Part shown: piece after piece, positions 1-64,000 of the stretch
Numbering within the stretch: the stretch's first letter is position 1
Layout of the letters: each line of letters opens with the position of its first letter
Position numbers and translations under genes: made by a program
The notes under the pieces: generated by a model
The model's database searches: none
What the model was told of the DNA's origin: nothing
The model's input: the letters and a program-made list of their open reading frames with translations, nothing else
DNA from: an uncultured virus (IMG/VR IMGVR_UViG_3300034110_001238)
Lineage: Duplodnaviria; Heunggongvirae; Uroviricota; Caudoviricetes
Strand: one strand, 5' to 3'
Virus record (IMG/VR): IMGVR_UViG_3300034110_001238
Length of the DNA stretch: 64,000 nucleotides

Positions 1-276
1 AGTTTGTTTCACGAAATCAAAGACACTGCCAACATCAGTAGTAGGTCTACCATAATAAGCGTCTACTTCTTTTTTGTTTGTCTTCAAAAGTGTTAGAATA
101 TCACTTCTGTCTAAATATTCTTTTTTAGCCAATTCACGAAATGAATTTTGACCATCAATAGTAAAGGCTATCTTTGCTTTGTCATCATTGATGTGTCTTA
201 TTGTGCCGATTGTCTGTTTCTTGCCATTTATATCATAATAAGCAATTTCTTCGCCAATTAATTTGTAATAATCCAT
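1..276 (-). CDS. Hypothetical protein, partial (runs off window start)
   Basis: Manual translation: ATG at 276, MDYYKLIGEEIAYYDINGKK..., open to position 1. Confidence 0.6.
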   Translation of the reverse strand, partial: MDYYKLIGEEIAYYDINGKKQTIGTIRHINDDKAKIAFTIDGQNSFRELAKKEYLDRSDILTLLKTNKKEVDAYYGRPTTDVGSVFDFVKQT

Positions 277-333
277 TGTTATTTTCTATTGTTTTCTATA
301 TAATAGTGTAGCACATAAAGGTAAATATAAAAG

Positions 334-786
334 ATGGATAATATAATATTTCTAGATATTGATGGTGTTTTAAAACATCCAACAAAGAATGTTTGGTATC
401 CAGAGGCTATTTCCTACTTGAATGCTTACTGCAGCCATAATAACATCAACATCGTTATCTCATCAACATGGAGATTTCTTAAAGACTTAGAATTCTTCAA
501 TCAGATTCTTAATAATAAAGTAATAGGGATAACCGATGACCTATCGGAACGATACAAAGAGTATACACGTCAGTATGAATGTTTAAATTTTGTGTCGAAA
601 AATAAAATAAAAAACTATATCATGCTGGATGATAAAATATCAGAGTATAAAGATATACCCTATCTTATTGCTGTCAATGCTAATGTGGGTATTGATTTGA
701 GCACTGTGTTTAAGATAAATAGTATATTCAAAGGCAATCTTGATTATTTAATTACTGAAACTATTAATATTACGGATAAGTTTTAA
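334..786 (+). CDS. HAD-superfamily phosphatase (HAD_SAK_2 / RNA-repair-associated type)
   Basis: Motifs FLDIDGVL, VISSTWR and MLDD. Confidence 0.8.
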   Translation: MDNIIFLDIDGVLKHPTKNVWYPEAISYLNAYCSHNNINIVISSTWRFLKDLEFFNQILNNKVIGITDDLSERYKEYTRQYECLNFVSKNKIKNYIMLDDKISEYKDIPYLIAVNANVGIDLSTVFKINSIFKGNLDYLITETINITDKF

Positions 787-820
787 TACTGATTAAAAAA
801 ATATATCACAAAATAAATAA

Positions 821-849
821 AAAAAAGAGAACTATGAAGTTCTCTTTTT
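821..849. terminator. Bidirectional intrinsic terminator
   Basis: AAAAAGAGAAC-TATGAA-GTTCTCTTTTT between convergent genes. Confidence 0.8.
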
Positions 850-862
850 GTATTGTCTTCAA

Positions 863-1648
863 TTATTTAAACATGAATTGAATTTGACCGATTGTTTTTC
901 TTTCTTCGCAAGAAGTCTTTTCAAACTTATCAGACAAAGGATTGACACCATGCACTTCAACGGCTGCAAATTCTTTATAAACAGGGTTTTCAGAATTTGT
1001 TAAGTCTCTGCAAAAACTGCCTAAATAATTTTTATACGTGAGAATATTCGGTTTTTCTTCGGTTACAGTTGTTGATTTACCATCTTTATGGCTGGTGGTG
1101 CTATACTGGCCTGCTTTTAACAAATAAACATTACCCGGTAGTGTGCCTTTCACTGTTCCACAACTTGAAACATCGGTAAAATAGCCAATTCCTTTGTTGG
1201 GTGATGGCAAACATTTTCCACCTAAAACACTTTGTTTAATACTCAATAATTTGTTTTCAATAAATGTATTATTTTTATTTTCATAAAAGCTATTTAATGC
1301 AAACGTAGTAATACAGAAAAAAAGTAGTAAACAAAGTGAAGTTGTCATACTCATTATATTAATACAAGAACCTGATTTTTCCATAATGTCTTTTACAACA
1401 CTGCGTCTAACAAAATTATAAATCGTCACCAATACCATAAAGGCAATCGCAAATAATTGAATCATTCTAAATCCATGTGAGAAATCTATGTATTCAGATC
1501 TTTGTCCATTAACCACTTGATTGAATGTATAGCTTTCAATTAACATCGGCCCAAATCCTAACACAATAATAAGGCTGGGAACCAATGATATTATTGCCAT
1601 GATAATCGTTTTATCATGTTTTTCTATAAATTTTTTTAACTTGCTCAT
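863..1648 (-). CDS. Membrane protein with three N-terminal TM segments and a Cys-containing extracytoplasmic domain
   Basis: Hydrophobic segments in the N-terminal half; AGGAG SD. Confidence 0.6.
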   Translation of the reverse strand: MSKLKKFIEKHDKTIIMAIISLVPSLIIVLGFGPMLIESYTFNQVVNGQRSEYIDFSHGFRMIQLFAIAFMVLVTIYNFVRRSVVKDIMEKSGSCINIMSMTTSLCLLLFFCITTFALNSFYENKNNTFIENKLLSIKQSVLGGKCLPSPNKGIGYFTDVSSCGTVKGTLPGNVYLLKAGQYSTTSHKDGKSTTVTEEKPNILTYKNYLGSFCRDLTNSENPVYKEFAAVEVHGVNPLSDKFEKTSCEERKTIGQIQFMFK

Positions 1649-1723
1649 GCTTGATCTCCTTAAGTCTACATCAATAATACTTTTTAAAAGCTATTTTACA
1701 AGCTCAGTTCAAAAATATTGTAA

Positions 1724-2677
1724 TTAAATCAAAGTCATTTTTAAAATATTAAAGTTGTCAACCACATTTTGTTTGGCTTCTGGTTCAAATGTATCATCTA
1801 ATTTATAGAAAATAGCTATCTTTTTGTTAATAAGTACACCAATTTCCATCATCCATTTATCAAAAATACTTTCTAATTCTGAAAAAGTCTTAATCGGATC
1901 TTGTTGGTTAATATTCATCAATGAATAACTCTCATCATTATTTAAAGCATGAAAAGCAATATCTGGTTGTTTTTTATCGAAACCTAATATTTTTGCTTGT
2001 ATTGAATGCATATGAAAAGGCCAAGCATTAAATTTAAAAGCAACATTAGCAGTATTCAAATCTTTAAATGTTTCACTATTTACAAATTGAAGCTCTCCAA
2101 AATGAAGGCATTGCGTATCATAGTCATAGTAAAGAATCAAGCTTCCAAAATCATCAAACTCAAAATGAAATTTCATTCGAGGTTTTAACATAAAGCTTTC
2201 ATTAACGTAATATTGAAAGCTAATAGAAATATGTAATCCAGCCGGGGCTAACCTGTTAAATGTTTCGTTAACATGCAAACGTTTAACACACTCCTTGTTA
2301 ACTATAAACATATCTTCTGTTACGGTTAAAGGCTCCAAGTCAACTTCAAACAATTCTTTAAAAATTGCGTTCTTATGAAGAAGATCAAAGACTTGCTGAT
2401 AATACTTAATATGTTCTTTGGTGTGCATTTCTGGAAAATTCTTTTCATAATACGCATGGTATTTAGGAGAATCATCATAACCTATCAGAATAGCTCCATC
2501 TTCTGGTACATACTTAAACTCAGCAACATGTTCTTTGTTGAAGTCTTTAATAACAATATACGTGCCAGCAAAATCTGCAAAATCTAATTTAGTTTTTAAG
2601 AGGGTTGAGACATCAAAAGGTTTTGGATATTTCTTTCTAATATTTTTTGTAATATTTTTTAATGAATTTCGAATCAT
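1724..2677 (-). CDS. Hypothetical protein, paralog of 2704..3534, MxxI tail
   Basis: Shares EDGAI, QYY, PRMK and LxxYYDY with the neighbour; ends KMTLI. Confidence 0.75.
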   Translation of the reverse strand: MIRNSLKNITKNIRKKYPKPFDVSTLLKTKLDFADFAGTYIVIKDFNKEHVAEFKYVPEDGAILIGYDDSPKYHAYYEKNFPEMHTKEHIKYYQQVFDLLHKNAIFKELFEVDLEPLTVTEDMFIVNKECVKRLHVNETFNRLAPAGLHISISFQYYVNESFMLKPRMKFHFEFDDFGSLILYYDYDTQCLHFGELQFVNSETFKDLNTANVAFKFNAWPFHMHSIQAKILGFDKKQPDIAFHALNNDESYSLMNINQQDPIKTFSELESIFDKWMMEIGVLINKKIAIFYKLDDTFEPEAKQNVVDNFNILKMTLI

Positions 2678-2703
2678 GTGGATATCCTTATATTTTAATA
2701 GTG

Positions 2704-3534
2704 TTAGATAAGTGCCATTTTAATCAAACTTAAATGTTCAAGCACTTTTTTTGTATCAGTAACTTCAATGAGTTCATCCATTTTGTAGGCAACAAAAGCC
2801 TGTTTATTTAGCCGAGAACCCATTTCCAACATCCAACAAGTGAATACTAGGTTTAAATGTTCATCATCACTGAATGAATCATTCGCCTTCATATTAAATA
2901 ATTCAATGGTTTGTGTATCATCAAGTTTAACAATATTATTGGATTCAATAAGGCTGGCCTTGCCAAAATGGAAGCTGTTAGATGAATAATCATAATAGAT
3001 AACAAGACTACCACAACTGCTAAATGAAAACTCAATTTTCATGCGTGGGGTGATTTTGCCATGTTCATTAATATAGTATTGAAGGCCGATTGAACTATCA
3101 GAACGACCACTGTTGCCTAAAAAATAGAAACAGTCAATTAATGAAACGCCACGTCTATGCTCATCACTGATATCAAACATATTTTTATTAATATGACCTA
3201 ATGAATGTTTTAGAACATACTCTTTAACAAGCGGATTATCATAAAACAAATCGAATGCTTTTTGATAGATATCCAAGTATTGTTCATCATAATATTCTGG
3301 AAAATGTTGTTCACGTTCTTGTTTATATAATTGTGAGTTATTGTAACCTGAAATAATTGCACCATCTTCTTTAAGGTATTGAAAACGAGCAAGAGTTCGC
3401 TTATTAATATCTTCAATAACAACAAAGTCTATCATTTCGCCTTCAAGTTCTTCCTTATAATTGGATACTTTAAAAGGGCTTTTGTAGTGTGTCTTTAGTG
3501 TTTTATTAATATCTTTCAATGAACTTTTAATCAC
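2704..3534 (-). CDS. Hypothetical protein, paralog of 1724..2677, MxxI tail
   Basis: GTG start with GAGG SD; ends KMALI. Confidence 0.75.
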   Translation of the reverse strand: MIKSSLKDINKTLKTHYKSPFKVSNYKEELEGEMIDFVVIEDINKRTLARFQYLKEDGAIISGYNNSQLYKQEREQHFPEYYDEQYLDIYQKAFDLFYDNPLVKEYVLKHSLGHINKNMFDISDEHRRGVSLIDCFYFLGNSGRSDSSIGLQYYINEHGKITPRMKIEFSFSSCGSLVIYYDYSSNSFHFGKASLIESNNIVKLDDTQTIELFNMKANDSFSDDEHLNLVFTCWMLEMGSRLNKQAFVAYKMDELIEVTDTKKVLEHLSLIKMALI

Positions 3535-3593
3535 AATAATTCCTCATAGTAAAATAATGATTAATTATAACACAAAACAAAAAAACAGGCAAT

Positions 3594-3619
3594 AAAAAAG
3601 AGAACTATGAAGTTCTCTT
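3594..3619 (-). terminator. Intrinsic terminator of the tRNA array
   Basis: AAGAGAAC-TTCATA-GTTCTCTT plus T run on the minus strand, just after the last tRNA. Confidence 0.8.
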
Positions 3620-3628
3620 GATTTGATT

Positions 3629-3704
3629 TGGTGGAGAAGATGGGATTCGAACCCACGACCTCTTGTATGCCATACAAGCGTTCTACCAACTGAACTACGA
3701 CCCC
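3629..3704 (-). tRNA. tRNA-Ala(GGC)
   Basis: Cloverleaf; anticodon arm CTTGT-ATGGCAT-ACAAG; G3:U70; encoded CCA; two acceptor-stem mismatches. Confidence 0.85.
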
Positions 3705-3713
3705 ATAATAAAG

Positions 3714-3835
3714 TAGAAAGGAATGGATTCGAACCATTACCACTATCACATGGCCTATAAATTACTAGAATTTATCTGACATATGATTTACGTTACCGGG
3801 TCATCCCGGCTGCTCTCCCGTTAAGCTACCTTTCT
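3714..3835 (-). ncRNA. tRNA-like RNA with a non-canonical anticodon loop and a ~55-nt hairpin in the variable-arm position
   Basis: Acceptor AGAAAGG/CCTTTCT, D arm TAGCTTAACGGGAGAGC, T arm AATGG-TTCGAAT-CCATT; no encoded CCA. Confidence 0.7.
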
Positions 3836-3842
3836 ATTAATC

Positions 3843-3917
3843 TGGTGGTTCTGCAAGGAATCGAACCTTAATCATCCCGTTATGAGCGGGGTGCATTTAC
3901 CGTTATGCTACAGAACC
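3843..3917 (-). tRNA. tRNA with CAT anticodon (Met or Ile2)
   Basis: Acceptor GGTTCTG/CAGAACC; loop CT-CAT-AA; CCA. Confidence 0.85.
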
Positions 3918-3934
3918 ATAATTTACATCTAATT

Positions 3935-4011
3935 TGGTGGGACTTGTAAGACTTGAACTTACGACCTGCCGATTATGAGTCGGATGCTCTAACCAACTGA
4001 GCTAAAATCCC
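3935..4011 (-). tRNA. tRNA-Ile2(CAT), lysidine type, reads AUA (Met not excluded)
   Basis: TAGCTCAGTTGGTTAGAGCATCCGACTCATAATCGG..GGTC resembles enterobacterial tRNA-Ile2; CCA. Confidence 0.8.
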
Positions 4012-4082
4012 ATAGTGAATGAATGCCCCCGTAAACCACGGCTTCAATCCAGTCTTACCTTTACAGTAAAACTCCCTTATTC

Positions 4083-4159
4083 TGGCGTCCGTGATAGGAT
4101 TTGAACCTACGACCTTCCGCTTAGGAGGCAGACGCTCTATCCAACTGAGCTACACGGAC
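4083..4159 (-). tRNA. tRNA-Arg(CCT)
   Basis: TCTGC-CTCCTAA-GCGGA; A20 in D loop; GCCA end. Confidence 0.9.
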
Positions 4160-4169
4160 AAAACAAAAC

Positions 4170-4244
4170 TGGTGGACCGTCAGGGACTCGAACCCAGCAC
4201 TCCTGCGTGCAAGGCAGGTATTTTCCCAGCTAAACTAACAGCCC
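4170..4244 (-). tRNA. tRNA-Ala(TGC)
   Basis: CCTGC-CTTGCAC-GCAGG; G3:U70; ACCA. Confidence 0.9.
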
Positions 4245-4441
4245 ATAATAGTATTTCCGCTAACGCTTCAACGATAATAAATATCTCCACGCTTCGAGGT
4301 AACGGTAAATACTTACCGGATATACTTATCAGAAGTCATACTGCAGTGATTAAGCTGCTTCAATCATACGTGACCAGTATACTAGTTGCTAATCAGGCAA
4401 CATGTATCGTTTAAATAAGTTGAATAATCAACTAACTAATT

Positions 4442-4517
4442 TGGCATTCCCAGTAGGACTCGAACCTACAACCGATGACTTAGAAGGTCATTGCTCTTCC
4501 AGTTGAGCTATGAGAAT
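4442..4517 (-). tRNA. tRNA-Arg(TCT)
   Basis: ATGAC-CTTCTAA-GTCAT; GCCA. Confidence 0.9.
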
Positions 4518-4533
4518 ATAAAAAACTATTATT

Positions 4534-4607
4534 TGGTGGAGTCTGAAAGTTTTGACCTTTCATTTACAAGTTGCCTTGTTGTTTTCCGATAGTTAAACTA
4601 AAACCCC
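4534..4607 (-). ncRNA. tRNA-Ala-like RNA with the anticodon loop replaced by a GCAA tetraloop
   Basis: Acceptor GGGGTTT/AGACTCC-ACCA with G3:U70; arm ACAAG-GCAA-CTTGT; T arm GAAAG-GTCAAAA-CTTTC. Confidence 0.75.
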
Positions 4608-4624
4608 TTATAAAACTTTAAAAC

Positions 4625-4701
4625 TGGTGGACACATATGAGATTTGAACTCATGACATCCTGCTTGCAAGGCAGGCGTTCTACCAACTGAACTAATGGCC
4701 C
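4625..4701 (-). tRNA. tRNA-Ala(TGC)
   Basis: CCTGC-CTTGCAA-GCAGG; G3:U70; one-base bulge in acceptor stem. Confidence 0.85.
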
Positions 4702-4716
4702 ATAAAACTTATAAAC

Positions 4717-4791
4717 TGGTGGAGCTATATGGACTCGAACCATATTCTTTAGAAAAAATCCCAAGGTTTTGCCAGTTAAACTAAAAGCCCC
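4717..4791 (-). ncRNA. tRNA-Ala-like RNA with a degenerate U-rich anticodon arm
   Basis: GGGGCT...AGCTCC-ACCA acceptor, intact D and T arms; arm TTGGGATTTTTTCTAA has no 7-nt loop. Confidence 0.7.
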
Positions 4792-4808
4792 ATTGTATTA
4801 CTTAAATC

Positions 4809-4883
4809 TGGTGGACCGACAGAGAATCGAACTCTGAACTCCTGCGTGCAAGGCAAGTGTTTTCCCAGTTAAACTATCAGCCC
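4809..4883 (-). tRNA. tRNA-Ala(TGC)
   Basis: CTTGC-CTTGCAC-GCAGG; G3:U70; ACCA. Confidence 0.9.
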
Positions 4884-4903
4884 ATATCTGGTTACATCTA
4901 ATT

Positions 4904-4980
4904 TGGTGTCTACGGTTGGATTCGAACCAACGACCATCCGCTTAGAAGGCGGATGCTCTATCCAACTGAGCTACGCAGAC
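4904..4980 (-). tRNA. tRNA-Arg(TCT)
   Basis: TCCGC-CTTCTAA-GCGGA; ACCA. Confidence 0.9.
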
Positions 4981-5004
4981 ATATTTCTTTCTATACAACT
5001 AATC

Positions 5005-5079
5005 TGGTGGACCGTCAGAGAATCGAACTCTGAACATCTGCGTGCAAGGCAGGTATTTTCCCAGTTAAACTAACAGCCC
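5005..5079 (-). tRNA. tRNA-Ala(TGC)
   Basis: Near-copy of 4170..4244 and 4809..4883. Confidence 0.9.
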
Positions 5080-5120
5080 ATATTTTAAATTTGATCTAAA
5101 ACAAATCAAGCCAACAAATT

Positions 5121-5198
5121 TGGTGGAGACAAAGAGAATCGAACTCTTCACAGTCTGCGTGCAAGGCAAACTCGCCATCCCTTGGAACATGTGCCCCC
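5121..5198 (-). tRNA. tRNA-Ala(TGC) with an atypical D arm
   Basis: Acceptor GGGGGCA/TGTCTCC; loop CTTGCAC; D region CATGTTCCAAGGGATGGCG. Confidence 0.8.
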
Positions 5199-5254
5199 AT
5201 ATTTATTCTTTATGAAGTGTTTTTCTTTTTGCTTCTCAACTCTTCATGTTTAAC

Positions 5255-5283
5255 ATCATACCAACTCTTTTCTTCTTTGTCAA
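5255..5283 (-). promoter_or_regulatory. Sigma70 promoter P2, proximal to the tRNA array
   Basis: TTGACA-17 nt-TATGAT with TG extended -10. Confidence 0.8.
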
Positions 5284-5374
5284 CAACTATTTTAAATTAT
5301 TTTAAACTATTTTTCTTTTAAAATCAACAATATACATTTATTAGGGTAATACACTACCCTTCTCAAAAAGGCAT

Positions 5375-5408
5375 AAAAAAAGCCTTTGAGTTATTACCCT
5401 CAAAGGCT
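5375..5408 (-). terminator. Attenuator terminator
   Basis: AGCCTTTGAG-GGTAATAA-CTCAAAGGCT plus T6. Confidence 0.85.
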
Positions 5409-5467
5409 CCACATTCGTTTGCCAGAGGGTTTAGCGTGTGCTAACCCCTCTCAATGAGATTAGCTCA

Positions 5468-5509
5468 CTAAGATATCGCTCTGGCTCTTATAGTTAATTG
5501 AATGTTCAT
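5468..5509 (-). CDS. Leader peptide MNIQLTIRARAIS (tRNA-array attenuator)
   Basis: AGGAA SD 8 nt upstream; codons ATA AGA GCC AGA GCG ATA; followed by alternative hairpins and a terminator. Confidence 0.75.
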   Translation of the reverse strand: MNIQLTIRARAIS

Positions 5510-5537
5510 AAAATAAATTCCTATTTAATATTTTTCA

Positions 5538-5566
5538 ATTATAAACCTATTTTCAAAAAAAGTCAA
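5538..5566 (-). promoter_or_regulatory. Sigma70 promoter P1 of the leader and tRNA array
   Basis: TTGACT-17 nt-TATAAT. Confidence 0.8.
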
Positions 5567-5585
5567 TGAAATAAGATCATTTTAT

Positions 5586-6842
5586 TTAAATGGTGAATGT
5601 TTTCTCAACAATCTGTGGTTTATTGAGATATCCAGCCAAGTTTTGACCTTTTTTCTTATTATAGCATTTAGGACACCAAGACTTTCTATGTCGAATAGAT
5701 GAATAGGTTGTATTCCATGTATGTCCGTCAGCACATTCAAACATTAAAGGTGATGTTGAATTGACATAAACAGTCGAAAGAAATTTCCCACCCTTTAGTT
5801 TTGCATGAGCATGCATATCAGCCATAGGATCAACCAATTTATTCTTAGCACAATAGGGACACCATTTGTCACCATAAATAATGGAATCACTGGCTGTATC
5901 AAAAGAATGGCCCTTAGCACAAACAAAACTCTGTTTTTCTTTTAAATTTTTAACACTAACAGATAGACATTGACCACCTTTTGAACGTGCAATTTCTGAA
6001 ATTTCTTCTAATGTGTTACTTTCTCTTAGTCTCCCATTACAATAAGGACACCAATGACCCTTTTTGATAGATTTTGGTACAGCTTCCCATTCATGTCCTT
6101 TCTCACACTTCCATTTAGCTTTTGAATGGGCACCTAAATATTTAACTGATAAACATTCACCTTTCATTTTGTTTGCCAATTCTTTTAATTCATTAATTTT
6201 TGAACTTGCAAAAGGTAACTTTTTAAATTTAGTAATATGTTGTTCAGTAACTTCAACACCTAATTCTACTTTGAAAATTTCAGTTAGGTATGAAATAAAG
6301 TTTTCACGAGAATAGCCATCTTCTAAATACTTAATCTCAATAAGGTTGATATCATTAGCTGCACAAAGCGTTCTTACTTTCAAGTCGCGTTCCTGTTGGT
6401 ATTCAAATGATTTATTGGCACGGTCATGAAAATGAGGTATATAATGATAATGTTGTTCGCCATGATACTCAAAGGCAATCTTTAAATCAGCATTAAAACC
6501 ATCCAGAATACACTTTCTTTCACCATCAATGTGAAGCCATTCAGGGCTAGATCCCTTAAAGGGTTTATTAAAAACAGTTTCGAAGAATTGTCGAACAAGG
6601 TTTTCAGTTTTATTTGAGCGACATGATGGGCACCATGTGCCACGTTTAATATCATTAGGTCGTGCTGACCATTCATGATTATCAATGCATCTAAAATTCA
6701 TCTTGATATTGCTTGCCATATACTCATTATCCAAGCATTCACCACCATTTTCGGTAGCAATAGCAATGATTTCAAGATAATGATCAGCTTTCGTTTTCAA
6801 CGATTTGCTTTTATTAGGCGACAATTCAGTTTTTTTAACCAT
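5586..6842 (-). CDS. Zn-ribbon-repeat endonuclease (putative free-standing homing endonuclease)
   Basis: Four C..xHxW/F...WCPxC repeats plus a restriction-fold-like LDGFN...AFEYHGEQHY motif. Confidence 0.7.
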   Translation of the reverse strand: MVKKTELSPNKSKSLKTKADHYLEIIAIATENGGECLDNEYMASNIKMNFRCIDNHEWSARPNDIKRGTWCPSCRSNKTENLVRQFFETVFNKPFKGSSPEWLHIDGERKCILDGFNADLKIAFEYHGEQHYHYIPHFHDRANKSFEYQQERDLKVRTLCAANDINLIEIKYLEDGYSRENFISYLTEIFKVELGVEVTEQHITKFKKLPFASSKINELKELANKMKGECLSVKYLGAHSKAKWKCEKGHEWEAVPKSIKKGHWCPYCNGRLRESNTLEEISEIARSKGGQCLSVSVKNLKEKQSFVCAKGHSFDTASDSIIYGDKWCPYCAKNKLVDPMADMHAHAKLKGGKFLSTVYVNSTSPLMFECADGHTWNTTYSSIRHRKSWCPKCYNKKKGQNLAGYLNKPQIVEKTFTI

Positions 6843-6951
6843 AATACAATTCCTTAAATTTGGATTATTATACCATAATACTATTCAATTATCTAGAGTT
6901 TTTTATTTGATTTATTTTATGATTATGTTAATATTATAGGAATTTAGGAGC

Positions 6952-7617
6952 ATGAGCATGACAGTCAACGATTTTCCACCAATTCTCAGCCATTTAGGTA
7001 CACAAGTGGGTAAAAAAGATGAATTAATTTTAGTAATCCCTAAGACAAGTAAGCTTTATTATATATTCACAAAAGAAGAAGACACTTACAAAAATAATAC
7101 TAATCAGTTTATCAATAGTTTAAAATCATTAATAGCTTATGAAGATATTGAAGAACATATCACCAGTATTGAAAAAAATGAAACATCAATTACGGTAATC
7201 ATTAATCTTAAACATATAAAATATCAAACAATCACAGTAGGTGATGACTACAATTCAAAGAACCCATTTGTATTTGAATATACGATTGGACATGGCTATG
7301 TAATCAATATACAAATGATAACCATTCGTTATACACAAGACGATATTGTTGAATTATATCAAGAAACAAAACAGTTAGTCAAAAAATGCAAAGACGCTTT
7401 AATTAGAATTGGCTATACTTCCCATTTTTATTCATCCAAATACAAAAATGATAAAAATATAGTACAAGTTTGGATTCGGCCTGAAAAAATCTCGTGTACA
7501 TTAACGTTATCAATCTATGAAAAATATGTATATAAAAATTATAACAACTTAGACAAACTAATGAAAGAAAATAACCTTGATAAACAATACCAAATACTTG
7601 ACACCATTTTAAAATAG
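6952..7617 (+). CDS. Hypothetical protein, paralog of 7630..8394
   Basis: Shared FPPI/FPMI, VGxKx, IPxTSxL and LDxxY...ILK. Confidence 0.7.
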   Translation: MSMTVNDFPPILSHLGTQVGKKDELILVIPKTSKLYYIFTKEEDTYKNNTNQFINSLKSLIAYEDIEEHITSIEKNETSITVIINLKHIKYQTITVGDDYNSKNPFVFEYTIGHGYVINIQMITIRYTQDDIVELYQETKQLVKKCKDALIRIGYTSHFYSSKYKNDKNIVQVWIRPEKISCTLTLSIYEKYVYKNYNNLDKLMKENNLDKQYQILDTILK

Positions 7618-7629
7618 GAGAAAAATATA

Positions 7630-8394
7630 ATGATAAAAAAAACATTAATAATGCTACTATCAATCTATTCGCTAAATACTTATGCGGATGATAAAAAAAC
7701 AGAAACCCAAAAGACACTTGAAAACTTTCCAATGATTTTTACTCAAATGTCAAAAATGGTTGGCGAAAAAGAAACTGTTGATATCTTTATACCAGACACA
7801 TCCTACTTAATAGATACCTTCTATCCTAAAAAAGAGTTAGAAGATAGTAGTCATCTTGTTGTTAGTTTTGCAAGATTGCGTAGAGGCTTAGGATCAAGCA
7901 CCAGTCCTGATATCGCAAAAAGAATTATCAATACAGTAGATACTGAAAATGGTAAATTGATTACTATTGATCTGAAAGGATTAAAACGACAAACATTCAG
8001 AGTGGTCGCTGATAATTCTTTTAATGATTTTTTTAACGAATATGAATTTGCTGATGGTAAAGTGCTTAAAGCTAAACTGATTTTATCAAAAACTAGTATG
8101 TCTAATGATTTTGAAGAAACAGAGAGAGACTACAAATATTTAGCAAAAAGATATAATACCTTTCTAGATAACCAACATTTTAACAAATCATTATTTAACA
8201 ATGGTCGTATCAATGATAAAGAAAAACTCTATGTATCAACCAGTATCGACAAAGATAAAAATTATGCAATAAACAGTATTACATTGACCATAATGAACAG
8301 TAATATACAGGAAAATTACGATAAAATTATTGAAGATTTAGATGAAAAAGACCTAGATAATAAGTATAAAGAATTAAATGATATTCTAAAATGA
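7630..8394 (+). CDS. Secreted hypothetical protein
   Basis: Signal peptide ending TYA; paralog of the upstream gene. Confidence 0.7.
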   Translation: MIKKTLIMLLSIYSLNTYADDKKTETQKTLENFPMIFTQMSKMVGEKETVDIFIPDTSYLIDTFYPKKELEDSSHLVVSFARLRRGLGSSTSPDIAKRIINTVDTENGKLITIDLKGLKRQTFRVVADNSFNDFFNEYEFADGKVLKAKLILSKTSMSNDFEETERDYKYLAKRYNTFLDNQHFNKSLFNNGRINDKEKLYVSTSIDKDKNYAINSITLTIMNSNIQENYDKIIEDLDEKDLDNKYKELNDILK

Positions 8395-8432
8395 CAAAAT
8401 TTTTAATAAAGTTTTATTGAAAATAAAAAAAT

Positions 8433-8457
8433 AAAAACCGCATAAGCGGTTTTTTTA
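8433..8457. terminator. Bidirectional terminator
   Basis: AAAAACCGC-ATAA-GCGGTTTTTTT. Confidence 0.8.
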
Positions 8458-8470
8458 TACTCAAATTATA

Positions 8471-9004
8471 TTATTTAAAAACACCAGCTTTTAACCATGT
8501 CTTATAACGTTCTTGAACCTTGTCAGATGCTTCTGGGTGTAGTTTGTCACAGACGGCTAATGTATCTTGTCCACTATCAACAACGGCTATTTTGTAGTCA
8601 AACTGTCTATCTTCGCAATCCTTTTTAGATCCCAACAAGTAAAGTCTTCTAGCGTCAGGTTGGTCGTAACCAAAATAAGCTCTGCATTCAAACGTTAATG
8701 ATTCACCTTTGTTTTGAAATGAGTAGATATTTGTTCTTGGACTATATTTACTAATGGTGGTACATGGAGATGATTCCATTGTGTAGTCATAATCTGCGAA
8801 TAAACGTTTATCACCATTTTCATTAAAGTCAGCTTGAACATACATAGTTCTCAAATAAATTTTATAATCATTCGTTGACCATTTCAAACTACCCAAGGTA
8901 GGTTCCTTCTCAACGTGTTGAGCTAAGTGATTATCAATGCTTGAACAACCTGCTCCTAAGAGTGCAATAGCAAGTGCCGAAAAAATTTTCATTGTTTGTT
9001 TCAT
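8471..9004 (-). CDS. Lipoprotein
   Basis: Start MKQTMKIF with GGAG SD; lipobox GAGC. Confidence 0.7.
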   Translation of the reverse strand: MKQTMKIFSALAIALLGAGCSSIDNHLAQHVEKEPTLGSLKWSTNDYKIYLRTMYVQADFNENGDKRLFADYDYTMESSPCTTISKYSPRTNIYSFQNKGESLTFECRAYFGYDQPDARRLYLLGSKKDCEDRQFDYKIAVVDSGQDTLAVCDKLHPEASDKVQERYKTWLKAGVFK

Positions 9005-9139
9005 TTTTATCTCCAATAATAATAAAATATTAACTGTTAACGATTTAAAGTCAAGTCTTATGCCCGGTTTGATATAGATTTTAAATGATATTGTTTTGAT
9101 GAATTTAATAAAAAAGACCACTGAGTGTGGTCTTAGTTT

Positions 9140-9745
9140 TTATTTGTAATTATTTACATCGTTTTTAATGCGTATTTCAATATAGCTTATGGTAGGATCA
9201 ATCAATTGTGGTACTGGGATAGATTCTTGTTTATACACTATCTTGTCAGGATTAACTCGTCGGGATAGTAAATAGTCAGTCGCAATACGTGCTCTTGCCT
9301 CAATAATATTAAAATTAGGGTTGTGATAAGTGCTTAAACCATCATAAACGCCTAATGTAAATTCACTAAATTCTTGATCTAACAAATTGATAGCGATTTT
9401 ATTTAATACAGTGTAACCATAACCTGTTAATTGAAATCCATTGTAACTGTAAGCTTCTGCAACAGGAATGTATAGCAATAAGTCATTGCCCTGTTTATTA
9501 ATGATAACCCCTGTTTTATCTAAGTCCTTTGTAAATTCAGCTTGTTGAGTTTCAAGGTAAGCTCGTTTCTCAATGCTCATTTCTGCTGGAATAGGGGTAG
9601 GAGCTACTACGGGTGGTGTTACCACTTGCTCATTACTGATAATTTCAGAGTATCCACTTTGTTCGGTATAATAGCTGGTCGTCACTGAACATCCACTGAC
9701 AGCTAGTGCCAGTGATGAACAGATAAATAAGGTCAACTTATTCAT
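9140..9745 (-). CDS. Lipoprotein with a degenerate OmpA-like domain
   Basis: Lipobox VSGC; GNDLLLYIP, RARIATDYL and IEIRI align with the neighbouring OmpA protein. Confidence 0.65.
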   Translation of the reverse strand: MNKLTLFICSSLALAVSGCSVTTSYYTEQSGYSEIISNEQVVTPPVVAPTPIPAEMSIEKRAYLETQQAEFTKDLDKTGVIINKQGNDLLLYIPVAEAYSYNGFQLTGYGYTVLNKIAINLLDQEFSEFTLGVYDGLSTYHNPNFNIIEARARIATDYLLSRRVNPDKIVYKQESIPVPQLIDPTISYIEIRIKNDVNNYK

Positions 9746-9751
9746 GCTAAA

Positions 9752-10405
9752 TTACTGCTGTTTGTTGATAATTTGAATCTCAACACGACGATTCGTTTGT
9801 TTACCTTGTTCAGTATTGTTGTCTGCAATTGGTTGACGTGGACCATACCCCACTGCTTGAACACGATCTTGTGCGACACCTTGTGCTACAAAGTAGTTAG
9901 CCACTGAATAGGCACGTTGTTCAGACAATACTTGGTTCTTTTCAAAAGATCCAGTGTTATCAGTGTGACCAATTACTACAATATTACTGGTATTATATTC
10001 TTTCAATGTAGTAGCGATAGAATTTAATACTGGGTAGAAAGATGCTGAAATGTCTGACTGTGCTGTTTTGAAAGTAATATTTCCCGGCATAATCAAACTA
10101 AGGTTTTCACCATCACGTTGTACCTGAACACCAGTACCTCTTAGCTGGTCAGATAATTTCTTTTCTTGAACATCAGTGTAATAACCATAACCCGCACCAC
10201 CCGCACCGCCCACGACTGCACCAATCAAAGCACCTTTTTTTCCGCCAGCCAAAGCACCCACTGCAGCACCACCGAGAGCACCGAAACCACCATATTTAGC
10301 ACTTTTTGCGGCCTGACTTTCTCCAGTGTAAGGATTGTTAGTACAACCTGCTAACCCACCCATTAAAAGTGCTGCTGTTAGAACTGATACTGTAATTTTA
10401 CGCAT
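9752..10405 (-). CDS. OmpA-family lipoprotein (YiaD-like, glycine zipper plus OmpA_C)
   Basis: Lipobox LAGC; Gly zipper; GHTDNTG, LSEQRA and NRRVEI; start reset to MRKITVS by AGGAG SD. Confidence 0.92.
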   Translation of the reverse strand: MRKITVSVLTAALLMGGLAGCTNNPYTGESQAAKSAKYGGFGALGGAAVGALAGGKKGALIGAVVGGAGGAGYGYYTDVQEKKLSDQLRGTGVQVQRDGENLSLIMPGNITFKTAQSDISASFYPVLNSIATTLKEYNTSNIVVIGHTDNTGSFEKNQVLSEQRAYSVANYFVAQGVAQDRVQAVGYGPRQPIADNNTEQGKQTNRRVEIQIINKQQ

Positions 10406-10430
10406 ATTGATTCTCCTGATTATTTGTTTG

Positions 10431-10970
10431 TTAAATGTTATTAATTTGTATTTCAATTCGTCTATTCTTAATCTTTTCTTCACTTGTAGGGTTTTTAATG
10501 ATTGGAAATTCATTGCCTACACCGTAAAAACTAATTCTTTTTTCTCTAATTTCTTTCGCTTGCATATAGTCTTTCAACTCTAATGCTTTACGTGTGGTAA
10601 TCACTAATCCTGTGTAATATTCTAATTCATTATCAGTATGTGATACAATTTTTAGCTGGCTGTGTGGTGAGATGACCACCATGTTGGCAATCACATCCAA
10701 ATCTTTTTTGATAGATGACTTAATTGTTTCATTGTCATCTTCAAATACATCTAAATCACTCACTGTTAAAACCAAACTTGTGGCATTTTTAGAAATATCA
10801 AATTTGTTACTCAGTTGCTTTATTAGCATTTGTTCTTGATAATCTGTCACAACACTCATTGTCACATTGTCTTCAAGTAAAAATGCAGGGGGTATTGTTG
10901 ACGTATGACTAGCACATGCTGTCATTAATAAAGAACCACACAATACTGCACCCATTATCATTTTATTCAT
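10431..10970 (-). CDS. OmpA-like lipoprotein
   Basis: Lipobox MTAC; SHTD and NRRIEI. Confidence 0.8.
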   Translation of the reverse strand: MNKMIMGAVLCGSLLMTACASHTSTIPPAFLLEDNVTMSVVTDYQEQMLIKQLSNKFDISKNATSLVLTVSDLDVFEDDNETIKSSIKKDLDVIANMVVISPHSQLKIVSHTDNELEYYTGLVITTRKALELKDYMQAKEIREKRISFYGVGNEFPIIKNPTSEEKIKNRRIEIQINNI

Positions 10971-10980
10971 TGTTATACTC

Positions 10981-11574
10981 CTAGCAGACTTTTCCACCAT
11001 GTTTATGTGGGCGGTTCACATTATATTCATGTTTAATATCAAGAACCTTTGTCATATCCCAACCTTTTTTACGGAAGAAGTACGCTATCTTAACCACTGT
11101 TTCCGCTAAAAACAAGAATTCTTTTTCAGTTTTTTTCATGTGTGATTTAGCGGCATCACAAATAGAGATTGCCACGGATATGTGAAACTCTATGTCACTT
11201 TTCAAATCTTGCAACTCTTCATAGCAACGAATATTGTTTAATTGTGATACTTCATTCATTAAATCATCAATCGTGATAATCGGATTAAAGGACACAAAAA
11301 ATTGAGTTTCCAAAAATTTAGAAAAGTTAACGTTTCTATAACCAGAATAATCAAATATACGAATTAAGACATCAACTAATTCAACAGCCTGACCTTCTGG
11401 CTTACCTTCCACGAGATAGAAATCTTCTTTTGATGATCGAACTTCTTCGGTGGCCTCGGATATTTCCGACAACATAAGAGCAAATCGTTCAATGGATGTT
11501 GTTGGTCTTTCATACCAGCCTTTATTCACTGAATTTTCATAAGATTGTTTCAAATAGTCTTGTATTTTTTTCAT
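10981..11574 (-). CDS. MazG-like NTP pyrophosphohydrolase
   Basis: SEISEATEE, ELVDVLIR and NRPHKHGGK. Confidence 0.8.
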   Translation of the reverse strand: MKKIQDYLKQSYENSVNKGWYERPTTSIERFALMLSEISEATEEVRSSKEDFYLVEGKPEGQAVELVDVLIRIFDYSGYRNVNFSKFLETQFFVSFNPIITIDDLMNEVSQLNNIRCYEELQDLKSDIEFHISVAISICDAAKSHMKKTEKEFLFLAETVVKIAYFFRKKGWDMTKVLDIKHEYNVNRPHKHGGKVC

Positions 11575-11701
11575 GTAATATATACCATTATTGATGAAAA
11601 TAATTTACTACGAATATAAAAAAAGTCAAATAAGAAAACCTATTAGTTTGACTTACCTTCTACATTAATGTATAATAATGGACATTTAAGGAGTTAGCTT
11701 A

Positions 11702-12424
11702 GTGAAAAGATTTTGTTTGTTATCTGATAAATTTCCTTTCCGTACAAGTGAAGGTGGATTATACGTGAACAATAATGCTGAGCAAAGCAACTCAATAAAG
11801 ATAGCTACGCCTTTGTTTAATGGTAAACCGCCTAATGAAAATGACTTGATTCAATTAGAAATTACTCCTGCTCAAATGATTGCCTTGAAACAGCTTGACA
11901 GTAAGCACTTCATTAGACTGAAAGATAAAACTGAAATGAATAGATCCATTCGAACAACTTATTTCAATAAGTTAGTGGAATTTGGGTGCATACAACCAGA
12001 AAAGTTTGAACGAGAATTTAAACGAAGAGGATTATCTGAAAATAGTTGTTTTACAGTTAGTGTGATGCACATGCCCTTTAATTTTAATGGTAAAACAAAG
12101 ATGTATAAAAATTTCACTCATTCTCAAATGTTTTATTATGTAAAACTGGATGTAGTGATTGAATTTTTATGGGTTGAACTCTTTGTCTATAACGCCAAAA
12201 TGACCTTTATTTTGAGTGATGTGAAAGGATTAGAATTTGCTAGGCTATTGACTGATTTAAAGTTTGTTGAAAGTCCAGAACAACAAGAAGCCATGTTGAC
12301 AAAATGTATACTACAACGACTGCATAAGAGAATGACAAAAAATATTGGGAGTACCGTAAGTTTTAACGAGTTTGAAAACAATTTTGACAGTTACAAAGCG
12401 ATATACGATATGTGGAGATTTTAA
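11702..12424 (+). CDS. Hypothetical protein, MxxF tail
   Basis: AGGAG SD, GTG start, upstream TTGACT/TATAAT; ends DMWRF. Confidence 0.7.
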   Translation: MKRFCLLSDKFPFRTSEGGLYVNNNAEQSNSIKIATPLFNGKPPNENDLIQLEITPAQMIALKQLDSKHFIRLKDKTEMNRSIRTTYFNKLVEFGCIQPEKFEREFKRRGLSENSCFTVSVMHMPFNFNGKTKMYKNFTHSQMFYYVKLDVVIEFLWVELFVYNAKMTFILSDVKGLEFARLLTDLKFVESPEQQEAMLTKCILQRLHKRMTKNIGSTVSFNEFENNFDSYKAIYDMWRF

Positions 12425-12426
12425 TT

Positions 12427-13455
12427 ATGTATTTTATTGAATTTGAAAAATTAAGTAAACAAATGCCAATGGATTGGAAGAATTCATCTGTAGGTGTGAA
12501 TGTTCAAAATATCTTCCAGAGTCTTTATGAGAATGATAAAAACCGTGATTTTCTTATTCCCAAAGCTTCCATTCAAATTATGGAAAACATGGTTTATATC
12601 ACATCGGCTAATAAGAATGCGTTAACCTTCAACCCAACGCCTGCAGAAAGTAAAATAGAATACATGAGCTATACATTTGCTATCAATAAAAATCATAGCA
12701 AGTTCCCAACTTCAAAAATTTATGGTTTCAGGGAGCAATTAGAATCAAGTCCTAATATTTTATTAGCCAAAGATGTCTTCAAGACTACCTACAAATCAGA
12801 CATAATTCCAGAGTATAATTACAATATTACATTGGATTATATGACTAAATATAAACACAATAAGACGGAAGCACATCGAAAAATATTTACTGAGCAGATT
12901 AAACCTATTGCTGATCACTGTATCAAAGAAATTTTGGAAGTGTTTGCTCAATACGGTGAAGTAGAGTTATCACCCCCACGAAAAAATAGCAAAGTGCTTC
13001 ATTACTTTATTAAGAACTCTATCAACTTTATTTTGGAAATTGCTCAAAAAGAAGAATTTAAAATAGGATCAAATGGTGAACTAATACCTAATTTAAAACT
13101 TGAAGTCAGATTACAGCAATCAGAAAGTTATGACAAAGAAGTAAAAGACAAAGCGGGTAACATCAGTATAAAAAAAGTGAACCAACGCTATATCACATCC
13201 AGTGGCTACAAAAACTTTACTGTTGAAATTAGAAATTTCGAATTTTTAAAGAAACCTGCTTATTATGCTATTTCAATGACACCACATGGTTATCTTCGTT
13301 TAAAGAAAACGTATTCAAAAGAATTCTTCAAAAAAATTATCTTTCATTATCAATTTAAGAAATATTTTGAAAAATATGAAATTGAAATGGAAATGGATGA
13401 ATTAGAAGATAACCCACAAGCGTTTTTTGATTTAGTAGCTATGTTGAATTTTTAA
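12427..13455 (+). CDS. Hypothetical protein, MxxF tail
   Basis: GGAG SD; ends AMLNF. Confidence 0.7.
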   Translation: MYFIEFEKLSKQMPMDWKNSSVGVNVQNIFQSLYENDKNRDFLIPKASIQIMENMVYITSANKNALTFNPTPAESKIEYMSYTFAINKNHSKFPTSKIYGFREQLESSPNILLAKDVFKTTYKSDIIPEYNYNITLDYMTKYKHNKTEAHRKIFTEQIKPIADHCIKEILEVFAQYGEVELSPPRKNSKVLHYFIKNSINFILEIAQKEEFKIGSNGELIPNLKLEVRLQQSESYDKEVKDKAGNISIKKVNQRYITSSGYKNFTVEIRNFEFLKKPAYYAISMTPHGYLRLKKTYSKEFFKKIIFHYQFKKYFEKYEIEMEMDELEDNPQAFFDLVAMLNF

Positions 13456-13517
13456 CAAATTTAACTTGATATTTATTGAAAAATACTTTAAGATAGTAGA
13501 ATATTCACAAAATTAAT

Positions 13518-13534
13518 GGAGAAATCTCATGTAA
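13518..13534 (+). promoter_or_regulatory. SD-ATG-TAA start-stop element
   Basis: GGAG-AAATCTC-ATG-TAA downstream of a TTGAAA...TAGAAT promoter. Confidence 0.55.
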
Positions 13535-13661
13535 CTAATTATATCACGCTAATAAATGACGAAAGCATAACTACAATAGTAATCACTCTACGTCCATTAT
13601 TTGGATAGATTATCTATTACATATAAACGTCAATTATTGCTTAATAATTAGGAGATTTCAC

Positions 13662-14411
13662 ATGTATAATGCAGTAAGACACCTCGGCAACTCTAAATTC
13701 AAAGAGTTCAATAAAAAATTCACCAATAATATAGCACATGAGATCTGGTATGACGATATGGATTGTTATCCTTGTTGTTGCTGTTATGACGACGATGATT
13801 ACAATGATGACCAGTATGAATGGCAATACGAGTATATGGAAAAAAGAAGTCATTTATTTTATGAAAACATTTACAGTTTGAAAACAATCTTCACCAGAGA
13901 GTTCTTGGATCGTATTAAAAAAGAACAATCTGCAGAAGTGGATTCATTGTGTGTCTATTTTAAAATTAAAGAAAAAGATTTAATAGATGGGTATAATTCA
14001 GAGTTCTTTGCACAATTTTTTGATGAAGGTAATAAGTATAATCTTGAATTATATGCAACCATTAATTATAAGGATTTTGATTTAACAAAAATAAGAAGTG
14101 TTGATATATCAGTAATGAATCCATTTACAGATGTAGATGGGCATGATTTAGGGGGGATGGGACGTAATTCTATGTATAAGTTTAATGTTTATTACGAAAA
14201 ACATACAAACATTATGTTCTCTACCATTTCATTCTTTTATAGAAATATGCAAAGAAGAGAAATTCCTGAATGGTGTGAAACAATGGAAGATACCATCATG
14301 TATATGTATTTGGATGATCCGAAATATAAAAAATTAAAAGAAATTTTTGATATAAAAGAAGTTATAAAAGATTTAAGTGTATTTGATGTATTGAAGATGT
14401 ATATGGTTTAA
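13662..14411 (+). CDS. Hypothetical protein with a Cys/Asp-rich N-terminal patch, MxxV tail
   Basis: AGGAG SD; DCYPCCCCYDDDD; ends KMYMV. Confidence 0.7.
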   Translation: MYNAVRHLGNSKFKEFNKKFTNNIAHEIWYDDMDCYPCCCCYDDDDYNDDQYEWQYEYMEKRSHLFYENIYSLKTIFTREFLDRIKKEQSAEVDSLCVYFKIKEKDLIDGYNSEFFAQFFDEGNKYNLELYATINYKDFDLTKIRSVDISVMNPFTDVDGHDLGGMGRNSMYKFNVYYEKHTNIMFSTISFFYRNMQRREIPEWCETMEDTIMYMYLDDPKYKKLKEIFDIKEVIKDLSVFDVLKMYMV

Positions 14412-14597
14412 GATAATCCCTCAGTAGAGGGATTATTGATTTATTAGCCTTTTATTTTTTAGATAAATACTTGTATTTATTTTTAATAGAAGTGCAACGT
14501 AAATTAATAAATATCATTATTTTAATAGTATTTTAATATTTTGTTTTAGTTTTTTTGTAGTATAATAATACTATAAAACAATAAAAAAATAGTTGGT

Positions 14598-15215
14598 ATG
14601 ATTTACGAGCATTATAAGGTAAGAAAAAAACGCTTTTATGAAGATATGACAAAAGCAACAATGATAAAAGTGTCCGTGTTAGTTTTATTATTAGTTATTT
14701 TAGCTTCTATCTTAATTACAAGAGATGTTATTAATTATAAGCAAAGCATTAATCAAACAATATTGAAAAGCTATTTACAATCATTAGAATTGAAAACAGC
14801 CTACGGATATAATCATCCAGAACAAAAAGTCGATATTGCGTTAACAGAATATGCATGGAACTACTTAGTCAATGACAGTCAATTGTGTAATCAAAAGAGT
14901 CAGTTAACCTTAAAACCAGAAGACAAGAAAATAAATTTTATAGAATGTAATGAAATAAAGAGAATCAGTGAAGACCCATTAGGTAAACATGTGAGTATCT
15001 TTATACCACAAAAAAATAACAATGATCAATATTCAAGTGAACCTACGCCAATATCAGAATACAGATTTTTTATTGATTTCCTTGAAGGTGATCCCTCATT
15101 GCTCAATTATAAATGGAACTTAATTGATAGAAAAGGGAAATTAAGATCCTTTGAATTTTGTACAAATAGGCCAAATTTATGTAAATATATCTATGTTGCA
15201 AGAGGAAAAAAATAA
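14598..15215 (+). CDS. Membrane-anchored hypothetical protein
   Basis: One N-terminal TM helix. Confidence 0.6.
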   Translation: MIYEHYKVRKKRFYEDMTKATMIKVSVLVLLLVILASILITRDVINYKQSINQTILKSYLQSLELKTAYGYNHPEQKVDIALTEYAWNYLVNDSQLCNQKSQLTLKPEDKKINFIECNEIKRISEDPLGKHVSIFIPQKNNNDQYSSEPTPISEYRFFIDFLEGDPSLLNYKWNLIDRKGKLRSFEFCTNRPNLCKYIYVARGKK

Positions 15216-15232
15216 GCCCGAATGGGCTTGTT

Positions 15233-15832
15233 TTATTTTAGATTACCAATCAATTTTTCGTTGATAAAGTTATAGGATGTATATAAGTAGTCATCAGCTA
15301 TCTCAAGTTCTAGACCATAATGTTTAGAATCATCGAGTTTGAGTAACAAATCGTTCATTTTTAATTGATATTCTATGGAATCCGTAATTAATAGAAAATC
15401 TTTTTGATTATCAAAAACAGTCTTTAATTGCTCAACCAGCAATTGTGTCTTTTTAGTGTTTTTCTTAAACTTTCGAGTAGTCCTGTAATAGTTAAAAAAT
15501 CTAATGAAAAGTTTTAATGAAATAATTGAAAACACACCACCTACAATAAATATTAAAGCTTTACTTAAATAGTCAAAATTATAGTTATTGATTTGTGGAA
15601 CAACAGGTACAGCTATCTCTTTTTGAACAGGATTAGGCAGTTGCTTTTGATCAATTATTGTTTTTTTCTCTAACAGGTTCTCTAATTTCTTTTCATTGCT
15701 ATGCTCAGCTACAACACGATTAGATTCTACTTGGTTTACCTGCTCTGTCTTTTGTGGCACATATGTTACGACTGATATTGACATCATTAAAACAGTCATA
15801 AGAGAAAATATTATAACAACAAAGAAAATCAT
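15233..15832 (-). CDS. Two-TM membrane protein, paralog family 15233-18123
   Basis: NNYNFDYL motif before TM2. Confidence 0.7.
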   Translation of the reverse strand: MIFFVVIIFSLMTVLMMSISVVTYVPQKTEQVNQVESNRVVAEHSNEKKLENLLEKKTIIDQKQLPNPVQKEIAVPVVPQINNYNFDYLSKALIFIVGGVFSIISLKLFIRFFNYYRTTRKFKKNTKKTQLLVEQLKTVFDNQKDFLLITDSIEYQLKMNDLLLKLDDSKHYGLELEIADDYLYTSYNFINEKLIGNLK

Positions 15833-16839
15833 ATTAATTCACCTTTCAAATTCTTGATTAAATGATCATTTATGAAACTGTTAGTGTCTTTTAATTTCTC
15901 ATTAATCGCTATTAATTCTACTACATTATTATTGCTTGACAAGCGTTCAATGAAGATATTGTTCAATATAATTTGTTCGGATATCAATTGACTGGTTTCC
16001 AACTGATTATTGTTGCTGTTAATTAACATCTTAAATTGAGTCAGCAATGCATTGCTCTTTTTGATTTCTTTTTTAAGTCTACGTGAGCGACCCCAAAATG
16101 AAAGTCCTTTAAACGACAGAAAAGCCGCTAAACACCCCAGTAAGGAATAGCCTAATGTTGTCAATCCTGTATTCAATTGTTCAAAATTATAATTGTTTAC
16201 AATAGATGGAGCCACAACTTTTGATTCTTCTCTTGGAACTACCTTAGCAGGTTCTACTAATGGTTTATTAACAATGACAGCAGTATCTTTACTGATTTGC
16301 TGTCTTAAATCGTGAATATCACTTAAAGCTGAAGCAGAACTAACAGCCCCTGTTTTATGATCAATATAAATAGCATCACTAGCCATATTATAAAACGTTA
16401 TATAAACAGTCACCAATACAATCGAAACCATTAAGATACCTGATACAATAACACGATTTACCATTTCTTCTTTCTGTTTGTAATTGGCTTCGATATTTGC
16501 ATTGTAATAAGTTTTAACTCGTTCAAATCCAGCGATTTCATCATCACTTAAACGGTAGCTAATGTTTTTTGATTTTGAAGATTCTTTTTTACTTCGGCTT
16601 TCATTCTCAAATAAATGATCATAATGTTCTTCACAAGATTCTTCATCTAAACAAGTGTCATCAACAGATTCAAGGAAAACATCCATATCGTAAATGTCAT
16701 TACCGTAATCATATGACTTACCTACGTCATATTCTTCATAGTCAAAGTCAAAATCATTTATTTTGATTCCAATATCGCCTCTTGCTCTGATATCAGCTTG
16801 ACAATATTTATCCAGTTTATATTTTTTATCTTTTTTCAT
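15829..16839 (-). CDS. Two-TM membrane protein with an acidic N-terminus, same family
   Basis: NNYNFEQLNTGL motif. Confidence 0.7.
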   Translation of the reverse strand: MKKDKKYKLDKYCQADIRARGDIGIKINDFDFDYEEYDVGKSYDYGNDIYDMDVFLESVDDTCLDEESCEEHYDHLFENESRSKKESSKSKNISYRLSDDEIAGFERVKTYYNANIEANYKQKEEMVNRVIVSGILMVSIVLVTVYITFYNMASDAIYIDHKTGAVSSASALSDIHDLRQQISKDTAVIVNKPLVEPAKVVPREESKVVAPSIVNNYNFEQLNTGLTTLGYSLLGCLAAFLSFKGLSFWGRSRRLKKEIKKSNALLTQFKMLINSNNNQLETSQLISEQIILNNIFIERLSSNNNVVELIAINEKLKDTNSFINDHLIKNLKGELI

Positions 16840-17555
16840 GAGTCATTACTCATCTCAGCAATAAACATGCGTTCAATAAAACTAAGATTTCTTGACAAAT
16901 GTTCATTATGTATTTTTAACTCTCCAGCATAATAGTTATTACTATATTGCTCAATAATTAGTCTGTTCAAACTTAACTGTTCATTATGTTTTCTACTATA
17001 ATCAAGATAAGTAGTATGATCATTTACATCTTCAGTGAACGATTTCGAAATGAGTTTACTATTTTTTATAGCTTTTTTTATAGTAAGCGTTACTAGCAAT
17101 TTACTAGCTCCTTTAAATGAATAAAAAAGACCAAATATTGTGAGAACAACACTACCCAAATACATAAGTCCTGTATTCAAATCTTCAAAATGATAATGGT
17201 TTTCAGTCTGCTTAATAACAGGTGCTGGTGGTGGCGTTACAACAACAGGCTCTGGAGCTACTGGTTGAATAGGCTCTGTTCTCATTTCAGGATTGACAAC
17301 GGGTGTCAATTTGAAATCTTTGTTTTGTTTAGGCTGTCTTCTATAATCAATAATTTCAGTCACTATTGGCTGTATCCGCTCATATTTAACGACTGGTTTC
17401 ACTTCTTGTTTTACAGCAATGGTTTCTGATTGCTTTGGTGTGTCTGGTTTATTGACGCCCATAGAAGCAAAAATAAAAGTAATAATAAAGAAAAAACTAA
17501 ATAATACCATTATTTCTAATAACGAGAATCCTTTTTGTTTATTTTTTGAAATCAT
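16836..17555 (-). CDS. Membrane protein with a prepilin-type N-terminal cleavage/methylation motif, same family
   Basis: KNKQKG|FSLLEIMV; NHYHFEDLNTGL. Confidence 0.75.
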   Translation of the reverse strand: MISKNKQKGFSLLEIMVLFSFFFIITFIFASMGVNKPDTPKQSETIAVKQEVKPVVKYERIQPIVTEIIDYRRQPKQNKDFKLTPVVNPEMRTEPIQPVAPEPVVVTPPPAPVIKQTENHYHFEDLNTGLMYLGSVVLTIFGLFYSFKGASKLLVTLTIKKAIKNSKLISKSFTEDVNDHTTYLDYSRKHNEQLSLNRLIIEQYSNNYYAGELKIHNEHLSRNLSFIERMFIAEMSNDS

Positions 17556-18123
17556 TTAAAATTTTCCTTTCAATGAAATTATATTGATCCTTCATGATTT
17601 GATTGCTTAAAATTAAACAATTCATCGAAGGGTTTTCTTTATTAAGCTCAATCAGTAGATTATTAAGGCATGTTTGCTCCATAATTTTGTTATTATGTTC
17701 AAGACAATGTTTTACATCATCAATAATCGAATCAAACGCTGAAATAAGGATAATACTTTTCTTCCGAGCGATTGTCAGCATTAATGTTCTGCGGCCAATA
17801 CCAAAACATTTGTAAATAATAAAAACCAGTAAAGCAAAACCACCCAGACCAGCTACGGCCATTAAACCATCGTTTAATTCTTTCAAATCATAGTGCTTTT
17901 CAACAACTACACTAGTAACAGGTGCAGTGTTCACAACATCAACAGGCTTAGCTGGAAGTGTTTTAGTCTCAAGAGAATGCGATTTATTATCCACACAAGT
18001 CCCATGCTCACAATGATGTTCTTGTGCAGCTTTCTCTTTTGATATTTTTTCTATTTGACCAAAACCAATAATTGACACAATGGCTGTAATCATCATAGCT
18101 ATAACCACTTCAAAAAAATACAT
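17539..18123 (-). CDS. Membrane protein, same family
   Basis: Pilin-like MYFFEVVIAMMI; KHYDLKELNDGL. Confidence 0.7.
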   Translation of the reverse strand: MYFFEVVIAMMITAIVSIIGFGQIEKISKEKAAQEHHCEHGTCVDNKSHSLETKTLPAKPVDVVNTAPVTSVVVEKHYDLKELNDGLMAVAGLGGFALLVFIIYKCFGIGRRTLMLTIARKKSIILISAFDSIIDDVKHCLEHNNKIMEQTCLNNLLIELNKENPSMNCLILSNQIMKDQYNFIERKILNDFKK

Positions 18124-18286
18124 AAAAAACTCCTTAACGATATCTATTCGATTAAAAACAGATGAGTGAAATGATAGCAGATTGAAACACTATTTTCAAT
18201 GCCGTAAGGTATTATTTTTCAATTATTGTCAATTATTTTAATAGATAATATTTTAAAGTATTTTAATAATAAATAAAAAAAAAATG

Positions 18287-18315
18287 TTGACTTCTTAAAA
18301 AATAGAGCGTAGAAT
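18287..18315 (+). promoter_or_regulatory. Sigma70 promoter of the Pth2/HD operon
   Basis: TTGACT-17 nt-TAGAAT. Confidence 0.75.
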
Positions 18316-18348
18316 TATAACTGTAAATCAAACAAAGGAGATTACATC

Positions 18349-18810
18349 ATGTTGTAGATTGATAATAACGAATTCGACTTCATCACCAAAGAGGCTATCC
18401 TTAGCCAATACACTCAATTTGTTCCTTCGGACAAAGACTCACATTACTACATCTATTCAATTATTCGCGGCGATTTAAACATGCCAACGGGTAAGCTTGC
18501 TGCTCAAGCTGGTCACGCTTATACGGATGCATTGACAAACGCACAAGAATCGCACCCAGAAAACGTTAAACTTTACAGAAATCGTCAATCGGGCGGATCT
18601 AAGGTTACGTTAAAAGCTAAAAACGAAGATCACTTAATTAAAGCATACAACCAAGCTATTGCTGCGGGATTGCCATGTTCAATTGTTGTCGATCAAGATC
18701 ACATCTTGCCACCACACTTTGATGGTTCACCTATCATTACCGCACTCGGTATTGGTCCTTGCACTAAAGAAGAAGTGAAACAAATCACCAAGAAATTTCA
18801 GTGTGTGTAA
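18349..18810 (+). CDS. pth2: Peptidyl-tRNA hydrolase, Pth2 family, with an in-frame TAG at codon 3
   Basis: YSIIRGDLNMPTGKLAAQAGHA, KVTLK and TALGIGP; AAGGAG SD 8 nt before ATG TTG TAG, in frame with 18481. Confidence 0.85.
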
Positions 18811-18819
18811 GGGGGATTT

Positions 18820-19587
18820 ATGAATAAAGAATTAATATTAACCCTAATTAATGAACACACAATCAAACTGAGTGATTCATCTATTCAACGATTAATCGAG
18901 TTGTCTGAAATTAAAGCCAACTGGGATGGTCGTGATGCTGAACCTATGAATGAAAATTCTTGCAGAGAGATGTTGTATTTTCTTAATAAAATAAGTGACA
19001 GTATCCCTAACGATATCGGGTTCTTCTTCAACCATGAAGGGATGATGAGTATCAACTGGATGTTGAACAATCAGTTAGTAGACGTTTCTTTTGAACCAGA
19101 AGCAACTTATCTATACATGACAGGTTATGATGATGGTATTGCACTCCCTCGATCAGTGTTTAAACATTTCAAATACACCGATCCAGAAAGCTGTTTTGTC
19201 AAGTACAAAACAAAATTAGAAATGGTTTCTGGATTATTATATAAGTTAGAACACGATACAGCGAAAAATTTAGTTGAAAGGATTGCTTATGACTATGGTT
19301 GGGGCGAACATGGAGATGAATTAGAAATTAATACAGATGCCTTACATTCCTTTGTTCATTTTATAGACAACTTAGAGGTATTGCCAGAAAAAATCCTTAT
19401 TTTTCTCACTCATGAAGGGTATTTAGAAGTCGTGCTGATGGATTATGATCCACGTCACGAAATAGAATTTACACCAGAAGGGTTGCTGTTTTTCTTAGCC
19501 CCTGAATATGACATGACTGAAGTCAGTAAAAATAATTTCAACCAATATAAAGATATTAATGATTTTCTAAAAGGAGAAATAAAATGA
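18820..19587 (+). CDS. Hypothetical protein with an internal duplication
   Basis: NWDGRDAEPMN...FFNHEG and GWGEHGDELEIN...FLTHEG. Confidence 0.7.
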   Translation: MNKELILTLINEHTIKLSDSSIQRLIELSEIKANWDGRDAEPMNENSCREMLYFLNKISDSIPNDIGFFFNHEGMMSINWMLNNQLVDVSFEPEATYLYMTGYDDGIALPRSVFKHFKYTDPESCFVKYKTKLEMVSGLLYKLEHDTAKNLVERIAYDYGWGEHGDELEINTDALHSFVHFIDNLEVLPEKILIFLTHEGYLEVVLMDYDPRHEIEFTPEGLLFFLAPEYDMTEVSKNNFNQYKDINDFLKGEIK

Positions 19588-19946
19588 GTAGATTAGCAAT
19601 GATAAACACCATGAAAACATTTTTAAAAACAGAACGTCCCTATCGCGATGATAAAGGACATAAAGTCAAAGTCTTGTTCTTAAAAGACTATATGCTGTAT
19701 GCTTTACTAAGAGAAACAAAAGATTTTACGAAATGTGCAACGGACAAATCGGAAGCTATTTCTATTGCTCTCGACTGGTTAAGTGCTGTCGAAAAATCCA
19801 GAAAACAACTAGAACTTAATAACTTAGAATCTTGGGATTTAAAAGCATTAAAATATAAAATAGGCGTTGACTTTACAGTAGATGATTTGGTACAATTAGA
19901 GCATGCAATAAAGAACCAAATAGAAACATTTAATGCTTCAAAATAA
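19584..19946 (+). CDS. Hypothetical protein
   Basis: AGGAG SD; overlaps the previous stop. Confidence 0.65.
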   Translation: MSRLAMINTMKTFLKTERPYRDDKGHKVKVLFLKDYMLYALLRETKDFTKCATDKSEAISIALDWLSAVEKSRKQLELNNLESWDLKALKYKIGVDFTVDDLVQLEHAIKNQIETFNASK

Positions 19947-19976
19947 CACAATTCATTACTTATTAGGAGAACGACC

Positions 19977-20576
19977 ATGACTATGTAGATTGATAACATT
20001 GAAAACCTTAGCTTCAAAGATCTTGTTAAAGAGATGAAAGCCTGTGAACAAACACAAGGCATGAACGTTCTTCAACATGGATTATCAGTCAATAAATACT
20101 TTCAAGATTTGAAAGATCACATTATTGATGGCAAACCATTAACGCTCGAATGGAGACTTCCTGAGTGGATTTATAACAAATCTATTTGGAATAACTTAGT
20201 AGACGAAAAAGACATAAAAACTTATCAGATTTATCACGACTGTGGTAAACCCTTCTGTTTGACTGTTGATGAAAATGGTAACCGTCACTTCCCTGACCAT
20301 GCACAAGCATCTGGTCTAATCTGGCGTAAAATCGGTGGCACTGAACTTCAAGCTCAATTGATGGAGCATGATATGGACATTCATTTGCTTAAAATGGATG
20401 ATTTTGAAACGTTCTATGCACTACCATTCGCTGCAACCCTTTTGATTACTGGCTTCTGTGAGATTCATAGTAATGCTTCCATGTTTGGTGGTATTGAATC
20501 CACGAGCTTTAAAATCAAATGGAAAAAAATTAACAAAATCGGCAAAAAATTTAATGATAAACTATTAGGAGAATAA
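19977..20576 (+). CDS. HD-domain phosphohydrolase with an in-frame TAG at codon 4
   Basis: QHG, YHDCGKP, HFPDHA and HDMDIH; AGGAGA SD before ATG ACT ATG TAG, in frame with 20034. Confidence 0.8.
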
Positions 20577-20578
20577 TC

Positions 20579-21013
20579 ATGAACGCTATTGAACAAAACA
20601 AAACTAACGAAGTCACTGAAACTGAAATGAACAAAAGAGATTTAATTAAAAAAGCAGTGGTCACCTTTCGAGAAGGTTACCAAGAGAATAAACACAACTG
20701 CAGTTTAGAAATATTTATGTTGTATGCGATTATTAAAGGTAAACATGTCGATGTCACCATTAGAGATAATCGTTACAAAGTTGGGGTTAATCCTTTTGAT
20801 TACCATCCAGTCTTTAAATACAACATTGAAAAGATTGCTAATATCAATGCAGGTATTTTAATTGAATATGGTCAGGGTGCAGTAAGAATCATCTCAAAAA
20901 GCAATTACGTGGTAAATTCGGTCAATGAAAAAGTTAAATACTTCTTTGGTTTATCACCAACTGAATTTGAGTTCTTACTTAACCAGTATGTAGATGAAAG
21001 AAAAGCCTCTTAA
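20579..21013 (+). CDS. Hypothetical protein
   Basis: AGGAG SD; last gene of the operon. Confidence 0.65.
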   Translation: MNAIEQNKTNEVTETEMNKRDLIKKAVVTFREGYQENKHNCSLEIFMLYAIIKGKHVDVTIRDNRYKVGVNPFDYHPVFKYNIEKIANINAGILIEYGQGAVRIISKSNYVVNSVNEKVKYFFGLSPTEFEFLLNQYVDERKAS

Positions 21014-21741
21014 TGAGGCTTTCTTTTTGAGATGTGTGGTAATTCATAATTGATAACCGATACAACAGTGTTGGGCAAAAATTCGAAAGCATTTTCATCA
21101 TGGGCATAATGTAAATCAATAAGATTAGTTTGCGTATATTCTTTAAACTCAGCCGCATTATTGAAAACAATGCCATTGATAGGTTTCTTTTCCATAATGA
21201 TTTGATTGACAACTTTCTCATAATCATGTGGATAAGATGCTGTTGGGTTTTGAATCGGAATTAACTGACCCACTCTAAAACTGGTGAAGTTAGGATAACC
21301 ATATTCAAATGGAATGCCATAGGGAGCAGCTTGTCTCATCTCTTCGGTAGAATAAGAATGAGTGTTACCATTGATAAAGAATAATGAATGTCCAGACTGT
21401 CCTTGCCATTCGCCATTTTTAGGAATGTTATTGGTATCTAACTCAACAATGTTTTGACTGATGTAGTCAACAATAAATTTAATATTTTTTCCTTTCTTGT
21501 CATTCTTAGTGGCACTCATTGAAAACTTATTGATCACATATCCTCTCACTTCTGAGTTTCGATTGACATAATCCACCAATCGAATTAAAGTGTCAGGCTT
21601 TTCATAATCAAATTTTTTCATCAAATATACTATTTCCTGATCCAGTTCTTCCTGAGAAGTGATCCTTTGATGTCTGTTATCTTGAGCAAATGAGGTGGTT
21701 GAAATTAAAAATAAACTTGTAATTAATATGCGTTTTAACAT
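21010..21741 (-). CDS. Secreted hypothetical protein
   Basis: Signal peptide MLKRILITSLFLISTTSFA. Confidence 0.65.
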   Translation of the reverse strand: MLKRILITSLFLISTTSFAQDNRHQRITSQEELDQEIVYLMKKFDYEKPDTLIRLVDYVNRNSEVRGYVINKFSMSATKNDKKGKNIKFIVDYISQNIVELDTNNIPKNGEWQGQSGHSLFFINGNTHSYSTEEMRQAAPYGIPFEYGYPNFTSFRVGQLIPIQNPTASYPHDYEKVVNQIIMEKKPINGIVFNNAAEFKEYTQTNLIDLHYAHDENAFEFLPNTVVSVINYELPHISKRKPH

Positions 21742-21892
21742 TATTTTTCTATATGAGTTTATATAAAATTGTATACTAAAATACTTAAAAGTCAAAAAGT
21801 AAACAACTATTTGATTATTATTTTTTTGTGATATTATAAAATTGTAAACAGATGGATCGCCAAATGATGATATTGATAAAAGGTGGTAATAT

Positions 21893-22552
21893 ATGATTTT
21901 TAAAACCTTGGCTGAAAGTGAAGAACATTCTAACCTATTAGTCGTTGCTCAAAACATGACAATGGACACATCAAATAAATTTCCAGAAAAATTTTTGTTT
22001 TACATGTTCTCTAAATATTATCCATTTAACTTAACACTCGAATTTAGAAACAAAAAGACAATTCCTATAAGAACTAGAATTAATGGGAAACTCAACGAAG
22101 TAGCCTTACTTGAATACATGACTAATGGTCAATCAGTCATCATAGCGGATGAACTTCTTTTTGAACCGGGTGAAATAAAAACAATCAGTGACATACTGCT
22201 CACTAAAAATGGATTTGAAACCTATAACAATTACAATAATAACAAAAAATTAACCATACCCTATTTTGGTGAATTAGAATACAAATCGTATGCTTGCAGG
22301 GCTGAACCACATGGTGGTGATATCGAACTACGCTTCAACCGATACACTAAGACCACTGAATGGCATCTTATTACACATATTATATTAGACCACATTGATA
22401 GATCCAAAGCACAATTATCGCAGGAAAATATAAACTCACTAAAAATACTTGTCTCTGATTTATTATCAATTGATTTAAAGAGTGAAAGTAATGAATCATT
22501 TTTAAGAAATATAAATAGTTATAATAAACTTATAGAAATGATCAATATATAA
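21893..22552 (+). CDS. Hypothetical protein, MxxI tail
   Basis: Ends EMINI. Confidence 0.7.
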   Translation: MIFKTLAESEEHSNLLVVAQNMTMDTSNKFPEKFLFYMFSKYYPFNLTLEFRNKKTIPIRTRINGKLNEVALLEYMTNGQSVIIADELLFEPGEIKTISDILLTKNGFETYNNYNNNKKLTIPYFGELEYKSYACRAEPHGGDIELRFNRYTKTTEWHLITHIILDHIDRSKAQLSQENINSLKILVSDLLSIDLKSESNESFLRNINSYNKLIEMINI

Positions 22553-22646
22553 TATAATTTAAAGAAAAAATGATTCTTTAAAACCTGTAAAATTGACATT
22601 TTTCGTAAATCTTCTAGTATAATAGTAATAAACTTGGAGTTATAAA

Positions 22647-23156
22647 ATGATAAACAATACTGGTGTACTCACTATCAATACAAACCTCGAAGTTAAATTA
22701 TTGGTGTTATCAGTTTATGATAATATTACTGAAGAAATAAAAAGAATGGATACGATTGCTTATTCACATACAGAAGATCCTATTGATGTAGAGCTTTTGA
22801 TTAAATTAAGAAATGTGTTTTTTGTGATCGGTGTGAGAGATAAGTTTAAGGAATTGAACTCTGAAATTTATGGTTATCATGAAAGTGATGTCTTACCTAT
22901 ATATCGAAACATTGCAGTGTATCAAGAGCAAACAGAGCATTCATCTGTGCCTGATGGTAAACATTCTTTACACCCAAAAGAGAATTTTGTAAAAATTCAA
23001 GAATACACTTGTCATTTAGCTCTTCATAAAATCTATGAGAAATCAAAAGATGAGCACGTTAGAAAAGAAGTCCAGAAAGATATCTACCATAACGTGTTAA
23101 ACAGTGCTCGTGATTATCTATGGTATATCATGGAAGAATATTTTAATGAAGAGTAA
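22647..23156 (+). CDS. Hypothetical protein
   Basis: TTGACA promoter and GGAG SD. Confidence 0.65.
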   Translation: MINNTGVLTINTNLEVKLLVLSVYDNITEEIKRMDTIAYSHTEDPIDVELLIKLRNVFFVIGVRDKFKELNSEIYGYHESDVLPIYRNIAVYQEQTEHSSVPDGKHSLHPKENFVKIQEYTCHLALHKIYEKSKDEHVRKEVQKDIYHNVLNSARDYLWYIMEEYFNEE

Positions 23157-23267
23157 TTTTTAAGTTTGTTATAGCCTATTACCGAATAAGAAAAAAGATA
23201 ACATTTTTTTATTGAATTGTTTTTTGCTTTGTGTTAAGCTAAAGATACTTTTTTAGGGGCTTTAAGA

Positions 23268-24137
23268 ATGTTAGAACTGCATATCGAAAATTACAAAGAG
23301 TTTCTTGAACAAAAACAGGAAACTATCAGTAATGAACAATACAAAATAGTTGAATACGAACAATTATTATTGGTAAAAAAGTCCGAACACGTTAAACGTT
23401 CTTTCATGAAAAAGTTTTTTGATAAAAATGAACACAACAGTGTGAATGAGATTGTGGAATCTATTCAATTATCGACTCATACGATTAATGAAATCAAAAA
23501 AGAAATAGAAGAACGTAAAATTCATATTATTGAATATGCTAAAAACAGTATTATTTCTGGAAGTGATGAAAGTTCATTGAAAAATAAAAGATTAATTTCT
23601 GAAAAAGAAATGTATTTTGAAATTAATAGAGTCACCAAAGAAATTGAAGACATTTGTATAATCTCTATCAATGCACTTGAACATGGTGTTAAATTACTCA
23701 ATGAGTTAAATATTAGATACCATAACGGAATTAATGAACAAAACTATCAAATATTGATGGTCGATATCAACAAGCACTTTGGTGAAGCCATTGCGGCTGT
23801 TTCAAGATTTAAAAAGTCAATAAAGTATAGCAAAGAACAAATCTTGACCTATGATTCAACAGTAGATGTTGCTTATTACGAGCCTCTAATGAATATTATT
23901 AGTGATGATAAATCAGAAGAAATTGTGCTCCAAGACAACATGACAGCTTCTAATAAAAATATACCTACAATTAACAATACGTTATCAGTTATTCACGCTA
24001 GTTATAAACTGGTTAAAAACTTAAATGATAAACATACTAAGCGATATAAGGAAAAAGAAGCTGAGCTAAGTAACTATGCGATGGATATAGAACTATTGGC
24101 TAAGAAGAAATTAAAAGACAGTGGCATAAAACTATAA
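23268..24137 (+). CDS. Coiled-coil hypothetical protein
   Basis: 289 aa, helical composition. Confidence 0.6.
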   Translation: MLELHIENYKEFLEQKQETISNEQYKIVEYEQLLLVKKSEHVKRSFMKKFFDKNEHNSVNEIVESIQLSTHTINEIKKEIEERKIHIIEYAKNSIISGSDESSLKNKRLISEKEMYFEINRVTKEIEDICIISINALEHGVKLLNELNIRYHNGINEQNYQILMVDINKHFGEAIAAVSRFKKSIKYSKEQILTYDSTVDVAYYEPLMNIISDDKSEEIVLQDNMTASNKNIPTINNTLSVIHASYKLVKNLNDKHTKRYKEKEAELSNYAMDIELLAKKKLKDSGIKL

Positions 24138-24144
24138 GGAGCTA

Positions 24145-24954
24145 TCAAGCTCCTTTTTTATTTTTAAACTTCTCAACCAGTTCATTAGCTTGTTCAATCA
24201 AGGTAGGTAACAATTCAGTCAACCCATTAACGGCTGTTTCTTTAACATGCTTAAATTTGTGTCGATACATTGTTTCTACATCACTAGGATCAACCAAATA
24301 GAATTCTCTCATGCCATTACCTTCGGCAACCAACGAAGCGGCTGGATTAACTTGTAAACTACTTCCAACCACTATAAGCAAATCAGATTCTCTAATATGG
24401 CGTCTTGCTTCATAAAAAATATCTTCATCTAATTTTTCATTAAATAAGATAACATGAGGTCTTAATTGTGAATTAGTAGCAGGACATCTATCACCCACAT
24501 TGATATCATCAGTCTGATCATAAAATATTTTGGTGTTAGCAACAGGGCGGGATTTCATAATTTCACCATGAAGGTGCAAAACTTTTGAACTTCCTGCTTT
24601 TTCATGCAAATTATCCACGTTCTGAGTAATAATAATTACTTCAAAATGTTCTTCAAGTTGTTTAAGAATTAGATGAGCTTGATTAGGTTCAGCAGCAAGC
24701 ACTTCACGGCGTCTCATGTTATAAAAATTATTGACTTTCGGAAAATCTTTTCGAATGGCACTGGCGGTTGCAATTTCTTCAATAGAATGATTATTCCACA
24801 AACCATCACTGTCCCTGAATGTTTCAAGGCCACTGTCACGAGAAATACCAGCACCCGTAAAAATGGTTATTTTTGGTTTATAGTCTGCAATGCTTGCATT
24901 ATCTGCTAGATTTTTCTCATATTTTTTCTTGATGCTTAATATTTTTGTGATCAT
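24145..24954 (-). CDS. cobB: Sir2-family NAD-dependent deacylase
   Basis: TGAGIS, TQNVDNLHEKAG, HGE and GSSLQV. Confidence 0.9.
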   Translation of the reverse strand: MITKILSIKKKYEKNLADNASIADYKPKITIFTGAGISRDSGLETFRDSDGLWNNHSIEEIATASAIRKDFPKVNNFYNMRRREVLAAEPNQAHLILKQLEEHFEVIIITQNVDNLHEKAGSSKVLHLHGEIMKSRPVANTKIFYDQTDDINVGDRCPATNSQLRPHVILFNEKLDEDIFYEARRHIRESDLLIVVGSSLQVNPAASLVAEGNGMREFYLVDPSDVETMYRHKFKHVKETAVNGLTELLPTLIEQANELVEKFKNKKGA

Positions 24955-25071
24955 TAGATGCCCTTTTTTATATTTTTGTATTATACAGCTTTACGTCAAT
25001 TAAGTCAATTAAGCCAAATTGACAGCACATATAAATCGTTATATACTTCTTTAACTATTCGAGGAAATAAC

Positions 25072-25362
25072 ATGACTTATTTTATGAAAATACAATATGC
25101 GGCAACGGGGGAAGGTGCTAGAAATTATTACGTGTTAGCCAATGCCAGCAGCAAAGAAGATCTTTATGACAAATGTATTGAAGATGGAATTGATAGCTAT
25201 TTTATGCAGTGTGCTGAATTTATTCATGTTGATGACTTAACAGAAAATGATTTAAAATTCATTTTAGCGAACGTGCCTAGAATGCATACGGTTATTCAAA
25301 ATAAGATTTACAAAAAAGGAGTTGTTTGGATAAGGTATGATGACTATTTTAATTTCTCTTAA
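25072..25362 (+). CDS. Hypothetical protein
   Basis: GAGGA SD; YAATGEG. Confidence 0.6.
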   Translation: MTYFMKIQYAATGEGARNYYVLANASSKEDLYDKCIEDGIDSYFMQCAEFIHVDDLTENDLKFILANVPRMHTVIQNKIYKKGVVWIRYDDYFNFS

Positions 25363-25446
25363 AATATTTTTAAAATAATAGACTACGCTAATTGATATAA
25401 TTACAGTTTGTTGTATAATAATTCAAAACAATGAACGAGTACAAAA

Positions 25447-26049
25447 ATGAAAATAGTTAAAGGATTTTTAAATCCCTTACTGCTTGCTTTTGCCTTTCTA
25501 ACAGTAGCAGGTTGCTCCACACCCAGTAAAACAACATCATTTGACTTTACAAAGCTATCTTGTGGTGTTGGTTTTGTTAAAAATTTCAAATATGATGAAG
25601 TAGAAATCTTAAAATTTAAAAGCCACAAAAATAAATCTGTTCTCTTAACAGGTAAAATTGATGGTGTTCAAGAATGTAAAACCTATCCATGTACAACATG
25701 TAAACTATTTATGTGTAAAGATCCTCAGTTTACAGAAATTAAATATTACAATGAAGCTGAAAACAAGATTTTCAGCATGGCCGGTAAAAAAACAAATGAT
25801 AAAAATACTAACTATGTAGACAAGTGGATACATAAAGATGCAATTAAAGACAGTAATGCTGATTATGTATTTAATATAACTCATAGAGACGGTTATGAAT
25901 ATGAACAAGTCTTTAATATTAATAATGGATACTTAGTATATGAAATAGCTACACCGATTAAAGTGGATAAAGAAATCTACATTAGTCCTTGTGATGTAAA
26001 AGCCCTCGATACTTACAGTGGTTTTTATACATCCTATCAAATACAATAA
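25447..26049 (+). CDS. Lipoprotein
   Basis: Lipobox VAGC. Confidence 0.65.
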   Translation: MKIVKGFLNPLLLAFAFLTVAGCSTPSKTTSFDFTKLSCGVGFVKNFKYDEVEILKFKSHKNKSVLLTGKIDGVQECKTYPCTTCKLFMCKDPQFTEIKYYNEAENKIFSMAGKKTNDKNTNYVDKWIHKDAIKDSNADYVFNITHRDGYEYEQVFNINNGYLVYEIATPIKVDKEIYISPCDVKALDTYSGFYTSYQIQ

Positions 26050-26126
26050 GAACCTGATGGTTCTTTTTTGTTTCATTGACAAAAATATATATAAATAGTA
26101 TTATTTGATTTTTACAGGAGTTTAAC

Positions 26127-26756
26127 ATGACATCAAGAGAAAAAAATGTTGTAACTGGAATGATATTATTTGTAATAGTATTAGCTATAATTACAATAGG
26201 TTATGGTATATACAGAGTTAATGAATTACAATCAGTGGTTACAAAAAATGAGCCTATCGGTGGTATATATGGTGTTAATTTAGGTGATAATATTGAGACA
26301 TTATCAAAAAATACAGAATTGAAAGCACTTGATTCATATCTTGATAGAGATTTTGAGTATAATTTTTTTAATGCAAGTGTTGCTAGTGATAACGTTGATG
26401 CTAATGCATGGAAAACTAATAAAATAACTGTGTATGCTACCAAAAAAAGTGGAACTATTTACAAAATAATCTATAAAAATTATGTTACAGATGCTTGTGA
26501 TGTAGCAGGTATTACAATGGATTCATTAAGAAACAAATATGGATTAGGGCAGTACACCTTTTTAGACGCTGCTTTTCATGCAAAAAAAATAATTAAAGAT
26601 AATCGTTCAATTTACATTAACTGCGGAACTAGTTTTGGTGATTCAAACGAGAAAGTAACAATTACTTATAAAGACAGTAAAATAGAAGAATTAATTGTTG
26701 AAGAATACAAACAGTATATTATTGAAAACACCAACAATAATTTGAAGTTGAATTAA
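26127..26756 (+). CDS. Membrane-anchored protein, paralog of 26807..27418
   Basis: TM helix; IGGIYGVNLGD. Confidence 0.7.
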   Translation: MTSREKNVVTGMILFVIVLAIITIGYGIYRVNELQSVVTKNEPIGGIYGVNLGDNIETLSKNTELKALDSYLDRDFEYNFFNASVASDNVDANAWKTNKITVYATKKSGTIYKIIYKNYVTDACDVAGITMDSLRNKYGLGQYTFLDAAFHAKKIIKDNRSIYINCGTSFGDSNEKVTITYKDSKIEELIVEEYKQYIIENTNNNLKLN

Positions 26757-26806
26757 CTATATATTTTACTAAAATAGTAACATTCTTATTTTACAGGAGT
26801 TTAAAA

Positions 26807-27418
26807 GTGGATAAAACAAAAAAACAAAAAATAACCCTATTATCAATTGGCCTTATTGTATTGATGACTTACCTATTAATGTTAACCATTGCAGCTATTG
26901 GTAAATTAAACGAAAGCAAAACTATTCAATCAAAAAATTTAAACATTGGTGGTATTTTTGGTGTTAATCTTGGAGATTCGATTGAAAGTCTTAAAAGGAA
27001 TAATGAATTTTCTGAGATCAATGAATATCCAGATCTTTATAAATCCAATTACATAGCAGCAAAATTAAAAAATAATGAATATCAAAGAATTCACTTCTAT
27101 GCCCTACCAGAAAGTAACAAAATATATAAAATGATCTATGATACTAATGATTCTAAGTGTGATAATCTGGCTGGCACTTTTAATAAGTTGAGATCTATTT
27201 ATGGTGTTGGAGATTATTCGTTTTTTGACGCCTTTGGTGGATCAAATATTATTAGCAAAGACAATAAATCAATAAAAGTTATCTGTTCTTCTAAATACTT
27301 CACGGGAAAAGAATCAGAAAATATAATTTACTTAGATGAAACGTTGCAGAGTCATCTTGAAGACGAATACTTGAATAAAAAAAATAAAGAACTAGACAAG
27401 ACAACATCGTTCAATTAA
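26807..27418 (+). CDS. Membrane-anchored protein, paralog of 26127..26756
   Basis: IGGIFGVNLGD; same TTTTACAGGAGTTTAA RBS region. Confidence 0.7.
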   Translation: MDKTKKQKITLLSIGLIVLMTYLLMLTIAAIGKLNESKTIQSKNLNIGGIFGVNLGDSIESLKRNNEFSEINEYPDLYKSNYIAAKLKNNEYQRIHFYALPESNKIYKMIYDTNDSKCDNLAGTFNKLRSIYGVGDYSFFDAFGGSNIISKDNKSIKVICSSKYFTGKESENIIYLDETLQSHLEDEYLNKKNKELDKTTSFN

Positions 27419-27501
27419 ATATATATGTGCAATATACTTGACAGTTTTTTGCCTAAATGGTAATATCGTTGGTAAATAGATATACAATTAGGAGCTTTAA
27501 A

Positions 27502-27651
27502 ATGAAACGCCAAGAAAAAGAAACAAACTATGTTTGTGACTTTATAAGTAAAATTTTTGAATCTTTCTTTCCTGCCGAACCATATAATATTATGGAATCA
27601 AAAGAAAATAAACGTAAAAAAGAACGTTATTACAAAATGGAACAACGATAA
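27502..27651 (+). CDS. Small hypothetical protein
   Basis: AGGAG SD; followed by a terminator. Confidence 0.45.
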   Translation: MKRQEKETNYVCDFISKIFESFFPAEPYNIMESKENKRKKERYYKMEQR

Positions 27652-27734
27652 GGCACTTAGGTGCTTTATTTTTTTTACAATTGATTATTTTTTTTAAAAC
27701 TGTAAACTTATAGAATTCTATAAGGAACTTATTA

Positions 27735-28112
27735 ATGATACCAAAAGAGAAAATATTAAGTGAACTGCAAACATACAGCAATGATGACGAATTGTTGTAT
27801 GACTATATCTTATCCAGAAAAAGAGATCTCAATATCCTTCCTGAATCTGAACGAGATAGCCATAATAAGATATCAGGTTGTATGAGCATTGTTCACATCA
27901 CTGTCACTAAAACTGATGAAGGCACTTTATTACAAGGTTTTTCAGATTCTGAAATTATTAGTGGCATATTAGGTATAATGTGTGCTATAATAAAGACAGA
28001 TAAAGACCCAAAATACAAAGAATATGAAGATATTTTGAGTGAGATTAAATTGGCATTGAGTCAAAATAGACGATTAGGGTTTTCAAGCATTATTAGTAAG
28101 ATATTCCATTAA
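27735..28112 (+). CDS. sufE: SufE-family sulfur acceptor
   Basis: ISGCMSIV, FSDSEIISG and LSQNRRLGF. Confidence 0.75.
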   Translation: MIPKEKILSELQTYSNDDELLYDYILSRKRDLNILPESERDSHNKISGCMSIVHITVTKTDEGTLLQGFSDSEIISGILGIMCAIIKTDKDPKYKEYEDILSEIKLALSQNRRLGFSSIISKIFH

Positions 28113-28208
28113 AAAGGTATTGAATTAAATATCTAAGTAGTGTAATATAATATAAAAGGTAGCGAATCATTTCGAAGCCTTTTAAATGGCTATAAATGAG
28201 GAAAATCT

Positions 28209-28379
28209 ATGAGTAAAATTGATGTGAAGGATATTGACCTTGACAGACTTGATGAACTTGCTTCCGATGATTACTTCCACTCTAAAGAAAGAGTTGCGAA
28301 AGGTCAAAGAGCAGTTGAAGAGTTGAAAGACAATGGAAAACACAAAAAACAAAGTCAAAGAAAAATTAAAACTCAATAA
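28209..28379 (+). CDS. Small charged protein (56 aa, not in the ORF track)
   Basis: GAGG SD; MSKIDVKDIDLDRLDEL...KIKTQ. Confidence 0.55.
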   Translation: MSKIDVKDIDLDRLDELASDDYFHSKERVAKGQRAVEELKDNGKHKKQSQRKIKTQ

Positions 28380-28450
28380 CCACGATTTAACAGAAAAACA
28401 ATGCACTCGAAAGAGAGCATTTTTTAATAAACAAATTGGAGATATACATC

Positions 28451-29581
28451 ATGACTACTGCTGTTTACGCACTATCTGGCGACCCTATCACCTTCGGTCA
28501 TATTGACATCATTAACCGTGCTGCTGCAGGCTTTGACAAGCTTATTGTTGGTCTAGGTGTAAACCCTAACAAAAAGTACATGCTAACCCCTGATGAACGT
28601 TTGACCGTTGCCAAGCAATCACTCTCTCATCTGTCGAACGTTACCGTCATGTTCTTTGAAGGTCTGTTGGTTGACTTCGCGTTTGAACAAGGAGCTAGTA
28701 TTATTGTTCGTGGCATTCGAAATGCTTCTGATGCAGTAGATGAACAAGCCCTTGACCAGATCAACGGTTCTCAAATGGATATTGATACGTTCTTTATGTT
28801 TTCACGCTCCAAGCTCGCTCATGTGAGTTCTAGCAATGTCAAAGCAATTCAAGCTGAGAATGGTCTGATTCATGAGTATGTTCCACTCCCAGTTAAAAAA
28901 CTGCTTGAACGTAAAATTTCAAGTCAACTCGTCTATGGTATTACTGGTGTGATGGGTTCTGGTAAGTCGTATGTTGCTGACCAACTGGCTTTGTTTTCTG
29001 AACAACAACATGCTGAGTCTGAAGACAATCCGCTGGTGTTTAACATTGAGCTAGATAAACTGGCACATCAGGTATATAGCTCAGATAAACCACGTTATAA
29101 AGAAATCCGTGAACGCATTCGTAAACGTTTCGGCACGCTTGACCGTGCTAAAATTGGTCAAATTGCTTTTGGTACAGAAGACAGTAAAGAACACGTTGAC
29201 TTCTTGAATGAAATCTTCAAAGAACCTGTAATGGTTCTACTTCGTAAAGAACTTCGTGGTAAAAAAGGTATTGTGCTGATTAACTCTGCCTTGCTGGTAG
29301 AAAGCGATATGCTAAACCTGTGCAACAACCACGTTATTCTGGTCGATGCTGAAGAGTCTGTTCGTCATGCTCGACTGGTAGAATTCAGAAACATCGATCC
29401 AGTTGTCGCTGAAAACCGTATCAAGCACATGAAAAGTAATGGAGCGAAGAAAGCACAAATCAAAGCGGCCATTGCCAGTGTACACTTTGGTAAAATTGTT
29501 AAATTTAACAATACTGCCAGTGAGTTGTCTGATATTGAAAAATTGTATGAACAATTAAAATCTGAATACAATGAAAAATAA
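28451..29581 (+). CDS. coaD: Phosphopantetheine adenylyltransferase / dephospho-CoA kinase fusion
   Basis: DPITFGHIDII, IVRGIR and VSSS; C-terminal GITGVMGSGKS P-loop and LDRAKIG. Confidence 0.88.
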   Translation: MTTAVYALSGDPITFGHIDIINRAAAGFDKLIVGLGVNPNKKYMLTPDERLTVAKQSLSHLSNVTVMFFEGLLVDFAFEQGASIIVRGIRNASDAVDEQALDQINGSQMDIDTFFMFSRSKLAHVSSSNVKAIQAENGLIHEYVPLPVKKLLERKISSQLVYGITGVMGSGKSYVADQLALFSEQQHAESEDNPLVFNIELDKLAHQVYSSDKPRYKEIRERIRKRFGTLDRAKIGQIAFGTEDSKEHVDFLNEIFKEPVMVLLRKELRGKKGIVLINSALLVESDMLNLCNNHVILVDAEESVRHARLVEFRNIDPVVAENRIKHMKSNGAKKAQIKAAIASVHFGKIVKFNNTASELSDIEKLYEQLKSEYNEK

Positions 29582-29642
29582 GTAATCTACGAAAACAAAA
29601 AAACCACTGAGAAGTGGTTTTTTATTGTCTACTTATTTATAA

Positions 29643-30389
29643 TTAAAGATTAGCTGCCAAAATTTTATCATTATCAGCATTTGTTTTAATTTCGGCTGTT
29701 AACGAATGTAGAATACTGTTGGTTGTATTATTTTTAAATTTGTCATATTCTTCAATAGTGATGTAACGATCAGCATAGATAGAATCAAATTCGTTTCTTA
29801 CTGACTGGTTAGATATACCTTGAACTGTCAATAATTTATTAAACATATCAGCTTCACTTAGACCTCTAATATTTTTTGGATTATTGATATAAGGTTTGAG
29901 TTCTTCAAAATTTTTGTTATTTAATGCTAATTTGAAATTTTTAGCAGGTATAGAATTAGTAAATGTAGTTGGATCTTCATATCGTTTTGAGATGTTATTA
30001 TAAATTTCTTCACTAAAATTAACAAATAATTCATTTTTATTTTCAAATTTAACCACCAAAACAGCAAAGACTGCCATTGCTATTGGAATAGTTATTAAAA
30101 ATTTATTAAAACCCGATTTAATGTTTTCTTTAAAAACAGCAAGAGCAAACAAAATAAAAGTAATCCCTAAAGCTAGAACAAGAAAGCCGAGTGAAAAAAA
30201 ATACATAGGATCGGCTTTAACTAAAATTGTTGTAAAATCAAAGCCTTCGCTTTTAAGTTTATAAGTATTAATTCCATCAAGGAACATAGACAGAGCATAA
30301 ATAATACCTAATGTTCCTGAAAGACTTAGAAATAAGAAAAAAAACCAAGCCATTAAATTTGGTTTTTCTTGTATGTTGGTTGTATTCAT
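29643..30389 (-). CDS. Membrane protein
   Basis: Three TM helices. Confidence 0.65.
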   Translation of the reverse strand: MNTTNIQEKPNLMAWFFFLFLSLSGTLGIIYALSMFLDGINTYKLKSEGFDFTTILVKADPMYFFSLGFLVLALGITFILFALAVFKENIKSGFNKFLITIPIAMAVFAVLVVKFENKNELFVNFSEEIYNNISKRYEDPTTFTNSIPAKNFKLALNNKNFEELKPYINNPKNIRGLSEADMFNKLLTVQGISNQSVRNEFDSIYADRYITIEEYDKFKNNTTNSILHSLTAEIKTNADNDKILAANL

Positions 30390-30521
30390 ATTAATCTCCT
30401 TTATTTTTAATATAAAAAATCTTTTATATGATAATCGAAATTAATGAATTGTCAAAAAAATGTTAGAAAAAATGAATTTAAAATGTTGCTTTTTTAAATG
30501 AATAATGTTATAATCGCTAGC

Positions 30522-31115
30522 ATGAAAAATAATATAATAGAAACACCTCAAAAAACATTCATCATTACTGACATCGAAGCCACTTGTGATGACCAAACCA
30601 ACACACAATCAACCTTTAACCGTGAATTTTCAGAACCTATCGAAATTGGTGCTGTTGCGGTGAATGAACGATTTGAAATAATTGGTGAATTCCAAACCTT
30701 TATCAAACCACTCAACTACCAGTCAGAATTGACTGCGTTTTGTAAACAGTTAACCAAGATAAAGCAAACAGATGTGGATAACGCTCCTTTGTACAAAGAA
30801 GCCTATCAATCTTTCGAAGATTGGTTAATTCAATATCCTAACCCTGAATTTTGTTCATGGGGACGATACGATTTCTATGAATTGAAAAAGTTTTGCGAAC
30901 GAAACAATCAAAAGTTTCATTTTGCTTCGGGTGTCAATTTAAAGAACCTGTTTGCGAAGAAACAAAAAATCGGACGTGAAATTGGTCTAGGTCGTGCATT
31001 AAGTAAAGCTGGATTACAATTCATTGGCACTCAACACCGTGGCATTGATGATGCTAAAAACATCGCAAGATTGTTACCATTCTCTTATTTTGATGACAAA
31101 ATAGAAACAAAATAA
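30522..31115 (+). CDS. DEDDh 3'-5' exonuclease (ERI-1/KapD-like)
   Basis: DIEATC, EIGAV, WGRYD and HRGIDDA. Confidence 0.88.
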   Translation: MKNNIIETPQKTFIITDIEATCDDQTNTQSTFNREFSEPIEIGAVAVNERFEIIGEFQTFIKPLNYQSELTAFCKQLTKIKQTDVDNAPLYKEAYQSFEDWLIQYPNPEFCSWGRYDFYELKKFCERNNQKFHFASGVNLKNLFAKKQKIGREIGLGRALSKAGLQFIGTQHRGIDDAKNIARLLPFSYFDDKIETK

Positions 31116-31192
31116 TCAATCAATTATTGAAAATCTAGTTTGATAAAATATAAACAAAGTGTTATAATTTATAGATAACTAGGAGTTCTCTA

Positions 31193-32074
31193 ATGAGCGA
31201 TATTATTAAAAAACAAAGTCAAATCGACCAATCATTAAACATTATCTATCCTGCCTCTCAAATAGGGCAATACGAAGCTCGTTTTGTTCGTCGTGAAGAT
31301 GATTATTTCATTATATATGTTTCTTCTCAATCAGGTTGCGACCAAGCCTGCAGAATGTGTCACTTAACAGCAACTGGTCAAAATAAACTTGAAAATGCTT
31401 CCTACGAAGAATTAGTAAAACAAGCCGCTCTTGTGTACGAACATTATGATATTCAATCTAAAAAAGCAAAATTAGTCCATTACAACTTCATGGCAAGAGG
31501 CGAAGCATTAAATAACCCAGTGGTTCTTAATGATAACGAACGTTTGTTGGGAACCTATGCTGCAATGGCTCAAAGTCGTGGATTGAAAGCTAAATACCTT
31601 ATTTCCACTATCATGCCTGAAAGTATGGGTGAACGTACATTGGTCGATATCTTTCCAAATACATTACCAGAGATTTACTATTCTCTGTACAGCACTGATG
31701 AAAAGTTCAGAAAGAAATGGTTAGCTAGAGCATTACCTTACGAAAGAAGTTTAGAACTTTTAAAAGAATGGCAAGATTACAATGGTAAAGTGCCAAAAAT
31801 ACACTTTGCGTTCATTGAAGGTGAAAATGATTCTGAACAAGACATGATTAATATGGCCGAAGCCATTAATAAAATTGACCTCAAAGTCAATCTAAATATT
31901 GTAAGATATAATCCATATTCCGATAAGTATGGTAAAGAGTCTGATGAATCGGTTATACATAGAAACGTCTCCATCTTGGTCGATCTTTTAAAACCAGCCC
32001 AATATAGGGTAGTACCCAAAGTAGGCTTTGATGTACAAGCTTCTTGCGGAATGTTCGTTGGTAAAAATAAATAA
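31193..32074 (+). CDS. RlmN/Cfr-like radical SAM protein
   Basis: SSQSGCDQACRMCH, MARGE, ENDS, YNP and ASCG. Confidence 0.8.
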   Translation: MSDIIKKQSQIDQSLNIIYPASQIGQYEARFVRREDDYFIIYVSSQSGCDQACRMCHLTATGQNKLENASYEELVKQAALVYEHYDIQSKKAKLVHYNFMARGEALNNPVVLNDNERLLGTYAAMAQSRGLKAKYLISTIMPESMGERTLVDIFPNTLPEIYYSLYSTDEKFRKKWLARALPYERSLELLKEWQDYNGKVPKIHFAFIEGENDSEQDMINMAEAINKIDLKVNLNIVRYNPYSDKYGKESDESVIHRNVSILVDLLKPAQYRVVPKVGFDVQASCGMFVGKNK

Positions 32075-32171
32075 ATTGAAATTACTGTACGATGAACGGT
32101 ATTGTACATAATTTGACAATATCATTATTCTATGCTAATATTTAGACAATTAACAGATAGAGGTATATGTT

Positions 32172-32408
32172 ATGAATACAGAAATTAAAGATATAAAAGG
32201 CAAGGAATTATTAAAAGACGATCAAATCTTGTATGCTACTACTCACGGAACCTTACAAATAGGTCGAGTGTTGGAGATAACAGAAGATGGATCATTGAAG
32301 GTAATCGGTAAGGGAAATAAAAGAGAACTTACCATCAAAGAGTCCGATAAACAAGTTTATCTTGTTTCGAAAGGATACTACGCCAGAGTGAAAAAACGTG
32401 CTGCTTAA
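32172..32408 (+). CDS. Small beta-rich hypothetical protein
   Basis: Related to both halves of 32514..33026. Confidence 0.6.
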   Translation: MNTEIKDIKGKELLKDDQILYATTHGTLQIGRVLEITEDGSLKVIGKGNKRELTIKESDKQVYLVSKGYYARVKKRAA

Positions 32409-32513
32409 CGTTTAATGCAAAGACCCGCCGATGCGGGTTTTTTGCTATGTGTTAATAATTTGACATTTACCGCTTGTCAAGTTAAAATTTTACAAAATGA
32501 AATGGAGATATTT

Positions 32514-33026
32514 ATGAACGAAATAGTCGATATTGTTGGTAAAGTTATTGAAAAAGAAAAAGAAGCTGTCTTTGTAAGCGAAAATGGTGTTGTTTACAAA
32601 GGCATTATCAAAGCCTTCAATAAAATAGGCCATGTACAAGTCGAAGATTCACTCACTACCAAGTTAAGTGTAGTGAAAACACCATCAAAAAGTATTTATG
32701 TCATACCAGATCCAATTGATTTGGAAGAAGTCTTTGACATGAAATTTGAGAAAAGAGAAAAGAAACCCACTGAACGTGATTTCTTCCGCCAACTGTCTGT
32801 AGCGAAATCCATTTATGGTGAAGGTGTTCTTGATGGTGATAAAGTCTTATTTACTGATGGTCAAGAACTTAGATTAGGCAGAACCATTAATGTTATGAAA
32901 GACAGTGCCGTGGTTATTATCAATAGCAACAAAGATAAAGTAGATACAACACTTGAAACAAATGGTAAAAATTTGTACGTGTTGGTTAAAGACTACTACA
33001 TCAAAGAAAAAGCAGCTTACGTTTAA
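32514..33026 (+). CDS. Hypothetical protein with two repeats related to 32172..32408
   Basis: DIVGK and SIYGE...LRLGR...YVLVKDYY. Confidence 0.6.
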   Translation: MNEIVDIVGKVIEKEKEAVFVSENGVVYKGIIKAFNKIGHVQVEDSLTTKLSVVKTPSKSIYVIPDPIDLEEVFDMKFEKREKKPTERDFFRQLSVAKSIYGEGVLDGDKVLFTDGQELRLGRTINVMKDSAVVIINSNKDKVDTTLETNGKNLYVLVKDYYIKEKAAYV

Positions 33027-33149
33027 ATTGCTTTTAAATAAACACAATGGCTTACTTAAAAAGTGGGCCATTTTTCTTTTAATCGCTTTATTATTTTGGT
33101 CATTATGCTTTATTGTGGTATAATGTAATAATAGACAAATCGAGAAAAA

Positions 33150-33812
33150 ATGACAATTCCAGAGAAATTTTATACAGGAGTGGGTTCACGAGAAACACCT
33201 GCTGAATACTTAGCTATCATGACTGAACTAGCTACCTATCTAAACAAAACTGGCTGGACGTTACGAAGTGGTGGATCATGGGGAGCTGACGAAGCTTTTC
33301 AAAAAGGGGTGTCTAACTATTCAAATATCTTTTTACCTCGATTAAACTGGCGAAAAGAAGATGGTATTGTAGGTCGTTTCATTGATGACACTGAACTAGT
33401 GAGAGAAGCTATGTATATTGTTTCAAAATTTGATTTACATGAAGACTGGGATAATTTGTTAAATAGTCGCGGCGATGGTGGATTAATGACCGTCAAGCTA
33501 CACACCAGAAATGTTTTTCAAGTCTTAGGTGATAACTTAAGAAATCCTTCTAAATTTTTGGTTTGCTATACCAACGATGGAGCCATAGATTTATCTGAAA
33601 TGACAAGAGGAACAGGTGGAACTCGAACTGCAATGAGATTAGCCTGTCATTTTAATGTGCCAATCTTTAACCTTAAACGACCAGAACATAAATTAAGAAT
33701 TTTAAACTGGATTGAAGAAATGAAGGAAAAGGATTTAAAAAAAAATCATAAAATAATTACAGATATTACTCCTGAGACTTCAATGAAAAGAACATCTAGA
33801 TTGAAAATTTAA
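33150..33812 (+). CDS. SLOG/DprA-like nucleotide-binding protein
   Basis: YTGVGSRETP, LRSGGSWGAD, GGTRTA and PIFNL. Confidence 0.75.
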   Translation: MTIPEKFYTGVGSRETPAEYLAIMTELATYLNKTGWTLRSGGSWGADEAFQKGVSNYSNIFLPRLNWRKEDGIVGRFIDDTELVREAMYIVSKFDLHEDWDNLLNSRGDGGLMTVKLHTRNVFQVLGDNLRNPSKFLVCYTNDGAIDLSEMTRGTGGTRTAMRLACHFNVPIFNLKRPEHKLRILNWIEEMKEKDLKKNHKIITDITPETSMKRTSRLKI

Positions 33813-33888
33813 TAAAAAAAACGATATATAGCGTTGATTTATAACTTTTTTTGGTCTACTATGTAAAAACAAATAAAAAGAGTAAACC

Positions 33889-34599
33889 ATGTTAAGCCTA
33901 AAATTAATATTGCCAGCAGCAATCGCTGGATTATTGTCAACGGTCACAATGGCTGATGATGCCATTCAGGTGGAAGGTGGTGCTGCAACCAATTTAACCA
34001 ATGTCACCGCACAAGGTTCAAGTAATGCAAAATTAAATTACAATACGCTAGCTCAATCATTCTACCTTGATCTTAAAACCAAAGTTGGTATGCCTAATTT
34101 CAAATTAGAATACACCAATAATGCGTATTCAACTAATTATGGTGAAGTTAACACTAACTATATCAACAACCAAGCTAACTTTGTCGATGTTAACCTTCAA
34201 TATGGCGATGCAGTCAGTTATTATACTTTATTTTCAGATAATTATAATTTTGGTGTCAATTTGGGTGGTGGTCTTAGACAATATGTTGGAGAAATTGAAA
34301 CCTCTCAATTAGGCAGTGAATCTCTTAATTCAACTATTCCATTAACCTATCTAGATATGTTTTATAGCTTGGATAAAAATGAATATGTTGGTTTGTATTC
34401 CAAAGAATCACAATTGGCTACTGAAAAAATACAAGAGTCAGGGCTATATTATAAAAACAACATTACAAAGGTTGATAATTTAAGTTTTATTGCTACTTAT
34501 GCATTGTCAAACTTATCTTTTGCTGATGATTATTCTGCTAACAAAGATGCTGGTCTTAAAACAAGTGGACTTAATTTTCAACTTAAATTCACTTACTAA
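33889..34599 (+). CDS. Outer-membrane beta-barrel protein
   Basis: Signal peptide; alternating beta strands; terminal FQLKFTY. Confidence 0.7.
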   Translation: MLSLKLILPAAIAGLLSTVTMADDAIQVEGGAATNLTNVTAQGSSNAKLNYNTLAQSFYLDLKTKVGMPNFKLEYTNNAYSTNYGEVNTNYINNQANFVDVNLQYGDAVSYYTLFSDNYNFGVNLGGGLRQYVGEIETSQLGSESLNSTIPLTYLDMFYSLDKNEYVGLYSKESQLATEKIQESGLYYKNNITKVDNLSFIATYALSNLSFADDYSANKDAGLKTSGLNFQLKFTY

Positions 34600-34677
34600 T
34601 TCATTAAAAAAATATAAATATTAAATTTAAGATAAAAAAAATAAGCCAGATGGCTTATTTTTCTATTATCACTTATT

Positions 34678-35745
34678 TTACTTTTTCAAATCTTTTTCTA
34701 AATCATCATACAAGCTGTTTTCTGCTTTAATGGCCTCTAACTTTGCAGCTTCTTTTGCAGCCGCGTCAGCTTTTATCTTGTCTTCCTTTGCTTTAATAGC
34801 TGCTTCCTTAGCTGCTTTTTCATCAGCCGCCATTTTTTTAAAGTCAACAGCAATAACAGGCTGAACATAAGGCAATACTCGACCCATTGTAATGTCTAAG
34901 TAATGTTTATCATCTACTTTGATAGATTGTTTTGAATCCGTTTCTAGTTTAATCCAGAATACGTTAGACGTAACAGATGTTTTTATAACAGGGATCTTCA
35001 CTTTCGTCAAAACACCCTCAGTCGTGACAACTTCACGTTCTTCATAAGAAGCAATAGCTTTATTAGTGTAATCTAAACGAACAGAAACTCTATTGTTTTT
35101 CTTGTCGTATTCTTTTATTTGAAGAATGTATCCATAACCATAGACCAATGTGTCTAATTCTTCTTTAACAGTTGCTTTTCCAGTATCTTTATCAATGTTA
35201 GTTTGACTGCCTACATAAACGTTTGGCTCTTCAATATAGTTTGAGAAACTAACTATTTTATTTTTGTTGGCTTCATCAATAAAAGCGACAACTTCTTTAT
35301 CTGTTTTATGGTCATCAGCTACGCCAGTCATTAAACCTAATCCGATTTCATCTTTGCTTAATGTTTTAGTGATGATGCTTTTATTCAATCGTTTAACATT
35401 CAAGACAAAATTAGTGGCGGAAACTGGAACAACAATTGTTGGATTAGTCTTGGACTTTTCGACAACAGGTGCAGCAGTAGGTTTTACTTCTTTATCCGTC
35501 ACTGCAGTCGTTTCTGGTTTTGTTATTTTTGTCTCGACGACTGGTGTAGTGGTTTTCTTCTCTGCTTTGACAGGATCTGCTTTTTTCTGTTCAACAGGTT
35601 TTGTTTTTTCCGGTGTTTTTGCTGTTGCAGTGGGTGTATCATTAAGAATATCTGTAATATCCATCAAATCATCACCAGACAATTGAGCATTCGCTTGTAA
35701 AGAGATGCCACTCAATATAGCGAGTGCCAAAATTGTTTTTCTCAT
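34678..35745 (-). CDS. Secreted protein with K/T/P-rich and Ala/Lys-rich linkers
   Basis: Signal peptide ending QANA. Confidence 0.7.
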   Translation of the reverse strand: MRKTILALAILSGISLQANAQLSGDDLMDITDILNDTPTATAKTPEKTKPVEQKKADPVKAEKKTTTPVVETKITKPETTAVTDKEVKPTAAPVVEKSKTNPTIVVPVSATNFVLNVKRLNKSIITKTLSKDEIGLGLMTGVADDHKTDKEVVAFIDEANKNKIVSFSNYIEEPNVYVGSQTNIDKDTGKATVKEELDTLVYGYGYILQIKEYDKKNNRVSVRLDYTNKAIASYEEREVVTTEGVLTKVKIPVIKTSVTSNVFWIKLETDSKQSIKVDDKHYLDITMGRVLPYVQPVIAVDFKKMAADEKAAKEAAIKAKEDKIKADAAAKEAAKLEAIKAENSLYDDLEKDLKK

Positions 35746-35795
35746 AAAATTCTCCTGAAATATATTTTATTAGTTTAATTTATAAAGAATAAAAG

Positions 35796-36005
35796 TCAAT
35801 TTATGCCGTATAGTTTTTTAACTAACTCTTCTGCCAAAGCAGGATATTCCAAAGAGAAGTTGATTTCAAAAACCACTGAAAGGTCTGTAGATTGTTCATA
35901 AGAGTAAACAAGTTGAAGTTCTGGATGGTTCTGGCTGACGGAAGTGAGAAATTTTTCACAAATATGTTGCTGGTGTAAACGTTTTTCTATATGTAGAGTA
36001 TGCAT
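35796..36005 (-). CDS. Small hypothetical protein
   Basis: Fills an intergenic gap; no clear SD. Confidence 0.35.
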   Translation of the reverse strand: MHTLHIEKRLHQQHICEKFLTSVSQNHPELQLVYSYEQSTDLSVVFEINFSLEYPALAEELVKKLYGIN

Positions 36006-36207
36006 TATTTTTAAAATATAGTTAACTTTATTTTTAGGATAGCACACACAACATAAAAAGAAAGCAAATTATTTTTTAATAATGTTATCCTTTAAAATAT
36101 CTAAAAAAATAATATCAAACCTTAACCATAATATTAAATTCCATCTAAAAACTTGATTTTTGTCTTTTTTCATGTATGATATATAACAATTAACCGGAGG
36201 ATGTCCT

Positions 36208-36501
36208 ATGAAAAAGATCATACTAGCGTTAGCAGCAATCATGACAACAAGTGTAGCATTTGCAGATGTGAGCGATTCCGAAGCGATTAAATTGAGAGAA
36301 AGTGGCACCATTAAAGATGTTAAAGTTCTCAATGATATTGCAGTCAAACAATATCCCGGTACGACCGTAGAATCAACTGAACTTGATCTTGATAATGGTA
36401 TTTATGTCTATGATGTAGATTTAGTAGACGCTAACAAAGCAGACTTCAATGTTAAAATCAATGCCGCAACAGGTGAAGTTATCAAAAAAGAAGTTGATTA
36501 A
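36208..36501 (+). CDS. PepSY-domain protein
   Basis: Signal peptide; ELDLDNGIYVYDVDL and INAATGEVI. Confidence 0.85.
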   Translation: MKKIILALAAIMTTSVAFADVSDSEAIKLRESGTIKDVKVLNDIAVKQYPGTTVESTELDLDNGIYVYDVDLVDANKADFNVKINAATGEVIKKEVD

Positions 36502-36621
36502 GTTAAATGAAATGAAATAAAAGCCTATTCGTAGGCTTTTTTTTATTTTTAAAAGCAATTAGTTTCTTTTGACTTTTAAATCAGCAAGGCTACAATAAAT
36601 TATTACTCAAGGAGTCTTCTA

Positions 36622-37353
36622 ATGACAAAAGAAAACATCATGTTATACTTTAACAATAAGTATATTTACAATACTATCATCAGTGCAGCTTTATTTATGG
36701 CAGCTCTTTCTTTCCTAGATGGAGAAAATATCAATTTATTTGTATGGTTATTGTGCGGCTTTTATGCCATTGAGTTATTGTTTAGATTACATGACCTTCA
36801 TATTTCATTAAGACACCGAATTATTTCTGTTTATCCTGAAAAAATAAAATCAGCAATCACTGAAATTTTAGGCTTCAACGTTTTAAGAGTTGCTGAATTT
36901 GTTTTATATTTTACAGTTGCTTTCTTTATGTATCATTCAAGTGGCATATTATTTGTGATTAATTTTGCTGTAGTGATGTTTGCTATTATTAGAATTATGT
37001 TAACTGTGTTTTTTACTGTTTGCGAAATTCGTGAAGAATGGAACTATCATAAAATGCCATTAGTGATGCCAGAAGAGTTCGAAAATTATATAACTAATAA
37101 TAGAGTCTTTATCAAAAGAATTGCAGATTCGATTGATGATCCTAAAAAAATCGTTGACCAAAATGTAGAGATTTTTAAAATTAATAAACCTAATCAAATA
37201 AATCTTGGCTATCATAAAACGCCAATAAAAATAAATGTACTCAGCTATAACAATCATTTGTATGATATCAAAGGTTTAAATGATTATATTAACAAGAAAA
37301 ATAAAAAATTTGAAACTTTAACAAATGCTGAACTTGATGTTTACAGAATTTAA
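36622..37353 (+). CDS. Multi-TM membrane protein related to 49127 and 49855
   Basis: TM N-terminal half; ends LTNAELDVYRI. Confidence 0.65.
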   Translation: MTKENIMLYFNNKYIYNTIISAALFMAALSFLDGENINLFVWLLCGFYAIELLFRLHDLHISLRHRIISVYPEKIKSAITEILGFNVLRVAEFVLYFTVAFFMYHSSGILFVINFAVVMFAIIRIMLTVFFTVCEIREEWNYHKMPLVMPEEFENYITNNRVFIKRIADSIDDPKKIVDQNVEIFKINKPNQINLGYHKTPIKINVLSYNNHLYDIKGLNDYINKKNKKFETLTNAELDVYRI

Positions 37354-37398
37354 AAACAAAAAAAAGAGGCCGAAGCCTCTCTAACATTTCAGGAGTAT

Positions 37399-37785
37399 TT
37401 ACTCATCGAACATACGATCCATTCTTGACAAATGGCGACCTACATTACGATCAAAGTTGCAGTCAAGCTCTTTTACTTCACCATCGTCATCATCATCATC
37501 GCGTGATTTACGGACATGAACGTACTCAGATGATGTGATACGGTTACCTAGTCTTACGTTTTCAATGTATTTTGAAATCCGTTTCATAAGAGCTTTATCT
37601 TCTGCACTCATTTCTGATTCATCATCAATGGTATCTACATCACCTTTTAATACATCTGAGTAATCAGATTCAATTTTAGCCAATTGTTTACGGGTTGGAC
37701 CACGATCATCTTTATTGACAGCTTCAAATTCTGCAAGAGCGTCTTCAAGTTCTTCGATGTCGATGTTGTTATTTTCTGTGTTCAT
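37399..37785 (-). CDS. Acidic hypothetical protein
   Basis: AGGAG SD; D/E-rich. Confidence 0.65.
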   Translation of the reverse strand: MNTENNNIDIEELEDALAEFEAVNKDDRGPTRKQLAKIESDYSDVLKGDVDTIDDESEMSAEDKALMKRISKYIENVRLGNRITSSEYVHVRKSRDDDDDDGEVKELDCNFDRNVGRHLSRMDRMFDE

Positions 37786-38033
37786 ACTAATTACTCCTGA
37801 TTTCTAATTTAGTGAGGCTATTCTAACACAACAGATAAACTAAGACAATACTTTAATACTTATTTTTTAAAAATATTTTATAAAAGGGAAAAACAAGAGG
37901 ATTTGTTTATCTCATGTTTTTCTTCTTCTATATATAGCATGGAATGATATAAAATGAATTGAAAAAAAAGATTGACATATGTGATTTTTCTATCATATAA
38001 TAGCGGAAAGAATTGAAAACAAAAGGAGATTCT

Positions 38034-40310
38034 ATGAGCAATGCTAATATGTCCGAAAGCCTAATTAAAATTTTTGAAGCAATCCGTGGTCAAGTGTTCG
38101 AAGAGAATAACGGCCTCCTGTCTCCTGAATATCTCATACTTAAAATGGTTGACCTAAGTACAGAATTCCGAAATATCCTTAATAATAACAAAATCAACGT
38201 ACACGAACTTAAAAGTAACTTGAAGTCAACTGTTGATGCTAACAAACCTCGCACATCAAGTAAAGAACTTAAGCATTCTGCGACAATGGAAAAAGCAATG
38301 CAACGTACCATTATGAAGATTTTGAGCAGTGGTCGCAACGAGCTTGATGAAATCGACTTGTTGATTACTATTCTCGAAACATCACACTTGCCAGCTCAAG
38401 AAGCTTTGACTAAAAGCAACGTTAACATTGAACAACTGGTAGAATATGATAACCAACGTAGCAAAGCTGTTATGGAAGAAGATCGTCATGGCACCAACAC
38501 CAACGTTAGTCAATTGATTCGTTCTTTTGTAACTGACCTTACTGAACAAGCAGCACAAGGTAAACTTGAACCAATGATCGGTCGTGTTGAAGAAGTGGAT
38601 CGTATTGAAGAAATTCTTTCACGCCGTAAGAAAAACAACCCAATCATCGTTGGTGATGCTGGTGTTGGTAAGACTGCCGTAGTTGAAGGTTTGGCTCAAA
38701 AAATTGCTGCTGGTAACATTCACGACTCATTGAAAGGTTTCAAAGTGCTTTCTCTTGATGTGAACGGTATGGTTGCGGGTACAAAGTTCCGTGGTGACTT
38801 AGAAGATCGTGTTAAAAAGATTATTGATGCTGTTTCCAACAACAACACTATTCTTTTCATTGACGAAATTCACAGCATTATCAGCTCTGGTAAATCAGAA
38901 GGTGGTATGGACATTGGTAACACATTGAAGCCTTACTTGTCTTCCGGTAAAATTCGTTGCATTGGTGCTACAACCACTGAGGAATATCGTCAGGTGTTTG
39001 AAAAGAACTCTGCTCTTTCTCGTCGTTTCAACAAGGTTGACTTGGATGAACTCTCACCAGAAGCTACTTTGCATGTATTGAAGCAAGTTAAAGGTCAATA
39101 TGAAAAAGGTCATGGTGTGACTTATGATGATGCGGCCATTGCAAGTATTGTGAACCTATCCGCTCGTTTCTTGCATAACAAGAAATTCCCTGACAAGGCG
39201 ATTGACGTGCTTGATGAAACAGGTGCATATGCAAAACTTCGTATGACTGAAAAAGTGGTAACTGTTGCTCTTGTAGAAGAAGTTATCTCTAAAATGGCTA
39301 AACAACCAGTTAAAGAAGTTGAAGGTGTAATTAGCGAGCAATTGAAAAATCTTGATGCTAACATTAAGAAACAGATTTTCGGTCAAGATGGTGCTGTTGA
39401 AAAGATTGTAGATGCTATTGTATTAAACAAAAGTGGTTTTGGTGCTGTTGAGAAACCTATCGGTTCTTACTTGTTCATCGGTCCTACTGGTGTTGGTAAA
39501 ACTGAGTTGGCTAAACAACTGGCTAAAGAAATGAACATGAGCTTACTACGTTTTGACATGTCAGAATACATGGAAGCTCACACTGTTTCCAAGTTGATTG
39601 GTGCTCCCGCTGGTTATGTAGGTCATGGTAAAGGTGGTTTGCTTACTGAGCAAGTTAACAAAAACCCTTACTCTGTTATCCTTTTGGATGAATTTGAGAA
39701 GGCCAACCCTGATGTATTTAACGCTTTCTTGCAAGTGCTTGATTATGGCTTCATGACGGACTCAGAAGGTCGCAAGATCGACTTCCGTAATACGCTCATC
39801 ATCATGACTTCAAACGCAGGTATCAAGTTGTCTTCACAAGAGAAAAACGGTATCGGCTTTGTACAAAACAAAGAAGCGGTCAGCAGCTTGGTAAACTGGG
39901 AACAAGTGAATAAAATCTTTGCTCCTGAGTTCCGTAACCGCTTAGATGGTATGGTTGAGTTTAAAGCGATTGATAAAGACATGATCTTGAACATCGTGAA
40001 CAAAAACCTTGCTCCAATCTATGCAGAAGCGGCAAAGAAAGGATTTACACTTGAAATTGAAAATGCAGTATTGGATGAATTGTCAGTGAAGGGTTATGAA
40101 CCAGCAATGGGTGCCCGTCCAGTAGCTCGTATTGTGAAAGAGCTTATTGCTCTGCCACTTGCTAAGCTTGTCACATTCACTCAATTGCCTGAAAATTCAG
40201 TTATTCAAGCAGTAATGAAAGATGGCAAAGTAGAATTTGTCATCGGGTGTGAAGTGGCTAAGAAAACTACCACACGCCGTTCAAGAGCAAAAGCAACTAC
40301 TACTGAGTAA
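38034..40310 (+). CDS. clpA: ATP-dependent Clp protease ATP-binding subunit (ClpA-like)
   Basis: Two AAA+ modules GDAGVGKT and [11 protein letters not shown] loop (GIGF); no ClpB middle domain. Confidence 0.9.
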
Positions 40311-40421
40311 TCATGTAGATCAGTAAAACAAGAAAGAGCCAGCAATGGCTCTTTTTTTGTCTAAATAAAATTGACAGTTTTTTACAAAATGTTTAAATGA
40401 TAAAAATAAGGTAATTAATCC

Positions 40422-41264
40422 ATGACTACTGAAAAAGATATCTGGTTAGCTGATGCTAAACACCAATTAACATTATTACTTGAATTCGAAGATCATGTTC
40501 TGATTCCTGATGCTAAAACATTGAATACATTCTTATTAAAACCTACCTTGATATTAAAGATGATGTACAAAGATCATCCTAACATGCTATCGGAAGCTTT
40601 GATTAAGTATCAAGATATGGCAGCAAGCAAAACAATTTCTCCTAATATATCGCAAGAAGATATTAATGCTTTAGAGGAAGCTTTTGTTAAAGGATTAACA
40701 CCAAATCAAGCTGCAATTGAACAAGTAAAATGGTGTGATACGCCAGAAGAAGCAGGAAAATATCTAGTCAGCCAGCAAGCTAATGTGACCCCGCTGATAA
40801 TGTTGATAGGTTTAATTGTCGGATTGGTTGCAATAACCATAACATTTTATGGTTTTGCACGCGACAAACTTAATATTCAACATGAATCTGAACATCTTTC
40901 AACTTTATACAAAAACATCACAAATGTTTATAATCAAAAAGGAACGTTAAAATTGGATAATGCCACTGCAATTAAAGAAGGTCTAATTCCAGAAACAATG
41001 ATGATAACCGATCAAAAAATAAAGAACAGTTGGGATGGCGAAGTCTTGATAACAGGCACTTCCAGTAATGCATTTGAAGTTAAATACACACACGTTGAAG
41101 ATGACATTAGTTGTATTAATTTGGTTAAAAAAGAGCAAAAAATTGGTTGGAACTCTGTTATCATTGCAAATAAAAAACTAGATAACTATAAAGAAATTAA
41201 AAATGTAGATATAGCTGAAGCGTGTAATTCGAATGGTTTTGTGGATATAACGTTTAAAAAATAA
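40422..41264 (+). CDS. Membrane protein with a C-terminal type IVb pilin (PilS-like) domain
   Basis: TM helix, then KNSWDGEV, FEVKYTHV..SCINLV and AC disulfide pattern. Confidence 0.6.
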   Translation: MTTEKDIWLADAKHQLTLLLEFEDHVLIPDAKTLNTFLLKPTLILKMMYKDHPNMLSEALIKYQDMAASKTISPNISQEDINALEEAFVKGLTPNQAAIEQVKWCDTPEEAGKYLVSQQANVTPLIMLIGLIVGLVAITITFYGFARDKLNIQHESEHLSTLYKNITNVYNQKGTLKLDNATAIKEGLIPETMMITDQKIKNSWDGEVLITGTSSNAFEVKYTHVEDDISCINLVKKEQKIGWNSVIIANKKLDNYKEIKNVDIAEACNSNGFVDITFKK

Positions 41265-41286
41265 TCTAGTCAAAAAAAAGAACTTG

Positions 41287-41727
41287 TCAAACAAGTTCTT
41301 TTTCAACCAACCCTTTTACTTTGCTCATATCTGTTTTACCATTCAATTGATTTTTGATTAATTTCATAACATCACCAAAAGCAATAACAGGTTTTTCAGA
41401 TTTAGCTTCTACAATACCAGCACGAATGATAGCTAACACATCTTCATCACTTAATTGTGTTGGCATGTATTTAGATAACAGTTCGATTTCCGCAGAATCC
41501 TTTTCAACCAACTCCTTAATGTCTTTGTATTTTTCAATAGCGTCTTTCCTCTGACGTATAAGCGTTTTTAAAATGCCAATTACATCCGCATCAGTCACTT
41601 CTTTCTTAGTGTCTACTTCTTGTTGTTTAATAGCTGCAAGGATATAACCAACCGCTGTTTTTGTGAGGTTGTCTTTTTCTCTCAACGCTTTAACTCGTGC
41701 TTGTGTTATTTCATCTTTTAATGACAT
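41287..41727 (-). CDS. GatB/YqeY domain protein
   Basis: MSLKDEI, AIKQQEVD and YMPTQLS. Confidence 0.85.
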   Translation of the reverse strand: MSLKDEITQARVKALREKDNLTKTAVGYILAAIKQQEVDTKKEVTDADVIGILKTLIRQRKDAIEKYKDIKELVEKDSAEIELLSKYMPTQLSDEDVLAIIRAGIVEAKSEKPVIAFGDVMKLIKNQLNGKTDMSKVKGLVEKELV

Positions 41728-41831
41728 GATATCCTCCTTTTGTAGTAATTGCTTACAATACACTATATGGCTTTGTTTGTAAAGGTTCTTATATGGAGTA
41801 TAATAGTATTAAAACCATAAGGAGGCTCACA

Positions 41832-42266
41832 ATGGATAAATTATATTTAGGAATGGGATGCTTTTGGAGTTCACAATACATATTTAAAAACCATTATCCC
41901 ACATTAGAAACACGAGTTGGTTATAATTCAGATGGCATAGAATTACTCGAAATTACTTACTCATCATTAAAAGAACTTGATCATTACTTGGGAACATTTT
42001 TTGAAAATCACTCATTCACATTAAAGGAAATTCCTGAAAAATATCAGAGCTATATTTTCTACACCAACATCGATCATCAATCTAGTATAGTAATGGCATT
42101 GAATAGATTTAACCAAAAGATAAAACTGGCTGGTCGTGTAGGTGAATCAAAAACAAAGATTCTAAGAATGGAAAGATTTCATCCAGCAGAAGAACACAAT
42201 CAAAACTACCTTGATAAAAATCCATCAGTCAAATGTGTATTAGGTTTTAATGGTGTATACTACTAA
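41832..42266 (+). CDS. msrA: Peptide methionine sulfoxide reductase A
   Basis: GCFW, RVGY and AEEHNQNYL. Confidence 0.8.
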   Translation: MDKLYLGMGCFWSSQYIFKNHYPTLETRVGYNSDGIELLEITYSSLKELDHYLGTFFENHSFTLKEIPEKYQSYIFYTNIDHQSSIVMALNRFNQKIKLAGRVGESKTKILRMERFHPAEEHNQNYLDKNPSVKCVLGFNGVYY

Positions 42267-42322
42267 CAATTAAGTCAAAATTAAGTCAATTAAAAAAGAA
42301 CCCGAAGGTTCTTTTTCTTATC

Positions 42323-44191
42323 TTACTTTTCAATCAACTCTTTAACTTTTTCATACAATACTTGCTTTGTCGCATCTGCTGCTGGTATTGGTTCACCTAT
42401 TTCAATTGTAATTCTTCTGAAAAACTTACGAGGCAATCTCAATTTATGTTTTCTACTAAACATGCTACCATAGACACCTTTAATAGCGACTGGAATGACT
42501 GGGACTGGAGAAGATTCAATAATTTTCTCAATACCACTTTTAAACATTTTGAGTTCACCATCGTAAGTAATGGCTCCTTCTGGAAATATGCACACTAATT
42601 CACCGTTTTCCAACGCTTCTTTTATCTTCACATAACATTCTTCCAAAATCTTAGGATCTTCTTTAATACCCGCAATAGGGATGCCACCCATTTGTCTAAA
42701 CAACCAGTTCAACACTGGAATGTTAAAGATTTTGTAATACATGATAAATCTCATCGGTCTTTTAATTTCACTGGTAATAATCAGTGCATCTACAAAGCTC
42801 ACATGGTTAACCGCAATCACCGCCGCACCTTCACTTGGAACATGAGAAAGATTGTGTGTTTTTATTCTATACATAAACGTTAAGACAAACCATGTCATAA
42901 AGCGTAGGTAGAATTCTGGTATCTTTTTATAAATGTAATAAGCCACAACCCAGTTAAACAACGACAACACTAAAAATAATTGACTTATTTTTAAGAATTT
43001 TAACAAAATAATAGCAACAATAGCGGATGCCACCATAAAGATAGAATTCAAGATGTTGTTGGCTGCAATAATACGTGACATGTGTTCTTTGATGGTTCTG
43101 GTTTGAATCATTGCATACAAAGGAACTGTATAGAAGCCGCCAAATAGTCCAATACAGAACAAGTAGGTGCAAAGATAAACGCTTCTTGGGTCTTGTTTAA
43201 ATTGTTCTAATGTTAATAAAGTGTTATTGACCACTAATGATAAGGAATCAAAACTTTGAACTTCAAAAAACATTAGGATACCAAACAAGGTGATACCAAA
43301 TGAACCAAACGCCACTAGACCGACTTCAATGTAGTCTTTTGAGATACGTTCACACAACATGGAGCCTAAACCTATACCGATAGAGAATACCACAAGAAAC
43401 AAGGTTACAACGGATTCTGAATACCCAAGTTCACTTTTTACAAACTGAGGTAATTGTGTAAGGTAAACAGCTCCTAAAAACCAAAACCATGAAACAGCAA
43501 AAATCGACATTACCACTGACTTCTGTTGTTGCTTCATGATTTTAAAGACACCAGAAGTCGCCGTAAAGATGTTGAAATTGATTTTAGTAGCTGTATTCAA
43601 TGATTGAGCTTTCGGAATAAATAAACTGGTAATAAATCCAATAATTGCAATGGCTAAAATAACCACTGAAACAAGTCCTTCTCCGTTTGTTTGTGAAATC
43701 AATCCCACTCCCAGCATAGTACCTAATAAGATAGCTAAGAAGGTGCCCATTTCAATAAATCCGTTTGCCGCCATGATTTCTTTTTCATGAAGGTGTTGTG
43801 GTAAAATACTGTATTTTAAAGGCCCAAAGAATGCCGATTGCGTCCCCATTAAGAATAAAACAGCTATCAATCCATTGATACTATTCATATAAAAGAAAAG
43901 TGCAGCAAACAACATGATGAAAATTTCTATTAATTTATTCATTTTGATGACAAATGATTTTTCATACTTATCAGCAATTTGACCAGCAACGGCTGAGAAC
44001 AAGAAAAAAGGTAAAATAAATAAAGCTGCAGCTAGGTTAACGTATAAATTCGTATCCGTAGTTAATTTGAATACTATCATCATGATTAACGCATTTTTAA
44101 AGACGTTATCATTAAAAGCCCCAAAAAACTGGGTTAAAAATAAGGGTAAGAATTTCCTATTTTTCAAAAGTGACGCGGTATGACCTTCCAT
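42323..44191 (-). CDS. MFS transporter (LplT-like) fused to a PlsC-type acyltransferase
   Basis: TQFFGAFNDNVFK; NHVSFVD and FPEG. Confidence 0.9.
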   Translation of the reverse strand: MEGHTASLLKNRKFLPLFLTQFFGAFNDNVFKNALIMMIVFKLTTDTNLYVNLAAALFILPFFLFSAVAGQIADKYEKSFVIKMNKLIEIFIMLFAALFFYMNSINGLIAVLFLMGTQSAFFGPLKYSILPQHLHEKEIMAANGFIEMGTFLAILLGTMLGVGLISQTNGEGLVSVVILAIAIIGFITSLFIPKAQSLNTATKINFNIFTATSGVFKIMKQQQKSVVMSIFAVSWFWFLGAVYLTQLPQFVKSELGYSESVVTLFLVVFSIGIGLGSMLCERISKDYIEVGLVAFGSFGITLFGILMFFEVQSFDSLSLVVNNTLLTLEQFKQDPRSVYLCTYLFCIGLFGGFYTVPLYAMIQTRTIKEHMSRIIAANNILNSIFMVASAIVAIILLKFLKISQLFLVLSLFNWVVAYYIYKKIPEFYLRFMTWFVLTFMYRIKTHNLSHVPSEGAAVIAVNHVSFVDALIITSEIKRPMRFIMYYKIFNIPVLNWLFRQMGGIPIAGIKEDPKILEECYVKIKEALENGELVCIFPEGAITYDGELKMFKSGIEKIIESSPVPVIPVAIKGVYGSMFSRKHKLRLPRKFFRRITIEIGEPIPAADATKQVLYEKVKELIEK

Positions 44192-44391
44192 TCAACAATC
44201 TCCTATTGTCTTATCTCTACAATTTACCATTGCTTTATAGGTCTTTCAAACATTTTGAAATATAATAACATTTGTATGTAAAAAAAGGTGACAAGTCTGC
44301 CATAAATATTATAGTCATTAAATAATAGATTGCTATTTATTCAGTTTTGTAATATGATAGAGCTGACTTATATACCTTAGAGGATAATTTA

Positions 44392-45357
44392 ATGGACTTG
44401 AAACCAAATTTCACCACTGAACAGTATAATGCATTAAGTCCTGACCAACGTTGGGAGAAAATGTATGATGCGGCTGTCGATTTCATAACCAAGGAAGGAA
44501 AACTACCTTCTAAAGATTATCTTATTTATGGTATTACATTGCTGAACTGGATTCGTTCACATTCTTCATCCAACCAGAAAAATGAAGCTAAACGCAATAG
44601 AATTAAGACGTTTGTGGATAATGCGGGTATCCTCTCGACCAAAGATCATTGGAACGCCTACTTCCCTATGTTGCAAGAACATTTTGTAAGCCGTATTCCA
44701 TTGCGTTATGCCACCGATAAAAAATTTCAAGAATGGTCAAGGGATCTCAAAAGACGTTGGTACGATGATAACATTGAAAAAAATAGACGCGAATTGTTGA
44801 TTGCATCTAATTATGAACATTTGATTGTCGAAGACATGTTGACCTATGAATTGTTAAAAGATTTTTTTCAAACATGTGATGACATTGAATTGTACAAATT
44901 CAATAAAGACCATGACGATGACGAAATAGAACTATCAGAAGATACATTTGATATCCTTTCATTCTTGAAAAGAGAACTGATTAAACGCGACAACAATGAA
45001 TTGAGTGCTAAAAAAGTTGAAGTATTGGAACTTTTTGATAAATTTGATTTGAAGATGACAGCTTCTCAGAAAATTATTAAAGAAATTGTGAAAGATGAAC
45101 TACAACAAAACTTTGTCATGAAAGATGTAGAACAAGCCGTAAGAAAAGTTTACCAAATTTCATTGAATACACTTTTTGATAAAAGTAATAATGAACATTA
45201 CCACATGATGATTCATATTTTGGATTCAAAAAATCAAACAGCCATTGCAGGTATGTGTGGTCTTTCCAAAGAACGAATTCGTCAACTGTTCAATATTGTA
45301 AAAGATCAATTCAGGGCCGATTTAAAAAACAACCTTGATTTGTTTAAAATCCTTTAA
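44392..45357 (+). CDS. Putative DNA-binding protein with a C-terminal sigma region-4-like HTH
   Basis: IAGMCGLSKERIRQL; Trp-repeat N-terminus resembling helicase-associated domains. Confidence 0.55.
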   Translation: MDLKPNFTTEQYNALSPDQRWEKMYDAAVDFITKEGKLPSKDYLIYGITLLNWIRSHSSSNQKNEAKRNRIKTFVDNAGILSTKDHWNAYFPMLQEHFVSRIPLRYATDKKFQEWSRDLKRRWYDDNIEKNRRELLIASNYEHLIVEDMLTYELLKDFFQTCDDIELYKFNKDHDDDEIELSEDTFDILSFLKRELIKRDNNELSAKKVEVLELFDKFDLKMTASQKIIKEIVKDELQQNFVMKDVEQAVRKVYQISLNTLFDKSNNEHYHMMIHILDSKNQTAIAGMCGLSKERIRQLFNIVKDQFRADLKNNLDLFKIL

Positions 45358-45365
45358 AATAGTAA

Positions 45366-45394
45366 TTGACTTAATCCGTCAATTGTTGTATGAT
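45366..45394 (+). promoter_or_regulatory. Sigma70 promoter of the ileS leader
   Basis: TTGACT-17 nt-TATGAT. Confidence 0.75.
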
Positions 45395-45424
45395 TGAAAT
45401 TAATTAAAAGAGATTAAATAAAAC

Positions 45425-45487
45425 ATGAAAACCTTAAATACATTCGTAAACAGCATTATTATTATCCCTAAGTTGCCAATGAGCTAA
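45425..45487 (+). CDS. ileS leader peptide MKTLNTFVNSIIIIPKLPMS
   Basis: ATT ATT ATT ATC run between the promoter and the terminator. Confidence 0.8.
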   Translation: MKTLNTFVNSIIIIPKLPMS

Positions 45488-45509
45488 CAGGATAAGTTGT
45501 TGTTAATTC

Positions 45510-45543
45510 AAAGGCACTCGGTCAAAACCAAGTGCCTTTTTTT
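45510..45543 (+). terminator. Attenuator terminator upstream of ileS
   Basis: AAGGCACT-CGGTCAAAACCA-AGTGCCTT plus T run. Confidence 0.8.
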
Positions 45544-45586
45544 ATTGCCGAAAATAAATTAAATTACTAAATCTAGGAGATTCAAA

Positions 45587-48112
45587 ATGAAATATACACT
45601 CAACATGCAAAAAGTCAGTTTCAACCTTAACGAAAAATTCTTGGATAAGTCCAGTTATCTGGAATGCTGGAATAGCCAAGAAATGAAAGACTTTTTAGAA
45701 CAACAACGTCATAAGCCTTTATTCTTGCTTCATGATGGCCCTCCATATGCGAATGGTGACCTGCATTTGGGTCATTTTACCAACAAGGTATTGAAAGATA
45801 CTGTCTTAAAATTTAAACGCCTCAATGGATACTACGCTCCCTTTAACAATGGATTTGACTGTCATGGATTACCCGTAGAATTAGCAGTAGAGAAATTGAA
45901 TAGTGGTAAAACCAATAAACAAGAATTCCTCAATCAGTGTTACCAATATTCTAATGAACAAGTCGCCAATCAATTAGCCCAGTTGAAAGAGTTTGGTATG
46001 TTGGCTGATTTTGATAATTCTTACAAGACAAATGAATTCTTCCGTGAAGCTGAGGAAATGGAAGCCGTTCTTAATTTGTTGGACAAGGACTATCTCTATC
46101 AAAAATTCAGACCTGTTCATTGGTGTAAAGACTGTCAGTCTTCTTTGGCAGAGGCTGAGGTTGAATACAAAGTCAAAACGTCCGATAGCGTAACGGTTGA
46201 ATTTAAACTCAATGATGATACTTATCTACTGGTATGGACAACAACGCCTTATACCTTACCAGCCAACCAAGCAGTTGCGTATAATAAGCGTTTTACTTAT
46301 GCCAAGTATTACAATAAAGCTCATGACAAATATTATGTCACATTGAAAAATGATGCTCTTGATTCTGAAATGGAATTTGTGACTGATGTTGATTTAGATA
46401 ATCTCGTTGTTCAAAGTCCATATAGTAAAAAAATGGTTCCTTTACTTCAAGCCGATTTTGTTGAAAATTCAGGCACTGGCTTTGTTCATGTTGCTCCATC
46501 TTTTGGGTTAGATGACTTTTATTTGGGTGAAAATCATCATCTGGATGTGAATAGCTATGTCGATAACTATGGTAAATATGACTCTGTTGAATTTCCAGAA
46601 CTACAAGGCATGAATTTGAAAGACTCTGCTGCATCTGTATTGGCTACATTACAAGCAGACAACCTTGTATTCAAATTAACCAAACTTGAGCATGAATATC
46701 CACACTGCTGGCGTCATAAGTCTCCCTTGTTCTCAAAAGCTTCGAAAGAATGGTTTATGGATCTCTCTAATGTAAAAGAAAAAGCTCTTGAAGAAGTCGA
46801 AGATGTTAGATTCTTCCCAAGCAATGGTAAGAATAGACTAACCTCTATGCTGGCTACTCGCAATAGCTGGTGTGTATCCAGAAATAGACTTTGGGGAGTT
46901 CCATTGCCAAAAGACAAGACACCCGAAGCTCTTAATGAATATAGAACGTGGGTCACCTTTGTTAAACATAACGGATTATCATCACTTTATACTGAGGACT
47001 TCTCTGCTCAAACACTTGATGTATGGTTTGATAGCGGAATGACTCATACAACTGTGATGAAAAGAAACTACGGTACCACACAATCTGATTTATACTTAGA
47101 AGGTTCTGATCAACACCGTGGATGGTTTCAATCTTCATTATTGACATCAACTGCTTTAAACAATAAAGCACCTTACAAACAAGTGTTTACACATGGATTT
47201 GTTGTAGATTCAAAAGGGATGAAGTTTTCTAAGTCATTAGGTAACTATGTCGCTTTGCAAGACTTGTTGAAACAACACAGTCCTGATGTATTAAGATTGT
47301 GGTGTCTAAACCAAGACTATCATAAAGAACTGACCTATTCGGAAAGCACATTACAAGCCGCGACTGAAATGTATAAGAAATTTAGAAATACATACAGATT
47401 CATGTTGCAAAACCTATATGATTACACACCAGAAAGCGTCTTAAAAACACAAGAGATGGACTTGTTGGATAAATATGTGCTCCATGAAACAAACGAGCTT
47501 AAAAAGACCGTTTTAAAGCTCGGTGATGAATACAAGTTTAATGAAGCCTTAACCGTTTTGTATGCTTTTTGTGATAGATTAAGTGTTCTTTACTTTGAAG
47601 CGAACAAAGACAGATTATATTGTTTAGCTCCTGACGCACCAAGAAGACGATTGACACAATCTGTTTTAAACTATGTTCAACATAATTTAATGGTATTGTT
47701 GTCTACTTACCTTCCGTATTCGACAGAAGAATACTACAGAAGCCTTAACAGCTATTCTGGGTTGAGTGTATTTATGGAAGAACTTCTTGATGATGTTACA
47801 GTTGATTTTGATCAAACCAGCTTTAATAAAGTCTTAGAACTCAGGGATGTAGCGAATAAATTGTTTGAAGAAGGTAGAACAAGCAAAGTAATGTCTAAAA
47901 ACAACGAAATGGTGCTTCACTTAAATAGCGATTTAAATGATGAACAACAAACAGTCCTATCTGTATTGTTGGGAAGTGTTAGCGTTGTTAAACATAACAA
48001 AACTGAACTGTTCAAACATGATTTCAAGAAGTGTGATCGTTGTTGGAACTACTTTAAACAGTTGTGCAACGATAACTTATGCCAGAGTTGCAATGATGTA
48101 GAAAAACAATAA
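45587..48112 (+). CDS. ileS: Isoleucyl-tRNA synthetase (type 1)
   Basis: DGPPYANGDLHLGH, WTTTP, EGSDQHRGWF, KFSKS and C-terminal CDRCW...CQSC. Confidence 0.93.
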   Translation: MKYTLNMQKVSFNLNEKFLDKSSYLECWNSQEMKDFLEQQRHKPLFLLHDGPPYANGDLHLGHFTNKVLKDTVLKFKRLNGYYAPFNNGFDCHGLPVELAVEKLNSGKTNKQEFLNQCYQYSNEQVANQLAQLKEFGMLADFDNSYKTNEFFREAEEMEAVLNLLDKDYLYQKFRPVHWCKDCQSSLAEAEVEYKVKTSDSVTVEFKLNDDTYLLVWTTTPYTLPANQAVAYNKRFTYAKYYNKAHDKYYVTLKNDALDSEMEFVTDVDLDNLVVQSPYSKKMVPLLQADFVENSGTGFVHVAPSFGLDDFYLGENHHLDVNSYVDNYGKYDSVEFPELQGMNLKDSAASVLATLQADNLVFKLTKLEHEYPHCWRHKSPLFSKASKEWFMDLSNVKEKALEEVEDVRFFPSNGKNRLTSMLATRNSWCVSRNRLWGVPLPKDKTPEALNEYRTWVTFVKHNGLSSLYTEDFSAQTLDVWFDSGMTHTTVMKRNYGTTQSDLYLEGSDQHRGWFQSSLLTSTALNNKAPYKQVFTHGFVVDSKGMKFSKSLGNYVALQDLLKQHSPDVLRLWCLNQDYHKELTYSESTLQAATEMYKKFRNTYRFMLQNLYDYTPESVLKTQEMDLLDKYVLHETNELKKTVLKLGDEYKFNEALTVLYAFCDRLSVLYFEANKDRLYCLAPDAPRRRLTQSVLNYVQHNLMVLLSTYLPYSTEEYYRSLNSYSGLSVFMEELLDDVTVDFDQTSFNKVLELRDVANKLFEEGRTSKVMSKNNEMVLHLNSDLNDEQQTVLSVLLGSVSVVKHNKTELFKHDFKKCDRCWNYFKQLCNDNLCQSCNDVEKQ

Positions 48113-48206
48113 GACGAACAGCCACTGCGAAGTGGCTTTTTTTCGCCCTTGAATATTGATTAAATATTACACAATTGATATACTGGAAAAAATTATATAT
48201 GCCTGA

Positions 48207-49118
48207 ATGGATAGTGTCGAAAGTGTGATAAAAGATTGGAAAGATAAAACCATTGATTTCAATCTTTTTAGAAAAAAAATAGTATTACATTTAGACATTA
48301 AAGATGATGTTTTAAAACTTATTGATAAAAATTATATATCCTTGAATGATGTCAGTGACCGATTGAAAGCCGACAGAGATGTAGTGTTGAAAGCTATATC
48401 ACAAAATGGAGACAATCTTTTATTTGCAAACAAAAAGTTTCTGGCTGACCGAGACATTGTGCTTGCCGCTATGAAAAAGACAGGTTATTTAAGCAATAAC
48501 ATTTTTGAAAAATTATCAACCATCTTAAAGAACGATGATGAAATTGTTCACATGACATTAAAACACTCACCAGAATGTTTAGTGCATTTGACTGAAAAGT
48601 ATTCAAACAATAAAGAATTGCTACTAAGATTAAAAGTATGGAAATTAGAAGGTTGTTCTGATTTGTTGAAGAATGATAGAGATGTCGTGTTGATGACAGT
48701 AAAAGCAAATGGATTAAATCTTCAATACGCCAGTAAAGAAATGCAAGATGACTATGAAGTGGTCTTAAATGCAGTCAAAAATCACGGAAAAGCGTTAGAA
48801 TTTGCTTCATCTCGTTTGAAAAGTGATAAAAAAATAATTAAAACGGCTATAAAAAATAATATAGCTGCAGTTTACTATATTTCTGATGGAGCCAGAGACA
48901 ACAAACAAATTATTTTGTCTATTTTAGAACAAGACGGACAATATTTTCATTTAGCCAGTGAAAGACTGAGAAAAGACTTTAAAGTCATAAGAACAGCTCT
49001 TGCTCATAGTGTAGATGGTCTAGTAATTCCATTTTTGTGTCCTGATATATTAGAGCATATGGGGTATGGCAATCCTATAGATCATTTTATGCAAAAAAAA
49101 CATATAAAGACAAAATAA
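48207..49118 (+). CDS. DUF4116-repeat protein
   Basis: Repeats of type LKxDRDVVLxAVxxNGxxLxYAS. Confidence 0.8.
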   Translation: MDSVESVIKDWKDKTIDFNLFRKKIVLHLDIKDDVLKLIDKNYISLNDVSDRLKADRDVVLKAISQNGDNLLFANKKFLADRDIVLAAMKKTGYLSNNIFEKLSTILKNDDEIVHMTLKHSPECLVHLTEKYSNNKELLLRLKVWKLEGCSDLLKNDRDVVLMTVKANGLNLQYASKEMQDDYEVVLNAVKNHGKALEFASSRLKSDKKIIKTAIKNNIAAVYYISDGARDNKQIILSILEQDGQYFHLASERLRKDFKVIRTALAHSVDGLVIPFLCPDILEHMGYGNPIDHFMQKKHIKTK

Positions 49119-49126
49119 GATTAATA

Positions 49127-49852
49127 TTAGATTCCTAACATTTCTATGATGGCTATATCTTCATCAGTTAAATCATTAATCTTACATTTTTTACTATTCA
49201 TATAGAACTTGAACGAATCCAGATTGAGCGGTTTATTATTGAATATTAGTTCATTCTCTTTTTCATTAACAATAAAACCTTTAAAATAAATGCCTATAAC
49301 TTTACCTTCTTCTTGATAGGTTTTAACATTTCTTATCTGTTTTTCATTCATAAATTCAAATGTCCAATGACTGTTTACTTTAACATGTTTTATTCTGTTT
49401 TTAATACTTATCATACCAAAATATATAAATAAGATAGAAGCGATACAATAGATAGCAAAGAAACATCCAATAACAATATGAACAGTGATGTTCATATAAT
49501 CTTTCTCAAAGACACCAATCCATATAAAGAACATTAATATCATAATACATACCTTAAACGACAACATGATAATGAAACTAATGATTTGATAGATATCATT
49601 TTGAGTTTCATTGATACTGGTATAGGTCTTTACCAGAATAGATTTAATTAATAAAACAATATTTAAGAAAATCATTAAAATTAAAGAATACTTAATGATA
49701 GGATGTATAAATGAAACAGCTTCAAAGTAATCATCTCTTCCAATAGCTTGTAGACCAAGAAATAGAATACATACTACTATATTGATTGCATGATAATTGT
49801 AAATATAGAGAGTTGGCAACATGATTGGGGCTTTTATTTTATTTAAATACAT
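49127..49852 (-). CDS. Four-TM membrane protein, MxxI tail
   Basis: Paralog of 49855; YFKGF; ends IIEMLGI. Confidence 0.7.
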   Translation of the reverse strand: MYLNKIKAPIMLPTLYIYNYHAINIVVCILFLGLQAIGRDDYFEAVSFIHPIIKYSLILMIFLNIVLLIKSILVKTYTSINETQNDIYQIISFIIMLSFKVCIMILMFFIWIGVFEKDYMNITVHIVIGCFFAIYCIASILFIYFGMISIKNRIKHVKVNSHWTFEFMNEKQIRNVKTYQEEGKVIGIYFKGFIVNEKENELIFNNKPLNLDSFKFYMNSKKCKINDLTDEDIAIIEMLGI

Positions 49853-49854
49853 CG

Positions 49855-50562
49855 TTATATTCCCAACATTTCAATGACTTTCAGTTCGTCATCATTCAAA
49901 TCATCTAATTTTAAATTATTGAGTGTTATATAGTCTCGAAATGCATTCAATTCAAGTTTATGATTTCTAATTACAACACTTTTATCTATTTCATTAAGAA
50001 GGAAACCTTTAAAATAGACGGAAACTATTTTTCCATTTTCATCAAGTCGTTTACTTTTATTCAGTTGTTGTGTATCTAAATGATCATTAATCCAATGATA
50101 CTTGTCAACAGGAATTAATAAATGATAAAAAATTCCTTTAATTGATAAAAAAATAAATAATCCAACCAAACAAACAAGAGCAGTCATCTGCATTATATAA
50201 TAACAATTGGCAATTTCAAACCAATCTTCTGTTAAATTACCTTCTGCGTTAGCACTTCCAAATACCAAAATATAATGTGAAAATTTTAAAAAAATCATAA
50301 CATAAATTGGAAAAAGTGATATAGTGACAGTTCGATATGTTTTATCAAAAAAACTTTTAATATACATAAATATATTTAGAACAGCTAGCACGCTTAATAC
50401 ATATATCATAGGAATTTCTACATATTTTCTAAGTGATAATATTTCTTTATGAATATTATGTGGCAATGGAATAGAAAGAACAATAACTAAAAGAGATCCA
50501 AAAAACACAAAAGAGTAATAATTCTTGAAATAAAAAAATGGCAATATTGATCTAATATTCAT
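49855..50562 (-). CDS. Four-TM membrane protein, MxxI tail
   Basis: YFKGF; ends VIEMLGI. Confidence 0.7.
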   Translation of the reverse strand: MNIRSILPFFYFKNYYSFVFFGSLLVIVLSIPLPHNIHKEILSLRKYVEIPMIYVLSVLAVLNIFMYIKSFFDKTYRTVTISLFPIYVMIFLKFSHYILVFGSANAEGNLTEDWFEIANCYYIMQMTALVCLVGLFIFLSIKGIFYHLLIPVDKYHWINDHLDTQQLNKSKRLDENGKIVSVYFKGFLLNEIDKSVVIRNHKLELNAFRDYITLNNLKLDDLNDDELKVIEMLGI

Positions 50563-50689
50563 AAATACTCCATAACAGTCAAAGAAGTATAATATATAAT
50601 CTTAAATAAGACAATATTTTTTTACAAAAAAGCCTTTATTTTAGTAAAATACTATGATATTATAGGGAAATAACTAGGAGAGTAGTGAA

Positions 50690-50890
50690 ATGAAAAAGAA
50701 AAAGAATCAACAGCAACAAGAGTCAAGAAATTTCGTTGCTAAATATATGCATGAAATGGGTAACTGTGGTCTTCGTGTTGTAGAAGATAAAAAAGCTAAA
50801 TCAAAACGTGGAGAAGGTAAAAACTCCTTTAATAAGGCTTCTTTGAGAAAAGACTCACATGAAGCCTCTGCACGCTCATCAAACGCATAA
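50690..50890 (+). CDS. Small basic protein, possibly ArfA-like
   Basis: AGGAG SD; RNFVAK...RVVEDKKAKSKRG. Confidence 0.55.
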   Translation: MKKKKNQQQQESRNFVAKYMHEMGNCGLRVVEDKKAKSKRGEGKNSFNKASLRKDSHEASARSSNA

Positions 50891-50896
50891 ACGCAA

Positions 50897-51403
50897 TCAG
50901 AATTGCTTTTCTTTCTCAATATCTAACAATCTCTTCTTTCTAAACACATCCCATCTATAACCTGTATTCTTATCACTCTTACTGACAACTCTATGACACG
51001 GCACCAATACGGCTATCTTATTCTTGCTGCAGGCTGTTGCAACGGCTCGGACAGATTGTGGTTTACCTAATGATTCAGCTATTTCAGTATAACTAGCCGT
51101 TTTACCAGCAGGTATTTTCATGATCTTATTCCAGACAGCTATTTGAAAATCTGAGCCATCCATGTGTATTTCTACGGAATGAGGTCTAACTGGATTTTTG
51201 ACGTGATTAAAGATTTCTCTCATATTGTCATTAAGAATACCTTCTTCTATTTTGAAATTAGGATACTCTTTTTTTAAATTATAAATGTTATCTTCTTTTG
51301 TGTTATCAAGACTGACAAAAACAACTTGATTGGCTGAGTTGATGGCTATCAATATATTGTCCAAGTTTAGACTGTCTTCCAAAAAATAAGTGAGTGTTTT
51401 CAT
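50897..51403 (-). CDS. ogt: Methylated-DNA--protein-cysteine methyltransferase
   Basis: FQIAVW, RAVATAC and PCHRV. Confidence 0.9.
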   Translation of the reverse strand: MKTLTYFLEDSLNLDNILIAINSANQVVFVSLDNTKEDNIYNLKKEYPNFKIEEGILNDNMREIFNHVKNPVRPHSVEIHMDGSDFQIAVWNKIMKIPAGKTASYTEIAESLGKPQSVRAVATACSKNKIAVLVPCHRVVSKSDKNTGYRWDVFRKKRLLDIEKEKQF

Positions 51404-51519
51404 AATTTTCTCGATAGTTAGGTGATGATATAATAACACCAATCGAAAAAAAAACAACCCGAAGGTTGTTCTATGTTGATGTATGGTAATCTTGTAACAA
51501 TAACGATATAATTAGGACA

Positions 51520-52368
51520 TCAGCTATGTAAATCAAGCTTATAATCAGCCGGTTCATATTCTTGTATTATACCATCAATAGATGTCCAAAAACGTGAAAG
51601 TAAGCATTTTGGATAATCTTGTCCGACTTCATAATAATATTCAATAGCGATAGAATCATTTTTCTTTATCTGATGTAGAGCAATGTCTTTACTATCATCA
51701 TCAAAACCCGGATATCTATCACTTTTCATGATACAGTATTCACCAGAAGGATGCAGTTTCTTTACAATGGATTTGAATCCCTGATCAGTCACAACCATAT
51801 AACGTTTTGAATAAACGGCCCCATCAATCATTTTTTCGTAACTGAATAATTTATTTTTGAAATAAATAGTCCCACTGCTGCCTGTTTCAGCTTGCATAAT
51901 TTTTCTAACATTTGAACCAAATAGCAAACCTGCATATTTTTCGACTGGATTGTACTCATTGAACAACTTAACTAACTTTTCTGATGTTTCAAGTGGAACG
52001 CCTATTTTCTTAAAGTCATCTAATTTATCAATATGTTCGCTGCCAAAATAAATAGAGTAGCCTTCATCTTCATTCCAGCCGATAATGTCAATAATCATAT
52101 TACCAAAATCTACATAGATACGAGATTTCGCAATAGCCTTTTCGTTATTGATAATGTCTTTGTATTTTTGAATGAATTCAGCTTCTCTGGAAATCGACTC
52201 TTTTTCAAGGATGGCTTGTAGTTCAAAATAGTTAGCGGCTCCTAATGTTTCAGAAAACAGTTCCTGAGCTTGTGCTAGTGTAATTTTTAGACCATATTTT
52301 TCTGCATTTTTTTGAAGTCTTTTGGTGTAGCGATTAAAATTTTTCGAATTGATACTGATGTTTGACAT
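51520..52368 (-). CDS. Protein with an N-terminal glyoxalase-superfamily-like (Glyoxalase_8-type) helical domain
   Basis: KRLQK...ITLAQAQELFSETLGAANYFEL. Confidence 0.5.
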   Translation of the reverse strand: MSNISINSKNFNRYTKRLQKNAEKYGLKITLAQAQELFSETLGAANYFELQAILEKESISREAEFIQKYKDIINNEKAIAKSRIYVDFGNMIIDIIGWNEDEGYSIYFGSEHIDKLDDFKKIGVPLETSEKLVKLFNEYNPVEKYAGLLFGSNVRKIMQAETGSSGTIYFKNKLFSYEKMIDGAVYSKRYMVVTDQGFKSIVKKLHPSGEYCIMKSDRYPGFDDDSKDIALHQIKKNDSIAIEYYYEVGQDYPKCLLSRFWTSIDGIIQEYEPADYKLDLHS

Positions 52369-52623
52369 AATTATTCTCCATTAAAATAGTTTTATAATTC
52401 GACAAATAGGAATCAACTTATTTTAAGGATCAATTAAGTTGGTTGTTTGATTAATTAAAGTTTAATCATTGATACCAGTTCGGTTTCGCCATCTAGCCTA
52501 TTTAGCACGCTCTCAATAAAGCATTGAACCAATTATAGCTAAAATATAAAAAAAGTCAACAAAAACTTGATAAAAATAGTCGGTTCATGTATAATCCATA
52601 ACAATATATAGAGGTATCTGACG

Positions 52624-53199
52624 ATGACACTTGAAGAAAAAATTTTAGACATTCTTAAAAAAGATAAAAAAGATGTGAGAATACCTGAACCTGACAATAA
52701 AACAGATTCAGAGATTTGGCTTTATACTCATAAAGACAAAGATAATTCATTCCAGATTTTTTTTGCAAATTTAACTGATGGAAATATGGCCCATATCAGA
52801 AGAGATGAGGACTCAGAAAATTATGATAAAGTTTTTGAAGCGTCGAATAAGGAATTCTATGATAAAATTATTGAAGTCTATGAAGAAAACATGGCTTTTT
52901 TCAATAAATATAAATCCATTATAAAAAATGATAGAAACGTTCGTATTTATCTAGAAGATCCTTATTTTTACTACAACAAGCGTTCTAAAACATTGTATGC
53001 TATTCCCACAATAAAAGTTAAAACGATTGCTGCGTCATTTTCGTTTTATCTCTATCCAAGTCAACTAAAAAAAATAAATATTGCTGTTGATAAAATTTAC
53101 GAAGATTTTTATCAGCACCTTTTTCAATGCTTTTTACAAAAACCACTGAATAAGTATTCGGAAGAAGAATTGACATTGTTCCATATGATTAAAATTTAA
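52624..53199 (+). CDS. Hypothetical protein, MxxI tail
   Basis: Ends HMIKI. Confidence 0.7.
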   Translation: MTLEEKILDILKKDKKDVRIPEPDNKTDSEIWLYTHKDKDNSFQIFFANLTDGNMAHIRRDEDSENYDKVFEASNKEFYDKIIEVYEENMAFFNKYKSIIKNDRNVRIYLEDPYFYYNKRSKTLYAIPTIKVKTIAASFSFYLYPSQLKKINIAVDKIYEDFYQHLFQCFLQKPLNKYSEEELTLFHMIKI

Positions 53200-53211
53200 G
53201 GATTCTCTAGA

Positions 53212-54000
53212 ATGAAAGAACAAGATATCAAACACATTGAAGCTATTAATGATTTTTTTGGAAAATCTATTCGCTCTGAATACAGCACTGTAAGAAATGA
53301 ACGTGGTGATTACCATGTCATGAATATTTCACCGTTTGACAATAAAATAATTCGTTGTCATTTTAAAAAGTTTGCATATCCTGTAACAATAGCGGAAACA
53401 ATCTATAAGAATAATTGTAGTTTTCATTTAACTAATATGAGCGATGTCGATGTTTCATACATTTTTAGAGACAACGATTATAATTATGATATAGTTGAAA
53501 AAGTTATCAACGCTTTATTTAAGTTAGGTCAAGAATTTAGCTTTTATACTGAAATGTCACCTATTCAAAACATTAAATTGGAAAATAACTTCAACAAGAA
53601 TGGTATTCAAAAGGCTGTAATTGTTCCAACGGTAACAAAATTGACACTTTCATCAATACTAGCGGATAAAAGTGCCAGTGGGATGCCCACAAAGAAAACG
53701 GCAATCGTTCATTTGGCGTTCATGGTTTCAAATGACAATCAACTTCACCCCGTATTAGAATTAGCAATACCCTACTCAGTCTCAAAATTTACTCGATTTT
53801 CAATTCATCTTCACCCATCCAAAAGAGATGAACAAATTAAGCATATTCCTGTTATTTTGAAAGAATTTGAAAATTTACTTATAACACATTTGGATTTTGT
53901 GTTAACCAAATTTTTAAAAATTAAGAAAAATGAATTAGCTACCATGACCTTAGAAGATAAAAAGAACTATCTATCTGTTGTTGAGATGGCTAGAATTTAA
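53212..54000 (+). CDS. Paralog array member 1
   Basis: YNY, GQEF, HPV, PY and TLEDK.NY. Confidence 0.8.
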   Translation: MKEQDIKHIEAINDFFGKSIRSEYSTVRNERGDYHVMNISPFDNKIIRCHFKKFAYPVTIAETIYKNNCSFHLTNMSDVDVSYIFRDNDYNYDIVEKVINALFKLGQEFSFYTEMSPIQNIKLENNFNKNGIQKAVIVPTVTKLTLSSILADKSASGMPTKKTAIVHLAFMVSNDNQLHPVLELAIPYSVSKFTRFSIHLHPSKRDEQIKHIPVILKEFENLLITHLDFVLTKFLKIKKNELATMTLEDKKNYLSVVEMARI

Positions 54001-54084
54001 ATTTAACGATATTAAAGAAGGTGTCAAAAAATGAATGAACCCAATTATAAAATAGCTTTTGATAAACTACTAAGTGGATATTAG

Positions 54085-54888
54085 ATGACAGAGTTCGATA
54101 AAGAAAAAAAATACAAAAAAGCTTTTCATCATTTCTTGGGAAAAATGTTAAATCCTGCTTATACAAGAATTGAGAGTGGGATGACTGATAGTTTAACGCA
54201 TATTTTAAAAAATGATAACTTTCCTAATCGCAAAGCGATTTCGTGTGTTTTCACTCATCATGCTAAATTAGAAAAAGTAGGTGAGACATATTATGATACG
54301 TCCTGCAAGTTTCAGTTTCAAAACATGCCAAGTGATGATTTAACAAAACTATTCAATAACAATACTTATAATTATGAATTAATTCAACAAGTTTTAATGG
54401 AATTTATAAAAATAGGTCAAGAATTTAAATTTTTTACAACATACACACCTATTAACGATTTTAAAATAAGTGACAGTTACAGTAAAGGCGTCTATTATTG
54501 TTCGGAATCTGTAAGAGCATTGACAAAGATAACATTAACCAGTTTGATTGCAGCAAAAACCCTCAATGGTCATGAAAAGAAAAAAACAGTCATTTATCAT
54601 CTTGGATTTAAAGTATCAGTGAATAATAGAATCGAGCCTGTCTTGAGTCTATCTATCCCTTATACAATGAACAAGTCTATGCTGGTTTCAATTAACATTC
54701 ACCCTTCAAAAAAAGAAGAAATGATAAAAACAATACCGTCAATATTAAGTGATTTCAAAATATTGTTAACTGAGCATATCGATATTCTTTTAAATAAATC
54801 GCTAAAACTCAAAAAAGCAGATATACTGAAATTAACCTTAGAAGAAAAAATGAGCTATCTGCCATTAGTAGAGATGGTTAAATTTTAA
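54085..54888 (+). CDS. Paralog array member 2
   Basis: Same motifs. Confidence 0.8.
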   Translation: MTEFDKEKKYKKAFHHFLGKMLNPAYTRIESGMTDSLTHILKNDNFPNRKAISCVFTHHAKLEKVGETYYDTSCKFQFQNMPSDDLTKLFNNNTYNYELIQQVLMEFIKIGQEFKFFTTYTPINDFKISDSYSKGVYYCSESVRALTKITLTSLIAAKTLNGHEKKKTVIYHLGFKVSVNNRIEPVLSLSIPYTMNKSMLVSINIHPSKKEEMIKTIPSILSDFKILLTEHIDILLNKSLKLKKADILKLTLEEKMSYLPLVEMVKF

Positions 54889-54912
54889 AAATTAGGACAA
54901 TAGGATTTAAAC

Positions 54913-55686
54913 ATGAATAAAGAAAATAGGTATAAAGAAGCCTTTAATAAACTGTTAGCGGCAAAAACACCAGAAAATCGTGTTGTTTACAGACAACATG
55001 GGATTCAACATGAGTTAGTGAGTATTAACGATTCAGTTAACTATTATATAAATGCTAGCTTTTATCCGAGTAGGCCAAATAGTCAAGAAATTTATCAAAC
55101 TGACTGCCAAATAAATACACGAGGTGTGCCTTATGATGTATTAAAAGACATTTTTGAATCTCAAAACTACAATTACGAACTAGTTGAAAAAGCCCTACTC
55201 GATTGCTTTGAAATAGGTCAATCATTTAGTTTCTTCAACACGATGCAAGATATCAAAAACATTAAGCTACATGACAGCTTTGATTATAGCTACGATGAGC
55301 CACGTATCACGGTTAAAAATATAAGTAAATTAAACTTAGCCAGTTTTTTGAAACCTAGAAATGATGGTAAACCACTCAACAAGGTTGTCAGTCATAGTGT
55401 TCGTTTTTTTGTAAGCGATGATAATGAAATACATCCTGTTATGTATTTAACAATTCCTTATTGTTCATCATCTAGCTTCACGATAAAAATTTACTTACAT
55501 TCATCTCAAAAAGAAAGTCAATTAAATAATTTAGAGTTGCAAATAAATGACTTTAAAAGACTGTTAGAATACCATTTAGATTTTTTGTTAAACAAAAGAA
55601 TTAAGTTAGCCAAAGATGAAATAGCTCGCCTAACATTAAAAGAAAAATTAAATTATATACCAATATTAGAAATGAACGCATTTTAG
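54913..55686 (+). CDS. Paralog array member 3
   Basis: Same motifs; ends at TAG. Confidence 0.8.
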   Translation: MNKENRYKEAFNKLLAAKTPENRVVYRQHGIQHELVSINDSVNYYINASFYPSRPNSQEIYQTDCQINTRGVPYDVLKDIFESQNYNYELVEKALLDCFEIGQSFSFFNTMQDIKNIKLHDSFDYSYDEPRITVKNISKLNLASFLKPRNDGKPLNKVVSHSVRFFVSDDNEIHPVMYLTIPYCSSSSFTIKIYLHSSQKESQLNNLELQINDFKRLLEYHLDFLLNKRIKLAKDEIARLTLKEKLNYIPILEMNAF

Positions 55687-55740
55687 TTGATTAAAGTTGT
55701 TTTTTTTGATATAATAGACCTCACGATAGAGGTTTATGAA

Positions 55741-56541
55741 ATGGATGAATCAACAATGTACTTGAATGCTTTTAATAAAATGACACAAAATTTAGTGCCT
55801 TCTGAAAATGAAATTGTTTTAACAGAAGGTGATTTTATAATGACTAATATTAAAAGTATCTATAAACATAAAGGAGAAAATACTAGCACTAGCTTACAAT
55901 ATAACTTTTATCGCTCGAATAGAGCCAAGATTCATGGACACTCATATCCATATATGTGTGAAATAATTGGTAATGATATTAAAGAAGACGTATTAAAAGA
56001 GTTTTTTAATGCTCAAAATTATAATTATCAAGCTATTCATGATACCGTTAAAGCCCTTTTTGAAATTGGTCAAAAGTTTGGCTTCTACAAAGAAATTACC
56101 GACTTAAAACATACAAAAATTGAAGAATTATACACACCTGTAAGAAAAGTTTCCAAAAGTGAGCAAAAACATTTAACAAAAATAACATTTTCTCCCATGA
56201 TGACTGAAAAACGATCAGCCGATAACTTGAAAAAGAAAGTAGCAAAAATTCATAACAACTTTTATCTTTATCAAAATAATGAGATTCAACCTATAGTCAG
56301 TATATCGTTGCCATATAGCTCATCCTACGATTTCTTGGTGAAACTAAATTTACATCCATCACAAGAAGCGGCTCAAAAAGAACATCTAGAACAGGAAAAG
56401 ATTCGTTTTTCGAAGGTCTTAGAAGAACATTTTGAAAGTGTTTTGAAAAGAAAACTTAAAATGAAAAAAGAAGATATTGCGGCCATGACTTTAGAAGAAA
56501 AATTAAATTATCTCATTGTTATAGACATGAACACAATTTGA
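55741..56541 (+). CDS. Paralog array member 4
   Basis: Same motifs; GAGG SD before MDEST. Confidence 0.8.
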   Translation: MDESTMYLNAFNKMTQNLVPSENEIVLTEGDFIMTNIKSIYKHKGENTSTSLQYNFYRSNRAKIHGHSYPYMCEIIGNDIKEDVLKEFFNAQNYNYQAIHDTVKALFEIGQKFGFYKEITDLKHTKIEELYTPVRKVSKSEQKHLTKITFSPMMTEKRSADNLKKKVAKIHNNFYLYQNNEIQPIVSISLPYSSSYDFLVKLNLHPSQEAAQKEHLEQEKIRFSKVLEEHFESVLKRKLKMKKEDIAAMTLEEKLNYLIVIDMNTI

Positions 56542-56577
56542 ATATAATCAAAAAATAAAATACTACTGGAGATATTA

Positions 56578-57396
56578 ATGAGCGAAGAACAAAACAATCT
56601 TATTCAAGTCTGTAAAGACTTTTTTAAAGATCAAGAAATTGATCAAATCAATACAGGTGAAAGCAACCATTATTTTAACAATGCTTTCATCGTAGATATA
56701 AAAGAATCTTCATCTAAGGTAATATTTAGATTTAAGGGTAAAGTTGGATATCCAAATAAATGTGTAGATTATGAAAAAGAGTGTGTTATTGGATTCGAAA
56801 ACATGAACAAAAAAACAGTAAGTGAACTCTTAGGTCCACAACAATATAATTATGCATTCATTGAAAAAGCTATAAAACATTTATATACACTGGGTGAAAA
56901 CTATAAGCTATTTAAAACGTTAAAGCCAGTTAAAAACCTTAGAATTGAACAAACCTTAGTATCAAGAGATTTGTGGACACATTACGAAAACACGCAATTT
57001 GCCAGCACACAAAATATTTCAAATATACAATTCTCAAATTTCTATAAGACTGAATTGCATAAACTAGAAAGAGGTGCAAAAAAATTGAAAGGTAAAAATA
57101 TGACCTTATGCTATCATTTTGTTGTAAGAAACAATGAACTTCATCCAATAGCAATAATTGATTATCCTGTAGCACCAAATGCCAGTATAGAACTCGCATT
57201 TGATATCCACCCTGCTCAGCAACAAGAAGCTGAAGAAAGATTGATCAAATACTCATCTGAACTAAAAGAAAGATTGATTAAACGAGTCAATCAGGTCTTA
57301 AAAAAAGAATTGCAATTTACTAATAAAACATTAGTAACGCTAACAACAGAAGATAAAATTAACTATTTGACAGTTGCTGAAATGTCGGAAATATGA
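56578..57396 (+). CDS. Paralog array member 5
   Basis: Same motifs. Confidence 0.8.
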   Translation: MSEEQNNLIQVCKDFFKDQEIDQINTGESNHYFNNAFIVDIKESSSKVIFRFKGKVGYPNKCVDYEKECVIGFENMNKKTVSELLGPQQYNYAFIEKAIKHLYTLGENYKLFKTLKPVKNLRIEQTLVSRDLWTHYENTQFASTQNISNIQFSNFYKTELHKLERGAKKLKGKNMTLCYHFVVRNNELHPIAIIDYPVAPNASIELAFDIHPAQQQEAEERLIKYSSELKERLIKRVNQVLKKELQFTNKTLVTLTTEDKINYLTVAEMSEI

Positions 57397-57426
57397 TACT
57401 GTTACTGTTAAATTATGGAGCCTTAC

Positions 57427-58272
57427 ATGAATGAAAGTCAAATAACCTGCTTAGACGCCTATTTAAAACTTTTTGAAGGAACCGCTTTTGATAAGCCTTC
57501 GTTTTACGAAGCAAACTCTAGCACAAGCACGGGTGTCGTTGGGGTTATTAAATCAAGAAATAAAGCAGTTAAGCAAAAAGAAATTGATGAAGAAAACGAA
57601 GAAATATATATGGCGTTTAGTTATAATACTGGTTATCGACAAGAAAAAGATGATTTTCAGTATAATGCTTTTTTACAGTTTTCAAATCTCAACAAGAAAT
57701 TTGTAAGTTCGCTGTTTAGTCAAGTTAATTATAATTATGAAATTGTGAATAAAGTCATCAATGATTGTTTCTTAATGGGGCAACAACATGCTTTATTTGA
57801 ATCACTTGAAACAATTAAAGATCCTGCCATTCATCATTACTTCAAAAAAGCGTATCAATTTAAAGGTATATCTCGAAAACTTATTTCAACTGAAACCAAG
57901 ATATCCGAAGTTAATTTTGCCGATTTTTTCAAAACTAAAAACAACACCAAAAATGGTAAGTTAAGAAGTCGAAGAATTACAATAGACTATAAATTTGGTA
58001 TCAGTAATGGTGTTATTCACCCACTGGCAGAAATAACATTTCCCATTTCTATCAGTGACAAAATGCTCATTACCGTTGATATTCATCCAGATGGTCAAGC
58101 GTTTAATGAACGACAACTCGAAAAAACAATGTCTAAGTTAAATATCGTATTAAAAGAAAGAGTTGATATGATTTTAAGAAAAGAATTAAAATTAAAAAAT
58201 AAATATTTATCAACGTTAACTTTTGAAGATAAATTGAATTACTTGAAAGTTGCTGAAATGTCCATGATTTAA
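57427..58272 (+). CDS. Paralog array member 6
   Basis: Same motifs. Confidence 0.8.
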   Translation: MNESQITCLDAYLKLFEGTAFDKPSFYEANSSTSTGVVGVIKSRNKAVKQKEIDEENEEIYMAFSYNTGYRQEKDDFQYNAFLQFSNLNKKFVSSLFSQVNYNYEIVNKVINDCFLMGQQHALFESLETIKDPAIHHYFKKAYQFKGISRKLISTETKISEVNFADFFKTKNNTKNGKLRSRRITIDYKFGISNGVIHPLAEITFPISISDKMLITVDIHPDGQAFNERQLEKTMSKLNIVLKERVDMILRKELKLKNKYLSTLTFEDKLNYLKVAEMSMI

Positions 58273-58283
58273 TCGGAGTATCT

Positions 58284-59072
58284 ATGATCAATGCAGATGT
58301 GGTATTAGCAGCCTATCATGAGATGTTTGATAATACATCCTTTGAAAAGTATTTAAGTCCCAAAGACAAGTATTCCATTTATGAAGTTGTAGGCATTGAT
58401 GAAACAGTTAAATACAATACCAGTACCGTAGCCTGTGTGTTTGCTAAACCTCAACGATTGATTCCCAATATGTTGTATGAATATCATTGTTCGATGAAAT
58501 TTAGATATGTAGAAAATGAAACCATTGATCAGTTATTTGGAAATAAAAACTATGACTATACTTATGTCAGTAATGTTTTTAATGAGTTCAATATTATTGG
58601 CGAACGTTATGGATTTGTCAAAAAAATTGAAATAAAAGATTATTCAGTAGAAGGACAATTTAAAAGTATATTGATTGAAAAAAATAGCTCATTCAAACCG
58701 GCTGGTGTCGTTACTCTTTCAAATGCATTGGTTCAATTCGATCCAGATTATAAAAAAATGGTGTATGCTTGTACAATCAATATCGAGTTGACATTCATAG
58801 TTAAGAATAACAAATTACAGCCAGTATTGATAGTTTCCTATCCTGTATCTGCAAAAAAACGTTACTACCTATATTTAAACATTCATCAGGATAACAAATG
58901 CAATCAAAAAATAGAATTGTTAGAATTTAAAAATGGTTATGAAGTCAAAGTTAAAGAACATATGGATGTTTTACTAAAAAATAATTTTAAAATGACAGTG
59001 GCTGATTTAAAACAACTAACGATGGACGATAAAATAGACTACATGAAAATTATTGAAATGGGCACTATTTAA
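58284..59072 (+). CDS. Paralog array member 7
   Basis: Same motifs. Confidence 0.8.
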   Translation: MINADVVLAAYHEMFDNTSFEKYLSPKDKYSIYEVVGIDETVKYNTSTVACVFAKPQRLIPNMLYEYHCSMKFRYVENETIDQLFGNKNYDYTYVSNVFNEFNIIGERYGFVKKIEIKDYSVEGQFKSILIEKNSSFKPAGVVTLSNALVQFDPDYKKMVYACTINIELTFIVKNNKLQPVLIVSYPVSAKKRYYLYLNIHQDNKCNQKIELLEFKNGYEVKVKEHMDVLLKNNFKMTVADLKQLTMDDKIDYMKIIEMGTI

Positions 59073-59115
59073 AAACCGCTCGGGAGCGGTTTATAGTATT
59101 CAATTTAACTAAGTG

Positions 59116-59304
59116 TTAACCACCATAACAAGATGCAGTTGCATAATACAAATCATTCAACAAATCGACTATTTCATCTTATGTCAAACCTTTTTCAGCT
59201 AACAATGCACCTGCGTCAAGAAAGCTATCTTCTGCACTTGATTTCCAAAAACCATCTTCTGGTATTGCTAATATTGCGTTTTTTAAACTTGTTGATATCG
59301 CCAT
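59116..59304 (-). pseudogene. Small gene with an internal TAA at codon 42
   Basis: AGGAG SD; MAISTSLK...AEKGLT*DEIVDLLNDLLYATASCYGG*. Confidence 0.55.
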
Positions 59305-59367
59305 AATGTATACTCCTAAATTAGTGTGTAAATCATAGCTTATTTAAATAAAATGTCAATATATACG

Positions 59368-60177
59368 CTAGAATAATAACATAGAGATTAAGGCTTTATC
59401 ATTATCGGAAAAATTAAAAATATCTTCTTTCGATTGATATTCGAGATTAAATTTAAGTTTGTAATAATTAAAGGAATAATAGAGCCTTAGCAAGATTAGG
59501 TCATTCACCGAAAGCAATTCATTATCAATCATCACTTTATGTTCTTCCAAATTAAAAGAAGCCTTTTTCTTAGTGATATTTTCTATTAAAGCTAAGTGAT
59601 CTTTATAAGGAGCAACAATAAAGGTGGTATTCTTTCTATGTATTGAGAAATAAGAATTTTCTTCATCTAGTTCTCCAAATTCATTGTAGGCAATAAACTT
59701 AGGTGTGGTATGACAGGATGCATTGTAATAATTTAAATCCGACTGATTAGGATCAACATCCAAATAGGTTAAGTTTTTTACTATGCCTAATTCATCATAA
59801 ACAGTTCTAACAGGTTTGTTGACATTATCCTTGTATAAGCCATAGATACCTTTTGGTATAAATTTTACGCTCATTAATTGAAAATAAGGGTCAAAACCAA
59901 TAACCAGTGGCTTTACTGAGCTATCAATGGTTTTAAAGAGTGTTGTCAAATCACTATCAAAGATGTTAAATCTAAAGAGTTTAGTTTCATGATCAACCAA
60001 CAAGTAAATATTTAGTCCAACTACTTTTGTTTCTTCAAAGTCATCGTCAACTAAAATAACAACCTTTTCAATGTCTTCATAGACAAATGGGAAGTCAGTA
60101 TTGTCAAAAGTAACGCCAGCAACACTTAATATTTCCTTATTAGCTGCAGTAAATGACATATCGACATGCTTTGACAT
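59368..60177 (-). CDS. Hypothetical protein, paralog of 60229, MxxF tail
   Basis: EDIxKVVI, KPV and NExG; ends SMLLF. Confidence 0.7.
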   Translation of the reverse strand: MSKHVDMSFTAANKEILSVAGVTFDNTDFPFVYEDIEKVVILVDDDFEETKVVGLNIYLLVDHETKLFRFNIFDSDLTTLFKTIDSSVKPLVIGFDPYFQLMSVKFIPKGIYGLYKDNVNKPVRTVYDELGIVKNLTYLDVDPNQSDLNYYNASCHTTPKFIAYNEFGELDEENSYFSIHRKNTTFIVAPYKDHLALIENITKKKASFNLEEHKVMIDNELLSVNDLILLRLYYSFNYYKLKFNLEYQSKEDIFNFSDNDKALISMLLF

Positions 60178-60228
60178 GATTAAACCTCCTATTATTATGT
60201 TAGGTTTATATTATTATAATGTCAATTA

Positions 60229-61038
60229 TTAAATTACTTGCATTTGTAATACTGTTCGTTCATCAGGTGTTAAATGAAACAGATAATCTCTATTGTTAAA
60301 TGTTATTTCTTTATTTGTTTTATAATCATCAAAGTAAAAATACATATCAATAATTAATTCATCTACTAAATTTAATGTGTAGTTTTCAAATTCAAATTCA
60401 TATGTTTGATAATTTAATTTAAGCTTTTGACCTATCAATGCATTCATTATTCTTATATATTCGTCAATTTTAATATTTTCCATTTTCTTGTTACGTCTAC
60501 GATCTTCGAAGCAAATACAGGAATGTTGTTCTTTAATTGTCCCATCTTCATTGAAATATAAAACTCGTGGTTTTTGCCATTGTTTGAATTGTGTGTAATC
60601 AGTAATAGTATAACAATAATCGATCATCATGAATTCTAAAACATCCAGAGTCCCATTTTTATATGATTGGATAACAGGTTTATCAGGAATACGCCGAGCA
60701 AATCCGTGACTAAGTTTTTGCATTAACGAAAATGAAAATTGAAAGCTTTCGAATACGGCTACTGATATTTGTTCTGTTGGATTCGTTTCATTTAAGAATT
60801 CAAATAAACGCTTATAACAAAGATCATTACCATTAATAGTAATAATATTATGATGACTGAAAAAAGAGAACTCAACTTTTATATCATACTTTACATAGCA
60901 GTCGCCAAAATCTATCACAACCTTTTTAATATCTTCAAGATAATCTGGAAATTTGATTGGTTCTAAACATTGACTAGGTATGCTGACTAATTCAACATCA
61001 CCGACACAAAGTGAAAGATCTATATTATAAAAAGACAT
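60229..61038 (-). CDS. Hypothetical protein, paralog of 59368, MxxI tail
   Basis: Ends QMQVI. Confidence 0.7.
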   Translation of the reverse strand: MSFYNIDLSLCVGDVELVSIPSQCLEPIKFPDYLEDIKKVVIDFGDCYVKYDIKVEFSFFSHHNIITINGNDLCYKRLFEFLNETNPTEQISVAVFESFQFSFSLMQKLSHGFARRIPDKPVIQSYKNGTLDVLEFMMIDYCYTITDYTQFKQWQKPRVLYFNEDGTIKEQHSCICFEDRRRNKKMENIKIDEYIRIMNALIGQKLKLNYQTYEFEFENYTLNLVDELIIDMYFYFDDYKTNKEITFNNRDYLFHLTPDERTVLQMQVI

Positions 61039-61074
61039 TAAAAACTCCAAATAAAAATAACTATAGTTTTGTCA

Positions 61075-61410
61075 TTATTTATTAGGCATTTGAACTATAG
61101 GTGTTGGACTGTAATAATTCATCTTATGGTAATTAGTTGCATACTTCATTGAAAGCAAAATAACCAATACAATGATGGCTGAAACTCTAAAAACATTAGC
61201 CGCCATGACTGTTTTACTTTTCATTGCTAATAAAATAAGAACAGCGAATACGCATAAAAATAATAATGATGTGATGAGGGTGACTTTTAACACATCAGGG
61301 TTGATGTAGTCACCTTGTTCGATTGTTCTGTTAACTGCAGTACTCACTGCGGCCATAACAGATGAAGATGACATAAATAGTGAGAGTGATATAATCGCTT
61401 TATTAAACAT
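61075..61410 (-). CDS. Small membrane protein
   Basis: Signal peptide plus two TM helices. Confidence 0.6.
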   Translation of the reverse strand: MFNKAIISLSLFMSSSSVMAAVSTAVNRTIEQGDYINPDVLKVTLITSLLFLCVFAVLILLAMKSKTVMAANVFRVSAIIVLVILLSMKYATNYHKMNYYSPTPIVQMPNK

Positions 61411-61559
61411 AATAATTCTCTTTTAGTCCTTACCTATATTTTAGATCTTTTAAAATAGAATACAACATATAAACAAATATTTATTTTTACTGAATAAATA
61501 ATAAAATAAAAATAAAAAAAGACGATAATTATCGTCTTTATTTCATTAACATTTAAATC

Positions 61560-62306
61560 TTAAATGTCATAAAGGTCAGGTTCAAACCAGTTAACACATT
61601 TCAAGAATTTGTGTGCTCTGTATACTTTTCCGCCAACTGTTTGTTCTGATGATGAGTAAACCACTTGGAATGGTTTTCCATTAGCTTGAATCAATGGAGA
61701 ATCTTTTGAATATACATCAACACCTTTGTCACGATAGAATTTTAATGTTGCGGCAGTGTCTTCATCATTCAAACACAATTTGCTCATATTACTGTCAGTC
61801 ACTTTTTGAACTAACCTAGTCACATCAACTTTATAGAAAGCAGCTAATGACATAAGGTAAGTGTCTAAACTAACAATTTCTGCCATGATTTCTGAAGCTG
61901 TTGCTTTTTCTTGAATGCTTTCAATAACAGCGTCAATGAGGTTCTTAATGTCATCATAGACAGTGGTATACAATTCTGGTGTTGGTATCTCACCTAAAAA
62001 CTCTACTATGTGTTGATTAGCCGTTGCTTCAACATACTGAACATTTAAGAAGTGAGGTAAGCCATAAAGAAATACGAGTAAATCAGCAACAGCGTCAACC
62101 ATTTCTTTACGACCATCTTTATCATTAGGATCTTTAATTAAAACAGCAAAACCATCATCACGCAATTCGTCAAGTTCATCATAAAGGTTCTTAGCTTGGT
62201 TATAAAGCTTTTCATAGTTAGTAACAGTATTACCAGTAATGCTTGAACCAAATAGGTTACCGAAAGCAGTGTTGGTGTCAGATATATTTTTATACGGTTT
62301 GTTCAT
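61560..62306 (-). CDS. MazG-like / all-alpha NTP pyrophosphohydrolase
   Basis: DELDEL, DAVADLLVFLYG, SNMSKLC and FEPDL. Confidence 0.75.
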   Translation of the reverse strand: MNKPYKNISDTNTAFGNLFGSSITGNTVTNYEKLYNQAKNLYDELDELRDDGFAVLIKDPNDKDGRKEMVDAVADLLVFLYGLPHFLNVQYVEATANQHIVEFLGEIPTPELYTTVYDDIKNLIDAVIESIQEKATASEIMAEIVSLDTYLMSLAAFYKVDVTRLVQKVTDSNMSKLCLNDEDTAATLKFYRDKGVDVYSKDSPLIQANGKPFQVVYSSSEQTVGGKVYRAHKFLKCVNWFEPDLYDI

Positions 62307-62457
62307 TTATATTTCCTCTTTAATAATAGGAAATAAGTTAACATCAAAAAACGAAAAGTCAAAAAAAAGATTATTAAAAAAAAGACAATAAGCATTGATT
62401 TATCAATAATTAATGATACTCTTTTGTGTGTAAAGATTATAAATAGAGGATTTTTTA

Positions 62458-63102
62458 ATGGCAAAATATGGCGAATTTAACCAGTTACTAGATAAAGAAG
62501 AAATACAAATAGAAATACAAAAGTTAGGTAAACATCACGATTTGAAGTTTATTCAGACTTACATGGCAATGGCGTTTCAAGCCAGTCGCTTGTCTTATTG
62601 TGCTCGTTTAAAAGTGGGATCATTGATTGTAACGCCTAACAATGAAATGTTAATGGGATACAATGGAACACCTTCTGGTTATGACAACGTGTGTGAGTTA
62701 CCCGGTCAAGATGTTACTAATCCGATTACTTTGCATGGTGAAGCAAATGGCATGTCAAAAGCAGAGCAAAGCACACTGAGTATTAAAAACGCTTCTTTAT
62801 TTGTAACGCATATTCCCTGTATAGAATGTTCTAAAAGAATTATTCAGAGCGGCATGAAACGAGTATTTTATGTCAACGATTACCGATTGACAGATGGATT
62901 AGAGCTATTGACCGATTTTCGTTCCAAAATTCAAGTGATTAAGCTTACTGCTGAAACCTATGAAATAGAAAGAATACATGGCTATTATGCACCAAGTCTT
63001 ACCATCGAAAGTGAATATGTTTACAATGTATTACTTAAAGAGATCGATGATTTAAGGAAAGAACTCAGAGAATCAAAATGCGGTTGTGTGAGATGTAAAT
63101 AA
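62458..63102 (+). CDS. dCMP deaminase
   Basis: GYNGTPSG, HGEAN and PCIEC. Confidence 0.9.
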   Translation: MAKYGEFNQLLDKEEIQIEIQKLGKHHDLKFIQTYMAMAFQASRLSYCARLKVGSLIVTPNNEMLMGYNGTPSGYDNVCELPGQDVTNPITLHGEANGMSKAEQSTLSIKNASLFVTHIPCIECSKRIIQSGMKRVFYVNDYRLTDGLELLTDFRSKIQVIKLTAETYEIERIHGYYAPSLTIESEYVYNVLLKEIDDLRKELRESKCGCVRCK

Positions 63103-63148
63103 ACCATAAGACAATATTTCGGTATTGTCTTTTTTTTGGGAGGTCATC

Positions 63149-63436
63149 ATGATAGATATACATATCGGTTTAATCAGTATTTCATTATTTATCTTTGGTA
63201 TCGTGTGTTACAAATATTTTAAATACAACTCTTTGATAGTGACCAGTTCTGTATACGATATTGAAATGATAGGAATTGTTTTGCTTAGCTTTTTAAATGC
63301 TTGTGTGTGTATTATCATTTTAAAAGAGCATTTAGATTCAGTATTCTTATTGGGATCTGCACTGAATTACATCGGTATCTTCACATTAGGATCAAAAGTT
63401 ACCACTGCACGATTAAATCAAATGGATACAGAATAA
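63149..63436 (+). CDS. Small membrane protein
   Basis: GGAGG SD; three TM helices. Confidence 0.55.
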   Translation: MIDIHIGLISISLFIFGIVCYKYFKYNSLIVTSSVYDIEMIGIVLLSFLNACVCIIILKEHLDSVFLLGSALNYIGIFTLGSKVTTARLNQMDTE

Positions 63437-63481
63437 GAAAAGGTCACCGAAGTGACCTTATTCTATATCTATCAATTACAA

Positions 63482-64000
63482 TTAAGCAACCTTATGCTCT
63501 TTAATAAGTTTCTTAGGCATTCTTGGTTTCTTAATTTCTTTGCACACTGTCTTAAATTGAATAGACACTGGCGTTTTACTTGAATCCATTACATTCACTT
63601 CAAAAACATAACCAATCTTGGTAAAGTATTCAATCAATGAATCAACTGAAAACTTGTCAATCTTTTTATTAACCAAGTCACTAACTCGTGGTTGTTTAAT
63701 ATCAAGAATTTCTTGAACCTGACGTTGTTTGAATTTATTAGCAACAATAATTTCACCAATGGATGTCACCAAACGTGTTTTAATTGTGTTGATATAGTTA
63801 ACATCATCAGCCGGGTAACCCTCAATTACATAACCGATTTTGTTTAAATACTCCAACAAAGAATCTATTGAAAACTTCTCAACTTTACCATTTACTAAAT
63901 CACTAACACGCGGCTGTTTAATGTTTAAAAGCTGTTCAACTTCTCTTTGTTTTAGTTTCTTATGAGCAATAAGTCTTGCGATGGTTTTCGCTAATTTTTG
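63482..64000 (-). CDS. XRE/HigA-like protein with tandem HTH domains (5' partial)
   Basis: Frame open to the window end; IKQPRVSDLVN.K..KFS.DSL occurs twice. Confidence 0.8.
   Translation of the reverse strand, partial: QKLAKTIARLIAHKKLKQREVEQLLNIKQPRVSDLVNGKVEKFSIDSLLEYLNKIGYVIEGYPADDVNYINTIKTRLVTSIGEIIVANKFKQRQVQEILDIKQPRVSDLVNKKIDKFSVDSLIEYFTKIGYVFEVNVMDSSKTPVSIQFKTVCKEIKKPRMPKKLIKEHKVA

Follow-up and report, generated by a model that had tools for sequence, protein, structure and literature searches.

Early In-Frame Amber Codons in the Peptidyl-tRNA Hydrolase and HD-Type Genes of a Phage Operon and Their Possible Reading by Suppressor tRNAs

Introduction

In prfB, the gene for release factor 2, an early in-frame UGA is bypassed by a +1 frameshift, and the gene thereby senses its own product. 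In the bar minigenes of phage lambda, a ribosome-binding site is followed by an ATG with one or two codons before the stop codon, and these minigenes are toxic to cells deficient in peptidyl-tRNA hydrolase (Pth). Very short open reading frames (ORFs) shed short peptidyl-tRNAs, on which this hydrolase acts. In recoded phages, suppressor tRNAs encoded by the phages themselves have been proposed to read in-frame TAG or TGA codons and to time gene expression in this way (Borges et al., bioRxiv 10.1101/2021.08.26.457843). A synthetic feed-forward "leak dampener" has also been reported, in which an amber-containing gene and a separately expressed suppressor tRNA make up two inputs (PMC7969014). Two jumbo-phage reports bear on the targets of such tRNAs: where the paper on Xanthomonas phage XacN1 deals with its suppressor tRNAs, it states that their targets could not be identified (PMC5852040), and the passages on the UCA suppressor tRNA in the paper on Agrobacterium phage Atu_ph07 name no target for it (PMC6102473).

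Here we describe an operon in 64,000 nucleotides of DNA from an uncultured virus of the Caudoviricetes (IMG/VR record IMGVR_UViG_3300034110_001238), the whole of which is referred to as the window. Two of its genes, encoding a PTH2-type peptidyl-tRNA hydrolase and an HD-type protein, open with a leader of two or three codons that is followed by an in-frame TAG. As in the recoded phages, the proposal is that a suppressor tRNA of the phage reads in-frame stop codons in a host with the standard code and so gates expression. In the recoded phages, however, many structural and lysis genes are involved and carry many in-frame stops, whereas the window otherwise uses the standard code and two genes are concerned; unlike in those phages, the stop lies right after the 2–3 codon leader and the gated genes would be tRNA-servicing enzymes. 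The bar minigenes are free-standing, whereas the mini-ORFs of the window are fused in frame to the PTH2 and HD genes. As in prfB, a stop codon placed in frame near the start of a gene connected with translation would sense release factor against alternative decoding; prfB shifts frame, whereas the frame is unchanged in the window and the competitor would be a suppressor tRNA. The leak dampener is engineered, and the arrangement in the window would be its natural counterpart.

The orphan suppressor tRNAs of XacN1 (CUA) and Atu_ph07 (UCA) come from the same phage groups, and are the same tRNAs, as those considered here. Unlike the published accounts of these phages, the present analysis offers candidate targets, namely the HD gene of XacN1, with an MK-TAG leader, and the PTH2 gene of Atu_ph07, with a TGA at codon 7; both stops were overlooked because the annotation begins the genes downstream. 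The reading of phage stops by suppressor tRNAs is known; a minimal-leader gate on one or two genes for tRNA-servicing enzymes, which are fused to each other in some phages, in a genome with the standard code would differ from the known cases. A search of the main text of papers returned none that describes such gating.

The Window and Its Operon

The window is AT-rich (GC content, 31.7%), its matches at the DNA level are to jumbo phages only, and it looks like part of a jumbo-phage genome. Two relatives were used for comparison throughout: G001, a 181-kb IMG/VR contig with 97–99% protein identity and a CheckV completeness of 58%, and L145, a 114-kb metagenome contig with 95% protein identity. 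The operon consists of five plus-strand genes behind a promoter-like site, and the odd opening is found in the first and the fourth of them. The features are as follows.

18287–18315, plus strand: promoter-like site (TTGACT, 17-nt spacer, TAGAAT), read directly from the sequence; promoter function putative
18335–18340, plus strand: ribosome-binding site AAGGAG, 8 nt ahead of the ATG that opens leader 1; G001 and L145 have the same sequence
18349–18357, plus strand: site 1 leader ATG TTG TAG (Met-Leu-amber); conserved in G001 and L145
18358–18810, plus strand: frame of the PTH2 peptidyl-tRNA hydrolase after the amber codon, 150 codons; Pfam PF01981
18820–19587, plus strand: operon gene 2 (255 aa), for which neither Pfam nor PHROG gave a match
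19584–19946, plus strand: operon gene 3 (120 aa), likewise unmatched in Pfam and PHROG
19965–19970, plus strand: ribosome-binding site AGGAGA, 6 nt ahead of the ATG that opens leader 2; also present in G001 and L145
19977–19988, plus strand: site 2 leader ATG ACT ATG TAG (Met-Thr-Met-amber); conserved in G001 and L145
19989–20576, plus strand: HD-type protein of the phrog_14850 family after the amber codon, 195 codons; PHROG profile and fold model
20034–20036, plus strand: internal ATG, Met16 of the post-amber HD frame and a possible alternative start; column invariant
20579–21013, plus strand: operon gene 5 (144 aa), likewise unmatched in Pfam and PHROG

Both hexamers of the promoter-like site are also present in G001 and L145. 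At site 1, the TAG occupies 18355–18357, ATT follows at 18358 and the frame stays in phase through to the TAA at 18808–18810. At site 2, the TAG occupies 19986–19988, ATT follows at 19989, and the frame is in phase with ATG 20034 and closes at the TAA at 20574–20576. The layout that the earlier note had read at site 2, AGGAGA followed by ATG ACT ATG TAG in frame with the ATG at 20034, is thus borne out.

The ORF map of the window is dense under the standard code (table 11), and TAG terminates five of the 72 listed frames of at least 120 codons, one of the five being antisense. A scan for a ribosome-binding site followed by an ATG, at most eight codons, a stop and then 90 or more open codons returned the PTH2 and HD genes alone in the window, and these two plus one TAA candidate in the whole 181 kb of G001. 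Genome-wide reassignment of TAG, as in code 15, was rejected on the dense ORF map, the use of TAG as a true stop and the lack of further genes with an in-frame TAG. Frameshifting or hopping at the leader was rejected as well: the +1 frame soon closes and the domain lies in frame 0, with the leader itself judged by eye. A TTG directly after a TAG at 55686 was considered as another read-through junction and set aside, as homology with its paralogue begins only at Met19.

Sequence Shared by the Two Sites

Past the TAG, site 1 continues with ATT GAT AAT and site 2 with ATT GAT AAC. The 13-mer TGTAGATTGATAA has exactly two copies in the window (18353–18365 and 19984–19996) against 0.01 expected, and two copies were reached in none of 100 shuffles. 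The PTH2 and HD proteins are unrelated to each other (BLASTP E 0.18), which upholds the earlier report of an identical 13-nt context in two non-homologous genes. When up to two mismatches were allowed, the motif was not enriched (9 matches versus 5.8 expected).

The 11-mer TAGATTGATAA is identical at both sites of the window and is otherwise found only in the sub-lineage of L145, L147 and L148, the last with TAA as the stop. In this sub-lineage it codes for the N-terminus I-D-N/K. The presence of the same 13 bases in the unrelated PTH2 gene may possibly reflect a copied start region or selection for a good context.

The PTH2 Gene and Its Relatives

The post-amber frame at 18358–18810 matched PF01981 with 85.4 bits (cut-off, 23; E 4.4e-24). 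The match covers profile positions 3–113 of 115 and residues 32–148 of the frame, and the protein contains the motif GKLAAQxxHA. The first 41 codons after the amber codon include no ATG, GTG or TTG. The first canonical start is the ATG at 18481 (codon 42), which lies within the domain, in the conserved segment GDLxMxxGK; a protein begun there would miss the first strand of the fold.

This N-terminally extended PTH2 subfamily was represented by 11 IMG/VR loci, a count that takes in G001 and the IMG/VR copy of Atu_ph07. In all 11, a ribosome-binding site precedes an ATG with one to six more codons (a leader of 2–7 codons) and an in-frame stop, which is TAG in 10 loci and TGA in one, and no canonical start occurs between the leader stop and the domain. 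The leaders read ML, MSY, ML/ITNSFL (seven loci), MTM and MIGEHF, the last followed by TGA. Among cultured phages, the PTH2 gene of Sinorhizobium phage Phosso has an MKY-TAG leader, that of Atu_ph07 has its in-frame TGA at codon 7, and shorter PTH2-like genes have an MT-TAG leader in Acinetobacter phage ME3 and an ML-TAG leader in Salmonella phage Arash, where the annotation shows a 51-aa fragment only. Distant, classical PTH2 genes had an ordinary start in 4/4 cases. The Munch-type PTH2, which looked split in the match table, proved to be an ordinary gene overlap.

The HD Gene and Its Relatives

The HD protein belongs to phrog_14850 (E 4e-65), with the profile match running from residue 4 on, and its AlphaFold model has a pLDDT of 95.5. 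The metal-binding pattern H...HD...D of the HD superfamily is conserved: H30, H44, H83-D84, H104, D128 and H132 are shared by all 38 sequences compared. The best Foldseek match is to the class II tRNA nucleotidyltransferase 3wfo/3wfr (E 2e-3, TM 0.6), and the next ones, which are weak, are to the HD phosphohydrolases PhnZ, PgpH and YfbR. No Pfam family matched at E ≤ 0.01, and a profile search of the PDB gave nothing beyond an E of 0.02 to 3wfo. The earlier suggestion that the HD protein acts on tRNA ends is consistent with the invariant HD dyad and with the order of the nearest folds, tRNA nucleotidyltransferase and then HD phosphohydrolases; from these comparisons, an HD-type enzyme working on tRNA ends is plausible.

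Met16, encoded by ATG 20034, is also invariant in all 38 homologues, and about half of the gene predictions begin there. The sequence AAAGAG directly abuts this ATG. The segment between the TAG and ATG 20034 aligns with HD homologues that have ordinary starts.

The leader-stop layout recurred in the HD loci of two collections, the 80 metagenome loci being classed by eye and the 79 IMG/VR loci by script; since the collections share contigs and many loci are related, the counts that follow are not independent. In the metagenome collection, a leader with a stop was found in 56 loci (51 TAG, 4 TAA and 1 TGA), with 16 ordinary starts, five ambiguous cases and three loci whose 5' end was cut. In the IMG/VR collection, 50 loci had a leader with a stop (47 TAG and 3 TGA), two a TAG without a recognised leader, 10 an ordinary start and five an ordinary start with an internal TAG; in the other 12, the HD frame runs upstream into a PTH2-like domain. 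The leaders are mostly 2–4 codons long.

Among cultured phages, the HD gene of Ralstonia phage RsoM2USA has an MKS-TAG leader, and the HD homologue of XacN1 is preceded by an in-frame ATG AAG TAG. The HD genes of the Mimasvirus/Eneladusvirus type have an ordinary start and a conserved TAG at codon 47 in all five phages examined; the HD motif comes after this TAG, and the annotation divides the gene into two. With the layout found in 11/11 related PTH2 genes and most of about 160 HD-family loci, and with leaders of 2–8 codons, the comparisons indicate that the early stop is a family trait and not particular to this phage.

Selection and Context at the Stop

Both leaders and both TAGs are letter-identical in the window, G001 and L145. 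Codon differences between the window and L145 comprised 29 synonymous and 4 non-synonymous changes in the PTH2 frame and 28 synonymous and 10 non-synonymous changes in the HD frame. Judged from these substitutions, both frames after the TAG are under purifying selection and not decaying. The conserved leaders and the selection on both frames support the argument of the earlier note that the early ambers did not arise as separate nonsense mutations.

That note had also proposed UAG-AUU-GAU-AAY as a programmed read-through signal co-regulating the two enzymes. Common translational control of the two genes is supported by our analyses; a self-sufficient cis signal is not, as the context varies. 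In two sets of leader-type HD loci, ATT comes directly behind the stop in 23/42 and 17/50 cases, and the other codons found there in homologues include GTT, GTA, CTT, AAC, CAA, AGC, GAT, ACT and GGC. Most homologues have I, V, L or M at this position, which looks like a constraint on a conserved hydrophobic residue of the protein. The sole general feature of the context is the base after the stop, which is a purine in 39/42 and 47/50 leader loci of the two sets. According to a published report, such a purine gives suppressor tRNAs an advantage over release factor (PMC6266110). No RNA structure was detected 3' of the stop (z-scores, 0.12, -1.05, -2.06 and 0.41). What is common to the family is the purine after the stop, the short leader and, usually, a gene for the cognate suppressor tRNA in the same genome.

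Suppressor tRNAs in Related Phages

In 8/8 cultured phages checked, the genome encodes a tRNA that matches the stop used, CUA with TAG and UCA with TGA.

Yen9-03 and GAP32: TAG; tRNA CUA about 2.5 kb from the gene
ME3: TAG; tRNA CUA about 0.4 kb upstream
Phosso: TAG; two copies of tRNA CUA, one about 4.4 kb upstream
RsoM2USA: TAG; tRNA CUA
Arash: TAG; tRNA CUA, predicted ahead of the look-up and annotated as tRNA-Phe
XacN1: TAG; tRNA CUA according to its report (PMC5852040)
Atu_ph07: TGA; tRNA UCA, without CUA

Further cases of TGA came from uncultured phages. L222 has an MS-TGA leader and a UCA tRNA in its flank, and the complete genome G030 has an MTWS-TGA leader, two UCA tRNAs 2.7 kb upstream and no CUA among its 40 tRNAs. 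In L279, L293 and L297, which are related to G030, the stop is TAG, and a CUA tRNA is present in L297. Stop codon and anticodon covary among phages, as seen in Atu_ph07, L222 and G030.

A lone CUA tRNA lies 2–5 kb upstream on the same strand in 7/7 PTH2 loci of the ML/ITNSFL group. CUA is also the commonest anticodon near HD genes, with 21 of 155 tRNAs in the metagenome collection and 38 of 132 in the IMG/VR collection. A pattern built on the CUA anticodon loop and the T loop matched in 28/49 records, with 34 matches versus 6 in the reversed control. ARAGORN supported 21 of the 30 pattern matches checked as CUA tRNAs, and at least two further matches, missed by ARAGORN and Infernal alike, resemble CUA tRNAs whose D arm is enlarged. 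In the metagenome collection, CUA tRNAs were associated with TAG-bearing as against TAG-free HD genes (Fisher test, p = 0.05; 0.014 when regrouped), a result that is not relied on because the IMG/VR set gave no such contrast, with a CUA tRNA beside 6/10 ordinary-start and 17/47 leader-TAG HD genes. As the CUA tRNA is just as common beside ordinary-start HD genes, it is tied to the HD locus itself, and linkage alone is no proof of decoding.

A role of the suppressor as an initiator tRNA, with UAG as a start codon, was considered and rejected: the sequences look like elongator tRNAs by eye, and the leader ATG is always there. Pairwise comparison was uninformative as to the amino-acid identity of the suppressors, the best values being 0.6–0.8 to Trp, Lys, Thr and others.

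tRNA Genes in the Window and Its Relatives

The tRNA genes of the window are clustered on its minus strand.

3629–5196, minus strand: tRNA cluster, 12 genes by ARAGORN, with Ala (x7), Arg (x3), Met (x2) and Lys among the listed types

Infernal returned the same set plus one odd tRNA-like sequence, and neither program found a CUA, UCA or UUA anticodon in the cluster. Neither the window nor the 181-kb G001 yielded a CUA tRNA with ARAGORN, Infernal and a permissive structural scan, which does recover atypical CUA positives, and none turned up in the 20.6 kb of L145 that were examined. Given that G001 is only 58% complete, this absence is a gap and not a refutation.

The odd tRNA-like sequence at 3714–3835 was rejected as a suppressor: in the arm at the anticodon position the loop measures 6 nt, CUA is confined to the loop of a 53-nt extra hairpin, and the sequence is not a credible decoder. 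A degenerate tRNA-like sequence in G001 is not CUA either, and loose pattern matches in G021 and G043 proved to be tRNA-Arg(UCU).

Two nearly complete genomes of the family do weigh against a strict suppressor-tRNA rule. G043 (94% complete), with an MT-TAG leader, has 44 tRNAs and no suppressor among them, and G021 (97% complete), with a TAG leader and an internal TAG, has a UCA suppressor only and none for TAG. In addition, TAA follows the leader in four metagenome HD loci of two lineages, and no UUA tRNA was found in the flanks of these four loci. One of the TAA sequences, L148, reads ATG TTG TAA ATT GAT AAA, which resembles site 1 of the window.

Proposed Mechanism and Alternatives

The reading that we favor, with somewhat better than even confidence, is that the PTH2 and HD genes are gated by read-through with a phage-encoded amber-suppressor tRNA. 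Ribosomes would initiate at the leader ATG of each gene, at a well-placed ribosome-binding site, and would run into the UAG once one or two more codons had been read. Most attempts would be ended there by release factor 1, leaving a peptide of two or three residues, and the full enzyme would be made only when a suppressor tRNA with the anticodon CUA decodes the UAG. Such a tRNA would most likely be encoded by the phage, in the part of the genome outside the sequence examined. In this way, production of the PTH2 and HD enzymes of one operon would depend on how active one tRNA is in comparison with release factor 1. The gate could serve as a timer on expression of the phage tRNAs, a leak-proof lock or a feedback loop between the enzymes and tRNA.

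The basis for this reading lies in the layout, its conservation, the purifying selection after the stop and the co-occurrence of stop and anticodon in other phages, from which we infer read-through itself and a suppressor tRNA in this lineage. Coding crosses the stop in both genes: the first canonical start of the PTH2 frame comes only after its domain has begun, and the HD profile match begins at residue 4. Since the layout is common to related phages that usually have a tRNA for reading the stop, the enzymes are probably made only when that tRNA works.

Several other explanations were weighed against gating by a suppressor tRNA. Unlikely, though the least so among them, is read-through programmed in cis, in which the short leader and UAG AUU GAU AA weaken release factor 1 and near-cognate host tRNAs read the UAG. 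It would account for the failure to find a suppressor in the lineage of the window, any suppressor in G043 or one for TAG in G021, and it is consistent with the 11-mer that both sites share and relatives keep (L147 has the same 11-mer, L148 likewise with TAA) and with the purine after the stop at most loci. However, the context is not conserved over the family, no structure lies downstream, and the covariation of stop and anticodon and the tight linkage of CUA tRNAs would be left unexplained. Programmed read-through in cis remains a fallback for lineages without a suppressor. Very slightly less probable is termination at the UAG after the 2–3 codon mini-ORF and reinitiation at the adjacent AUU, which would give a low, possibly IF3-sensitive expression. 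ATT follows the stop at both sites of the window and in the leader-type HD loci counted above, ATG does so in L169/L235 and L210, and the ATG of the ordinary-start homologue P0004 aligns near the post-stop position; yet many homologues have one of the non-start codons listed above after the stop, a restart cannot skip the internal TAGs at codon 47 or about codon 103, and the matching suppressor tRNAs would be unaccounted for.

For the HD gene only, the product might come from the internal ATG 20034, with the leader and stop as a decoy or regulatory mini-ORF. The invariance of Met16 and the many gene predictions that begin there speak for this, and it would fit the TAA-type loci and the genomes without a suppressor; as Met16 is invariant, HD protein could also arise without read-through. 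We nevertheless consider this explanation improbable, as the 15 codons between the TAG and Met16 are conserved as protein, both in the PHROG match and in the extensions of homologues, residues 9–18 form a confidently modelled helix, and the ribosome-binding site precedes the leader ATG and not 20034. Nor can an internal start apply to PTH2, in which the first canonical start lies inside the domain. That the genes are decaying pseudogenes with nonsense mutations, or that the TAGs are sequencing errors, is very hard to reconcile with identical leaders and stops in three independent assemblies, strong purifying selection on both frames and the same layout in more than 100 loci of diverged phages, and we give it almost no credence.

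Beyond gating in the window, a broader reading is offered tentatively and is less likely to hold than to fail. According to it, jumbo phages with the standard code may share a module in which a suppressor tRNA licenses PTH2 or PTH2-like and HD enzymes through a stop after the leader, and these genes may be the long-sought target of the orphan suppressors. Such a module would be a natural, self-referential checkpoint, in which the enzymes are made in proportion to working phage tRNA that competes with release factor. In the phage of the window, the tRNA would then lie in unsequenced DNA or would have been replaced by another bypass of UAG.

Implications for Phage Biology and Annotation

The PTH2, PTH2-like and HD genes are candidate targets for the suppressor tRNAs of jumbo phages and may settle an open question about these tRNAs. 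If read-through is true, the arrangement would be a compact natural gate by which one tRNA controls a few genes in a genome with the normal code, and it could be an early step toward the reassignment of a stop codon. Suppressor tRNAs would also be tied to the metabolism of peptidyl-tRNA and tRNA ends, which may bear on the response of phages to attack on tRNA by the host.

A stop behind a leader of 2–8 codons leads gene callers to begin the gene downstream or to split it, and systematic mis-annotation in GenBank is indicated. In addition to the 51-aa PTH2-like gene of Arash and the CUA tRNA of the same phage entered as tRNA-Phe, examples include the truncated PTH2 genes of Atu_ph07 and Phosso and the HD genes of Mimasvirus, which are present in two pieces.

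The PTH2-like and HD genes

In several of the metagenome and phage loci carrying an HD homolog (L155, L202, L223, L230, L232, L242, L254, L256, L261, L267, L273, L296, L303, and L304), the HD reading frame remains open upstream, without a stop codon, into a PTH2-like domain. The continuous frame, as read from the sequences, is either a fusion or an in-frame overlap, and this sharing argues that the PTH2-like and HD enzymes act together. In L155, L202, and L223, an early TAG is located where the PTH2-like part begins.

In the comparison of the window with its 114-kb metagenome relative (L145), the first 41 codons of PTH2 (window 18358-18480) showed few synonymous differences (2 of 41 codons), compared to 27 of 109 codons in the rest of the gene (Fisher p = 0.005). 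This scarcity hints at an additional constraint on the RNA near the early TAG.

The two-codon leader of the HD gene is closed by TAA rather than TAG in L146, L148, L149, and L151, and no suppressor tRNA was seen in the flanks of these loci. Reading TAA with an ochre suppressor would carry a high cost in genomes as AT-rich as these, so their HD genes may use Met16, the internal ATG of the HD frame, or some other route.

Suppressor tRNAs and annotation

Two probable tRNAs with a CUA anticodon and an enlarged D-arm region were found, each adjoining an HD gene with a leader TAG:

L316 1462-1541, + strand, probable CUA tRNA
L322 1463-1541, reverse strand, probable CUA tRNA

Neither was reported by ARAGORN or by Infernal at E ≤ 0.01. 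Censuses of phage suppressor tRNAs may be undercounts.

Public annotation has also missed true gene starts in cultured phages. In Salmonella phage Arash (L002), just a 51-aa fragment of the PTH2-like gene is annotated and the CUA tRNA is labeled tRNA-Phe. The PTH2 genes of Atu_ph07 (L087) and Phosso (L091) are annotated from an internal ATG, and phages of the Mimasvirus group (L003/L046-L049) have their HD gene annotated as two genes, cut at the conserved TAG.

tRNA arrays

Arrays of near-duplicate tRNA genes were found in the window and in its 181-kb IMG/VR relative, G001:

Window 3629-5196, array with Arg and Met tRNAs besides six tRNA-Ala(UGC)
G001 77.6-79.5 kb (L134 17914-19800), array with about 12 tRNA-Leu, among them five different anticodons

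Some array tRNAs have anticodon loops of 6 or 8 nt ("tt", "cgct"), and a degenerate tRNA-like sequence (L134 19146-19215; 28.4 bits) lies inside the G001 array. Against host defenses that target tRNAs, these arrays could supply decoys or spare parts. A 122-nt tRNA-like sequence at window 3714-3835 on the - strand (Infernal RF00005, 41.7 bits), which was not called by ARAGORN, is kept in G001. Its acceptor, D, and T arms are normal, and it carries a 53-nt extra hairpin with the loop CUAGU. It is not credible as a decoder, because the arm at the anticodon position has a loop of just 6 nt (GAUGAC) and CUA is confined to the loop of the extra hairpin.

Window TAGs in frame with the next gene

The gene at window 6952-7617 ends in TAG and is followed by 7630-8394 in the same frame with no stop between them; judged from this arrangement, an amber suppressor would yield a fused product of the two, for neither of which a family assignment was found. 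Further along the window lie tandem paralogs without a Pfam family:

Window 53212-59072, seven tandem paralogous genes, ~260-285 aa each

Neighboring paralogs are 31% identical. The TAG of 54913-55686 reads in frame into the next copy, which begins at its own Met19.
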